Assembly (NCBI RefSeq): GCF_963921235.1
Contig: NC_086097.1
Span: 122,204,001 to 122,268,000, forward strand
Length of the DNA stretch: 64,000 bases
Direction of reading: 5' to 3'
From: Mobula hypostoma
Taxonomy: Eukaryota
Below are positions 1 through 64,000 of the stretch, piece after piece. Every line of letters begins with the position of its first letter. Position 1 is the stretch's first letter. Under the pieces are notes generated by a model that saw nothing but the letters and a program-made list of their open reading frames with translations, was not told the origin of the DNA and searched no databases. The translations under genes were made by a program, and so were the position numbers.

Positions 1-218
1 AGCGATGACTGAATTTCTCATACAAATGGATCAAAAACTAGTGTATTACGTCAAAACAAGAGACATTGCCATGGGATGAACAACATGACTACTACAATTC
101 TACCTCTACAGTCGGATGAGGGAGGAGCTGACTAGCACAGATCAGGAACACAGGCCTTATGGTGGGACATTCGAGTAATGGAAGACCTTCAAAGAGATTT
201 TTCATTGTGCTCAACAAA

Positions 219-1500
219 AGCAAAGTTCAAAGTTCAAAGTATATTTATTATCAAGGTAGATATATGTCACCATATACAACCCTGAGATTCATTTTCTTGC
301 AGATATACTCAATAAATCCAGTAACCATAATAGAATTAATGGAAGGCCATACCTACAGGGCGGACAACCACTGTTCAAAAGACAGCAAATTGTACAAATC
401 CAAAAAGAGAAAAAAAGAAATAACAATAATAGCAATAATAATAATAATAAAATAATTATAATAATAATAATTATAAAATAAGTAAGCAATGAATTTCAAC
501 AACATGAGATAACGAGTCCTTGAAAGTGACTCCATAGATTTTTGGATAAGTTCAGTGATGGGGCAAATGAAGTCAAGTGAAGTTATCCCCTGTGGTTCAA
601 GAACCAGATGTTTGATAGGTAATAACTGTTCCTGAACCTGATGGTGTGAGTCCTGAGGCTCCTGTGCCTTCTCCTTAATGGCAGCAGCGAGAAGGGAGCA
701 TGATCTGGGTGGTGGGGGACCCTGATGATGGATTCTGGTTTCCTGAGACAATACAGATGTGCTCAATGATAAGGAGGGCTTTACCCATGACAGGCTTGGC
801 CATATCCACTACTTTTTGCAGGATTTTCCGTTCAAGGGCTTTGGTGTTTCCATACCAGGCTGTGATGCAGCCAGTTAATATACTCTCCACCACTGTCAAA
901 GTTTTAGCTGGCATGCAGAATCTTCACAAACTTCTAAGAAAGTAAAAATCCTGCCATGCTTTCTTCGTAATTGCACTTGCATACATACTGGGCCCAGGAC
1001 AGGTTTCTGAAATCATGATGCCGAGGAGTTTAAAGTTGCTGACCCTCTCACCTCTGATTCCCCCCGATGAGGACTGGCTCATGGACCTCTGGTTTGCTCC
1101 TTCTGAAATCAGTAGTCAGCTCCTTGGTCTTGCTGACATTGAGTAACTGTTTGTTGTTGTGGCACCACTGAGCCAGGTTTTCAATCTCCCTCCTACATGC
1201 TGATTTGTCATCCTCTTTGATTCAGCCAATGACAGCGCTGTTGTCAGCAAACTTAAATATAGTATTGGATCTGTGTTTAGCCACATGGTCATAAGTATAA
1301 AGCGAGTAGAGCAGGGGGCTGAGCACACAGCCATGTGGTGCATCTGTGCTCATGGAGATTGTGGAGGAGGTGTTGGTGCCAATCCAAACTGACTAGGGTC
1401 TGCAAGTGAGGAAATGGAGGATCCAATTGCACTGGGCAGATTTAGGCCAAGGCCTTGAAGTTTATTGAATGCTGAGCTGTAGTCAATAAAGATCACCCTG
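219..1500 (-). mobile_element. Rex1/Babar-like LINE, degenerate 3' portion (RT C-terminus and 3' UTR with (TAA)n tract and (CTTTGAA)n tail)
   Basis: The minus strand gives 'VVESILTGCITAWYGN', typical of the Rex1-type ORF2 C-terminus, plus a KFADN remnant (aagtttgctgacaac) near 1240-1255. The tail reads aaagttcaaagttcaaag on + at 219-240. Boundaries are approximate. Confidence 0.8.
416..482. repeat. (AAT)n microsatellite within the LINE 3' UTR
   Basis: Imperfect aataataat run seen directly. Confidence 0.9.
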
Positions 1501-2030
1501 ATGCTCTTTATTCCAGTTAAAAGCAAGGACAGTAAGGGTGGGGAAAGCCAGCCTTGGATAACTAAGGAATAAAAGAAGACATCAAGCCAAATGTTCTTGC
1601 AAAGTCACTAAGAGTAGTGGCAAATGGAGATATGGAAAAGTTTAAAAAGCAATAAGGAACCACTAACCAAGCAATAAGAAAGGGGTGTTAGATTATGAAA
1701 GTAAACTAGCACAAAATAAAAAAAGCAGATAGCAGAAGTTTTTTTATAATGATATAAAGTGGAAAAGAGTGGCTAAAGTAAACATACATCCTTTGGAAAA
1801 TGAGAAGGGGAAATTAAAATTGTGTAATGTGGAAATGGCTGAAGCCTTGGATGACTATCTTGGTGAAGAGTACGTCTCGCATACCAAAGAGAGATGTTAT
1901 GGATGCGATAGGAGGTACTGAAAGAAATTAAAGCTGTTTTTGTGATAATTTACCAAAATGCTCTGGACTCTGGACAGGTCCCGGCAGATTGGAAGTCAGC
2001 GAATATTATGTCACTGTTGTAAGATTGGAA
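1500..2030 (+). mobile_element. Old CR1 ORF2 internal fragments
   Basis: Remnants of PWITK (ccttggataactaag) and IIYQNALDSGQVPADWKSANI, homologous to the intact CR1 at 40-42 kb. Many stops and deletions. Confidence 0.7.
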
Positions 2031-2069
2031 ATAAAATCCCCTATTGATTGACAATCAACACAGGCTCAC

Positions 2070-2886
2070 CATGAAGATATGTGCCGAGCCCAATGCTGTA
2101 CTCTCTACACTCATGACTGCATGGTTAGACACAGCTCAAGAGCCATCTTGACACAACTGTTTTTGGCAGAATCTTAGACAGTGATGAGGAGGCATATACA
2201 GCAGTGAGATACAGCAGCTAGACGAGTGGTGCCACAGCAGTAACATTGCACTCAACATCAGGAAGACCAAAGAATTGATTGTGGACTTTAGGAAGGGGAA
2301 GTTGGGAGAACAGACAACAGTCTTCATCAAGCAGTCAGCAATGGAAATATAAGCAACTTCAAGTTCCTGGGCATTGACATCTCAGAGGATCGATCCTGGT
2401 CCCAATATATTGGTGTAATCTGGAAAAAGGCATGCTGTACTTCATTAAGAGTTTGAGTAGATTCAAAGACTCAAGCAGATTTCTACAGATTGTGAAGAGC
2501 ATTTTGATTGGTTGTATCACCATCTGCTCCAATGCATCATGGGCAATGTCCTCCTCACCAATGAGGGCACCTTCAAAAGACAGTGTTCATCATTAAAGGT
2601 CCTTAACATCCAGGACATGCCTTCTTCTCATTACTACAGGAGGAACAAGAGCCTGAAGACAAACACTCAATATTTTAGGAACAGCTTCATCCCCTCCATC
2701 ATCAGATTTTTGAATGGTTGATAAATCTGCACCACCTTGCTCTCCTTTTGCATTATTTATTTACTTTATGGATTTGTTATTGCAACTGAAAATAATTTTT
2801 AACATAACGCATTATGCTGCTGAAATTAAACCACAAATTCCATGACCCCTGTCAGTAATAATAATTAACCTGATTCTGATTCTGAA
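2070..2886 (+). mobile_element. Degenerate Rex1-like LINE 3' fragment with (CTGATT)n tail
   Basis: Reads NIRKTKELIVDFRK and FRNSFIPSIIRFLN, and ends in cctgattctgattctga. Confidence 0.7.
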
Positions 2887-2887
2887 A

Positions 2888-3290
2888 ACCAGAAGAATGA
2901 AAGGGGATCTTATAGAAACATGCAGAATTATGAAAGGGCTAGATATGAAAGAGGCAGGAAAGCTGCTTCCACTGGCGAGTGAGGTTAGAACTAGAGGACA
3001 TAGCCTCTCGATTCAGGGGAATATATTTAGGACCGAGATGAGGAGAAATTGTTTTTCCTGGAGAATTTCTCTGAATTCTCTGCCCACAGAAGCGGTAGGG
3101 TCTCAATAAATATATTTAAGACACAGTTAAATAGTTTTTTACTCCACAGGGAAATTAAGGGTTATCGGAAAAGGCAGGTCGCTGGAGATGAGCCCATGGC
3201 CAGATCAGCCATGATCTTATTAAATGGCAGAGCAGGCCCGACAGGCCAGATGGACGACTCCTGCTCCTATTTCTTACGTTCATATGTTAA
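2888..3290 (+). mobile_element. CR1 LINE 3' end fragment
   Basis: ORF 2897-3109 'MKGDLIETCRIMKGLD...RTRGHSL' matches the C-terminus of the CR1 ORF at 40411-42675. Confidence 0.8.
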
Positions 3291-3477
3291 GTTCTTAAAA
3301 AATAACATCCATGCCTGCTGTAAATCAGAACTATTCAATTTCGGAGGGTGCATGATGGTCCGCAGTAAAATTGTAGTAGCAATCTTAATATCATATTAAA
3401 AGAGTAGGGGAGTACACACAGCATTATGTTATGGGTCAAATAATCTACCTTTGTGACGTTGGTTGAGAGATAGTTAT

Positions 3478-4010
3478 CAGAATCAGTATCAGGTTTATTA
3501 CTACTGATATATGATGTGTAAGTTCTTGTTTTGTGGCAGTAGTACAGTGCAATACATAAAGCACACTATAAATTATGATAAATATGTAAAAATATGAAGT
3601 GAAAACTAAGAGAGCAAAACTGTGAGGTAGTGTTCATGGGTTCCTGGACTGTTCAGAAATCTGATGGCGGAGGGGAGAAAGCTGTTGCTAAAATGTTGAG
3701 TGCATGTCTTCAGGCCCCTGTGCCTCCTCCCTGCTGGTAGTAATGAGAAGAGGGCATCATGGGTAGTGGGAGCCCCTAATGATAGAGGCCACCCTTTCTG
3801 AGGCATCACCTTTCAAAGGTGTCCTCGATGTCGGTGAGTCTAGCGCCCGTAATGCAGCTGGGTGTGTTCACAACCACCTGCAGTTTTTTCTCATCTTGTG
3901 CAGTGACCACTCCCCCTACCAAACAGTAATGTAACCAGTTCGAAAGCCCTCTATGGTCCATCTGTAGAATTTTATCAGGATCTTTGATGACATAATAAAT
4001 CTCCCCGAAT
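3478..4010 (-). mobile_element. Rex1-like LINE 3' fragment
   Basis: 'LFSLLPAGRRHRGLKTCTQHFSNSFLPSAIRFLN'; the tail reads cagaatcag on +. Confidence 0.75.
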
Positions 4011-4494
4011 AACAGGTGGCACTTCCTCTGTTCCTCATTGAATAAAGTGTTTCTTGCATCAGCTCAGCAGGCAGATGGGACCATAGTTTAATGAATTATC
4101 CAAACAATGGAAGTTAAAAAATTACAACCTTCCCTATGCAGAGCATCGATCCAGATTTTCTGCTCAAGTCTGTGGAGATTTGAGCCCTTAGCTCAACACC
4201 ATAAAAGGCGCAACAGTATACTTCTGTCATGCACCTGTCTTAAACCATGCAAATGTATAATTAAAAAAATATTTGGCATTATTTGCAAAACTGAAAACAA
4301 TAATGTTAACTTGTTGCCAGAAGTGTTGGTGTACATGCATATTGGTGTCAGCCAGTGAGAACAGCGAGAAGAGTTTAAAAGAAGACGATTATTTCTTCAT
4401 CGGTTTGGTCGGGGCACGACTGTGCAAGTGCGTGGACGCCAGCCAGGGCGAAGAGCGAGAAGAGTTTAAAAGGAGACAGCCTTATAGAGCTTCA

Positions 4495-6176
4495 ATATTC
4501 AGGGTCCTGGCGATTGTAGGGATGACTTACAGTGGACTGAAAAGCTTGAGAATGTAGATATTAAGGAAGAGGATGTGCTGGAGCTTTTGGAAAGCATCAA
4601 GTTGGATAAGTCACCAGGACCAGACGAGATGGACCCCAGGCTACTGTGGGAGGTGAGGGAGGAGATTGCTGAGCCTCTGGCAATGGTCTTTGCATCATCA
4701 ATGGGGAGGGGAGAGGTTCCAGAGGATTGGAGGGTTGCGGATGTTGTTCCATTATTCAAGAAAGGGAGTGGAGATAGCCCAGAAAATTACAGACCAGTGA
4801 GTCTTACTTCAGTGGTTGGTAAGTTGATGGACAAGATTCTGAGAAGCAGGATTTATGAACATTTGGAGAAGTATAATATGATTAGGAATAGTCAGCATGG
4901 CTTTGTCAAAGGCAGGTTGTGCCTTATGAGCCTGATTGAATTTATTGAGGATGTGACAAAACATATTGATGAAGGTAGAGCAGTAGATGTAGTGTATATG
5001 GATTCAGCAAGACATTTGACAAGGTACCTCATGCAAGGCCTATTGAGAAAGTATGGAGGCATGGGATCCAAGTGAACATTGCTTTATGGATCCAGAACTG
5101 GCTTGCCCACAGAAGGCAAAGAGTGGTTGTAGATGGGTCATACTCTGCATGGAGGTCAGTGACCAGTGGTGTGCCTCAGCGATCTGTTCTGGGACCTGCT
5201 ACTCTTTGTGATTTTTATAAATGATCCGGATGAGGAAGTGGAGTGATGGGTTAGTAAATTTGCTGATGACGCAAAGGTTGGGGGTGTTGTGGATAGTGTG
5301 GAGGGCTGTCAGAGGTTACAGCAGGGCATTGATAGAATGCAAAACTGGGCTGAGAAGTGGCAGATGGAGTTCAATCCAGATAAGTGTGGGGTGGTTCATT
5401 TTGGTAGGTGAAATATGATGACAGAATATAGTATTAATGGTAAAACACTTAGCAGTGTGGAGGATCAGAGGGATCTTGGGGTCTGAGTCCATAAGACACT
5501 CAAAGCTGCTGCGCAGGTTGACTCTATGGTTAAGAAAGCAAACGGTGGATTGGTCTTCATCAATTGTGGGATTGAATTTAGTAGCTGAGAGGTAATGTTG
5601 CAGCTATATCGGACCCTGGTCAGACCCCGCTTGGGGTATTGTGCTCAGTTCTAGTCGCTTCACTATAGGAAGGATGTGGAAACCATAGAAAGTGTGCAGA
5701 GGAGATTTGCAAGGATGTTGCCTGATTTGGGGAGCATGCCTTATGAGAATAGGTTGAGTGAACTTGGCCTTTTTTCCTTGGAGTGACGGAGGATGAGCGG
5801 TGAACTGACAGAGGTTTATAAGATGATGAGAGGCATTGATCATGTGGATAGTCAGAGGCATTTTACTAGGGATGGAATGGCTAGCACAAGAGGGCACAGT
5901 TCTAAGGTTCTTGGAAGTAGGTACAGAGGAGAAATTAGGTGTAAGTTTTTTACGCAGAGAGTGGTGCGTGCGTGGAATGGGCTGCTGGCAACGGTGGTGG
6001 AAGCCGATATGATAGGGTCTTTTAAGAGACTCCTGGACAGGTACATCGAGCTCAGGAAAATAGAGGGCTATGGGTAACCCTAGGTAATTTCTAAGGTAAG
6101 GACACGCTTGGCACAGATTTGTTAGCTGAAAGGCCTGTATTGTGCTGTAGCTTTCCTTATGTTTCTATGTTTCTAT
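4495..6176 (+). mobile_element. CR1 LINE, 5'-truncated, RT pseudogene with frameshifts and stops
   Basis: KSPGPD, NYRPVSLTSVVGK, QHGFVKGR, VDVVYMD and KFADD (aaatttgctgatgac near 5257) motifs. C-terminal 'TRGHS...FFTQRVV'. Tail (TTTCTATG)n at about 6160-6176. Confidence 0.92.
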
Positions 6177-6298
6177 CTTCCATCCTGATCCTCAGAATCA
6201 GGTTTATTATCACTGATGTACAGTCAAGAAATTTGTTGCTTTGCACCAGCAGCACATAAAACATACTATAAATAACAATAAGATACACTGTATAATTA

Positions 6299-6850
6299 TA
6301 TAACGCCCTGGGAAAGGTTTCACTGCTAATGTAATGGTTTTCCTGTAGCAGCAGTGTCTGGGTTATGGCGAGAGATAACAGGGGCTTTGGAATATGTGGT
6401 ATCCAATGACGGGAGTGTGTTTTCTTGTTGTCTGCCTGAGAACGAGGTGATCTGGGTCTTTTGTTCGGCGAGAGATGAAGAGAGGAGAGGCCGTAGACAG
6501 CAGGATGGAGTGGGGCCGTGAGTCAACGAGACCCGGGGAAATCGATAGGAGGACCAACGGAAGGGAAACTGTGAGCTCCAACGCGCGCATTAGACTGTTT
6601 CATTAAAATGGGCCCTTTTCTTTCTGTTTTTCTTTACTAACCCTTCGGTCAAATTAAGAACTAAAGAGCTAAATTGTTTAATCACATATGGTGTACTTTC
6701 TGTTATTTCATAGTACTGATTTGTAATGGGGGAACAGATTACCCAGCATCCACACAAAAAAGAGGTTTAGCGCCTCAGATTTCACGCATTTGGCGGGGCC
6801 AGAGACTGTCTTCCCTGGACTAATGCCGCTGGCCGAACCCGAGGGTTACA
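6299..6850 (+). mobile_element. Solo LTR (LTR retrotransposon, probably Gypsy-type) with 4-bp TSD ATTA
   Basis: Termini are TATAAC (mutated TGTAAC) and GTTACA. ATTA is present at 6295-6298 and 6851-6854. It interrupts a Rex1-like 3' fragment (6193-6298 and 6855-7040). Strand is inferred. Confidence 0.8.
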
Positions 6851-7745
6851 ATTAAATAGCAAAAAGTGAGTGAAAATAGTGAAGTAGTGTTCATGGGTTT
6901 ATTGACCACTCAGAAATCTGATGGTGGAGGGGAGGAAGGTGATCTTTAAACATTGAGGGTAGATCTTCAGGCTCTTGTACCTCCTCCCTGTTGGTAGTAA
7001 TGAAAAATGTTCTGACTGGTGGGGGTCCTTAATGATGGATGGAGTGGATGGATATCATTAAAGTGGAAACTTGCTGTCACAGATTCATACACAACATGGT
7101 CTTACTCTGACAGAAAAGTTCTACTTCTGGTTTGACAACCCCCTTGCATGTGGAGAGAAATATTAATGAAGGAATATATAAAACCTCCCATGACATTATA
7201 CTTCTGCAGAGATCCTGCCAAAAAATAATACTATCCCCCCACCAATCTTCATATCTCCAGGGTTTTACAAACTTACATGGAACTCCTGAAGGTTTGCTAA
7301 CTTTCTAGATTTCAAGAGAAACAAAATCAATTCTGTGACAGTTGCAGTGGTGCTTGGCATAAACAATGCAGAGCTACCCAATCATTATATTTACAATCTG
7401 GTGACATAAATGCATGTATTTCTGAGAAAGCTGACGTATACTGGAGTTGATAAGGATGAATTATTTTATCCATCTGTTAAAATTTTGCCTGCATTCCAAT
7501 CACATGCTACATTCATCCGAGAAAACATCTCGGTTAGAATATTTATACCTTAACTCTTTTGCCTTCCACCTCTGCACCAGCCTCCCTCTCCCATGCACTA
7601 ACCGAAACAATGAGAGATTTCTGACTTACAGTCTCCTCGACATAAATCACCACATAATTTGGCCACCAATTGACTGTGCACTCAGTAGCAATGACCGCCA
7701 GCTCACTTCCAAACTCTGTTCCAATTTATGGTTACAATAATTTCT

Positions 7746-8200
7746 AAGACCAAGTACTCTGAACTGGCAACGGAAGCTGTCCAGAATGGCTGGAAGACCA
7801 AGAATTTTCCCTGTAGAAGTGGGATGCAGGCGGTTCCTTGCTACATCTACGACCAGTCTATTGAAGAAGATGGGGGTGAGGGGTCACTCCCTCCAACAAG
7901 CAATCAAGTCCTTGTCAAATGCAGCAGAAGAAAGCAGCAATTGAATTTGGATTGAAAGGAAAGACAACAACTGGGCTGCAAGATGAAGACAGGAGGATAT
8001 GGAACTGAGGGGGGTGTATCTGGGACGCCAGGTAGCACCGTTGAGCCCTCTGGAGATGTCGGGGGCTTATCAACGAAACGTCAAAGAAGGAGGGTGCCCA
8101 CCTGATGACCCCGATGACGTACCTACCCTCCCTCCTTGTCACCAATCCAAATTCACTGCCAACATCGAGAGTGCCAACTTACCATAGAGATTGAAATATC
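7746..8200 (+). mobile_element. HERO-like (R2 group, restriction-like endonuclease) non-LTR retrotransposon 3' end
   Basis: With one frameshift it reads KTKYSELATEAVQNGWKT/RIFPVEVGCRRFLATSTTSLLKKMGVRG...AAEESSN*IWIERKDNNWAAR*. The KY...PVEVGCRGF...W-W pattern is characteristic of HERO-clade C-termini. The 3' boundary is approximate. Confidence 0.75.
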
Positions 8201-8364
8201 AAGTCCTAGTAGCTCTACTAAATTTCTACCAAGCCGTCTAATCAAGAAATCAGAACAGAAAATGGTGGGAAAGCTCAACAGGTCAGTCAGTATCTAGAGA
8301 ACAAGAAACAACTAATATTTCCCGCCTATATTCCAATACAAAGTTCAAAGTCTGGTGACATATA

Positions 8365-9185
8365 CAGGAGTTCCCAGCTTTTCGAACGTTCGCTTTATGA
8401 AACCTCACTGTTACAAAAAACCTACATTAGTTCCCTGTTTTCACTAACAGAAGGTGTTTTCACTGTTACGAAAAAAATCAGCGTGCAATAAAAAATCAGC
8501 GCATGAAAAAATCAGCCCGCGCCCCGAGCAGCCGCTTTCCCCCGGATTCGGAACGACATTCTCGCCGGCATGCTTAAACACGTGCGTGTGAGTAGCCATT
8601 TGCAAGATGAGTTCTAAGATATCGGAAAAGCCTAAAGGAGCTCGTAAGAGTGTTACACTTAGCGTAAAACTAGACATAATTAAGCGTTTCAATTGTGGTG
8701 AACGAAGTAAGGACAACGTTAGTTTGGCTTGTGGAAGCTGACGAAGATGATGTCGAAGAGGTTTTGGCATCCCATGACCAAACATTGATAGATGAAGAGC
8801 TGATGCAATTGGAAGAGGAAAGGATAACAATTGAAACCGAATGCAGTAGCAAACTGAACGTGAAGCAACTGCGTGAGATTTTCACTGCAATGATAAAAGT
8901 ATGACTTTAATTTTGAAAGGGTACGTAGATTTAGGGGATATTTGCAGGATGGTTTGAGTGCTTACAAAGAACTGTATGATAGAAAAATGCGCGAGGTCCA
9001 GCAGTCAAGCAAGACTTCCACATCAGCAACAGTAGACGACGAACCTTGACCTTCGACATCGAGGCGGGCAGTCATAGGAGAAGATGAGCTGCCTGCCCTA
9101 ATGGAAACAGACAACGACTAGATGACACCTCAGTGTCCCACGACCCCAACCCCCAGGCTGCGGATGGATACCGATTCGCGGAGAG
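8365..9185 (+). mobile_element. Tigger/pogo-like DNA transposon derivative, internally deleted, right end missing
   Basis: TA|CAGGAGTTCCC left end. ATG at 8607 gives MSSKISEKPKGARKSVTLSVKLDIIKRFNCGE (CENP-B/psq-type HTH start), which jumps to the C-terminal 'DEDDVEEVLASHDQTLIDEELMQLEEE...AYKELY'. The DDE domain is absent. Confidence 0.75.
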
Positions 9186-9422
9186 CAGCCCTCTTCTCAC
9201 TGCTGTCATTGGGAAGCAGGAATAGGAGCCTCAGTTCCCACACCACTAGGTTCAGGAACAGGTATTAACCTTTAACCTTCTGCCTCTTGAATTAGCAACA
9301 AAGATAGGTAGGGGAGAAACCAGGCTTGCAAGGGCTGGTTATGATCACCCAATAAGATGTCTTCTGTTTTTCAAGATCCATTCATGGCGAGGGTCATGGA
9401 AAAACATCCTCATCACTAATTG

Positions 9423-9522
9423 CCTATCAATCTATCTGTCTATCTATCTTTCTATCCAGCTGTTTGTCTATCTATCTTTCTATCTATCTGCCTTTCTATC
9501 CATCTATCTATCTGTCTATCCA
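9423..9522. repeat. (TCTA)n imperfect microsatellite
   Basis: Seen directly. Confidence 0.9.
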
Positions 9523-9554
9523 TCCATTTGTTTATTTATGTGTGTATTAATTGA

Positions 9555-9760
9555 TAGACACAGTGTAGAACAGGCCCTTCTTACCCTCCTCACTGCACCA
9601 CTTAGCAACCCATTGACTTAACCCCAGCCCAATCACAGGATAATTTAAAATGACCAATTAACCTACTAACTGGAATGTCTTTGGACTGTGGGAGAAAACC
9701 AGAGCACCCTGAGGAAACCCAGATGAACACAAGAACGACATACAAACTTTCTTACAGAAA
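9555..9760 (-). mobile_element. V-domain/HE1-like SINE fragment
   Basis: tctttggactgtgggagaaaaccagagcaccctgaggaaaccc is the reverse complement of the core found in the + copies at 16380 and 43225. Confidence 0.7.
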
Positions 9761-11473
9761 ACTTGATCCTTATTATTCACATAGAAGAACACTACCTATA
9801 ATTATATATTTTCTGAATTATTTGCATTATAAGAAACCCTTTTTAACTTCCTTGGTTTGCACTGACTAGGTGAAGGAGGTTTGTCACTGTAAAACAAAAA
9901 TCCACCTGATTTCTATTCCACGCATTTGAACAGAGAGATAATCAGCTGGTTCTACAATAGGTGGACATTCTGCCGCCAGCTTACTAATGCTGACTATTGA
10001 CTACATGATCCTCAACTAACAGACATAGAAGTGACAGCATCACAGCTGTCATTTGAAGCACATTTTGAAAATTCCCAATATTTGTTAATCTGTTCTTTAG
10101 ATTGAAAAGTTACCCCAGGTATCTGTGTGGGCAGACAGGTATGATAATTGGGTGTAGTTTCAATGTTGCTGAAGGAAATCTATGTGAGGGATTGAAAGTA
10201 CCATTTATTCTCATATGAATCCAGTTCTATTCAATTTGGTCTGCAGAACAGGATAAAGCAAATGCTGCCGTATTGAGAAAGAGATGTTACTATCATGCTC
10301 AGATGTAAAATAGACCAGGGTTCAACAAAGAATAGTTCCTTTTTTCAAGGTTTCTATGCTCATTGTCGTATGTGTTGATAAATTTTACACCTTCATTGCC
10401 AGTGGAACCTCACATGCCATTGGCCTATAATTCACGTTCTCTCTTCCTCCGTTACCTAGGTTACTGAACCACTCTTAAGACCCCATAATTGGCGGAAATT
10501 AGTGCCAAACGAAATATCTACCTCGAAATTAGTGCGAAAGTAATTAGAGAAAATTCTGTACACCAAAAACAAATTATGTAAAGTCTTAGCAAAATTCAGG
10601 CAATGAGAAGAAAGGACTGGTCGTAGGTAAATCCAAAGTCTGAGGAGACATGTAGACATTTTCAGCCAGTGCCAAAGACTTCATTATTTTAGTGGGGAGA
10701 AAGATTCTGCTAACAGAGAGAATAAGAACATGAATTATATGCCTATGGCTTGTGAGGTTCCACCGGTAATAAAAGTGTTGTAACATTTTTCAGCACATCT
10801 ATGACAATGAACTTAAATACCTTAACAGTAAAAATATAGGAAACTGATAGAAGAGGAAAGTGGTCAATAGGAGAAATGAAGGGGGAGGGGCACCTGAGGA
10901 AGGCAATTATCCATTTAAAACACAAGGCTAAAGAGTCCCATTGTTGAAAAAGACAGAGGAAACTTGCATTTCATAAAATATCTATCCAAAATTGCTGGAA
11001 ACATTATTTTCCTTGATGTTTTCATTTCACTAGCAGAAGTGTTAAGGACGTTTGAGGTCTTCCAGTGTTTATCTTTTTTACACAGTGCTCACACTTTTTT
11101 CCAATAACTGGAAATGATCAACTGTGCAAATATATTTTTTATGAAATCCACATTCTGCGAGGCAGGCAGAGGGAAAGTGGCCAAACTTTGATGATTGTTT
11201 TATTGTTAAAAGTTATTGATGGTACAAACATTGCCTGCTGATGAACAATTGTACAGGGAACTGAAGTAACGTTCAGTTGAAAACCATATGATGATTTGTG
11301 GCAACCTCTGAAAAGAGTGAATAATGCTGTCAGAATTTTCTTTTGTGTTCATTTAACAGCAGTTAAATTCAAATGTGCTTTTTAAACATTTGAAACAGAG
11401 GTATTAACCGAAACAATATGTTAGCTCAATAGCAATTGATTTAAAGCACATTGGACACCTGATATGAAACATA

Positions 11474-11701
11474 TAGTCAGTGGCTGCTTTATTAGGTACA
11501 CTTGCAACCAGCACATTATTGCAAATATCTAGCCACGTGGCAGCAACCCAGTGCGTAAAAACATACAGACATCGTCAAGAGATTCATTTGTTTTGCAGAC
11601 CAAACATCAGAATGGGGAAGAATTGTGATCAAAGTGACTTGCACCATAGTTTGAATGTTGGTGCCAGACAGGGTGGTACCTAATAAAGTGGCCACTGAGT
11701 A
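11474..11701 (+). mobile_element. Tc1-like non-autonomous element (short variant), TA flanks
   Basis: TIR-like ends (t)agtcagtggctgctttattaggtac and gtacctaataaagtggccactgagt. It includes the transposase N-terminal remnant MGKNCDQSDL. Confidence 0.85.
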
Positions 11702-11711
11702 TATAGGGCAA

Positions 11712-11866
11712 GAGAATCTGCAGATGCTGTAAATCTGGAATAACACACACAAAATTCAGTAGGTCAAGCTGCATCTGTGGAGAGGAATAAATAGTCAACC
11801 TTTCGAGCCCAGACCCTCCATAGATGCTGCCTGACCTGCTGAGTTCCTCCGGCATTTAGTGTGTTA
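11712..11866. mobile_element. Short palindromic Penelope-derived element (inverted pLTR pieces)
   Basis: ctgcagatgctg...gctgcatctgtggag followed by the inverted ctccatagatgctgcctgacctgctgag. Homologous to the pLTR ends at 52508 and 54404. Confidence 0.7.
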
Positions 11867-14669
11867 CCCAAATAATATGTTAGTTCAATAACAATTGATT
11901 CAAACCACATTGGACACCTGATACGAAACATCTTTAATTCATTCTCTGAGTTCCTATGAGAATCTCTAAACCTCTGCCAACAACTTTGGTTTGCACAAAA
12001 ATATCCACTCAAAATCCTAGGGATTAGCTTCCATGGTTGACCTTGGGGATTCATTCTGATCTCCTCCATTTCAGGGCTAACCTTTAATCAAGGCCTGTGA
12101 AAACAATGTCACTCAGAATAAAATAGATACGTCGGAATTGGCAGTTTCCAGGTCAAAATGTGAAAAATATATAGTGACAGAGTGCCGAATGTATCGTGAT
12201 TAATGTTAGAAGAAATATAAAAGTCGAATCTGAGAGATACAAACTGGAAAAGCTGGAAATTAGCTGTCAGAGTGAGAAATACAATTAGTATTCCGAGTGT
12301 GTGGCTTGAAGTCTGAACTGTTTATATGGAAGTACACAGTTAATAAAAGTGGGAGAAAATTCATAGCACAGGGCAAACCAATAAGCCCTGACTGGAGCTC
12401 CGAATATCTGTGATTTTGTTCTGGGATTCTCCGTGCATTTCCCATTTATCCTGAGCAAGAAACTCTGGATGGAGCAGCCCCCAGCAAAGTGTAATACTTG
12501 CCTAAATTACTTCTGGAATTTTCATTTAAACTGGAGTTGCGACAGAACAGCACAGAAACAGGCCCTTTGATCCATCTAGTCCATGCTGAACTATTAATCG
12601 GCCTTTTCCAATTGCCCTGCACCTGGACCATAGCACTCTATACCCCTCCCATCCATGTACTTATTCAAGATTCTCCTTAAGTGTTGAAATTGAACATGTT
12701 TGCTCCATTTCTCCTGCCAGTTCATTCCACCTTCCCACAGCCCTCTGACTGAAGAAGCCTTCTGTCATGTTGCCTTTAAACATTTCACCTTTCACCCTTA
12801 ATCCATGATCTCTAGTTCTCATTTTACCCAACTTCTAGATTTACGAGAATGATTCAGGCAATTAAGGTGTTGTTCTCCATCCCTATTGGACTGTGCCTTC
12901 TTGCTCACATTGCCTCATCTTATTTTTCCTACCAACACTACATTTTTTCTGCATCAAGGTTACCTGCCACATATCTGCCCATCCCTCCCCACTACAAATC
13001 TATAATTATCTTCCTCACACTTCACTATGCCTTCACTTTCCTTTTTCATCATTTGCAAATTTGGAAATTATTTCAACATACAGTAATCAATTAGCAATCA
13101 CCTAATCTGACCCACAACCAACTTCCTCACACCACCATACCCATCCCAACTCACCTCCCTTCAATAAAGAAGCAGGGACCCCACAAGCCATTCTTACGGG
13201 GAGGGCAGCTACAGAGAGTCAGTAGATTAATTATGAAAAGCTGACGACTGAAGGCATAGAAGCCATTGAACACTAAAGCACAGAAACAGGCCCATTGGCC
13301 CATCTAGTCTGTACCAAAATGTTAATCTGCCTAGACCCAGATACACTCGGACCATGGCCCTGCATGTCCCTATCATCCAAAGACCTATCTAAATTTCTCA
13401 CAATAAAAGTAGATGGAAATATTGGATCTACTTATGGATCTCAGGATGGAGCTGGAAGGACACTGTGCATTTCTAGGAGACTACAAAGTTGCCATCTGAT
13501 TTTTTTTTAGAATCTCTCTATCATTCCACTGCATCAGAGAGCTTGAATTGCATTAATTCCTCCTTTCCCCAGAACCTTCTCCATTTACACAAAACCTGTT
13601 AAAACGTTTTCCATTCCAAATGAAAGCCACTAGCTCAAGTACTATCCCTCTGTCTCTCAAGAGAAGCTGTCAAAGTATTTCTAGTATTTACAGCATCCAT
13701 TTCTGATTCCCAAAATCCTCAAGTATTTTATTTTTGCCTTTGCATCTACATAGAGAGGTTTATTTCTCTTCAGGGGTTAGCTTACACCAGAGCAACTTTG
13801 TCCTTTCCCACCATTCTATTCTTTCTGTACTCAAGGTCTTGATGAGTAACTTCCAATCAAACTCTAAGCATGATGTTAGAACAAAACCTATGGTGCCAAA
13901 ACTGTGGAGGATATGAAGAAAATCAATAGGCAAAGATTACTTTACATTAAGACTGAACTTTCAAACAATCAGGGAAAGTGCAGATGGGTTTGGTAAACTG
14001 GCAACCATTCATACTGATTCAACCACCATGTTTGAAGACAAAATTGATATAGGACAGACACCAATAGGCTTGTTTTACCAACTCACTGACAGAATGGTTG
14101 GGGTTTTTATCTGAACTCCTGACTTACACATCCATTATCTCCCTGACATTGTGAAAACTCTCTTGTCAGTAGAAACAGTTCCGCCAGGTTTAGTAGCTAA
14201 GCCACACATGAAACTAAGGAGCTGGATTTAGTTCCCAGAAGCTCTTTGAGATGTACACCATTAGAAGCATTTAATAGGTAGTGGGAGCTTATCCCCACTA
14301 CTTCCCCCGGCTGGAACAACCTGAAGGAACTTGGTAGGACACTGAAAACTTGTGCCAACCAGCTGGTGTGAATGTTTAAGGACGTCTTTAATCTCTCAAA
14401 GTTCAAAGTTAATTTATTTTCATAGTACATATATGTCACCATATATGCACAACCCTGAGATTCATTTTTTGTGGGCATACTCAATAAATCCAATAGCCAT
14501 AATAGAATCAATGGAAGACTGTACCAACAGGGTGGACAGCCAGTGGGCAAAAGACAACAAACTGTGCAAATACAAAAAGAGCAAAATTCTTTAAAAAAAT
14601 GATAATAATAATAAGTCAATAAGCAATAGATATTGAGATCATGAGGGGAAGAGTCCTTGAAAGTGAGTC

Positions 14670-16378
14670 ACTGCTGCAGTTGGAGCTTCCCAACCGCTTC
14701 AAAAGGGTGAAAATCCTGCCAGTGTCCAAGAAGGGCAGGGTGAGCTGATTGAATGGCTATCGCACAGTGGCTCTCACATCTACTGTGATGAAGTGCTTTT
14801 CAAGGTTGGTCATGGCCAGAATCAACTCCTGCGTTAGAAAGTGCCTGAAACCACTGCAATTTGCCTGTCGCCACAATAGGGCTACAGTGGATGCAGTCTT
14901 ACTGGCTCTCCACTCAGCCATGGATCAGATGGACATTAGCAATACCTATGTCAGGCTTCCAGTTTTTGATTGCAGCTCAGTGTTCGATACCATCATACCC
15001 TCAGTATTAATCAACATCTCCAATCCCTGGGCCTCTGTACCTCTCTCTGCAATTCGATCCTTGACTTCCACACCCAGACACCACAGTGTGCAGATCAGAA
15101 ATAACATCTCCGCCTCACTGATAATCACCAAGGTGCACCTCAAGGATACGTGCTTAGCCCACTGCTCTTTTCTTCCTCTGCACGCACAAATGGCTTGAAA
15201 CAGATCAAATGTAATCTATAAACTTGCAGATGACACAACTATTGTTGGTGGTGAGATAGATCGGTTGGTGGAATGCTGTCGTAATGTCAGCCTTGCACTC
15301 AACGTCAGTAGGACATAAGTTCAAAGTTCAAAGTAAATTTATTATCAAAATACATATATGCCACCTGAGATTCATTTCTTAATGGGCATACACAGTAAAT
15401 ACAAAAAACACAGTAGAATTAATGAATGACCAACAGGACAGACAAACAACCAATATGCAAAAGACAACCAGCTGCAAATAAAAAAGAAAATAATACTGAT
15501 AAATAATGAATAAATATTGAGAACATGAGATGAAGAGACCTTGAAAGTTGGTTCATGGTATGTGGGATCTGTTCAGTGACAGTGCAAGTGAAGTTGAATG
15601 AACTTATCCCCTCTGGTTCAATAACTAGCAACTGTTCCTGAATCTGGTGCTGTGGCACCACCATGAATTGATTGTGGAATTTAGGAAGGAGAATTTGAGG
15701 GATCACACACCAGTCCTCATCAAGATGTCAGCAGAGGAAAGGGAGAGCAGTTTCAAGTTCCTGAGTGTCAACTTCTCCGAAAATCTATCCTAGGCCTAAC
15801 ATTTTGCTGCAACTACAAAGAAAGCACAACAGTGACAAAATGTCACCAGGAGTTGAAGGAGATTTAGTATGCCACTAAAGACTCTCACACATTTCTACAG
15901 TTGTACCATGGAGAGCATACAAACTAGTTGATCACCGTCTGGTATCTGGTATGGGGGGAGGTGCTACACTGGATCAGAAAAAGCTGCAGAAAGTTACAAA
16001 CTTGGTCAGCTCCATCATGGGCACGAGCCTCACCAGCATCGGGGACATCTTCAAAAGACAGAGCCTTAAAAGGTGGCGAACATCATGAAGGACCCCCGTC
16101 ACCATGAAGGAGGAGATACAAGAGCCGAAAGGTACACACTCAGCATTTAAGGAACAGCCTCTACCCCATTGCCATCAGATTTTAGAATGTTTGGAATGGA
16201 CGTTGAACCCATGTGCACTACCTCACTCATTTTTAAAATTTTTTGCTCTCTTTTTGTACAACCTATTTAATACATACACACACATATATATTCCTTATTG
16301 TAATTTATGTTTTTTTTAAAATAATTGTTGCAATGTACTGCTGCAAAACAAAACATATCATGACATATGCCAGTGATA
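14670..16378 (+). mobile_element. Degenerate Rex1/Babar-like LINE RT region with a nested minus-strand LINE 3' end (about 15317-15655)
   Basis: ORF 14749-15198 'YRTVALTSTVMKCFSRLV...PLQFACRHNR' and a KLADD motif near 15220. Confidence 0.8.
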
Positions 16379-16379
16379 A

Positions 16380-16655
16380 TGTAGTGGTTAGCTCAACGCT
16401 TTACAGTAATTACAGGACCAGTGACTAGTTTCAATTTCCACCTCTGCCTGTAAGGAGTTTGTACGTCCTCCCTGTAACCACGTGAGTTTCTTTCCAATGC
16501 TCCGGCTTCCTCCACAGTCCAAAGACATGCCAGTTGATAGGTTAATTGGTCATTGTAAATTGTCCCACGATTAGGCTAGGATTAAATTGGGGGAGTGCTG
16601 GGCGATACGACTTGAAGAGCCAGACGAGCCTATTCCGTGCTGTATCTCAAAAGAA
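16380..16655 (+). mobile_element. tRNA-derived SINE with V-domain-like core and CR1-like 3' tail (HE1/V-SINE type)
   Basis: A-box-like gtagtggttag, core gtttgtacgtcctccc...tgctccggcttcctccacagtccaaagac, and tail gagcctattccgtgctgtatctc. Confidence 0.7.
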
Positions 16656-17521
16656 ATGAATATTAAATCCGATTCTGATTCTAATTATAATTCTTCTGAG
16701 GCTACTAAATCATGTAAAAAATGTGAAAGCTCTCAGATATTTTGGGAACAATGAACTATGTACCTTAACTAAATGAATTCAGAAATGTATAAAAAACTTG
16801 AAGCTTGTTCTTCTCCATTGAAGACCTGCTGAAAAACTGAGCAGGGAGGGTTTCCACTGCTGAACTCCATGTGGAGGTCAACATCTCAGAAAGACTTCCT
16901 GTGATTTTTTTTTTGTAGATGCTGGAAATCCTGAGCAACACAGAAAAAATACTGGAGGAATTAAGCAAATCAGACAGAACCTATGGGCAGGAGATAAACA
17001 GTTGATGTTTATACCCCTCCACAGATACTGCCCGGCTTGCTGAAATCTTCCAGTGTTTTGTGTATGTTGCTCACTCAGACTTACATTGATGATTACACTT
17101 CAAGAGGTTAGATCTTCTGCTTTGTGTTATTCTGTCTCAAGTTGTTTCTGATTGTCAATCTGACTCTCCACCCCAAAAGGAAATGCATGTACCAGCTGCT
17201 TCGCATTCCCATTTAAGTTGCACATTATTCTGCGCTTGACAAAATGTTGTCCTTCCTTCATCATTGCTAAGTCAAAATCATGGAACTCCCTGTCCAGCAC
17301 CAATAGGAAGACAGAGACAGCAGCAGATCACAAATGTGGCATCTTCACTGTTAGAGATAGGCTGCAAATGCTGAGCGTGTTAGCAATTCCTATGGAAATA
17401 AAAAAATCTGTAATTTATGCTAATTGGAGAATGCATCCAGCTTGACTTACATTGAAGCTATAGGTCCAAATGAACCAATTAGAACTACCACAGTGCAGAA
17501 GGACTACAGAATACTTCATAA

Positions 17522-18010
17522 CGCATTAAAGTTGCTGGTGAACGCAGCAGGCCAGGCAGCATCTCTAGGAAGAGGTACAGTCGACGTTTCGGGCCGAGAC
17601 GCTTCATTAGGACTAACTGAAAGAAGAGCTAGTAAGAGATTTGAAAGTGGGAGGGGGGGGGAGATCCAAAATGATAGGAGAAGACAGGAGGGGGAGGGAT
17701 GGAGCCAAGAGCTGGACAGGTGATTGGCAAAAGGGATATGAGAGGATCATGGGACAGGAGGCCCAGGGACAAAGAAAGGAGGGGGGGAACCCAGAGGATG
17801 GGCAAGGGGTATAGTCAGAGGGACAGAGGGAGAAAAAGGAGAGAGAGAGAGAAAGAATGTGTGTATATAAATAAATAACGGATGGGGTACGAGGGGGAGG
17901 TGGGGCATTAGCAGAAGTTTGAGAAGTCAATGTTCATGCCATCAGGTTGGAGGCAATTTTGATGTGTGTTGCTTCAATTTCCAGCATCTGCAGAATTCCT
18001 CGTGTTTGCG
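17522..18010 (-). mobile_element. Short Penelope-like element (pLTR, GIY-YIG C-terminal stub and inverted tail) with 14-bp TSD
   Basis: Closely similar to 52508-52945. Flanked by AGAATACTTCATAA (17508-17521) and AGAATACTGCATAA (18011-18024). Confidence 0.88.
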
Positions 18011-19778
18011 AGAATACTGCATAAATTTGTCATCACGATATACTAGGACAAGTGAAACTCAGCCTGAAACTTTTCTTGTTGTTGCCAACAGAATGGAGAT
18101 ACAGGGGTCTTAGGTCCCAAAGATTCAGGAACAGTTGTTAACCTACAACCATGAGCCTCCTGAACCACTGTGGATAGTTTCACTCGTCTCGACTCTGAAC
18201 TGATTCGACAACCTATGGGCTCACTTTCAAGGACTCGACAACACACGTTTCCAATATTCATATATGTACGTATGCATTTACTTTATTTATTTATTGTGCA
18301 ATTTGTCTTCTTTTGCATGTTGGCTGTTGGCCTTTGTGTGCAGTTTTTTTTATTGATTCTATGGTATTTTTTCTATTTTTCTGTGAATGCCTGCAAGGAA
18401 ATGAATATCAAGGAGCTATATGGTGAATAGATTTGATAATAAATTTACTTTGAACTTTGAACTCGGAAATTGTCTGTATAAACAAAACACTATAGGGATG
18501 CATTAAGAAAGTAATGTTTTTTGGCTAAAGGGACTTGCAAATGCATTTCATCATGAAGAATGGAAATAGGAGTTGTTGCCACACTAGAGTAGTCACCAAA
18601 GTGACATTGCTGAGTAGGCTGAACCTTGGCCTGGTTTGTATTCTACCTTGTGTAAATGGTTACGAACATCTGACTTATGAATATTTCTGCATTCCAATGA
18701 GCTCCTGTAACATTATTAAATTCAAAAGTCCAAAGTACATGTGCACATTAATTCCCAATAACCGCAGAACTAGCTGCCCCCCCCGCCGCCTCCATCCACA
18801 TTTAGTCATTGTACTTTCTATCAGCCTTTTGTGTTTTCAGTATTATCCGTTACAATACTGTGGAGGTATTTTCCAACGCATGGACAAAAGCGGTTTACAG
18901 ACGGCTAGACAAACAGAACACGCTTGTTACCAGGGGATGTCCTGTATCTCGACTTTTGAATGACTTGAAGAAAATGTGCTGGCAGATAATGGGCTCATAT
19001 TCTGATATTGTGTCATATTCCGATCTCTCAATCGGCCAAAGATGCTACCTAAGTTTCTGAAAATTTTAAAGATTTACAAGGTGCATGTTGCCAAATATAT
19101 CTTGATTGATTGCATTTGGTAAGTCATCTGTTAACCTTTGAAACATATGGGATTCTGCAGAAGCTGGAAAGCAGCATATCACACACAAAACACGAAACAC
19201 TAAGAAACTCCAAGGAACACCTGCTAGGTTCTGCTAGGTTCCTCCAGCATCTTATCTGTTGAATTTTGACTGCTAGCCAGTCAGCTTATTGCAGTAATAA
19301 TCCTTTTCTCATTGCTAACATTGCCATTGTCATGATATAATGGTTGCAAAGTGTAATGAGAAAATTGTTCAGACTATCGGCTCTAACAGTGGAAATATGC
19401 CTCGTGGAGTTGGATGTGGAAAGGCCATAAGACACAGGAGCAGAATTAGGGCATTCTGAAGAAAGCTGATGTGAATGCAACTCTTCCTCCATGAGATACT
19501 CTATCCATCCACACAGTACAATGTCACCATCTAGTCCAATATACTAACCTGATCTATTCATGAACTTCAATGAAGGGATAATGCTGCATAGATTAAGAAG
19601 TAATTTTAAGATTAAGATATAATTAAGATTAATTATGGAGTATATTTATTGCTTATAACCACCTTGGCCACAAACCATTTTATACAAGTGAATTGTAAAT
19701 TTAAAATAATAAACATGAGTTTTAGTTTACTTACAGTTTGAATACAAAATTTCATCTTTCATATGAATCCTATTGATA

Positions 19779-20331
19779 CACTCAGTGGCCACCTCCTGTA
19801 CAGCTGCTTATCACTGCAAATATCTCATCAGCCAATCATATGGCAGCAACTTAATCCATTAAAGAATACAGACATGGTCAAGAGGTTCTGTTGTTGTTCA
19901 GACCAAATATCACAATGGGAAAGAAATGTGATCTAAGTGGCTCTGACCGTGGAATGATTGTTGATGCCAGATGGGAAGGGTTTGAGTATCTCAGCAACTG
20001 CTAACATCCTGCGATTTTCAGGCACAACAGTCTTTAGTGATTACAGAGAATGGTGCAAAAGAAACACATCCAGTAAGCAGCAGGTGTGAGGGCAAAAATG
20101 CCTTGTTAGTGAGAGAAATTAGAGGACGGCCAGACTAGTTCACACCGACAGGAAGGTAATGGTAACATTATTAACCACACATTACAACAGTAGTTTGCAG
20201 AAAAGCATCACCCAATGCACAGCTTGTTGAACATTGAAGAGGATGGGCTACAGCAGCAGAAGACCATGAACATACATTCAGTGACCACTTTATGAGATAC
20301 AGGAGGTATCTAATGAAGTGACCATTGAGGG
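19779..20331 (+). mobile_element. Tc1-like non-autonomous element
   Basis: TA|CACTCAGTGGCCAC left end, MGKKCDLS...MGYSSRRP remnants, and a TA-flanked right TIR. Confidence 0.85.
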
Positions 20332-21387
20332 TACTTCATTCTCTGTAAAATATTTTAAATGTCTCTCAGGAAAAGAACCTCTTGACCTGCTGTGAGAATT
20401 ATTCATTGTGATTGGATCTCAGCTCCCTTGAAGTATTATAATTATATTATATATTATATACTAGTGAACTAAGGGGAATGCTCATCAAACCGGGAGAAAG
20501 GAAATTCATGTCACAGATATTACTCGATCGTTTGGGCAGTGTCTTTCAAAGTCAGTGGGTTCACTTCACAGTACCATACTAATTCCAGGTCAATATAGGG
20601 ACAGAGGTCTGCACGATAAAGAAACGTGTTCTTCCAGCCAGCTACTCCATGCCCCTATGATGCCTATCTACACTAATCCCAGTAGTCTGCTTTTGACCTG
20701 TATCTCTCTACCCACTTCTTATTTACGTACTTGTCCAAATGCCATTTAAGTGAGGTAATTGTACCCCTACCTCCATCCTCTGTGTGGAAATATTTGGGCT
20801 CCTCACATCTGCTTTAAATTTCTACCTTCTCACATTAAGTTATGCCCCTCTGGTTTTAGACCCCGTCTACCATGGGAAAAATACTCTATCTCTCCGATCT
20901 ATGCATCTCATAAATGTACAGTCTTCAATAAGTCAATCCATATGAAGGCTAACATGTCAAACGCCCAGTGTCAATTTTTGCAGTGATTTTAGCTTCTATA
21001 TTAACCAGCAAAATATTTGACTGCCTAAACCTGCCAGTTAGATTTCAGAATCAGAATCAGATTATTATTACTGATATATGTCGTGAGATTTGTTGTTTTG
21101 CTGTAGCAGTGCAGTACAATACATAAAATATACTGTTAAATACTATTTACATATATTATATTATTCAGTAGTGCAAAAAGAAAACAAAAATAGTGAGGTA
21201 GTGTTCACGGGTTCATGGACTGTTCAGGAATCTCTTGGCAGGGGGAAAATGCCTTTCCAAAATTGTTGAGTGTGTGTCTTCGGCCTTCTGTACCTCAGCT
21301 CTGGTGGGAGGAAAGAGAACAGGACATGTCCTGGGAGGTGTGAGTCCTTCATGATGGATGCTGCCTTTTTGAAGATGTCCTTCAAAG

Positions 21388-23172
21388 GTGGAGCCACCCA
21401 CAGCTCCAATCTGCTAATTAAATTTGCTGATGATACTACACTGATTGGCCTAATCTCAAATAATAATGAGGCAGCCCACAAAGAAGAAGTCATCACCCTG
21501 ACACAGTGGTGTCAAGAAAACAAACTCTCTCTCAATGTCACAAAAACAAAGGAGCTGGTTGTAGACTACATGAGGAATGGAGACAGGCTAACTCCTATTT
21601 GTGTCAATGGATCTGGGGTTGAGAAAGGTTAACAGCTTTAAGTTCCTCGGCATAAACATCACCGAAGATCTCACGTGGTCTGTACCTACCGGCAGTGTGG
21701 TGAAAAAGGTACAACAGCACCTCTTTCACCTCAGACGGTTGAAAAAGATTGGTATGGGCCCCCAAATCCTAAGAAATTTCTCCAGGGGCAGAATGGAGAG
21801 CGTTCTGACTGGTGCCTCACTGCCTGGTATGGGAACTGCACTTCTCTCAATCGCAGGACTCTGCAAAGAGTGGTCCGGACAGCTCAGCGCACCCGTAGAT
21901 GTGAACTTCCCACTATTCAGGATATTTACAAAGATCGGTGTGTAAAAAGGGCCCGAAGGAACTTTGGGGACTCAAGTCACCCCAACCACAAACTGTTCCA
22001 GCTGCTACCATCCGGGAAAAGATAACGCAGCATAAAGGGCAGAACCAACAGACTCTGAGACAGCTTCTTCCACCAGGCTGTCAGACTTTCTCTTCACCAT
22101 TTACACCTCAGACTTCAACTACTGCACAGAGTCGTGTCATCTTCAGAAGCTTTCTGATGACTCTGCCATAGTTGGATGCATCAGCAAGGGAGATGAGGCT
22201 GAGTACAGGGCAACGGGTGGAAACTTTGTCACATTGTGTGAGCAGCTTAATGTGAAAAAGACTAAGGAGCTGGTGGTAGACCTGAGGAGAGTTAAGGCAT
22301 CAGTGACCCCTGTTTCCATCCAGGGGGTCAGTGTGGACATGTTGGAGGATTACAAATACCTGGGGATACGAATTGACAATAAACTGGACTGGTCAAAGAA
22401 CACTGAGGCTGTCTGCAAGAAGGGTCGGAGCTGTCTCTATTTTCTGAGGAGACTGAGGTTCTTTAACATCTGCTGGACGATGCTGAGGATGTTCTATGAG
22501 TCCGTGGTGGCCAGTGCGATCATGTTTGCTGTTGTGTGCTGGGGCAGCAACTGAGGGTAGCAGACCCCAACAGAATCAACAAACTCATTCGTAAGGCCAG
22601 TGATGTTGTGGGGATGGAACTGGACTTTCTCACGGTGGTGTCTGAAAAGAGGATGCTGTCCAAGTTATATGCCATCTTGGACAATGCCTCCAATCCACTA
22701 CATAATGTACTGGTTGGGCACAGGAGTACATTCAGCCAGAGACTCATTCCACCGAGATGCAACACAGAGCGTCATAGGAAGTCATTCCTGCCTGTGGCCA
22801 TCAAACTTTACAACTCCTCCCTTGGAGGGTCAGACACCCTGAGCCAATAGGCTGGTCCTGGACTTATTTCATAATTTACTGGCATAATTTACATATTACT
22901 ATTTAACTATTTATGGTTTTATTACTATTTAATTATTTATGGTGCAACTGTAACGAAAACCATTTTCCCCTGGGATCAATAAAGTATGACTATGACTATG
23001 ATTAATTCACGCTGATTCAATTGTATTTCTATATTGACTGTCCTGTCGTACATACCATTTATTAAAAATTACTATAAATTGCACATTGCACATTTAGATG
23101 GAGACCTAACGTAAAGATTTTTACTCCTCATGTATATGAAGGACGTAAGGAATAAAGTCAATTCAATTCAAT
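21388..23172 (+). mobile_element. Rex1-like LINE (KFADD region to 3' UTR, (TTCAA)n tail) interrupted by a second Rex1-family element
   Basis: 'LLIKFADDTTLIGLI', 'LNVTKTKELVVD', 'AWYGNC'. The 3' UTR resumes at about 23001 and ends aataaagtcaattcaattcaa. Confidence 0.85.
22087..23000 (+). mobile_element. Rex1/Babar-like LINE subfamily B, 5'-truncated, (CTATGA)n tail
   Basis: 'QKLSDDSAIVGCI', 'YKYLGIRIDNKLDW', 'RKSFLPVAIKLYN'. Highly similar to 39295-39875. Confidence 0.88.
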
Positions 23173-23282
23173 TTACTTCCAACTGAAGGAAATCATAGTG
23201 AAATACAGAGGAACAGTCTTTCCACTATAGATCAAAACCTGAGACCTTCTCCTTTACTAGGCTGCTTCTTCCTGGCCTCACA

Positions 23283-23987
23283 TGTAACTATCCGTTACAT
23301 TGACTCATGTATGTCTAGGGGGAATCCTGCCCCGCAACTGCTTCAACACTCCCCTCAGGGTCAGTTGCAACCCGAATCAATCCCAAACATCAATCATCAG
23401 CCAGCACACCCAGTAAATTTTAACAAATACACTTTATAGATATTACTAATTCTATGACATTAATATGAATTTGATACAGAGAGGAAAGTAATGAAAAAAA
23501 AGGCGCCAACACTTATCAAAGTCCAAGTTCTTCGCGCGCTACCTTTGGAGCTTAATCGATTCCTGACAACCACCCGAATCCTGTCGACTCACGGCTCGGG
23601 ACCACCCGAAGTGATCGACCGAAGCCTTTCCGCACGTCCACGGTCCTCCCCGTCTCTCCTCCGACTCCCTGTCAAAAACCCCCGCACGTCCACCGTCCTC
23701 CTCGTCTCTCCTCCGACTCCCCGTCAAAACCCCATCCACCATCCTCCTCGTCTCTCCTCCGACTCCTCGTCAAAACTCAGTCCACAGTCATATCATACAG
23801 CATGGTATCCGAAAACAAAATGATACATAACCACCCATTGGCTAATAGAATGCTGCTATCTCAATTTAAAGTAAAACAAACTGCTAGCACAAACTCTCTT
23901 CAGCGTTTAACACAACAAAGCCGCATTCCCCAGATTAACAGAACAAAGTCGCCATTTTAACTCTAACAAAAAGAAAGACCCTGTACA
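23283..23987 (-). mobile_element. Solo LTR (705 bp) with perfect 4-bp TSD CACA
   Basis: TGTAAC...TGTACA termini, with CACA at 23279-23282 and 23988-23991. CpG-rich. Its reverse complement shares the AGCTCCAA motif and terminal CCCTAGAC with the LTRs at 6299 and 57054. Confidence 0.88.
23630..23780. repeat. Three tandem units of about 45-51 bp inside the LTR
   Basis: The core tcctc(c/t)cgtctctcctccgactcc..gtcaaaa is repeated three times. Confidence 0.9.
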
Positions 23988-24973
23988 CACATAAAAATAA
24001 AAAAAAGATAAGTTAGAATGTTGGTGGACAGCTTTGTATTTCCAGCTAGTGTTCAAATAAATTTTGGATTATAACGATTGGATCTTGATGCTTTTGCGAT
24101 CCAAAGGTTTTTCAAAACTCAAGAATGGGGAATATATCTTGTTGCTTACAGCTGTTTATTAAATGTTACAGGAGTGGAAAATGAACAGGGAAAAGGATCC
24201 CAGAGATCAAAGAAAATGCTTCTAATACTCAGACTCGGGATAACAGAAATTCCAGTGCGAACAGTCAACCTATAAAATAGTAGGATTCAAGTAGCATGAC
24301 ACCTGCTACTGAAAACTAAGATGTTTCTAGAAAAACACAGAAGCAACAATACTGCATTTACTGGAAAACTCACTGAACATTTACATGTATGTAGGTGATT
24401 ATATAGAAATCCAAGGAAGCGTAAGAAAGTTAAACTTCAAGAAAAAAAACTATTCTACACCCCAGTCCAACATAACCATCTAAGTTTGCTTATGGAAAGG
24501 GCCTGAGGTCAGTGCAAGTGAGGAGACATTAATGGTTAATTCATCTGCTTTTGACTCAGATGCTACAGAGTTGATCTTGGGCATTCACTCTGCAAGTTGT
24601 TTTGCAACCTATCTGTTCTCTTTACTTTTGAAGCTGATGGAAATCGGGCTGTGCGTAAAGTGGCGTGTGATTTGCTTTTGCTCAACATACTTGCCTGCCC
24701 AAAATCAATACTACCTCTGTCTATTTAGCAATTAAACCATGCAGTCTTCAGGATCAATCGCATGTAACTTGCGTGGAATTATTCAAAGGAGAATCGACAT
24801 AACCTTGAAGCAAACAACACTAGCAGTTAACTATTATTCTTTACCCCATTTCCTACAATTTTCCACTGGTCTACAGTTGCAGAAATTAACCCTATGCTAC
24901 TGCTTATGATGTGATATCAACTTCTTTGCTCTATTTTTGTCTTATGATTAAATGATCAGTGTCCTTGAACCTA

Positions 24974-25520
24974 CACTCAGCGATCACTCTATCAGGTACA
25001 CCTGTACACCTGCTCCTTAATGCAAATATCTAATCAGCCAATCATGTGACAGCAACTCAATGCATAAAAGCATGCAGATGTGGTAATGAAGTTCAGTTGT
25101 TGCTCAGACCAAACATCAGAATGGGAAAGAAATGTGATCTATGTGACTTTGACGGTGGAATGATTGTTGGTGCCAAATAAGGTAGTTTGACTATCTCAGA
25201 AACTAGTGATCTTATGGAATTTTCATGCACAAAGGCTTCTCGAGTTTACACAGAATGGTGCAAAAACGAAAAAAAAAATCCAGTGAGCAGCAGTTCTGTG
25301 GACAAAAATGCCTTGTTAATGAGAGAGGTCAGAGGCGAATGGCCAGACTGGTTCAAGCTGACAGGAAAGCGACAGGAACTCAAGTAACCATGTGTGACAA
25401 CAGTGGTGTGCAGAAAAGCATCCCCTGATGGGCTACAGCAGGCAGAAGACCATGAAAATACACTCAATGGCCACTTTATTAGGTTGTACAGGAGGTACCT
25501 AATAAAGTGACTACTAAGTG
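24974..25520 (+). mobile_element. Tc1-like non-autonomous element
   Basis: TA|CACTCAGCG ... CTAAGTG|TA ends and the transposase HTH remnant 'CLVNERGQRRMARLVQADRKAT'. Confidence 0.88.
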
Positions 25521-26459
25521 TATTTTGTATGACTAACTCAGATTCAAGGTTTAATGTACAAGACTGAAGTATGACAATAAACAGTACAAATGTATAAAGG
25601 AGAACAAGATGTTACTATGCAGCATTACAAAATACAATAAATATCAATGTAAAAACAATCCTATAAAACATAATGTACAAATAACAGATGGTTGTGGGCG
25701 TATATGCATAAGATCAACATACATACATAGATTGATTGCATGTACATAAAGTGATTCTAGGTGCAGGAGTATCTGAACCAAAGATGACTCTGACAGGAAA
25801 TGATGAAGTGACAACTTTTCTAGGTAACAAGAGGGCATATGAAATACAATAGGACAGTGACTGTGTAAGTGTAGGTGTGAGGTGTGGCGATGACCTGATT
25901 GTGTAATCTGATGAAATACGCTGGGCTAGAAGTATGTTCTAGATTCCAGTAAAATAGGACTGTGCTCTTGAAGTTCAAGATAACCTGAAGCTGAGGAACA
26001 TTATGTTCAAGCCGTTCTAAAAATCCATTTTATTGGTGAGATATCCACAACTTGTTTTATCTGCTGAAAAACTCCCACAAATGACATCACCAGCAATTAT
26101 CCAGCCCTGATGAGGGGCCTCAGCCTGAAACTTCGGCTGTTTATTCCTCTCCTCTGATGTGCCTGACCCACTGGGTTCCTCCAGCATTTTCTGTATTATT
26201 CTGGATTTCCGGCATCTGCAGAATCTCTTGTGCTAGCAGTTACCCGTGGTGAGGTCTTCAGCCGGATAAAGATAACAGTTCTGGTTTACTCAGAATATCC
26301 AAGTTTAGCTAATGCCATTTAATCTGACACCATTTGGTTTAATGGGCCAACATGTGTCTTCACTGGTTAATGAAGATGTTACATCTCTAAAGATTCCTTT
26401 ATCCTGGAAAATGTCATACAGTGGATGTACAGTAAACCATTAACTTTGGCAGAGGAGCC

Positions 26460-27135
26460 TAGCTGTTATGCTCTACTCTCTCTAAACCCATGACTGTGTA
26501 GCTAGGCACAGTTAAAACAACATCTACAAATTTGCCAATGGCCCAACCGTTACCGGCAGAATTTCGGACATTGACGAGATGGCGTACAGAGGTGAGGTGG
26601 ATTGGCTGGTTAAGTGGTGTCACAACAGCAACTTTGTACTCAACATCAGCGAGACCAACGAGTTGACTGTGGACTTCAGGAAGGGGAAGTTGGAAGAACA
26701 TACACCAGCCTTCATGAGGGGACAGCAGGGCAAAGGGTGAGCAGCTTCTAGCTCCCTGGTGTCAGCGTCTCAGAGGATCTATCCTGCATCATGAAGAAGG
26801 CACATCAGCAGCTAATCTGAGGACATTTGGTATGTCACCAAAGACTCTAGTAAATTTCTACAGATGTACTGTGGGGAGCATTCTGACTGGAATGCATCAC
26901 AGCCTTGTATGGAGTCTCCAATGCATAGGATCAAAAGAAGTTGCAAAAGGTTGCAGCCAGCTCAATCCCAGGCACAAGTCTCCCCAGAAATGAGGACATC
27001 TTCAAAAGGCAGTCTCTCAAGAAAGTGGCATCCATCATCAAGGTCACTTCTCATCTGGAGCACACCCCCTTCTTATTACTAGCAGCAGGGAGGTGGTACA
27101 GAAGCCTAAAATTGCGCTCACTATTTTAAGAACAG
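26460..27135 (+). mobile_element. Degenerate Rex1-like LINE fragment
   Basis: IYKFAN and ETNELTVDFRK remnants, and 'LLAAGRWYRSLK'. Confidence 0.65.
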
Positions 27136-27138
27136 CTG

Positions 27139-27697
27139 CACAGTGATATTCATTCTATTAGGCACACCTGCACACCTGTTCATTAATGCAATATCTAATC
27201 AGCCAATCATGTGGCAACAGCTCGATGCATAAAATCACGCAAACATGGTCAAGAGGTTCAGTTATTGTTCAGACCAAACATCAGAATGGGGAAGAAATGT
27301 GATCTAAGTGACTTTGACCAGGGAATGATTGTTGGTGTCAGGCAGGGTGATTTGAGTATCTCAGAAACTGCTGATCCCCTGGAATTTTCATGCACAACAG
27401 TCTCTCAGGTTTACAGAGAAAGGCACAAAATACAAATAAGAAAACATCCAGTGAGTGACAGTTCTGTGGGCAAAAGACGCCTTGTTAATGAGTAACACCA
27501 GAGGACAATGCGCAGACTGGTTCAAACTGACAGGCTGGTGACAGTAACTCAACCATGCGTTACAACAATGGTGTGTAGAAGAACATTTCTGAATGCACAA
27601 CACATCAAACCCTGAAGTAGATGGGCTATATAAGCAGTAGACCACGAACATACACTCAGTGGCCATTTTATTAGGTACAGCAGGTCGCCACTGACTG
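27139..27697 (+). mobile_element. Tc1-like non-autonomous element
   Basis: ORF 27211-27495 'MGKKCDLSDFDQGMIVGVRQGDLSISETAD' and TIR remnants. Confidence 0.85.
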
Positions 27698-29174
27698 TAA
27701 ATATAAAGCACATCGCATTTCTTTTCAGCAAACTTCAGCTTTTCATATAGAAACAAAGGTCACACATCCAATGTCCATTGTTGCCAGATAGAAGAGTGCA
27801 GGCGCTCAAGAGGTTGTCAGTCATGAGGGATTTTATTTCAGAGACTTCTTCTCTTGATCCGGTCAAAAAGACCTTTGAACATTACCATTTTTCATGGACT
27901 CTACTCCAAGCTGTAGCAAATAAAACTGTCAGACAGCAATAGGTTCTGTTAACTAAAACTCCTTGTTGTAGTAAAGGTTCATTAACTGGATATTCATGAA
28001 CTGGGAGAGACTGTGTAGAGACTGCTGTTGTCCGCACTGAGAACACAGACCTCCTGTATCTTTGCACATGTTTTGATTGTTCAACCCATTGTCATAATGA
28101 GCTTCTGAGTTGTAGGACCATTCTAGGATACATTTGCTGATCTCTGCCATATCCCACTGTCTACTTACATCTCACTGATGCATTAGGCAAGTCTCCTAAA
28201 CACCACATTCAAGAGAAAGAGGCTAAATAAACACAAGAGGTTCCACAGATGCTAGAAGTCCAGAGCAACACACGATGCTGGAGAAACCAGCAGGCCAGAC
28301 AGCATCTATGGAAAGGAATAAACAGTCGATGTTTCAGGCCGAGTCCCTTCATCAGATAACTTCAATCACCTCAACATTGGTTGTTTGACAGTTTTCGTAT
28401 ATGGGTTGTTTTTCATTGACTCTTTTGTACTTCTTTGTTTTGCTGTAAACGCCTGCAAGAAAATATATCTCAAGGTAGTATATAATGATTTTTACATACT
28501 TTGTTAATAATTCTACTTTTAACTTTGACCTACTTGTCCTTCTGCCTGAAGGAACAGGCAGAGTAGGTGCAGAGATTCTGCTGAAAGGTTTTCCCAAGTG
28601 CAGGCATTTGTGGCTTGCCTTCATTTTCTGACAGATTTCCTGACAAGGGGAACCTTTCTGTGGCACTGAACTATATCTATTTTCCTCAACGTGCCTCCTG
28701 TGGGCACTGCCATTTACCAGTCTGTCAGATCCCTCTGATTCCTGTGAGAATGCCCCACCACCTCCTCATCCTGTCCACAATGCCCCCACCTACACACAAC
28801 CTCACTCCATTGAATGTTTTGTTTATTCTGCAGCAACAGTCCCCAGTATCTTGAAACGTGTTTCTTGAAACTGAGATGGATCCAATTTAGTTGTCTTTTT
28901 AGGTTCGTAAGGATGCCCTTTGAGGGCAGATAGGGGAGTTTGGGTCAGGTTAGGGTTCAGCTACAGGGATGTGAGGGTATCAGAGATCAGGCTGGAGTCG
29001 AAGGCCCGCCTCATGTACACGGTACATCTGTGGTAGGATGTCGGATGTCAACCTGGCAGAAAACGGTCTAGGGTCTCCAGCTCCCAGGTTGCTAATGATG
29101 CTTTTCACTGTGTGTTTCTATGTACTCTACATGTAACAAATAAACTTGAATCACGTATTGTCGTCCCTTTAAGA

Positions 29175-29225
29175 CTGGGGTTCCCAGTCTGGGGTCCATG
29201 GCATAAAAAAGGTTGGGAACCCCTG
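29175..29225. mobile_element. Minimal hAT (Charlie-like) MITE, 51 bp, 8-bp TSD
   Basis: CTGGGGTTCCCA...TGGGAACCCCTG inverted ends, flanked by CTTTAAGA and TTTTAAGA. Confidence 0.7.
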
Positions 29226-29584
29226 TTTTAAGAGGTGGCTTTAGAGATCATGCCAGCAGCTGCAAGAATTTTCAGTGCCTGTCTGTGGACAGTTTGTGGA
29301 AAATGATGCTATTGGTCCTTGATTAATACATTTTGTATCACCCTTTCTGTCTTTTTTAGCCTTTAAATGAAATTTATATTTCATGTTTGAACACCTCAAT
29401 CCATGGTTAATATCTCCAGCATTTGGAAATAGCTCATGAAATATCAATAAAGAAGGCTTCATTTTAAAGACCATGTGTTCTATATTGCTTTCTGTTTCTG
29501 CGTCAATCGATTTTGCCCATTCTAACTCATCACAGGGAGGCCTAATTTACATGGATAAGCGAGATAATTGAATCCAACGTGTTG

Positions 29585-30050
29585 ATTCATGGCCTGCTCT
29601 TGTGCCAAGATGAGGCCAACCTCAGAGTACAGGAGCAACACCTGTGTATCCTCCAACCTAATGGCATGAATGTCGATTTCTCCTTCTGGTGAACAATCTC
29701 CTCCTGCCTTCCTCTATTCCCTATTCTGACTTCTCACTTCTTCTCGCCTGCCTGTTACTTCCCCACTGGGTCCCCTCCTCCTTCCTTTCTCCTATTGTCC
29801 ACTCTCCTCTCCTAGCAGATTCTTTCTACTCCAGCCCTCGACCTTTCCCTCCCACCTGGCTTCACCTATCATCTTCCAGCTAGCCTCTTTCCCATCTCCC
29901 CCACATTTTATGTTCTGGATCTTCTCCCTTCCTTCAGAGTCCTGGTGAAGGGTCTCGGCCTGAAACATCGATGGCAGACTCTTTTCCTGAGCAGCTGAGC
30001 TCCTCCAGCGTTTGCTGTGAATTGTTTTGGATTTCCAGCATCTGTAGACA
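29585..30050 (+). mobile_element. Old Penelope-like 3' fragment (GIY-YIG C-terminal remnant and pLTR)
   Basis: HGLLLCQDEANLRVQEQH and LQPNGMNVDFS remnants, and a degenerate hammerhead motif at about 29937-29975. Confidence 0.75.
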
Positions 30051-32974
30051 ATCACATGTTTGTGATAATTGAAAAATGAGACTTTATTTGATGTAGAATT
30101 CACATCAACAGACTGTCGTTTTTATTTGCTTTGTACATTTCTACAGGGAGAAAGCCTTTCAGTTTGATATTCATTGTTGATATCGGCCAGTATTTTTAAA
30201 CAGCTATCATGATGGAACAATGAGGCAAATGGAAGATATGCCATCCCTGACTTTCCACGGAGTTCAGTCCCTGTGCTTTTTCTGTCTTGCATGAAGGCCC
30301 ATGTATCACAGAGTTCTCACAGTTGATGGAAAGGCTATTAGTGATCATTTAGAGCTGCCTATTTTTCATGAGCTATCGTTATTGCCAGAGTCCGTGAAAC
30401 TTGGAGCACCTCATAAAACTCATCAGTTTATATCATGGCACTTTATAATGCTTTTAGGAGAGGTTGTAATTTCACCTCCTGAGCCGGCAGCTTCAGGGAG
30501 AATCTGCACAATAAAGGCAGCCTGCGAAACAGGCAGAGGACAAGTAATCATTACAGACAAGGTCTCGGAGTGTGGGGTAAAGTACGATACTCATGGACCA
30601 TTGAACACATCTACAAGAAGCTGATGCCACAAGAATGCAGTATCCAACATCAAGGACACCCACCATCCACGGCATGCTCTCTTCTTGCTGCTGTCATCGC
30701 GAAGGAGGTACAGGAGCCTTGGGTCCCACACCAGCACGCTGAGGAACAGTTATTACCCTTCAACTATCAGGCTCTTGAACCAGCATTGATAACCTCACTC
30801 AACTCAACCCTAACTGATTCTCTAATCTAGAGACTTACTTTCAAGGACTCTGCCGCTCATGTTCTCAGTATTATTTATTTATTTATTGATTGATTTGTTT
30901 TTTTTAGTATTTGCACAGTTTGTCCTCTTTTGCATATTAATTGCTTGTCAGTTTTTGTTGGTGTGCTGTATTTCATTGATTCTGTTGGGTTTTTTTTTGC
31001 TACACAGTGAATGCCTGCAAGAAAGCGAATCTCAAGGTAATACATTTACTTTGAACTTTCAACTTAGATATTGAAAGCTTAGAGTACAACACAGAAGTGA
31101 TTCCTTCACACTCACAAAATGCTGGAGGAACTTGGCATGACAGCTAGCATCTACAGAAGGGAACGAATAGTTGATATTTTAGGCCGAGACTGGATGAAAG
31201 GTCTTGTCCCGAAATGTCAACTGTTCACTTTTCTCCATAGATGCTGCCTGATCTGTTGAGTTCCTCCCTCATTTTGTGGGATTTCTAGCATCTGCAGAAT
31301 CTTTTGTGTCGGAGATTCTTTCACGGATGCCAGAGTCATGAATACAACCTGCTGGTCCACGGTGACACAGCAAATTTTGGCCTCCAAGCACATAATGATA
31401 GTCTTAAGACTATCTAATGGTAGTCTCAGTCCTTCAGTGTGCCATCTGACTGACAGGAAAAACATTTGGAGAACCTACTGGCGTCTGGCTGGTTAAAGAT
31501 ACTTTACAGTTAGCAAAAATGAAGATTCTAGAGTATCCCATGATGAGGCAGATATGAAATAAAACAGATCAAATTACCCAGAAACTGTCTTCAATGTACA
31601 CAATATGCTCCTGTCTTTGGTGCTCTATTTGCAATGACAATATTATCCAAAAGGCATTTAATTTCATTGCATCTCTGCTGCTTCAAGACTCAGCTTTTCC
31701 AATTATCTCATGGGAGGCTTCCTAGTATCAAACTCCAAAAGCATTTGCAAAAAAAAATTACCAGAAAATATTTTGTATCCTGTCCTAATCAGCAATGATT
31801 TGTTTACCGACTTACAAGGGCTACTGATCCAATAACATATTTTTTAAAGTTCTCACCTTTGCCCTTCCGTCTCCATCTGCATTAGCTCTTTCAGCATTAC
31901 AGTTCTGCTGGATCCCTCTTTCTTCCCCTATTTTCAGTTTCTCCAACACTAGTAACAAACCCTCCAACTGTTCAAAGCCTAAACTTTGGAATTTTCTCCA
32001 GAAACCATTCTTTTTCAGCTTTAAGATTTACTTTAAAAATCTACCTCTTTAACCAAATGTCATTTACACATATTTTAGTGTGAATCTCAGTCAATGTGTA
32101 ATCAGCTGATTCTTGGTGATCTGACAAAACTTCTCTGCCGGATTCCCAGAGAAACATCTGGCTGATCTGCTGGGCTGTGGCGCTGGTATCAGAGTGCAGT
32201 GCTCCACTTTGATGGCCTTGTGATCGGAACATCACTGCATGCACACATTGTTTGCTGCCCAGCACTGGAGGGTCTAGTGGCAGTGCCAACTCCCTCTGGC
32301 TCTCAGCCAATATCCTCAGCAGCATATCGCTGTCTACTTCCACAGAGTCCTGGTGCACCCCTTGGTCCTTTGTAGTCTTACGCCCATCAGGGTGCAAGCT
32401 TGTCCTGGGTATCCTAAGCCAGCGTTTGTTTCTCAGAACAAAGAACTAAGTGGACCTTCCAGCAATAGGGCACAGGGTACGGAAGTAGTTTTACATAATG
32501 TGTATAACTTACCAAGGATCAAGGCCTGAGAGTTGAATTGGAAGTTTGGAAGTCAAAGCCCTTCACACAGAGCCCAAGTTTGGGTATCCCTGCAAGTCTA
32601 CCGGTGAAGCTAAAGAGTTCAAGTCTGCATCTGCTGGAGGCTGAAGATAGCCTACCTCAGGGCTGGGGTACTACTTGGGTGTATGTGGGTGTGGGTTGAG
32701 CTCGCTCAACCTATCTTCATAAGACATATTCTCTAACCTAGGAAACATCCTAGCAGTCTTCTCTGCGTTCTCTCTAAAGTTTCCACATCCACATCCTTCC
32801 TATCATGAGGCAACTAGAACTGAACACAATATCCCAAGTGTGATCTAACCAGGGTTTTATGGAGCTGCAACATTGCCTCGCAGCCCTTGAACTCACTGAG
32901 TGGAATCATTTAACGTAATGGAGTGTAGCTTTTGCTCATGCTTCTGACTCGCAGCTCCCTGCCCTTATTTTTAG

Positions 32975-33615
32975 ATTATGAGGACACTCAGTCCTCATTT
33001 ATTGTCATTTAGAAATGCATGCATTAAAAAATAATACAATGTTCCTCCTGTATGATATCACAGAAACACAAGACAGACCAAGAGTAAATCTGACAAAAAC
33101 CACATAATTATAACATATAGTTACAACAGTGCAAAGCAATACCATAATTTGATAAGAGCAGACCATGGGCACGGTAAAAAAAAATCTCAAAGTCCCGACA
33201 GCCCCAACATCTCACGCAGATGGTAGAAGGAAGAAACTCTCCCTGCCATGAGCTTCCAATGCCACAAACTTGCTGATGCAGCATCCTGGAAGCACCCGAC
33301 CACAGTCCGAGTCTGAATCCGTCCGAAAACTTCGAGCCTCCAACCAGCCCTCCGACACTGAGCACCGAGCACCATCTCTGCTGAGCGCTTCAACCCCGGC
33401 CCCGGCCACCAAGCAACTGGCAAAGCCAAGGATTCGGGGCCTTCCCCTCTGGAGATTTCAGGTCACACAGTAGCAGCAGCAGCAAAGCAGGCAGTTCAGA
33501 AGTTTCACCAGATGTTCCTCCGTGCTCTCACGTCTGCCTCCATCAAATCAGAATTGTGCACGGCCTCCTACCTGACAGATTACAAATATTCATCACCAGA
33601 GAGGCCGCGCGTGCT
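32975..33615 (-). mobile_element. Non-autonomous retroelement-like repeat (GC-rich body, LINE-like A-rich 3' tail)
   Basis: The minus strand ends atgacaataaatgagg, and the body is GC/CpG-rich with no credible ORF. Similar architecture appears at 34270-34860, 35030-35345, 37150-37910 and 62365-62880. Classification is inferred. Confidence 0.5.
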
Positions 33616-33724
33616 TTAACCAAGGTAAATTAGTCGAATATACTGGAGTATGTTTGTGTGGCTTCCATTTTGTGCGTCACATTTTATTCTATGTTCCATA
33701 AGAATAAAAAATCTATTTAGACTA

Positions 33725-34255
33725 TAAGATGTAACACATAGGAGCAGAAGTAGGCTATTTAGCCTATTGAGTCTGCTCTGCCATTCCATCATGGCTGATC
33801 TATTATTCTTCTCAACCCCTTTCTCCTGCCTTTTGCCCATAACCTTTGATGCCATTACTAATCAAGAACCTATTACCCTCTGGTTTAAATAAACTCAATC
33901 CGCAGCTGCCTGTGACAATGAGTTCAACAGATTGTCTTCCCTCTGGCTAAAGAATTTCTTCCTCATCTCTGTTTTAAAGAGATGTCCTTCAATTCTGAGG
34001 CTGTGCTCTCTGGTCCTAAACTTCCCCACCATAGGAAACCTCGTCACCACATCCTCTCTATCTAGGTCTTTCAATATGCAATGGGGTTCAGTGAGAGTCT
34101 CCCTCTTTCCTATAAACTCCAGCCCAGAGCCATCAAATGGTGCAGTATGTTAATCCTGGCATTTCTGCGACAATTCTCTTGGAACTCCTCTGGTACCTCT
34201 CCAACTTCAGCACACCCAAAACTGCTCACTGTATTCTAAGTGCGGTCTGACCAAA
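33725..34255 (-). mobile_element. CR1 3' fragment
   Basis: Similar to the 3' end at 40260-40830 (ataggagcagaagtaggc..., gatcatggctgatc-like motif). Confidence 0.7.
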
Positions 34256-36411
34256 TACACTCGAATCTTTCTTCTGTAACACTTGTCCATTCTTGTGATC
34301 GTTCAAAAGAGCCTACCTGTGTGCTGCCAACGCTCAGGCTATATGGAGTCATCCAGGTTACTGCTTGCTGTTTAGTCGCACGTAGCAAGCCAGGCCGTCA
34401 CAGACAACAACAAAAACAGAACAAAACAAATCCCTCAATGCCTCACACACACACAGGCAGGACTTCAACCCCAGGACTGTCTGGCTCTCTGCCGCCAGCC
34501 CTTAGTCACGGACTCTCAAGCTCACAGAGATGGGGCCTCCAGCCTCCATTACCTGGCCCGGACTCACAGACTTGGCCCTTGGGCCTCTACCTCTAGAGTC
34601 AATGGTTTCCGTCTCCGATTTTTGGGCATTCTACCTCCGGCCTCGCTGGATTCATCCTTCAATTTTGTCTTCCGGACTTCAGCAACTTCTGGGTATTGAC
34701 CCCAGGACTCGCCAATCATGAGTTTGAACTGCAGGCCCTGACCCGCAGTTATATTGGCCATTACGATTGTTTCATGCAGTTTGTTCAAAGGCTTAAAATG
34801 GTAGGCCTGCAATACAGTCTGCCAGTGAGGATAGTATAGAAAGCTGCCATTTTAAGTGCAATCACATCAGCAGAGCCAGCAACCGGTGAATTTGAAAACA
34901 TGAGGGTAATCTCAAATTAACAGTTACACTGACAGATGTGGATCTTCAGAAAACATGCCATATCTCACACCTTTTTGTCTGAAAAATGTCTGTTATTGTA
35001 TAAATATTATTTTTTGAAGAAACACCTACCTATAGCAAGAGCTGGAGCCTAGAGGCTGAGAAAAAAGGTATGCCCTTGGGGCTGGAGGACTGTGTTTGTG
35101 GGTGGGTGGGTGGGAGGAGGAACGGGGCTTGTTTTGCTGTTGTTGTTCGGTTGCTTGTTGTATTGTGTCTTGCTGCATTCTGTGTTGTTCTGCATAGCAT
35201 TACGGGCATGCTATACTGCCACCAGAAAGTGTATTGACACTTACAGGCTACCCCCAAGACACCCTCGGGTCTGTGGGTTGTTAACACAAATGGTACATTT
35301 CTCTCTATGCTTCTTCGTATATGTGATGAATAAGCATGAATTTGGAAGCTTGAATTATTACTGTGCAACTCAGAAGTCAGGCTTTGGGCACAGAGGATCC
35401 CTGGGAGAGTCCAGGTGTGGCTGCCAAGGTATGAAGTTACGACTGTAACTGGATAAACGGCGAGTCAAATGGGCTGCAGTATTCATGATTCAGTTGCCAT
35501 TTCAAATGAAGCCACAAGGCTAATAACTGATCAAGTGAAAAGATAATATTTCCTTACAGACAGCGGTGGAATTTGTATGCTCCCTGCGACCATGTAGGTT
35601 TCCTCCTGGTGCTCCATTTCCTTCCCAAAGACGTACCGGTTAGGGAGTATTCCAAAGACGTACAGTCTAGGGTTAGTGTGTTGTGGGCACATTATGTTGC
35701 AGTCTGCCTCCTGCACAATCTTCACTGATTTAATGCCAATAAGGTATTTCCCTCAAGGTACAGGTGACGAATAAAGCTGATCTATGGTCTATCTACTTAC
35801 TACTGCTGTTCAAATATTCCATTGAGTCAATAAGAAATGCAAGTGCCTTATCACGTCATTGAGTGGCTCTGGCCTTTTATAATGTTCTGCTGCTAAGTAT
35901 CCATCAGCTGAAGTGTTCTTAACTTTGCTATTTCCTGAGCTCTTGATAGCTTAGCAAATGGGAAGAGCTTCTGGCACGAAGACACTGAGCTTCAGATTAA
36001 TTCACAATGCCACAGGTGGGCAGTGTGTGCGCGGTGAAGAATAATGTTCTGATTTTTGCAAGGATGGGAGATGATGAAAAATGGACTTGGTCAATTGTCA
36101 TTTTTTGGGGGGAAATGTCCTTGTGGCAATGTCGCACTGAAAATGAGAAATAAATGATAACTGTTGCTGTAAGAGATAGTCTGTGCCTACTTTCAACTCA
36201 GATTTCTGGAAATCTTTCACAGGTGCAGGGTGTCTACAGTGCAGGATGGGATAAATGTATTGTGCCCCAATGACTGACAATGCAGAACCTGGAGAGATGT
36301 AACCTCATCCCAACCTTCTACCCTTTCCCATCACCAGTTAGGACATGTTTTTGTAAAGATCAATCTTTATTTCAGATACAGATTTATTTATTACATCTAC
36401 ATTGAAACTTG

Positions 36412-36897
36412 TACTCAGCGGCCACTTTATCCGGTACACCTGTAAACCCGCTTGTTAATGCAAATATCTAATCCGTCGATTGGCAGCAACTCAATGCATA
36501 AAAAGATGCAGACATGGTCAAGAGGTTTATTTGTTGTTCAGACCAAACATCAGACTGGGGATGAAATGTGATCTAAGTGACCTTGACCATGAAATGATTG
36601 TTGGAGCCAGACAGGGTGGTTTGAGTATCTCAAGAACAGCAGATCTCCTGGGATTGTCATGCACAACAGTCTCTGGAGTTTACAGAGAATGGTGCAAAAA
36701 AAAATCAACTGAGAATGGCCAGATTGTTTAAGCTGACAGGAAGTGCCATTGTAATTGAAATAACCACATGTTACAATAGAAGAGCATCTCTGAATGCACA
36801 AAACATCATGCTTGAAGTGGATGGGATACAGCAGCAGAAGACTAAGAACAGACACCCAGTGGCCACAGATGGCACCTAATGAAGTGGCCACAAAGTG
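36412..36897 (+). mobile_element. Tc1-like non-autonomous element
   Basis: TIR tactcagcggccacttta, 'MKCDLSDLDHEMIVGARQGGLSISRTADLLG', and 'LKWMGYSSRR'. Confidence 0.85.
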
Positions 36898-38230
36898 TAT
36901 ACCGGCCTCCTCCTGCTGGACTCTTGCTGTGCACTTTATTGTAGACATTGTAAATGACCGTTTGAAACAAGTTGGAACAAATCAGGGGCTATCGATGTCC
37001 TCTCTGCACCAAGGTCAATTTAAAATTTGAAGAACTCCAATCCTCTGGAGTAAACCCAGGAGGAATACCTTCCGAAGCATCATTAGCATGGAGCGTTACA
37101 ACACAGAAACAGGCCCTTTGACCCAGTAAATCCAAGCCAAGATTCTGGATTCAAGATTAAAGTTCACTTATCACGTGTACATTGAAACGTGCAGTGAAAC
37201 GCATTGTCAGCATTAACAACCCAGCACATCCCCAGCTTGTAGAATGTGCTGGGGAACAGACTGCTAGTGTACACGCACTCAGTCACCAACAAGACATGCA
37301 TACAATGTTCAACCACAGAATGATGCAAGCAAGAAAACAACCACAGCATAGCAAGTCCCATTCCTTCCACCCATACACACAAGGTCCTTTAACCCCAGGA
37401 CGGGCTTCCAGCGGACTCAGAACAGGGGTTGCAGACATTGAGCTTCAACTTTTCCAGTGAACTCGCACAGAATCGCAGCCTCAGCTCCGGCCAACAGGCC
37501 TCAACTTCCGGACTTCTAATTCAACTCTCAGGCACCGATCCTTGCCTTCAATCCCAGGACACGTTAATCACCGAACACTTTGGACTCGCTGATGACAGGT
37601 CCCCAAACACTGGGCCTTGAACTCAGGCCTCACCAATCCGCAAACCCAGGAGGTCATCAGAACGCATTCCTCCTGCCCGCATGTAACTCCGACTCCAGGG
37701 GGACCATCATCCACACCCGGCAGGCCTGACGTTTGACATCTGACCACAGATGACCCACGTCCTCATCACTGACCTTCAAACACGGGGCAGAGACTTAGAC
37801 TCCAATTGCCCCACATCCACGTCCCTAAACCCTAACATGACCCCTAACTCCCCTCTGTCTCCAAAACCATCCTTATGAACCTAAAAAGCTTTTTAAAGAT
37901 ATCTAAGTAAAAAGAAACCAAATCAAGCACCCATTTACACTAGTCCTTACTAAATCTGAACTTAATCTCCCCAAAACCCCATCAACACCCACAAGATGCT
38001 CACACTTATGTACACACTGGGATCGGCGAGGAGAGCAGAGCACTCAGAGGAAGCTGTAACTGTCACAGGGAGGATATGCAAATTGCAAACTGACAGCACC
38101 AGAGATCGCGACTGAACACAGGTCACTAGATCCCTGAGACAGCCATTCTACAAGCTGCACCACTGTGCTGCCAGTGGGAGCAGACAGCAAAGAAAGGCTC
38201 ATTAGCAAGCAGTCGAATCAGAAGGATCTG

Positions 38231-38655
38231 AACAGCTGTGTGACAGAGGACTCTCTGATCTACAGCCTGTTCCCGGTGACACATAGAGACTGACATCAGG
38301 TACTGCTGGCAAATCACCAACTCCATGAAAGAAGCCTTTTTGCCTGCCCGAAACTATTGGTCTGACAGCACATCGGGATGCCGTGGAGGAATGCTGCCAA
38401 CTGGCCCATGCTGGGCTGCAGGAGTACGTGCTGAGAAACACAGTGAAGGTCAGTGCAGCCACGGCAAGGGCTTGGTGGAGAAGGAACACAGTGTAGGGTT
38501 CTTCGACTACTGGAGAGGGAGGCCCTCATTTACTGTAATAGTGTCCTATTTCTTTTAAAGAATGTAATAGAACATGACTTAAAGCATTGCTTATGAATGA
38601 AAGGCAATGCATATTTCAATCTTGTAAATATTTTTTATCATGAATAAAGTTTAAT
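38231..38655 (+). mobile_element. Tx1/L1-group LINE 3' end, degenerate
   Basis: With frameshifts it reads CVTEDSLIYSLFPVTH/ETDIRYCWQITNSMKEAFLPARN/.../VEECCQLAHAGLQEYVLRNTVKVSAATARAWWRRNTV*, resembling Tx1-type ORF2 C-termini. AATAAA lies at about 38643. Confidence 0.6.
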
Positions 38656-39294
38656 TAGTTATAAAATTCTGTTGTTTTACTATTTATACTTATACTATAT
38701 TTATTTATATTTATATTTATATTTATACTATTTAACTTCTTGCATTTGTGAGGATTCCATAATTGTGGAAAAAAATTAGGGAAGGACATCTCTGTCCACC
38801 AGTCTTATCATTACGGCTCAGCAGTGGATGAATCAGCGGCTGCCTGCCAGGAAATTGTAATGCACCCATAAAATAGAGTGGACCACTTGCAGTTTTGGTC
38901 ATTCACCCTCAACAACCTGTAACCTTTCGGTTCCGGAGGTGGGAAATCAAGTCCAGGAGTTTAATGAAGCTTGTAAGAGGGAAGAGATACATTGTCAACT
39001 CAGGTGCATCACCAGTACTACATTATGAAGAAGAATGGCCTCTATGATTTCAACTTGTGAGGGAAGTTTGGATGGGTACATGACTGGGAGATGTATGCAG
39101 GGCTATGGTCCAGGTGCAGGTCGATGCAACTGGGCAGATTAATACAGTGGATTCCTGTAAATTCGACCATCAGTTAATTGGGGCAGCCACTCATTTGGGA
39201 CAACCCTTAAAGAATAAAGACTGAGAAAATAGCCGAGATTTCCTTTGTCAATCTGGGACACTATGCTGCTTAAATGGGACAAGAGAGTGTTGCA

Positions 39295-39875
39295 AGAGCC
39301 GTCTCTATGTCCTGAGGAGACTGAGGTCCTTTAACATCTGCCAGATGATGCTGAGGATGTTCTACGAGTCTGTGGTGGCCAGTGCGATCATGTTTGCTGT
39401 TGTGTGCTGGGGCAGCTGGCTGAGGGTAGCAGACACCAACAGAATCAACAAACTCATTCGTAAGGCCAGTGATGTTGTTGGGATGGAACTGGACTCTGTC
39501 ACGGTGGTGTCAGAAAAGAGGATGCTGTCCAAGTTGCATGCCATCTTGGTCAATGTCTCCCATCCACTACATAATGTACTGGGTAGGCACAGGAGTACAT
39601 TCAGCCAGAGACTCATTCCACCGAGATGCAGCACAGAGAGTCATAGGAAGTCATTCCTGCCTGTGGCCATCAAACTTTACAACTCCTCCCTTGGAGGGTC
39701 AGACACCCTGAGCCAATAGGCAGGTCCTGGACTTATTTTATAATTTACTGGCATAATTTACATATTACTATTTAACTATTTACGGTTCTATTACTATTTA
39801 TTCTTTATGGTGCAACTGTAACGAAAACCAATTTCCCCCAGGATCAATAAAGTATGACTACTACTACTATGACTA
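39295..39875 (+). mobile_element. Rex1/Babar-like LINE subfamily B, 3' fragment
   Basis: ORF 39345-39719 is nearly identical to the translation of 22480-22850. Tail aataaagtatgactactactactatgact. Confidence 0.9.
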
Positions 39876-40245
39876 AAACAATTCCTAACTAGTGTCAGAT
39901 GCATGCAATTGTGTGACTGTTAGACACTACACCATGCATAGACAGAGCAGAGTTTTTAAATTGTGTCGGTTGTGCGTGCTTATGTTATGTCATCCATCTG
40001 GGCCGACAGACGACGGTTCACAAAGCAGTGGGAAATAATAAGACACGGAAAGTGATGAAGATGACACAAGTGAACTTGCACTGGTGAGTACACAAGATGG
40101 CAGAAAGTTTATTGTTGGATTACATCACTTCATGCAGGAAGGCAAAGAAGGCTGTCCACTATTTGAGTTGACTTTGTTCATTTGCAGTCGGTCAAAAGAA
40201 CATGACAGCATGCACTGGATGAATTTCAACACCTATAAATAATAA

Positions 40246-42748
40246 GAAACATAGAAACATAGAAACATAGAAAATAGGTGCAGGAGTAGGCCATTCGGCC
40301 CTTCGAGCCTGCACCGCCATTTATTATGATCATGGCCGATCATCCAACTCAGAACCCCGCCCCAGCCTTCCCTCCATACCCCCTGACCCCTGTAGCCAAA
40401 AGGGCCATATCTAACTCCCTCTTAAACATACCAATGAACTGGCCTCAACAGTTTGCTGTGGCAGAGAATTCCACAGATTCACCACTCTCTGTATGAAGAA
40501 GTTTTTCCTAATCTCGGTCCTAAAAGGCTTCCCCTCTATCCTCAAACTGTGACCCCTCGTTCTGGACTTCCCCAACATCGGGAACAATCTTCCTGCATCT
40601 AGCCTGTCCAATCCCTTTAGGATTTTATACGTTTCAATCAGATCCCCCCTCAATCTTCTAAATTCCAATGAGTACAAGCCCAGTTCATCCAGTCTTTCTT
40701 CATATGAAAGTCCTGCCATCCCAGGAATCAATCTGGTGAACCTTCTTTGTACTCCCTCTATGGCAAAGATGTCTTTCCTCAGATTAGGGGACCAAAACTG
40801 CACACAATACTCCAGGTGTGGTCTCACCAAGGCCTTGTACAACTGCAGTAGTACCTCCCTGCTCCTGTACTCGAATCCTCTCGCTATAAATGCCAGCATA
40901 CCATTCGCCTTTTTCACCGCCTGCTGTACCTGCATGCCCACTTTCAATGACTGGTGTATAATGACACCCAGGTCTCGTTGCACCTCCCCTTTTCCTAATT
41001 GGCCACCATTCAGATAATAATTTGTTTTCCTATTTTTGCCACCAAAGTGGATAACTTCACATTTATCCACATTAAATTGCATCTGCCATGAGTTTGCCCA
41101 CTCACCCAACCTATCCAAGTCACCCTGCATCCTCTTAGCATCCTCCTCACTGCTAACACTGCCATCCAGCTTCGTGTCATCCGTAAACTTGGAGATGCTG
41201 CATTTAATTCCCTCATCCAAGTCATTAATATATATTGTAAACAACTGGGGTCCCAGCACTGAGCCTTGCAGTACCCCACTAGTCACCGCCTGCCATTCTG
41301 AAAAGGTCCCGTTTATTCCCACTTTTTGCTTCCTGTCTGCTAACCAATTCTCCATCCACACCAATACCTTACCCCCAATACCGTGTGCTTTAAGTTTGCA
41401 CACTAATCTCCTGTGTGGGACCTTGTCAAAAGCCTTTTGAAAATCCAAATATACTACATCCACTGGTTCTCCCCTATCCACTCTACTAGTTACATCCTCA
41501 AAAAATTCTATGAGATTCGTCAGACATGATTTTCCTTTCACAAATCCATGCTGATTTTGTCCGATCATTTCACCGCTTTCCAAATGTGCTGTTATCACAT
41601 CCTTGATAACTGACTCCAGCAGTTTCCCCACCACCGACGTTAGGCTAACTGGTCTATAATTCCCCGGTTTCTCTCTCCCTCCTTTTTTAAAAAGTGGGGT
41701 TACATTAGCCACCCTCCAATCCTCAGGAACTAGTCCAGAATCTAACGAGTTTTGAAAAATTATCACTAATGCATCCACTATTTCTTGGGCTACTTCCTTA
41801 TGCACTCTAGGATGCAGACCATCTGGCCCTGGGGATTTATCTGCCTTCAATCCCTTCAATTTACCTAACACCACTTCCCTACTAACATGTATTTCACTCA
41901 GTTCCTCTATCTCACTGGACCCTCTGTCCCTTACTATTTCTGGAAGATTATTTATGTCCTTCTTAGTGAAGACAGAACCAAAGTAATTATTCAATTGGTC
42001 TGCCATGTCCTTGCTCCCCATAATCAATTCACCTGTTTCTGTCTGCAGGGGACCTACATTTGTCTTTACCAGTCTTTTCCTTTTTACATATCTATAAATG
42101 CTTTTACAGTCCGTTTTTATGTTCTCTGCCAGTTTTCTCTCATAATCTTTTTTCCCCTTCCTAATTAAGCCCTTTGTCCTCCTCTGCTGAACTCTGAATT
42201 TCTCCCAGTCCTCAGGTGAGCCACTTTCTCTGGCTAATTTGTATGCTACTTCTTTGGAATTGATACTATCCCTAATTTCTCTTGTCAGCCACGGGTGCAC
42301 TACCTTCCTTGATTTATTCTTTTGCCAAACTGGGATGAACAATTGTTGTAGTTCATCCATGCAACCTTTAAATGCTTGCCATTGCATATCCACCGTCAAT
42401 CCTTTAAGTGTCATTTGCCAGTCTATCTTAGCTAATTCACGTCTCATACCTTCAAAGTTACCCCTCTTTAAGTTCAGAACCTTTGTTTCTGAATTAACTA
42501 TGTCACTCTCCATATTAATGAAGAATTCCACCATATTATGGTCACTCTTACCCAAGGGGCCTCTCACGACAAGATCGCTAATTAACCCTTCCTCATTGCT
42601 CAAAACCCAGTCCAGAATAGCCTGCTCTCTCGTTGGTTCCTCGACATGTTGGTTCAAAAACCATCCCGCATACATTCCAAGAAATCCTCTTCCTCAGCAC
42701 CTTTACCAATTTGGTTCACCCAGTCTACATGTAGATTGAAGTCACCCA
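40246..42748 (-). mobile_element. Young CR1 LINE, 5'-truncated within the APE endonuclease domain
   Basis: Starts at the GDFN endonuclease motif (ggtgacttcaat), contains a 754-aa RT ORF, and has a (TTTCTATG)n tail read as gaaacatagaaacatagaaacatag on +. Confidence 0.95.
40411..42675 (-). CDS. CR1 ORF2 reverse transcriptase (partial; 1-bp frameshifts near both ends)
   Basis: KSPGPDG, NYRPVSLTS, YLDFQKAFDKVPH, GVLQGSVLGP, KFTDD (canonical FADD) and RPHLEYCVQFW motifs. Confidence 0.9.
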   Translation of the reverse strand: MYAGWFLNQHVEEPTREQAILDWVLSNEEGLISDLVVRGPLGKSDHNMVEFFINMESDIVNSETKVLNLKRGNFEGMRRELAKIDWQMTLKGLTVDMQWQAFKGCMDELQQLFIPVWQKNKSRKVVHPWLTREIRDSINSKEVAYKLARESGSPEDWEKFRVQQRRTKGLIRKGKKDYERKLAENIKTDCKSIYRYVKRKRLVKTNVGPLQTETGELIMGSKDMADQLNNYFGSVFTKKDINNLPEIVRDRGSSEIEELSEIHVSREVVLGKLKGLKADKSPGPDGLHPRVHKEVAQEIVDALVIIFQNSLDSGLVPEDWRVANVTPLFKKGGREKPGNYRPVSLTSVVGKLLESVIKDVITAHLESGEMIGQNQHGFVKGKSCLTNLIEFFEDVTSRVDRGEPVDVVYLDFQKAFDKVPHRRLVCKLKAHGIGGKVLVWMENWLADRKQKVGINGTFSEWQAVTSGVLQGSVLGPQLFTIYINDLDEGIKCSISKFTDDTKLDGSVSSEEDAKRMQGDLDRLGEWANSWQMQFNVDKCEVIHFGGKNRKTNYYLNGGQLGKGEVQRDLGVIIHQSLKVGMQVQQAVKKANGMLAFIARGFEYRSREVLLQLYKALVRPHLEYCVQFWSPNLRKDIFAIEGVQRRFTRLIPGMAGLSYEERLDELGLYSLEFRRLRGDLIETYKILKGLDRLDAGRLFPMLGKSRTRGHSLRIEGKPFRTEIRKNFFIQRVVNLWNSLPQQTVEASSLVCLRGS

Positions 42749-43084
42749 AGAACTAATGTACAATTTTATAGTATTCGAGTGGTATTAATCATTTTTTAAT
42801 TTGTTCTGTATTACATTTAAGTAGATAGTTTGTTACTCAATTAAACAGTTATTTGTTTTTTTAATACCTTTTTAACTACTTCTAAGAAACTTTGGCTAAT
42901 TGAGGCAGTCGCTTAATTGGGCCAAAATGTACTGACGTGTCCCAATTAACTGGAAACCACTTTAGTTCGGCATGGACTAGACAGGCCGAAGGGCCTGTTT
43001 CTGTGCTGTAGTACTCTATGACTCTATGGTCCCTGTATTCAGATTCTAAATTGGAGAGGGGCCAAATCTGATGGCAAGGGACAG

Positions 43085-43216
43085 AAAGAATACACCAAGA
43101 AGATGGGCTACAACAGGGTACGGCTTGAAAGACTGGCCAGTGACAGAAGACTCTGCCAAGCTGCTGTCAGCAGCCTATGCCCCAATAGGGGTTTTGGGCT
43201 GAAGAAGAAGCAGAAG
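43085..43216 (+). mobile_element. RTE-clade LINE 3' end with (GAA)n tail
   Basis: 'KKMGYNRVRLERLASDRRLCQAAVSSLCPNRG' followed by gaagaagaagcagaag. Confidence 0.6.
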
Positions 43217-43224
43217 ATTATATT

Positions 43225-43435
43225 GTCAGTGACCTGGGTTCAATTCCCGCTGCTGGCTATATGTAGTTTCTACATTCTCCCTTTGACAGCGTGTGTTTCC
43301 TCCGGGTGCTCCGGTTTGCCCCCACATTGCAAAATCATATGGATTGGAAGGTTAATTGATTACACAGGTGTAATTGGGTGGTGAGGGCTCGCTGGGCCAG
43401 ACGGGCCTGTTATCATGCTATATCTCTAAATAAAA
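43225..43435 (+). mobile_element. V-domain/HE1-like SINE
   Basis: B-box gggttcaattccc, core gtttcctccgggtgctccggttt, and tail ending tctctaaataaaa. Confidence 0.75.
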
Positions 43436-44074
43436 CAAAGAAATTCAGCGAGCATCTACCGAGAGGAATAAACAGTCGATATTTTGGGCCCTTTATCAGA
43501 ACTCAAGTATAATTTATCTATAATTAGAAATAATGAACTAGATTGTTTTTAGAAAAACAAAACAAAATCACAGTCATGTAGTTCTGCATATAGTGCAAAT
43601 AATTTAATACAATTGGCAAAACCTTCAATAAATACCAGATACAAACACAAAGTGCTGGAGGAACTCTGCAGGTCAGGCAGCATCCATGGAGAGGAATGAA
43701 CATTTGACTTTTCAGACTGAGACCATTCATCAGGACAATGGATAAACTTTTACGGAACCTCTGCACACAAGCTTGGAGCTTCTGGAACTACATCTGAGGG
43801 GGTTACTTAAGATGAGGTTCCATGACCCATAGACAATGAAGAAAATTTGTAAGTACCCATGTCAGTTTTCTGACAGAAAATCCAAATTGACTTTTATCTT
43901 CTAATTGGTGCACCTCTTCCTGAATGTTTTATTTATGATGACAATGCAAAACTTAGAGAATTGTAACCTGACCCCAATCCTCTGCCAGTTTTTATTTCAG
44001 TGGATGAGTGCATCCAACGCGTCTTGTAAACATGTTTAAAAATAATGACTGGGTTATCAGCCCATGATGCCATG

Positions 44075-44622
44075 CCAATCTTTTGACCCACTCTAAGATC
44101 AGTCTAACTATTTCCTCCCATGTAGCCCTCCATTTTTCTATCAGTCATATGCATATCTAAGAGTTTCCTAAATGTCTCTAGCATATCTGCCTCTACCCAA
44201 TGCTCCTGGCATGGCATTCAACACACTCACTACTCTCTGTGCAAGAAACTTATCTCTGACCGCACCCCCCCCGCCCTTATAATTTCCTCCAATCTCTTAG
44301 AAATTGTTTCTCCTTGTATCAGCCACTTCCCCCCGGGAATAAGTCTCTGGCTATCCACTCTATCTACGTCTCCTATCATCTTATACTCTTCTAACAAATC
44401 ACTCCTCAACCTCCTTTCACTCCAAAGAGAAAGCCTTACCTTGCTCAACCTATCTTCATAAGACATCCTCTCTAATCCAGGCAGCATTTTGGTAAACCTC
44501 TTCTGCGCCTCCTCTAAAGCTTGTACAACCTTCCTTTCATGAGTTGACCAAAACTGAACACTATATTCCAAGTGTGTTCTAACCAGCTTTTAAGAGAGCT
44601 GCAACATTACCTCATGGCTCTT
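44075..44622 (-). mobile_element. CR1 3' fragment
   Basis: ORF 44230-44571 'LEYSVQFWS...QKRFTKMLPGLERMSYEDRL'. Confidence 0.8.
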
Positions 44623-45506
44623 GTTCCTTTGAAAGTACTGAACCAACTTGGAAGGTAAAATTATTTGTGTTTCACCTTATGCTTACTGAAAAATGGAAGA
44701 GGATGCCACTGCTTGTATTTCTTCTAATCTAAAAGAGAATGCAGAAAATGCCAAAATGTTTTTATTTTTGCAAGACACTGAAAAACATAATTTATGTTAA
44801 TTTATGTTAACTCATGTTTGCCCTTGTCTTATGATGTACTGTGCTGCTGCTGTATAGGCCTAACTTTCATGGCAATTAAACCCTGTTTATGTATGAAAAC
44901 TATAAACTTGAAATTCTTAAACCTAAATGAATAAAGAATGCTGTTATTTCTGAGCTAATTCCATGAAAATTGTCTGTTGGTTAGGTACTATTGTAATACC
45001 GTTTAAAATTTAAAAAAGAATATAAATGTGCATTTAAAACCTCTGGGACATGTACATTATGCTTTCACATATATATTGTGCTTATTGATTGATCCTCTAA
45101 GCTTGTATAATGCCTTTATACAGCAGAAGTCATTGTTTCGTATGATTTTTCAACAGAACACATAAATACATACCTTTACCGATGTAGTAATATATATCAT
45201 GTTGGGGGTTGCATATTTATATGTTTCATTCATCAATAAGAACAAATTTTCAATGGCAATGATGAGACAGAATTTCTAGACAAACACTTAGAATAATTCT
45301 GTAAAGAAACACTTAAGCCAGCAATAGGGATCACCAGCCTGTGGTGAGTTTTCAGGTTTTGTCTAAGGACTAGTGCACAAGGAAATAGTGTTTCTTCAGA
45401 AGGACTCCTGTAGCTTCCTTCAAAATGGCAAGCTATCTGCAGGGCAGATGGCTGTGCTCTGCATGCGGCAATGAAAACTGTCCCTGCCCTTAGCTTCTCT
45501 GCCGTT

Positions 45507-46065
45507 GGCCAAAAGCAATTTGCATCAGGCCCGGCACAGGCAGGCACTTCCCAGTCTCCATCCAGTTAAAAGGACTTACTTGCCATTCACTTCACACTCA
45601 TCAACTGCAACCTATTTAAACCCAGCTCTCATCCATAATCCTTGTTCTCTCACACAAAGCAGTCAGTCTCAACCAGTTCGCTGCTCCTAGTCTTCTGTAA
45701 CTCTGTTTTCTTGCATTGAGTACCATACTGTCTTGTTTAGAGGCCTTTTTAGGCTTGTTCTTTTGCAGTTCATTATTAGAGTGAACCCCCACCATTAAAT
45801 CACCTTAGCTTCTTTGCATTTGTGTCAAACAGCCTCTACAATTCCTGACACAAAAATATAGAGGAAATTTTTTTAGGACTCTCCACATCCAGTTAAGAAA
45901 CATATCAAACGTTTCACCCATGCCAAGACCAATAACAATATTAATTTCCCAAGAAATACTAGCAATTTGACTGAAAATGCTCTGGAATGCACGGCAGTGC
46001 CTTCACTCATGTACCAGCATATTATTGACTTCACAACTATAGCAATCAGGTCATCAGAAAGTCAC
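45507..46065 (+). repeat. Left copy of a 559-bp long-range inverted duplication
   Basis: Colinear reverse complement of 59486-60044 with scattered substitutions. Confidence 0.95.
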
Positions 46066-46732
46066 AAAAGATGAATCATTAACAGAGAGAGAGAACAAAT
46101 GGAATTTACAGCATAGGACTTTAGTATTCATCCCATTAAGTCAATAGCACGAGGTTCCTCATCACACTCTGTCAACACATCTCATGGTAGCAAATTTCAC
46201 ATTTTCACCACTCCGTTAGAAGTTTCTCCTGAAATCTACTCTCCACTGGGGATTACCGTGGTGAGCATTCTAACTAGTTGCATCACAGTCTTCCATGCAA
46301 GGGCCACTGCACAGGATCGGAAAAAGCTGCAGAAGGTTGCCAACTCAGCCAGCTCCATTATGAGCGCGAGCCTCCCCCAGCATCGAGGACATCTTTAAAA
46401 GGCGATGCCTCTAAAAGGTGGCATCTATCGGTCAGCATCCCCATCACCCAGGACATGCCCTCTTCTCATTGCCAAAATCAGGGAGGAGGTACAGAAGCCT
46501 GAAGACACACACTCAACATTTCTGGAACAACTATTTCCCCTCTGCCGTCATATTTATGACAGACAAAGTACCCATGAACACTACCACACTATTTTTGACC
46601 TCTTTTTGCACTACTTATCCAATTTCATTCTTATATATATTTCTTGCTGGAAGCATATTGGTGTGTGCCAGTGTGGCAGGAATTAACCTTTTGATATGCG
46701 CCATTATCAGCATTCAAAGCACTTGATGGTTG

Positions 46733-47500
46733 CTGACAGCTTGTAGAGTTCTTTGGTACAGGGATGATGGGGCTAATTTGGAACATGAGGGGATTGCAGC
46801 CTGGAAGAGTGAAGTATTGAAGATATCTGTGAAGACGTCAGTTAGCTGGTGTGCACACTCCCTGAATACTTGACCTGGGATGTTGTCTGGCCCAGCCGCC
46901 TTACAGGGGTTGACTCTCTGCAGAGTCCTTCTCACGAGTCCTGCTGTTACAGGCAGTGGCTTCTCACTTGGGAGTGGGGTAGCTTTCGTGGCTGGCATTG
47001 TGTTGCATACCTCAGAACATGCATAAAAGTTGCTTAGAGTGTCAGGGAGAGAGGTGTCACTGGTACAGTTGATGCTGCTTTTCCTTGCTTAGTCAGTAAT
47101 GCTGTTGATGGCCAGCCACATGTACAGAGGATCATAATTTTTGTGCCTAGATGGTCTTTGCCCTGTTGATACCTGAGCTGAGCTTTCTCCAGGCTGCTGT
47201 GAGAGCTGTTCAGTTACCAGACTTGAAGATAGTGATCCAGGACTTTAGTAGGGAGCCCATCTCATTTAGCCAGGACTTCAAGTTGAGCTGTGGGATGACT
47301 GTTGTTGAGGTACCAAAGTCATCTACAAACTTACTGACGTAGCCGATGACAGATGATGCATATTCCTCGAGGTCTGTGAATTCTCAGTTTGTGGTGGTCT
47401 TCTTGAATATCTGCCTGTTACTCCTCATTAGGCCATGCAGTGATGGTCCTCGAGACTGGTTTCTCCATTCTCATTCAACAGCAGTTGGTATCCTGGGATT
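46733..47500 (-). mobile_element. Rex1-like LINE internal fragment (pre-RT region)
   Basis: 'VNPCKAAGPDNIPGQVFRECAHQLTDVFTDIFNTSLFQAAIPSC'. Confidence 0.8.
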
Positions 47501-48109
47501 AACAGTATGGAGATGTGGTCAGAAAGGCCAAAAGTGGGCATGGGTGGGCATTTTAAGTATTACACTTGCTTGTATAAACATGATTGTTTTGCTTTTCTTC
47601 TTGTATTTGCACAGTTTGTTGTCTTTGAACAAAGGTTGTTTGTCCATCTTTGCTTGTGTGTAGTTGTTTGCACCTATTGTTTTTCTTTGTATTTACAGAG
47701 AATGCCCACAAGAAAATGAATCTCAGGGTAGTATATGGTGACATGCATGTACTTTGATAATAAAGTTATTTTGAACTTTGAACTTTGGACTACTGATTCC
47801 AGGGAAATTCTGGTCCATGATTCCTCAAAGTGAAGCAGCATCTCTTGGGATGCAATTGAGAATCATAGAATTATGCCCTGCCTCCACCGAGGTCTCGTCA
47901 CTAGGACTGTTCACTGTTTACCTTTGCTGCGCACTTCTCATGCATTTTTGGTTGATATTTTATTAACTTATTTCTGGTAATATATTGATTTATGTGCTGT
48001 GTGTGATATGTATACATTGTGGGTGCACCACAGTCTGGAGGAACTTTGTTTTGTTTGGGTGTATATATGCACAGTCAGATGACAATAAACTTGAACTTGA
48101 ACTATGCAT

Positions 48110-48305
48110 AGGGAGCATACAGGAGTCTGCCTAATCAGAAGGTGCATACTGTTTCACAAAATCACAGCTCTCCTTCCCCCATCCGCCACCCCCAGTGGAG
48201 GAGTCTGCCGTTCTCACATTGGGCTCATCAGCCACGTCGGATTCTACAAGACCTCATTGGAAACAAAGTCACCTTTGATGTTCAGGGATGATGTAAGAAG
48301 GTGAG
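48110..48305 (+). mobile_element. RTE/BovB-like LINE 3' end remnant
   Basis: 'GGVCRSHIGLISH' resembles the C-terminal C2H2-like motif of RTE/BovB-type ORFs. Confidence 0.55.
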
Positions 48306-51300
48306 AGTTCTCAGCTAGAAATGTCAACTGTTTATTCTTCTCCGTGGATGCTGCCTGGCCCACCGAGTTCCTCTATCATTTCCAGAACCTGCAGAATGGC
48401 TTGTGTTTACGATGCATTTCTCGACAGCATGACGTCCAAAGTGGGGATGTTCACTAAGGAGTGTACAAAGTTCATTCCATTTGCATTGCCTGATACGTCA
48501 TAGAACATGGAAAATACGGCACAGTACAGGCCATTTGGCCTACAATGGTGTGTCGATCTTTTAACTTACTCTAAGATCAATCTAATCCTTCCCTCCTACA
48601 TAGCCCTCCATTTTTCTATCGTCCATGTGCCTATCTAAGAATTTGTTAAATGCCCCTAATGTATCTGTTTCTACCGCTATTCATGGTACGGCATTCCTCA
48701 CACTACTCAATCTATGCCTCTTAACATCTTGTACACCTCCTCAAGTCGCCCCTTATCCTCCTTTGCTCTGAAGAGAAAAGTCCTAGCTTGCTCAACATTT
48801 CCTCATAAGACATGCTTGCTAATCCAGGCAGTGTTACCTAGACACATGGTGTTAAGTAGAGAGTAATATTTGCCATAAAGGTGTCAGGCATAAACAATCT
48901 CTATAAAGAATCCGTCCACCAACTCTCACCCTTCAATTACCTTTATATTGGTACGTAGTCATCTGAATTCAGCACAATGCCATTGCTCAGTTCAGCTTGG
49001 AGGTTTTGCTTGCCCACCACTGAGCTACTTTATGGCAGGTTTTTCACTAATAAAGTGCTGATTCCAGGAAACCTCCAGAGAGCTGGTCACCATGTATGAG
49101 GGATTGATGCAACCCTGCCTCATCATAAGGATTGTCTCCAATTTCCATTACAGACCAAGAATGGAATGCGAATTATGAATGCTTGACTTATGGACACCCA
49201 TACATCCATAAGACAAATGTCCTTTCGCAGCCTGCTCCTTCTGCACCTCACGGCTCTCCTACAATGAAGGCTCATGGTGAAACACCAGAATACATGGACC
49301 ACTTTCTGTATCTTGGGAACAAACTCTTGGCGTATTTCCATTACAGACCTAGCAGGGAATGAGATTTGTGAAATGTTTCACTTATGGACACTTATACAGA
49401 CAAACAAGCTTGCATAGAATTATTAAATTCAAGGCTCTGACATAGGTACATATGTTTGATTCTACCAAATGGCAGAACTAGTCTTTCCTCTCTCTCCCTC
49501 CATTTTTAGTAATTATTATTTCTCATTTGACTTGACTGCTTTCAATGCCACTTAATGAACCTACTCTAAGAAACTTTTGCATATGCACTGTCAAAAGTAT
49601 CCCAGTTGGCTGCATCATGGCCTGCTACTGCAGTTCCAATGGACTGGAATGAAAGAGGCTGTAGAGAATTGTGGAGACAGTCCAGTCCATCATGGGCTCA
49701 GCTCTACCCACCACCGACAGCATATTGGATCATGGTGCTTTTACAATCCAAAATTTTTTTTGGAAGTCCAGACTTAGGCATAAAAATTATGATTATTTTA
49801 TTAAGTGTTACAAGAGCAAAGAAGAAAAAAAAAAGGAACATAGAGAGGATAAAGAAGAAGACCAGTCTGAAAAGCAGTCGTGGACATCTCAAACTCAGTC
49901 CAGAGATAACAAACTTCCATTGATAATAATTAACCAATACAAGAGCCAGATTCAAGTGACATCTGCTGCTGTAAACTAGGAAAATGCAGATTGCAACTGT
50001 ATTGTAATTACTGGAAACTTTTCTGAACAATTACATGTAAATAGGTAATTATATAAAAATACAAACAACATTATGAAAGTTAGACTACAAGAAAAATAAT
50101 ACTTTTATATGCCAATCCAAAAGTCCTGGTAACTTTTGTATGGAAGAATTGATGGAAAGGTGGATATAATTTATGTTGTTGAGCAGGGAATTCTAGTATG
50201 AATGGCATTGCAGAGAATGCAGAAATGAAGACCTGTTATCACCCATGCTACTCATTAAAGAATTCTCAGTGGTGAATCTGTCCCATGAATGATGCTTGAG
50301 ATTTGCCACATCTCCATTCGCTCTTCTCCACCGTTGCTGCAAAATACATTGTGGCTCCTACAAGTGCAAAGGGCTTATCCCAAAACTAGTCAAAACATCT
50401 GATGACCTTGCTTTAAATTAACGTTAGTCCCCCAAAATCTTCATGTAATTCTTATCAGACTTCTAAAAAGCAGCATGAATATGATTGAGTTCTTGAAGTT
50501 TGATTATCATGCTTCTAACAAACTAAATTGAATGAAATATATTTCTCACCACTGAACACTTTGAAGCCTGAGGGAAATCTGTGTGAAGAACATATTGACT
50601 AGAACTACAGTGTGTACTACTGTGTACTATCATCTGTCCGTGTAAATCAATTTTGTAGGAATCCTTCCCATAAAGCATAAGACTGGATCTAATGATCAAT
50701 ATATAATGGTCAATGTACCCATTCTTTTGACTTTGCAGTGCGAGAACTTAGAATGGGAAATTGTATCCATCATTTAGGACCTCACCATGTTCTATTGTTG
50801 TTGCTGCTGAGAACAGGAGCCTCAAGTCCCACACCACTATTACCCTTCATCCATCAGGGCCCTGAATCAGCATGGATAACTTCACTCTACAACTTACGTT
50901 CTCAGTATTATTCATTTATTTGTATTTGCACATTTTGTCTTATTTTACACATTGGTGTTTGTTAGTCGTTGTGTGTTGTACTTCTTTATTCTACTGTGAA
51001 TGCCAGCAAGAAAATGAATCTCGAGGTAGTATGTGGTGACAGCTATATACTTGGATAATGAATTTGCTTTTGAACTTTGGTTCAAAAAGTCTGAATTAAA
51101 CTATTTCAGGGAAACCTATTACACCCAATTAATGAGAGATACTAAATTCTTGTTCTGTATTTGAGCTGTTGCTAACTTTTAACAGTTGCTTCATTAATCC
51201 TGTGGAAGTTTAGTGTATTGACACTGAAATCAAAGATCCTAGCCTGGATTTACCAGTTGGCTCTTATTTTTGCTATGCTGATTGGCTCTCGACTTGAAAC

Positions 51301-52564
51301 TTCAACTGTTTATTCCCTTCCATAGATGCTACCTGTCCTGTTGAGTTCCTCTAGCATTTAGTGAGTGTTGCTCAAGTTCCAAGAATTCTGCATTGTTTAG
51401 TGCAGAAATCAAGGAACATTTTTTGTTGAGCAAAGGAGCAAGGGTTCAACTTTGCAAGATAAACAGCGAACCTGGAGTGGAAAGTGGGCCACATGAATCA
51501 TAAATCTGAATTCCTGATCACAGAGATATCTCCAGGAGAGGTTTCACCTATCACCTTCCAGTTAGCCTCCTTCCCTCCTCCCCACCTTTTTATTCTGGCA
51601 CTTTCCCTCTTCCTTCTCAGTTCTGAAGAAAGGTCTCAGCCCAAAATGTCACCTGTTTACTCCTTTCCAGAGTTAATGCTTAACCTCTAGCATTTTATGT
51701 GCGTTGCTTTGGATTTCCAGCATCTGCAGACTTCCTCGGGCTTATTAGAATATGTTAGTCTTTTGATACGATTGCAGTGACATTTAATTGGATGTCATCC
51801 TCTGATGACTGCGATCAACAGAAGATGGGTAGGATAGGTCATGAATAACAGCGGAATTAATAAAAATATATAGGTAGCGAAGCCTCATTCTTTGACTAAA
51901 GATTTGCCTTGTCATCTACATTAAACCGTAGAGTAAAATGTGAAGTTTGCATAAAATCAAGTCAGCGAGGATTTTGCTGGGGGGGGGGGGAGCCCACAAG
52001 TGGTAGCTACAGAGCATGCCCACAACTTACAAGCCAAAAGCATACGTCATTGGAATGTGGGAGGAAGCCAGAGCACCCGGAAGAAATCCATGCGGTCACG
52101 GAGAGAACATACAAACTCCTTACAGAACAGCAGCAGGAATCGAACTCGGATTGGTAATCGCTGGGGATGTTAAATTACTATGTCAGTGCAACACTACCAT
52201 TTCATCCACCTATGCCACTTTGCCACCCAGGGTAGCATTGTGGTTTCACAAAGTGCAAAGATAATGGCTTTTTATGACAGCTGCAAATGGTGACAAAGTC
52301 ATGAGATAGAAACTAGCAATGACATCCAAACACACTGAGCGCATTGCAGTAGTTCAGTACTTCAAATTCCCTTTCATCTCAATTGGAAACATGGTATCTG
52401 CTAATGAATTCACATCATTCTTCCACTACAAGAGCACAAAGTCAAAAATCAATTCAAATACAACTGTGTTCGGATTTGGATCCAAGTGAATGGAAAATTG
52501 CTCCAACATACATCAAAGTTGCTGGTGAACGCAGCAGGCCAAGCAGCATCTGTAGGAAGAGGTG

Positions 52565-52602
52565 CAGTCGACGTTTCAGGCCGAGACCCTTCGTCAGGAC
52601 TA
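52565..52602 (-). ncRNA. Putative minimal type I hammerhead ribozyme in the pLTR
   Basis: Exact reverse complement of 54268-54305. Confidence 0.7.
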
Positions 52603-52896
52603 ACTGAAGGAAGAGTGAGTAAGGGATTTGAAAGTTGGAGGGGGAGGGGGAGATCCAAAATGATAGGAGAAGACAGGAGGGGGAGGGATAGAGCCGAGAG
52701 CTGGACAGGTGATAGGCAAAAGGGGATACGAGAGGATCATGGGACAGGAGGTCCGGGAAGAAAGACAAGGGGGGGGGTGACCCAGAGGATGGGCAAGAGG
52801 TATATTCAGAAGGACAGAGGGAGAAAAAGGAGAGTGAGAGAAAGAATGTGTGCATAAAAATGAGTAACAGATGGGGTACGAGGGGGAGGTGGGGCC

Positions 52897-53376
52897 TTAG
52901 CAGAAGTTAGAGAAGTCGATGTTCATGCCATCAGGTTGGAGGCTACCCAGACGGAATATAAGGTGTTGTTCCTCCAACCTGAGTGTGGCTTCATCTTTAC
53001 AGTAGAGGAGGCCGTGGATAGACATGTCAGAATAGGACTGGGATGTGGAATTAAAATGTGTGGCCACTGGGAGATCCTGCTTTCTCTGGCGGACAGAGCG
53101 TAGATGTTCAGCAAAGCGGTCTCCCAGTCTGCGTCGGGTCTCGCCAATATATAAAAGGCCACATCGGGAGCACCGGACGCAGTATATCAGCCGAGTCGAC
53201 TCACAGGTGAAGTGATGCCTAACCTGGAAGGACTGTTTGGGGCCCTGAATGGTGGTAAGGGAGGAAGTGTAAAGGCATGTGGAGCACTTGTTCCGCTTAC
53301 ACGGATAAGTGCCAGGAGGGAGATCAGTGGGGAGGGATGGGGGGACGAATGGACAAGGGAGTTGTGTAGGGAGCAA
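52897..53376 (-). CDS. Penelope-like GIY-YIG endonuclease domain (C-terminal part of the element ORF, frameshifted from the RT)
   Basis: CKRNKCSTC linker, 'LIYCVRCSRCGLLYIGETRRRLGDRFAEH', 'PVATHF', and 'LQPDGMN'. Confidence 0.9.
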   Translation of the reverse strand: MLPTQLPCPFVPPSLPTDLPPGTYPCKRNKCSTCLYTSSLTTIQGPKQSFQVRHHFTCESTRLIYCVRCSRCGLLYIGETRRRLGDRFAEHLRSVRQRKQDLPVATHFNSTSQSYSDMSIHGLLYCKDEATLRLEEQHLIFRLGSLQPDGMNIDFSNFC

Positions 53377-54212
53377 TCCCTGCGGAATGCGGGAGGGGGG
53401 GAGGGAAAGATGTGCTTAGTGGTGGGATCCCGTTGGAGGTGGCGGAATTTATGGAGAATAATATGTTCAACCCGGAGGCTGGTGGGGTGGTAGGTGAGGA
53501 CCGGGGGAACCCTATTCCTAGTGGGGTGGTGGGAGGATGGAGTGAGAGCAGATGTACGTGAAATGGGGGAGATGCGTTTAAGAGCAGAGTTGATAGTGGA
53601 GGAAGGGAAGCCCCTTTCTTTAAAAAAGGAAGACATCTCCCTCGTCCTAGAATGAAAAGCCTCATCCTGAGAGCAGATGCGGCGGAGACGGAGGAATTGC
53701 GAGAAGGGGATGGCGTTTTTGCAAGAGACAGGGTGAGAAGAGGAATAGTCCAGATAGCTGTGAGAGTCAGTAGGCTTATAGTAGACATCAGTGGATAAGC
53801 TGTCTCCAGAGACAGAGACAGAAAGATCTAGAAAGGGGAGGGAGGTGTCGGAAATGGACCAGGTAAACTTGAGGGCAGGGTGAAAGTTGGAGGCAAAGTT
53901 AATAAAGTCAACGAGTTCTGCATGCGTGCAGGAAGCAGCGCCAATGCAGTCGTCGATGTAGCGAAGGAAAAGTGGGGGACAGATACCAGAATAGGCACGG
54001 AACATAGATTGTTCCACAAACCCAACAAAAAGGCAGGCATAGCTAGGACCCATACGGGTGCCCATAGCTACACCTTTAGTTTGGAGGAAGTGGGAGGAGC
54101 CAAAGGAGAAATTATTAAGAGTAAGGACTAATTCCGCTAGACGGAGCAGAGTGGTGGTAGAGGGGAACTGATTAGGTCTGGAATCCAAAAAGAAGCGTAG
54201 AGCTTTGAGACC
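53340..54212 (-). CDS. Penelope-like reverse transcriptase (partial)
   Basis: 'QTKGVAMGTRMGPSYACLF', 'FLRYIDD', 'LPFLDL', 'YYKPTDSHSYLDYSSSHP', and 'SQFLRLRRICS'. Confidence 0.92.
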
Positions 54213-54267
54213 TTTGACTCCCCCTCCCCCTCCAACTTTCAAATCCCTTACTCACTCTTCCTTCAGT

Positions 54268-54305
54268 TAGTCCTGACGAAGGGTCTCGGCCTGAAACGTC
54301 GACTG
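54268..54305 (+). ncRNA. Putative minimal type I hammerhead ribozyme in the inverted pLTR
   Basis: TAGTC-CTGACGA-AGGGTCTCGGCCT-GAAA-CG-TC-GACTG. It has the CUGANGA and GAAA cores, stem I TAGTC/GACTG, a short stem II, a palindromic ACGT stem III, and a GUC cleavage triplet. Confidence 0.7.
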
Positions 54306-55572
54306 CACCTCTTCCTATAGATGCTGCTTGGCCTGCTGCGTTCACCAGCAACTTTGATGTATGTTGCTTGAATTTCTAGCATCTGCAGAATTCCTGTTGT
54401 TTGCGGAAAATTGCTCCAACTGTTTTTAGTTGTACAAATTGTAAATCTGTGGCTGTTCTCTTGAATAATCACAATCATTGAAAATTACTTCCAGCGTTGC
54501 CACAGCATATTTTCAAAGTATGTCAGTGGTAAAAAGAGCCAATTTAATGAAAGGTCAATGGACCAGTTTAGAAGTACCAATAGTTGCCTTAAAGGATGAT
54601 TATACATATAAACGATGGTCATGTTCTGTCCTTTCAAAAAATTAGTCGACATTTTGAAGGAAAAAGAATCAAATTGAAAATGCTCCACATTTGCACAGCA
54701 AAACTGATAATGTGTAGTTTACCACTGACAATATTATCTGTATGTGGAGTTCATTGCAATAAAGAACTTACATTCCTGGCATTAACACATACAAAATGCT
54801 GGAGGAACTCAGCAAGTCATGCAGCATCTATGGAAAGGAATAAACAGTCGACATTTAGGTATGAAACCTTTCTTTGCGATGGGGAAGGAAAGGAGGGAAG
54901 AAGCTGAAAGAAGACTGGATTTAGCCTGATAAAAGGTGTTGATCAAAACATCAACTGTTTATTCCTCTCCAGAGATGCTGCCTGAACTGTTAAGTTCATC
55001 CAGCATTTTGTGCATGTTACACTGGATTTCCAGCATATGCAGAACTCTTGTATTCTTGACATTAATCTATTTCATAGTACCCAAATTAATATCATCTGAT
55101 ATTGATAATTTATAGTCAGCACAGAATTCTGGAACACAGGTGACAAAAATGATGAATTTTCACGGCTAACTACTTCTTTCTGTGAACTAATCAAGATGCA
55201 GATCATTGACAATTTCGCTGCTTCCCTCATGGAACTCATTATTGAAATAGCAAATTAAAATCTGCTTACATGGTGTACTGTGCAGCAGACCAGCAAATGA
55301 CAATAACAAATTTGTAACACAGTACATTAATAATAGTTTCTTCTGGCTTAAAATTATCCTGCAAGGTTCCACACTGAAGGCATTTTATACTCCAGGCACT
55401 TCTCCAGATATCGGTATATTACCAGAGTGACATACGTATTCCCTCCCCAGTGCCTGGATCAGGAATGACAGTGAACTGCTACAGGACATTCTGAATGGGG
55501 GAGGTGCTGCAAACAGCCAGAATCCCTACCTCACTACCAATGGCTCTTGAGATTAATCCTACATTTGACGTG

Positions 55573-56291
55573 CATTTACTGGCCAATTTATTAGGTACCC
55601 CCTGTAGCATCCACTTCAAGGTTCAACATGCTGCACATTCAGAGATGCTCTTCTACACACCACTGTTGTCTGTTGTTCCTTTCACACCTTGTGGCATATC
55701 GGGTGGCATTTTTACCGTTTCTGTAGCATTTCACTGTTTTTTTTTATGAGGCCGGGTTGCTAGCTTGATACTCAGCCCAGCACAGATGGTAAGGAGCCGG
55801 CTGGATTCGAACTCGGGACCATTCGCCTTGAAATCTGGTGCTGATGCCACTGCACTATGGGCCGGCACACCACTGTTGGAGCACGTGGTTATTTGAGTAA
55901 CTCACTTTCCTGTCAGCATGAACCAGACTGGCCATTCTCTTCTGACCACTCTCATTAATAAGATGTTTTGTCCTGCAGAATGCTCTTGTTTGGATGTTGT
56001 TTTGCACCATTCTCCAAAACCTCTAGAGAATGTTGTGTGTGAAAATCCCAGGAGATCAGCAATTTCGGAGATAAACAAACCACCACATCGGGCACAAACA
56101 ACCATTCCATGGTCAAAGTCTCTTAGATCACATTTCTTCCCCATTTTGATGTTCGGTCAGAACAACAACTGAATCTCTTGACCATGTCTGCATGCTTTTA
56201 TGTATTGAGTTGCTGCCACATGATTGGTTGATGAGATATTTTGCATTAGGGAGCAGGTGTATAGGTTTACCTAACAACGTAGCCACAGAGT
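55573..56291 (-). mobile_element. Tc1-like non-autonomous element interrupted by a SINE
   Basis: ORF 55902-56144 'MGKKCDLRDFDHGMVVCARCGGLFISEIADLLGFSHTT' and TIR remnants. Confidence 0.82.
55669..55866 (-). mobile_element. tRNA-derived SINE with 12-bp TSD
   Basis: The minus strand reads GCCGGCCCATAGTGCAGTGG (A box) ... GAGTTCGAATCC (B box) ... ggaacaacagac tail. ACACCACTGTTG is present at 55657-55668 and 55867-55878. Confidence 0.85.
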
Positions 56292-56424
56292 TCACAGAGA
56301 AATCTTGGGGTGTAAGTCCATTGGCCAAAAATGGCAAAACACATGGATATGGTGGTACCTGGCATACCTGCCTTCACTGGTCAGGGAGTTAAGCATATAA
56401 GTCAGGATATCTTGCAGCAGTCAG

Positions 56425-56935
56425 GTGAAGGATCATCGCTACGTCAACCACAATTGACAGGATCTCCATGGTGGCCAAATATCTCAATTCCATTTCCCAT
56501 ACCCACATTAGCATGCCTGTCCATGGCCTCTTCTACTGCCAAGACGAGGCCAGATACAGGTTGGAGGAGCAACACCTCACATTCCGTCCTGGTACTCTCC
56601 AACCTGACAGCATCAACATTGATTTCTCTAACTTCTAGTAACCACACCCCTTTATTTTTCCTCATTCCTGTGGCTCCCTCATGCCATCTCTTCCCTCCCC
56701 TGCCCTCCCAACCTTTCCATCATGTTGCTTTGGTTCACAACTCCTTCCCTTTATTCCATTGTGTACTGTCCTTTCTTCCATGATTCCTTCTTCATCAGTC
56801 TTTTGCCTCTTCTACCTATTACCTCTCAGCTTTTTCTAGTCCTAATGTAGAGTCTCGGTCTAAAATGTTTACTGTTCATTCCTCTTCAAAGGTGCTGCTT
56901 GTCTGGCTGAGTATCTCCAGCATATTGTGTGTTAC
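56425..56935 (+). mobile_element. Old Penelope-like 3' fragment
   Basis: HGLFYCQDEARYRLEEQHLTFRPGTLQPDSINIDFSNF is homologous to the GIY-YIG C-terminus at 52897. Confidence 0.8.
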
Positions 56936-57053
56936 TTTTTCTAATGTTTTTCTGTGTAACCAATATGCTTTGCAACTCCAAAACATAAAACTAACCAAAA
57001 GAGCCAGGAATAACATGTCTAACTTTGTTTTTACTTTAAGCAAGGTGCACACA

Positions 57054-57960
57054 TGTAATGACCTGGTTCACATCTTTACTGTTACGCTGTAGGTATTTCA
57101 TTTAGCAGTTCTGTAAGAGCTACTGTTCTGCTGTCAGCCTGTTTGGGTTATTGTTGAAGAGAAGAGCTGATAAGGAATATGTACCATCCAATTAAGATGG
57201 TAGAACTGAGGGGAGATTTTTCTGGTGAGGGACACTAAGGTTGGGTTTGGGGCTTTTGTTTGGTGGGAGATGAGGACAGAAGGCACTGAGGAGAACCGGT
57301 CGTAGGATACAACTCAGTGGGAGGCCTGTTTGTTCGAGATAGTTTGTGGGCGACGTTCTGAAGGTGGTGTGTGCTTTCATGTTGACCGAAGGCCCAGTGC
57401 GTGATTGACAGAGAAGTTCAAGATCAGCTCCAACTTGTGTACATTTGACTGTTAGTTAGAAAACGCCCTTTTTGTTATTCTTTACTAACCCTTTAGTTAA
57501 GATTCATAAATATAATTCCTTTAGTTGTATGCAGTGTACTTCTGTTATTTTGTGGCAATAGGTACAGAGGAGATGTCAGGGGTAAGTTTTTTATGCAGAG
57601 AGTGGTGAGTGCGTGGAATGGGCTGCCGGCGGCAGTGGTGAAGGAGGCGGAAACGATAGGGTCTTTTAAGAGACTCCTGGATGGGTACATGGAGCTTAGA
57701 AAAATAGAGGGCTATGGGTAAAGTCTTGGTAGTTCTAAGGTAGGGACATGTTCGGCACAGCTTTGTGGGCCGAAGGGCCTGTATTGTGCTGTATGTTCTC
57801 TGTGTTTCTATGTTTCTATTAATTTGGAACAAGGTAGCAAATTACACTGCATCTACACAAACCGGGGTTTGGGGTGGGAGAGCCCTCAATTTCATGAGTT
57901 TGGTGGGACCGGAGAGTGTCTTCCCTAGACTTACACAGCCAATCAAACCGGGAGGTTTCA
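57054..57960 (+). mobile_element. Solo LTR related to 6299-6850, carrying a nested CR1 3' fragment
   Basis: TGTAATGACC...GGTTTCA termini with flanks CACA and CAGA. It shares ttctttactaaccctt, gtgtacttctgttattt and tgtcttccct blocks with 6299-6850. Confidence 0.75.
57561..57818 (+). mobile_element. CR1 3' end fragment (same subfamily as 4495-6176)
   Basis: Closely similar to 5920-6176, with a tttctatgtttcta tail. Confidence 0.9.
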
Positions 57961-59485
57961 CAGATATGACATGGTGGCATAATAACATATGCCATTCACA
58001 TAGTTCTACATACAGCCCATAATAAGTTATGTAAACAACAAAGAATGCTTAATCAAACAATATATTTACTCAAGTATTACTGAAATATTAAATACACAAC
58101 ACCCAAAGACTAGAGGATTGACAAAAAGGGAGAAAGAGATCGACAATATAATTACAGGCCAGGCAGACTAATACCAGTACTGAGGAAACTATTACAGAAA
58201 TAAATTTAAGTTGTAGTATAAATTATTAATTAGAAAAGCAAAGATTAATTAAGAACAGTCAGAAGGTAGAACACTAAAGGATGTTGAAGTGTGATTAATG
58301 ATTCAATTTCTTTTTTGTGTAGGTAAAAGAATATCAATGAGAAAGCTACATTTGATATGGTCTATGTGTATTTTAGTTAAATTATTTAGTGAAGTCTTAG
58401 GCAGCAGTCAGTAAAGTGAAAATCCATGAATCCAAGAAAAATACTAATTTGAATCAAATATTGGCTCTGGAATCAAATGAGAATGGCCTAGGAATTTTTT
58501 AATAATTGGAGGGATTTGTTCTATTAGAGTCTTGTTGAGCTCAGTTTTAGGGCCTTTCCTCTTTTTTTAGTACGCTTCAAAATTCAGGATTTAAATGAAA
58601 AGTTGTTATGCAAATGACACAAAGGTTGGTCTTGTGATAGATGCCTGCAGAAAAACACCAATAGATTGGTTAGTGGGCACGAACTTAACCAGACCAAGGT
58701 TGTGTTCTTTCAAACAAGGAAGACAGAGTGAAAACTGAGCGGGGCTGAGACAGAATTGTTAGCTCGGTACAATTCCTCATGGATACTAGACAGGGGTTAT
58801 AGAGCTACAATAAGTAACTAGACGGTGGGAATGATACATCTCCCTCCCCTTTCTCTCTTATTCCATTCCCCACTCTGGTTCCCCTCTTGCTCTTCTCTGC
58901 TCTTTACCTACCTATCACCTCCCTCTGGTGCCACTTCTCCTTCCGTTTCTCCCATGGTCCACTCTCCTCTCCGTTCAGATTACTTCTTCTTCAACCCTTT
59001 AGCTTTTCCATCTATCACCTCTCAGCTTTTCACTTCATCCTCCCTCTCCCACCCATCCACCTTCACCCCTCTCCTGGTTTCACTTATTGCCTTCTAGTTT
59101 ATACTCCTTACGCTTTTTATTCTGAATTCTTCCTCCGTCTTTTTCAGACCCGATGAAGGGTTTTGGCCCAAAATAGCGATTCTTTATTCCTTTCCATATA
59201 TGCTGCATGACCTGCTAAGTTCCTCCAGCAATTTGTGTGTATGCCTCTAAATAATATATTTTCAACAGACGACACTCAAGTTTTATAAATCACCGATAAA
59301 AGAATGGATGTTAAGAGTCAAGCATTCTCAGAACAATTAATAAGTTATTGTATATATTATTGGACAGGAGCTCCATGTTAGTGTAGCGGTTAGAGAAACG
59401 CTATTACAGGTCATGGCATCACAGTTTGGAGTTTAATTCTGATGTCTTCCGTAAGCAAAATTTGTACGTTCCTTCCTGTATGTGC

Positions 59486-60044
59486 GTGACTTTCTGATGC
59501 CCTGATTGCTACAGTTGTAAAGTCAATAATATGCCGATACATGAGTGAAGGGACTGCCGTGCATTCCAGAGCATCTTCAATCAAATTGCTAGTATTTCTT
59601 GGGAAATTAATATCGTTATTGGTCTTGGCATGGGTGAAATGTTTGATATGTTTCTTAACTGGATGTGGAGAGTCCTAAAAAAATTTCCTCTATATTTTTG
59701 TGTCAGGAATTGTAGAGGCTGTTTGACACAAATGCAAAGAAGCTAAGGCGATTTAATGGTGAGGGATCACTCTAATAATGAACTGCAAAAGAATAAGCCT
59801 GAAAGAGCCTCTAAACAAGACAGTATGGTACTCAATGCAAGAAAACAGAGTTACAGAAGACTAGGAGAAGCTAACTGGTTGAGGCTGACTACCTTGTGTG
59901 AGAGAACAAGGATTATGGATGAGAGCTGGGTTTAAATAGGTTGCAGGTGATGAGTGTGAAATGAATGGCAAGTAAGTCCTTTTAACTGGGTGGAGACTGG
60001 GAAGTGCTTGCCTGTACCAGGCCTGATGCAAATTGCTTTTGGCC
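59486..60044 (-). repeat. Right copy of the 559-bp long-range inverted duplication
   Basis: Reverse complement of 45507-46065. Confidence 0.95.
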
Positions 60045-60876
60045 TAGATTCAGATATGTGCTTGAAATGGCTTAATTTACAAGGCGACAGATCAAGAGCT
60101 GAAAGTGGGGTAGCTCTTCTGCCAACACAGATAGGGTGGGTGGAATGAGTGAGGGAGCAACACCTCATATTCCTCCTACCTTCCAACCTGATGGCCTGAT
60201 TTTCCTTTCAGTACTTTTTTCTCTTTTTTTTTCTTTTCCCCTCCCCTTTCTCTCTTCATTCATTCCTCAATCTGGTCTTTTATCTCTTCTCCTCACCTGC
60301 CTATCACCGCCCCTCCTTCTTGCCTTTCTCCCAGGGTCCACTATCCTCAACTATCAGATTCCTTCTTCTCCAGCCCTTCACCTTTCCCAACAACCTGGTC
60401 TCACCAATCATTTTCTAGCTTGTCCTAATTCCTCTCCCCCACCATTTTATTCTGGCATCTTCCCCCTTCCTTTCTAGTCCAGATAAAGGGTCTCAGCCTA
60501 AAATTGTTCATTCATTCGACTGTTTATTCATTTTCACAGATTCTGCCTAACTTACTGAGTTCCTCTACCTTTTTGTGTGTGTGGCTTCACTCTGCACTGT
60601 AAGCAGTTAGTATTTTATTCTGACAAACAAATTAAAAGGTCAATTTATATATTTTTTCTAATTCAATCAAGTTGCACTTTAAGAGTGAATGTAATAATTC
60701 ATGATATAATATTTGATTAATATTCAGTATTTATACTTTTTCGATATCAACTGTGGTTCCTCCACTGGTGAATTAATAAAACATGTTAAACAAGTTAAAT
60801 TTCAGTGATCCTGTTTTAGATATCTATTGATGGTTGCCCAGTGGAACACAGAGTAAGACAAAGGAGTGACAAGACT

Positions 60877-62335
60877 TCAAAGTTCAAAGTGAATTTATAT
60901 ACGTGTTACCATATACTACTCTGAGATTGATTTTCTTGCAGATGGTCACAATAGAACAAAGAAATATAATATTATCAATGAAAAACTACACACAAAGACT
61001 GACAATATGCAAAAGAAGGCAAACTGTGCAAATACAAAGAAAACAAATCATTATAATAACAGACATAAAAGAGTTACACAAGTCAGATAAAATTTCTAAG
61101 AATATGCATTCATCAACAAAAACAGGATTCACCACTCCACACAAGCAGATATAATTCTGATAAGAAGTACACACCACTCAACTTAAATGAAAGCACAACT
61201 CAACAAAATAAAGAAGCTGGCACTACAGAAGAAATGGTTAACAAATGGAAGATCATGACCCTCCATGGAAGACAGCTCCACAATCTGAATAGACTAGATG
61301 GCAGCAAGAAGCATTAAATGCCTTGCTCAGAGTTAGATACCTGTTCCCACAAACAGAGGGGTTCTTTGTGGCAATACTGGATGAGGTAGTTAACACAAAA
61401 AAATCAATAATAATTATTAATACATAATAAATGACCAACACATTCAAGACTATAAGTGTAAACGTACCAAGAGAATCCAAAAACAATCCAACACATTACA
61501 GGATTCTGCAGCAGTTTAACTCAATCTGATTACTTGCACAGGCACAATCAAGTGGCAAACAACATTCACCAAAATCTTGTTTTAAAATACAAACTTATAA
61601 AAGAGACCATACCTTACTATAAATGCAAACTTGATCCAGTTTTAGAGTAAGGGACCTACAAATGATATCAGTTATTACAGATAGGACAATCCACAATAAC
61701 CGTCTGGATATAAAACAGGATAAGCAAGCAAGGACAACTTACTTAATAGATATAGCCATTCTAAACATGCATTACATACAGAAATCATAAGTGAAACACA
61801 ATAGAAATATGCTTAACTAAAAGTGGAAATTGAAAGACTATGGAATATGATCAGGTTATACATTGTCCCGATAGTTATAACTACAACTGATATCATCCCA
61901 AAATCACTGCACCATAGCATTAATTAATTGGGCCTACACAGTAATATTTATGTAAATCTCCACAAAGCCACAATACTAAAAACCACTAGAATAATCCAAA
62001 AGTTCCTAACAATTTGGCAAATAAGTGTGCTTGGCTATACATGTCCCTCAGGTTTTAACAGCTTGAGATGAGAAAAAATAATAGATGAGTAAATAAATAA
62101 TACTGAGAACATGAGTTGTAGAGTCCTTAAAAGTGACCAATAGGTTATATTCAGTGTTATGGTGCATGAAGTTCTCCACGCTGGTTCAGGAGCCTGATGG
62201 CTATAAGGTAATAACTGTTCCTGAACCTGGTGATGTAGGACCTAAGGCTCCTATACCTCCTGCCTGAAGGCAGCAGAGAGAAGAGAACATGGGCTGGATG
62301 GTGGGGTTCTTGATATGGATGCTGCTTTTTTGTCA
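60877..62335 (-). mobile_element. Rex1-like LINE 3' end split by an R4/Dong-like insertion
   Basis: 60877-61055 and 62084-62335 together are colinear with 219-740. 'LFSLLPSGRRYRSLRSYITRFRNSYY' at 62157-62345. Confidence 0.8.
61056..62083 (+). mobile_element. R4/Dong-like non-LTR retrotransposon (restriction-like endonuclease), 5'-truncated and degenerate
   Basis: Reads DKKYTPLNL, LFPQTEGFFVAILDEVVNTK, TIQHITGFCSSLTQSDYLHRHNQVANNIHQNL, TDRTIHNNRLDI...TYLIDIAI, and EIERLWN...IVPIVITTTDIIPKSL. These are the zinc knuckle, RHN and PD..D restriction-like endonuclease motifs. Confidence 0.85.
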
Positions 62336-64000
62336 ACAGTAACATGATAAGAAGAGTTCATGATTATAACAAAGTACATTTATTATCAAAGTATGAATAC
62401 TGTATACAACCTTGAGATTTGTCTCCTTACAGGCAGCCACAAAACAATGAAACCCAATAGAATCCATTAAAAAAGAAAACCATCAAATACCCAATGCGCC
62501 AAAAAACAAGTCACACAACCAATAAAAGTAACCAATAAACTCAGAACTGAAGTTCATGAAAGTGATTCTACAACCATAAAGTCAATCACAGCCAGTCCAG
62601 GAGCCCAGTCGTTAAAGGCCGCAGCCTCAGTTCAACGCAGAGACAAGTAAACCTCACAGAGCAGTGAGCTGAACACCGGCCTGTTCCTCTCCTCTGGCTC
62701 CAACACCCTAACTTTTAAAATCAGGCCTGGCACTTAAATCCGCCAAACATTGGGTCATTGCACAATCTTGGACCAGGGCCCTGCTGCTTTGATAGCACTC
62801 ACAGCCAAGACCCACCGCCTCAATTTGGCCCATTCCTGATCTTTCCAATTTAGCTCAGGACTTAAGTCAGTCAAACAGTGGCTTGTTCCTCGCTCTGTTA
62901 TATGCATCTAGTTATCATGTGCAACACAGGAATAGATTTGAAGTCCAAATCCAATTACCAAGCAAACCCACATTATTTTCTTCGCATTCCCACCAACTCC
63001 CTTCCACCATCCTCCCCCCACCCCATCATTCCATCTCTCCTCTATATACAGTACAGTGCAAATACCTTAGGCACATATGCATTGCATAGCTAGGATGCCT
63101 AAGACCCTTGCAGAGAGCACTGTAGTGCTGCTGCAGAAAAAAAAACAAATTTCATGACATAAATGAGTGCTGATAAACCTGATTCTGACATGGCTCTCTA
63201 TCGTGGACTGAGATTGGGAAGGAGGCAGGGAGAGGGGAATCATGATTGGTAAAATGGAAAGGGTGCCGAAGTACCAGAGAGATATTCTGTAATGATCATT
63301 AAAACAATTGTTTGGAATCAAATGACTTTGGCTGGTGTCTCAAGGCTGGGTGTGCCGGGATCTGCACCAATCCCCGCCGTGGCACTCCTTTCTGCCATCT
63401 CTTCCACACTCCTCATGCAGAGTTCCACCCTCACCATTCCCAACATCCTTTGCTCCCACCAACTCTCTGCTCCATGTTGACTCTAGCTGTATATATGTAC
63501 CTAAGACTTTTGCTTAGTCCCATATGTACTCACAATGCCCAATTAACCTATCAGCCCACATTTTTGCAACAAGGAAGGCAGAGCACTGAGAGCAACCATT
63601 CACAGTAACGCGCCAATCACGCAGAGACAGCACCAGGCCACTGGAGCTGCAAGTCAGTGGCTCAGCTGGCTATAACACTGTGGCACCCAGTCTGGCTAAT
63701 TACCTGCATTATCACAGCAAGCAATCGACATACAGCAATATCAGACATATCTACTAGTGACAATTTCTACGCGCTACTCTCCCGGTGTAGGGGAAAAGAA
63801 ATCCTGCCGACTATGCCAAATGTAGGAGCAAAATGAAAGATCACATGGATTCTGTGTTTGAAATAACAGGTGATTTACTAAGAGCTGGTAGACACCAGGA
63901 AAGCAGCCAAAGCTGATCCACCTGAGCATGAACACGCTAGAGCTTTTACATTCTCAGTTGACAAGATTACCCGTAAAACTACATTTTTTTAACACAATGG

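What the first reader, a model, noticed from the sequence alone, without database searches (positions are those of the whole stretch)
61056..62083. R4/Dong-like RLE retrotransposon inserted into the TAA-rich tract of another LINE's 3' UTR
Seen: an AT-rich ~1-kb element with zinc-knuckle, RHN and PD..D endonuclease motifs sits at the position where the intact paralogue of the host LINE (219-740) has its (AAT)n tract. The left junction is ...catt ataataac and the right junction is aaaaataata. Known: Dong elements of the R4 clade target TAA repeats. Inference: the abundant Rex1-like 3' UTR microsatellite supplies genome-wide landing sites for a site-specific retrotransposon, an element parasitising another element. 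The strongly A-rich coding composition, unlike the CR1/Rex1 copies here, raises the possibility of horizontal transfer.
Basis: partly seen in the sequence, partly recalled or inferred. Interest (0 to 1): 0.72.

Follow-up and report, generated by a model that had tools for sequence, protein, structure and literature searches.

The report
Dead Dong-type LINE inside Rex1 copy
A decayed, shortened copy of a known kind of jumping gene that homes in on TAA repeats landed in the A/T-rich tail region of another jumping gene; the nesting is ordinary, and the only open surprise is that its closest named relatives are from insects.

Summary
Bases 61056-62083 are the 3' kilobase of a LINE with a restriction-like endonuclease (RLE), now dead. 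It splits one Rex1-like copy inside its 3' UTR, in antisense. The family is abundant: copies about 18% apart cover it in four runs, and pieces about 2% apart occur in two other organisms, so the insertion is old. Relatives in metagenome contigs have TAA runs at the 5' junction in 25 of 36 loci, against 25 of 994 control windows, so TAA targeting is a lineage trait, as published for Dong and Rex6. Only 2 of 7 host paralogues carry three or more TAA units, this site was a short decayed tract, and no genome was available to test flanks. A-richness is shared by relatives (median 39% A) and is no sign of transfer. Transfer stays open on other grounds: the nearest named proteins are insect elements (up to 52% identity, against 32% to an anole protein), but the AU test did not reject an insert+anole clade (p 0.13). 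Verdict: new member of a known kind, modest interest.

The parts
60873..61055 (-). Distal 3' UTR of the Rex1-like host copy, ending in a (CTTTGAA)n tail at 60876-60890
   Evidence: BLASTN to 8 other places in the window; alignment; 7-nt tandem repeat
61050..61060 (+). 5' junction: short ATTATAATAA run; the element's frame starts at about 61056, so ATAA fits both target and element (microhomology, inferred)
61056..62024 (+). Remnant of the element's ORF: end of RT thumb, linker, zinc knuckle, RLE; several frameshifts and stops; probable stop at 62022-62024
   Evidence: tblastn, phmmer 242 hits at E<=0.001, profile search; profile of relatives hits R2 structures 9nl3, 9dou, 9nl2 at E 3.5e-11 to 1.3e-8
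61457..61509 (+). Broken CCHC zinc knuckle (first Cys 61457, second Cys replaced by Tyr after a frameshift, His 61492, last Cys 61507)
61540..61548 (+). RHN motif at the start of the RLE
61701..61810 (+). RLE core: RLD..D (PD..D in relatives) and damaged KxxKY
62025..62072 (+). Short 3' UTR of the element (about 50 nt; relatives about 75-125 nt before their TAA run)
62073..62083 (+). 3' junction AAAAAATAATA; ATAATA (62078-62083) repeats 61053-61058, a possible 6-bp target duplication that cannot be told from simple repeat
62084..62345 (-). Rest of the host copy: decayed (TAAA)-like tract, proximal 3' UTR and last codons of the Rex1-like ORF (ORF piece 62157-62357); 5'-truncated
219..1500 (-). 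Uninterrupted host paralogue with the long (AAT)n tract at 419-481; broken RT pieces upstream
   Evidence: weak Pfam hits RVT_1 E 0.0039 and ALKBH8_N E 0.011, both below the curated cut-off

Best explanation
The insert is a dead, 5'-truncated copy of an abundant, old R4/Dong-type LINE family. An active master copy made the protein (RT plus RLE), which bound its own RNA, nicked DNA at a short TAA-rich run and primed reverse transcription there. Synthesis stopped after about 1 kb and joined to the upstream TAA run through a few shared bases. The run happened to lie in the A/T-rich tract of a Rex1-like 3' UTR, one of the commonest repeats of this genome. Rex1 UTRs are thus one source of TAA targets among others; the element reads the microsatellite, not the Rex1 sequence. 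Shown: identity of the protein remnant, the nesting, high copy number, decay, and TAA junctions in relatives. Inferred: target-primed reverse transcription (from R2 biology), the microhomology join, TAA specificity of this particular family, and indifference to the Rex1 context.
For: Protein identity. Nesting in one host copy: (table 5). Abundance: summed contig depth in run X1 is 1,364-108,562 across insert bins against 14-31 on the unique flank (table 2; the tool warns this is no copy number). Decay: 35 of the 40 best-supported differences shown lie in the insert, and most covering contigs carry the other letter (table 3; 555 rows not shown). TAA junctions of relatives: 25 of 36 deduplicated truncated loci at the 5' side, 13 of 30 at the 3' side, 25 of 994 control windows. 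Orientation fits: TAA is on the element's sense strand in relatives (25 sense, 1 antisense at the 5' side) and here. Literature: Dong and Rex6 insert into TAA repeats (passages of PMC3812793; PMC1635306).
Against: Only one insertion site of this family was seen, and no flank of any other copy (one search showed none; two searches found nothing). The TAA run at this site is short (no perfect three units at either junction). The relatives tested for TAA are only about 26-70% identical to the query over their best segment, so they are not this family. No named Dong, R4 or Rex6 reference was in the trees.
Confidence: 0.72

Rival explanations
1. The family preferentially uses the Rex1-like 3' UTR tract as its landing site (an element parasitising an element), either because that tract is the main source of TAA runs in the genome or because flanking Rex1 sequence helps recognition.
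For: The one insertion seen is in that tract. 2 of 4 perfect TAA runs and 7 of 24 ATAATAA clusters in the window lie in host 3' copies, which cover 5.5% of it. The host is far more abundant than the insert (table 2). Rays have the highest Rex1 coverage of the vertebrates surveyed (passage of PMC13343379).
Against: One insertion only. 5 of 7 host paralogues lack three TAA units. 5 of the 7 in-host ATAATAA clusters are a different site next to the host tail (positions 245, 15339, 18436, 47757, 62380). Relatives land in TAA runs with unrelated flanks. 0 of the 7 other host copies aligned carry an insert.
Confidence: 0.2
2. The family has lost TAA specificity and inserts loosely into A/T-rich DNA; the TAA letters at the junctions are its own tail plus chance.
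For: The junction runs are short and imperfect and the site resembles decayed (TAAA)n. The family is very abundant and dispersed. Some relatives sit in CAA, GAT or CGA runs (L021, L052, L053, L055, L061). An R4-clade RLE element without a fixed target is described in Entamoeba (passage of PMC1635306; its placement in R4 is recalled).
Against: TAA letters are at both junctions and on the expected strand. The 5' side cannot be an element tail. Old insertions lose microsatellite purity.
Confidence: 0.07
3. There is no nesting: two separate host fragments happen to flank the element, or the assembly is wrong.
For: No contig listed spans either junction.
Against: The two flanks are consecutive parts of one host UTR and join with nothing obviously missing. 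Hundreds of contigs join the same two positions (table 5). Pieces identical to the window at 60700-60937 and 61245-61508 exist in run X1.
Confidence: 0.01

Closest known systems
Dong of Bombyx mori, DongAg, DongBg (R4 clade; Xiong and Eickbush 1993, Kojima and Fujiwara 2004, seen only as cited in PMC3812793 and PMC3774820)
   Same: RLE-type LINE with CCHC knuckle, RH and KxxKY core; TAA runs at the junctions; nearest named proteins are from moths, butterflies, psyllids, beetles, flies and a louse
   Different: Host is a vertebrate; the copy is dead and 5'-truncated, so RT, N-terminus and 5' ribozyme are absent; the Bombyx Dong sequence itself was not compared
Rex6 / DongFR of teleosts and the R4 family of Anolis carolinensis
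   Same: Vertebrate members of the R4 clade; Rex6 is reported in TAA repeats (passage of PMC1635306); Rex6/Dong found in most fish genomes and the anole (passage of PMC4350176)
   Different: The insert is only 32% identical to the one anole protein retrieved (XP_062819964, taken as the anole R4 from recall) against up to 52% to insect proteins; no teleost Rex6 was retrieved, so that comparison is missing
R2 (R2Tg and related solved proteins 9nl3, 9dou, 9nl2)
   Same: Homologous linker, knuckle and RLE; source of the mechanism inferred here
   Different: R2 targets 28S rDNA; similarity is distant (E about 1e-11 for a profile of relatives)
Tx1L of Xenopus, which inserts into the Tx1D transposon (passage of PMC1635306)
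   Different: Tx1L has an APE endonuclease and a unique target sequence; here one insertion in a simple repeat is all that is shown
Rex1/Babar LINEs (the host element)
   Same: Conserved 3' UTR followed by a short-unit tail (passage of PMC6274825); very abundant in rays (PMC13343379); weak RVT_1 and ALKBH8_N hits
   Different: Assignment rests on weak Pfam hits, the tail and recalled C-terminal motifs; no tree was built

Membership tests
RLE-type LINEs (R2 group) | CCHC zinc knuckle followed by an RLE with RH, PD..D and KxxKY (PMC5678591 passages) | tested here: met
   All positions are recognisable by alignment, though three are mutated in this dead copy; intact in relatives P0279, P0276, P0278; the profile hits R2 structures
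RLE-type LINEs (R2 group) | Single ORF with RT upstream of the RLE | tested here: inconclusive
   RT is lost from this copy; the closest full-length relatives (1.1-1.4 kaa) carry RVT_1
R4 clade | RT phylogeny groups with R4, Dong and Rex6 | not testable with these tools
   No RT in the copy and no named Dong, R4 or Rex6 reference retrieved; C-terminal trees place it among insect elements with an anole protein more distant
Dong lineage | Insertion into (TAA)n | tested here: inconclusive
   Short TAA-like runs at both junctions of the single copy; met in relatives, 25 of 36 5' junctions against 25 of 994 controls; other copies of this family not seen
Dong lineage | Short 3' UTR ending at a TAA run | tested here: met
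   About 50 nt then AAAAAATAATA here; about 75-125 nt then TAA in most relatives shown
Dong lineage | HDV-like ribozyme at the 5' end (PMC3774820 passages) | not testable with these tools
   The 5' end is missing from this copy
Transposon-targeting LINEs (Tx1L type) | Repeated insertion at one position of another element | not testable with these tools
   One insertion; no genome held; 0 of 7 other host copies in the window carry it
Horizontally transferred element | Nested within a distant host group, with lower divergence than vertical descent allows | tested here: inconclusive
   Nested with psyllid and unnamed proteins at 98/93 and 95, no starred set; AU p 0.134 for insert+anole; no Ks possible
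   Insert 43% A; 57 related loci median 39% (32-42%); lizard R4 38.2% A, fish R4 31.6% A
Rex1/Babar (host) | CR1-group RT with a conserved 3' UTR and short-unit tail | tested here: inconclusive
   Tail and UTR seen; Pfam hits below cut-off; no phylogeny

The most novel reading that the evidence does not exclude
An arthropod-type Dong lineage, separate from the Rex6/anole R4 line, crossed horizontally into an ancestor of these rays long ago, expanded to thousands of copies, and used TAA runs that arise in the 3' UTR of the resident Rex1 family as a main, self-renewing pool of harmless targets.
Probability: 0.15. Interest if true: 0.6.

Novelty: new member of a known kind. Interest (0 to 1): 0.3.

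Why it matters
As it stands this is one more nested LINE of a clade already known to target TAA repeats. It would matter in two cases. If the family proves to come from arthropods (about 45% on present evidence), it is a LINE transfer between phyla into cartilaginous fishes, which I did not find reported in the searches run. If most copies sit in Rex1 UTR tracts (about 20%), it shows one LINE manufacturing the targets of another. Both can be tested in an afternoon with the assembly.

Tried and rejected
No whole genome is held, so flanks of other copies could not be collected. Laying contigs on the site gave abundance and empty host copies, but the listed loose ends were nearly all from the host, and none showed another flank of the insert. 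No second copy lies in the window by BLASTN, nhmmer or profile search. A word-index protein search with the knuckle piece found 6 candidates and no hit. Pfam found no credible family in the insert's pieces. A PDB search with the last piece alone found nothing. Related-locus scans of viral and prokaryote genome contigs found no relative, and a 23-base family motif was absent from both. ESM Atlas gave only unnamed clusters from Arthropoda, Chordata, Cnidaria and Mollusca, which do not settle origin. Of 30 proteins looked up for names, 6 had one: five insects and one anole; none of the insert's five nearest rows is named. The mixture-model careful tree did not finish, and its quick replacement had no starred set holding the insert. 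Composition as evidence of transfer was rejected. A true target-site duplication could not be separated from simple repeat; an equally long chance match AGAAAA also exists. Earlier scan notes held nothing on this element. No structure or complex prediction was run, because the copy is dead and the fold is not in question.

Full report
What is there. Bases 61056-62083 have no second copy in the window. They encode, in three alternating frames with stops, the C-terminal 300 or so residues of a non-LTR retrotransposon protein. A 62-residue open piece found 242 representatives at E<=0.001. The best, P0006, aligns over 61084-62011 at E 5.5e-50. Full-length relatives of 1.1-1.4 thousand residues carry RVT_1 upstream. 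A profile of six relatives matches three solved R2 proteins over knuckle and endonuclease (E 3.5e-11 to 1.3e-8). The features that define the RLE (CCHC knuckle, RH, PD..D, KxxKY; passages of PMC5678591) can be placed, but this copy has lost the second Cys, the Pro of PD and the first Lys of KxxKY. It is a dead, 5'-truncated copy.

Nesting. The flanks are consecutive parts of one repeat on the minus strand. Left and right flanks align colinearly with seven uninterrupted copies in the window (two further partial copies, at 28531 and 62370, were left out of that alignment and printed). Contigs of four runs jump from 60996-61043 to 62088-62095, which are host copies without the insert (table 5; 2309 rows not shown). 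The host ends in (CTTTGAA)n, and its ORF piece stops at 62157, so the insert lies in the 3' UTR, antisense to the host. The Rex1 label rests on the conserved UTR plus short-unit tail (passage of PMC6274825), weak RVT_1 and ALKBH8_N hits below cut-off, recalled C-terminal motifs, and the report that rays have the highest Rex1 coverage (passage of PMC13343379). That the genome is a ray's comes from earlier, unchecked scan notes.

Junctions. The element's frame begins at about 61056 (I-T-D-I-K-E-L-H, matching relatives), so the 5' junction reads ATTATA|ATAACAGAC, and ATAA fits both sides. The 3' end is a UTR of about 50 nt, then AAAAAATAATA. ATAATA occurs at both ends (61053 and 62078), but a chance match of equal length also exists, so no duplication can be claimed. 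The site was not a long (AAT)n. Neither junction has three perfect units, and the right side resembles decayed (TAAA)n like the paralogue at 31045. Among seven paralogues only those at 219 and 14396 have three or more TAA units.

Abundance and age. In run X1 the summed contig depth is 14-31 on the unique flank, 1,364-108,562 over insert bins and up to 924,899 over host bins; runs X5, X9 and X13 show the same profile (table 2). The tool warns that this is no copy number, but a family of many hundreds or thousands is the simple reading. The six non-identical X1 pieces listed differ from this copy at 207 of 1159 letters (17.9%; only pieces at least 80% alike were laid). Pieces in organisms B and D differ at 11 of 504 and 5 of 217 letters (about 2%), and one in organism C at 21 of 217 with 11 gaps. 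I read the 2% pieces as this same copy, so the insertion predates the split of A, B and D and is several times older than it. No listed contig spans a junction, so shared position is inferred.

Target. No genome was held, so I tested relatives. A scan of metagenome contigs gave 67 loci (hosts not determined), 66 with a forward match to a full-length relative. Among truncated copies with enough flank (48, reduced to 36 after removing duplicates), 25 have three or more sense TAA units within 150 nt before the first homology, and 1 has them antisense. At the 3' side 13 of 30 have them (40 before removing duplicates). Control windows from the same loci: 25 of 994. TAA at a 5' junction cannot be an element tail, so this lineage targets TAA, as published for Dong and Rex6 (passages of PMC3812793; PMC3774820; PMC1635306). 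These loci are distant relatives, not this family.

Does the Rex1 UTR supply the targets? For: the single insertion is there; 2 of the window's 4 perfect TAA runs and 7 of 24 ATAATAA clusters lie in host 3' copies that cover 5.5% of the window. Against: the numbers are tiny, five of those seven clusters are a different site beside the host tail, most host copies lack a TAA run, and relatives land in TAA runs with unrelated flanks. The fair reading is that this UTR is one source of targets; a dependence is not shown.

Horizontal transfer. The composition argument fails. The insert has 43% A against 29% and 34% for the window's Rex1-like and CR1-like ORFs, but 57 related loci have a median of 39% (range 32-42%), and a lizard R4 has 38.2% (fish R4 31.6%; PMC7140322 section 5). 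Phylogeny keeps the question open. In the two searches with P0006 the named eukaryote hits among the 240 listed were all insects. The decayed insert is 53-56% identical to three unnamed proteins, 38-52% to named insect proteins and 32% to an anole protein. Named insects of different orders share 41-56% with each other in that table. Allowing for about 9% neutral decay, the family would be roughly 65-70% identical to P0279 (my estimate). Trees put it in a set whose only named members are psyllids: 23 rows at support 95 (FastTree, 270 rows) and 10 rows at 98/93 (IQ-TREE LG+G4, 27 rows). Against this: the mixture-model quick tree on 40 rows had no starred set holding it; the AU test did not reject insert+anole (p 0.134); the nearest rows have no host name; the query was chosen from insect-like hits; and no teleost, shark or skate element was retrieved. 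Retention of an old paralogous line cannot be excluded. I put transfer at about 45%.

Mechanism. Shown: RLE-LINE remnant, nesting, decay, abundance, TAA junctions in relatives. Inferred from R2 biology: nicking at the TAA run, target-primed reverse transcription, early termination, and a join by microhomology. Inferred from relatives: TAA specificity of this family.

Prior art. Ten searches listed no paper on an R4/Dong family in rays or on its transfer. The word Dong does not occur in the main text of two large transfer screens (10.1101/2024.12.18.629015; PMC7070016), of a mobulid genome preprint (10.64898/2026.10.27.761883) or of a review (PMC5381603); of these I saw term counts and passages only. 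Their supplements were not read, and repeat-class tables there may list R4/Dong. I also saw passages only of PMC4350176, PMC5389967 and PMC4640811. The original Dong paper is not held, and Kojima and Fujiwara 2004 was seen only as a citation. Repbase and Dfam could not be searched, so the family may already have a name.

Verdict. A real but ordinary nested insertion of a TAA-seeking R4/Dong-type LINE. It is a new member of a known kind, interest 0.3. The possible arthropod origin is the one lead worth a genome-wide check.

Noticed in passing
window 45507-46065 and 59486-60044: A 559-nt inverted pair at 95% identity, much younger than most repeats here: a recent local inverted duplication or a young family.
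   Followed up: no
window 22551-22850 and 39420-39719: A 300-nt direct pair at 95% identity.
   Followed up: no
window 23630-23789: Three copies of a 52-bp GC-rich tandem unit; may be the 52-bp satellite that earlier notes on this genome report as a Tx1 target.
   Followed up: no
P0373 and P0249: Proteins of this eukaryotic LINE type labelled Streptomyces narbonensis and Ignavibacteriaceae bacterium, on contigs of 3992 and 1044 nt: probably contamination of those assemblies.
   Followed up: no
L021, L052, L053, L055, L061: Some relatives abut CAA, CGA or GAT runs instead of TAA, which suggests drift of the target repeat or later turnover of the microsatellite.
   Followed up: partly
window 245, 15339, 18436, 47757, 62380: The Rex1-like host carries a second, conserved TTATTAT site just inside its tail, another potential TAA-type target.
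   Followed up: partly
window 62345-62490: Another 3' end of the host family begins right where the interrupted copy is truncated.
   Followed up: no
   Followed up: no
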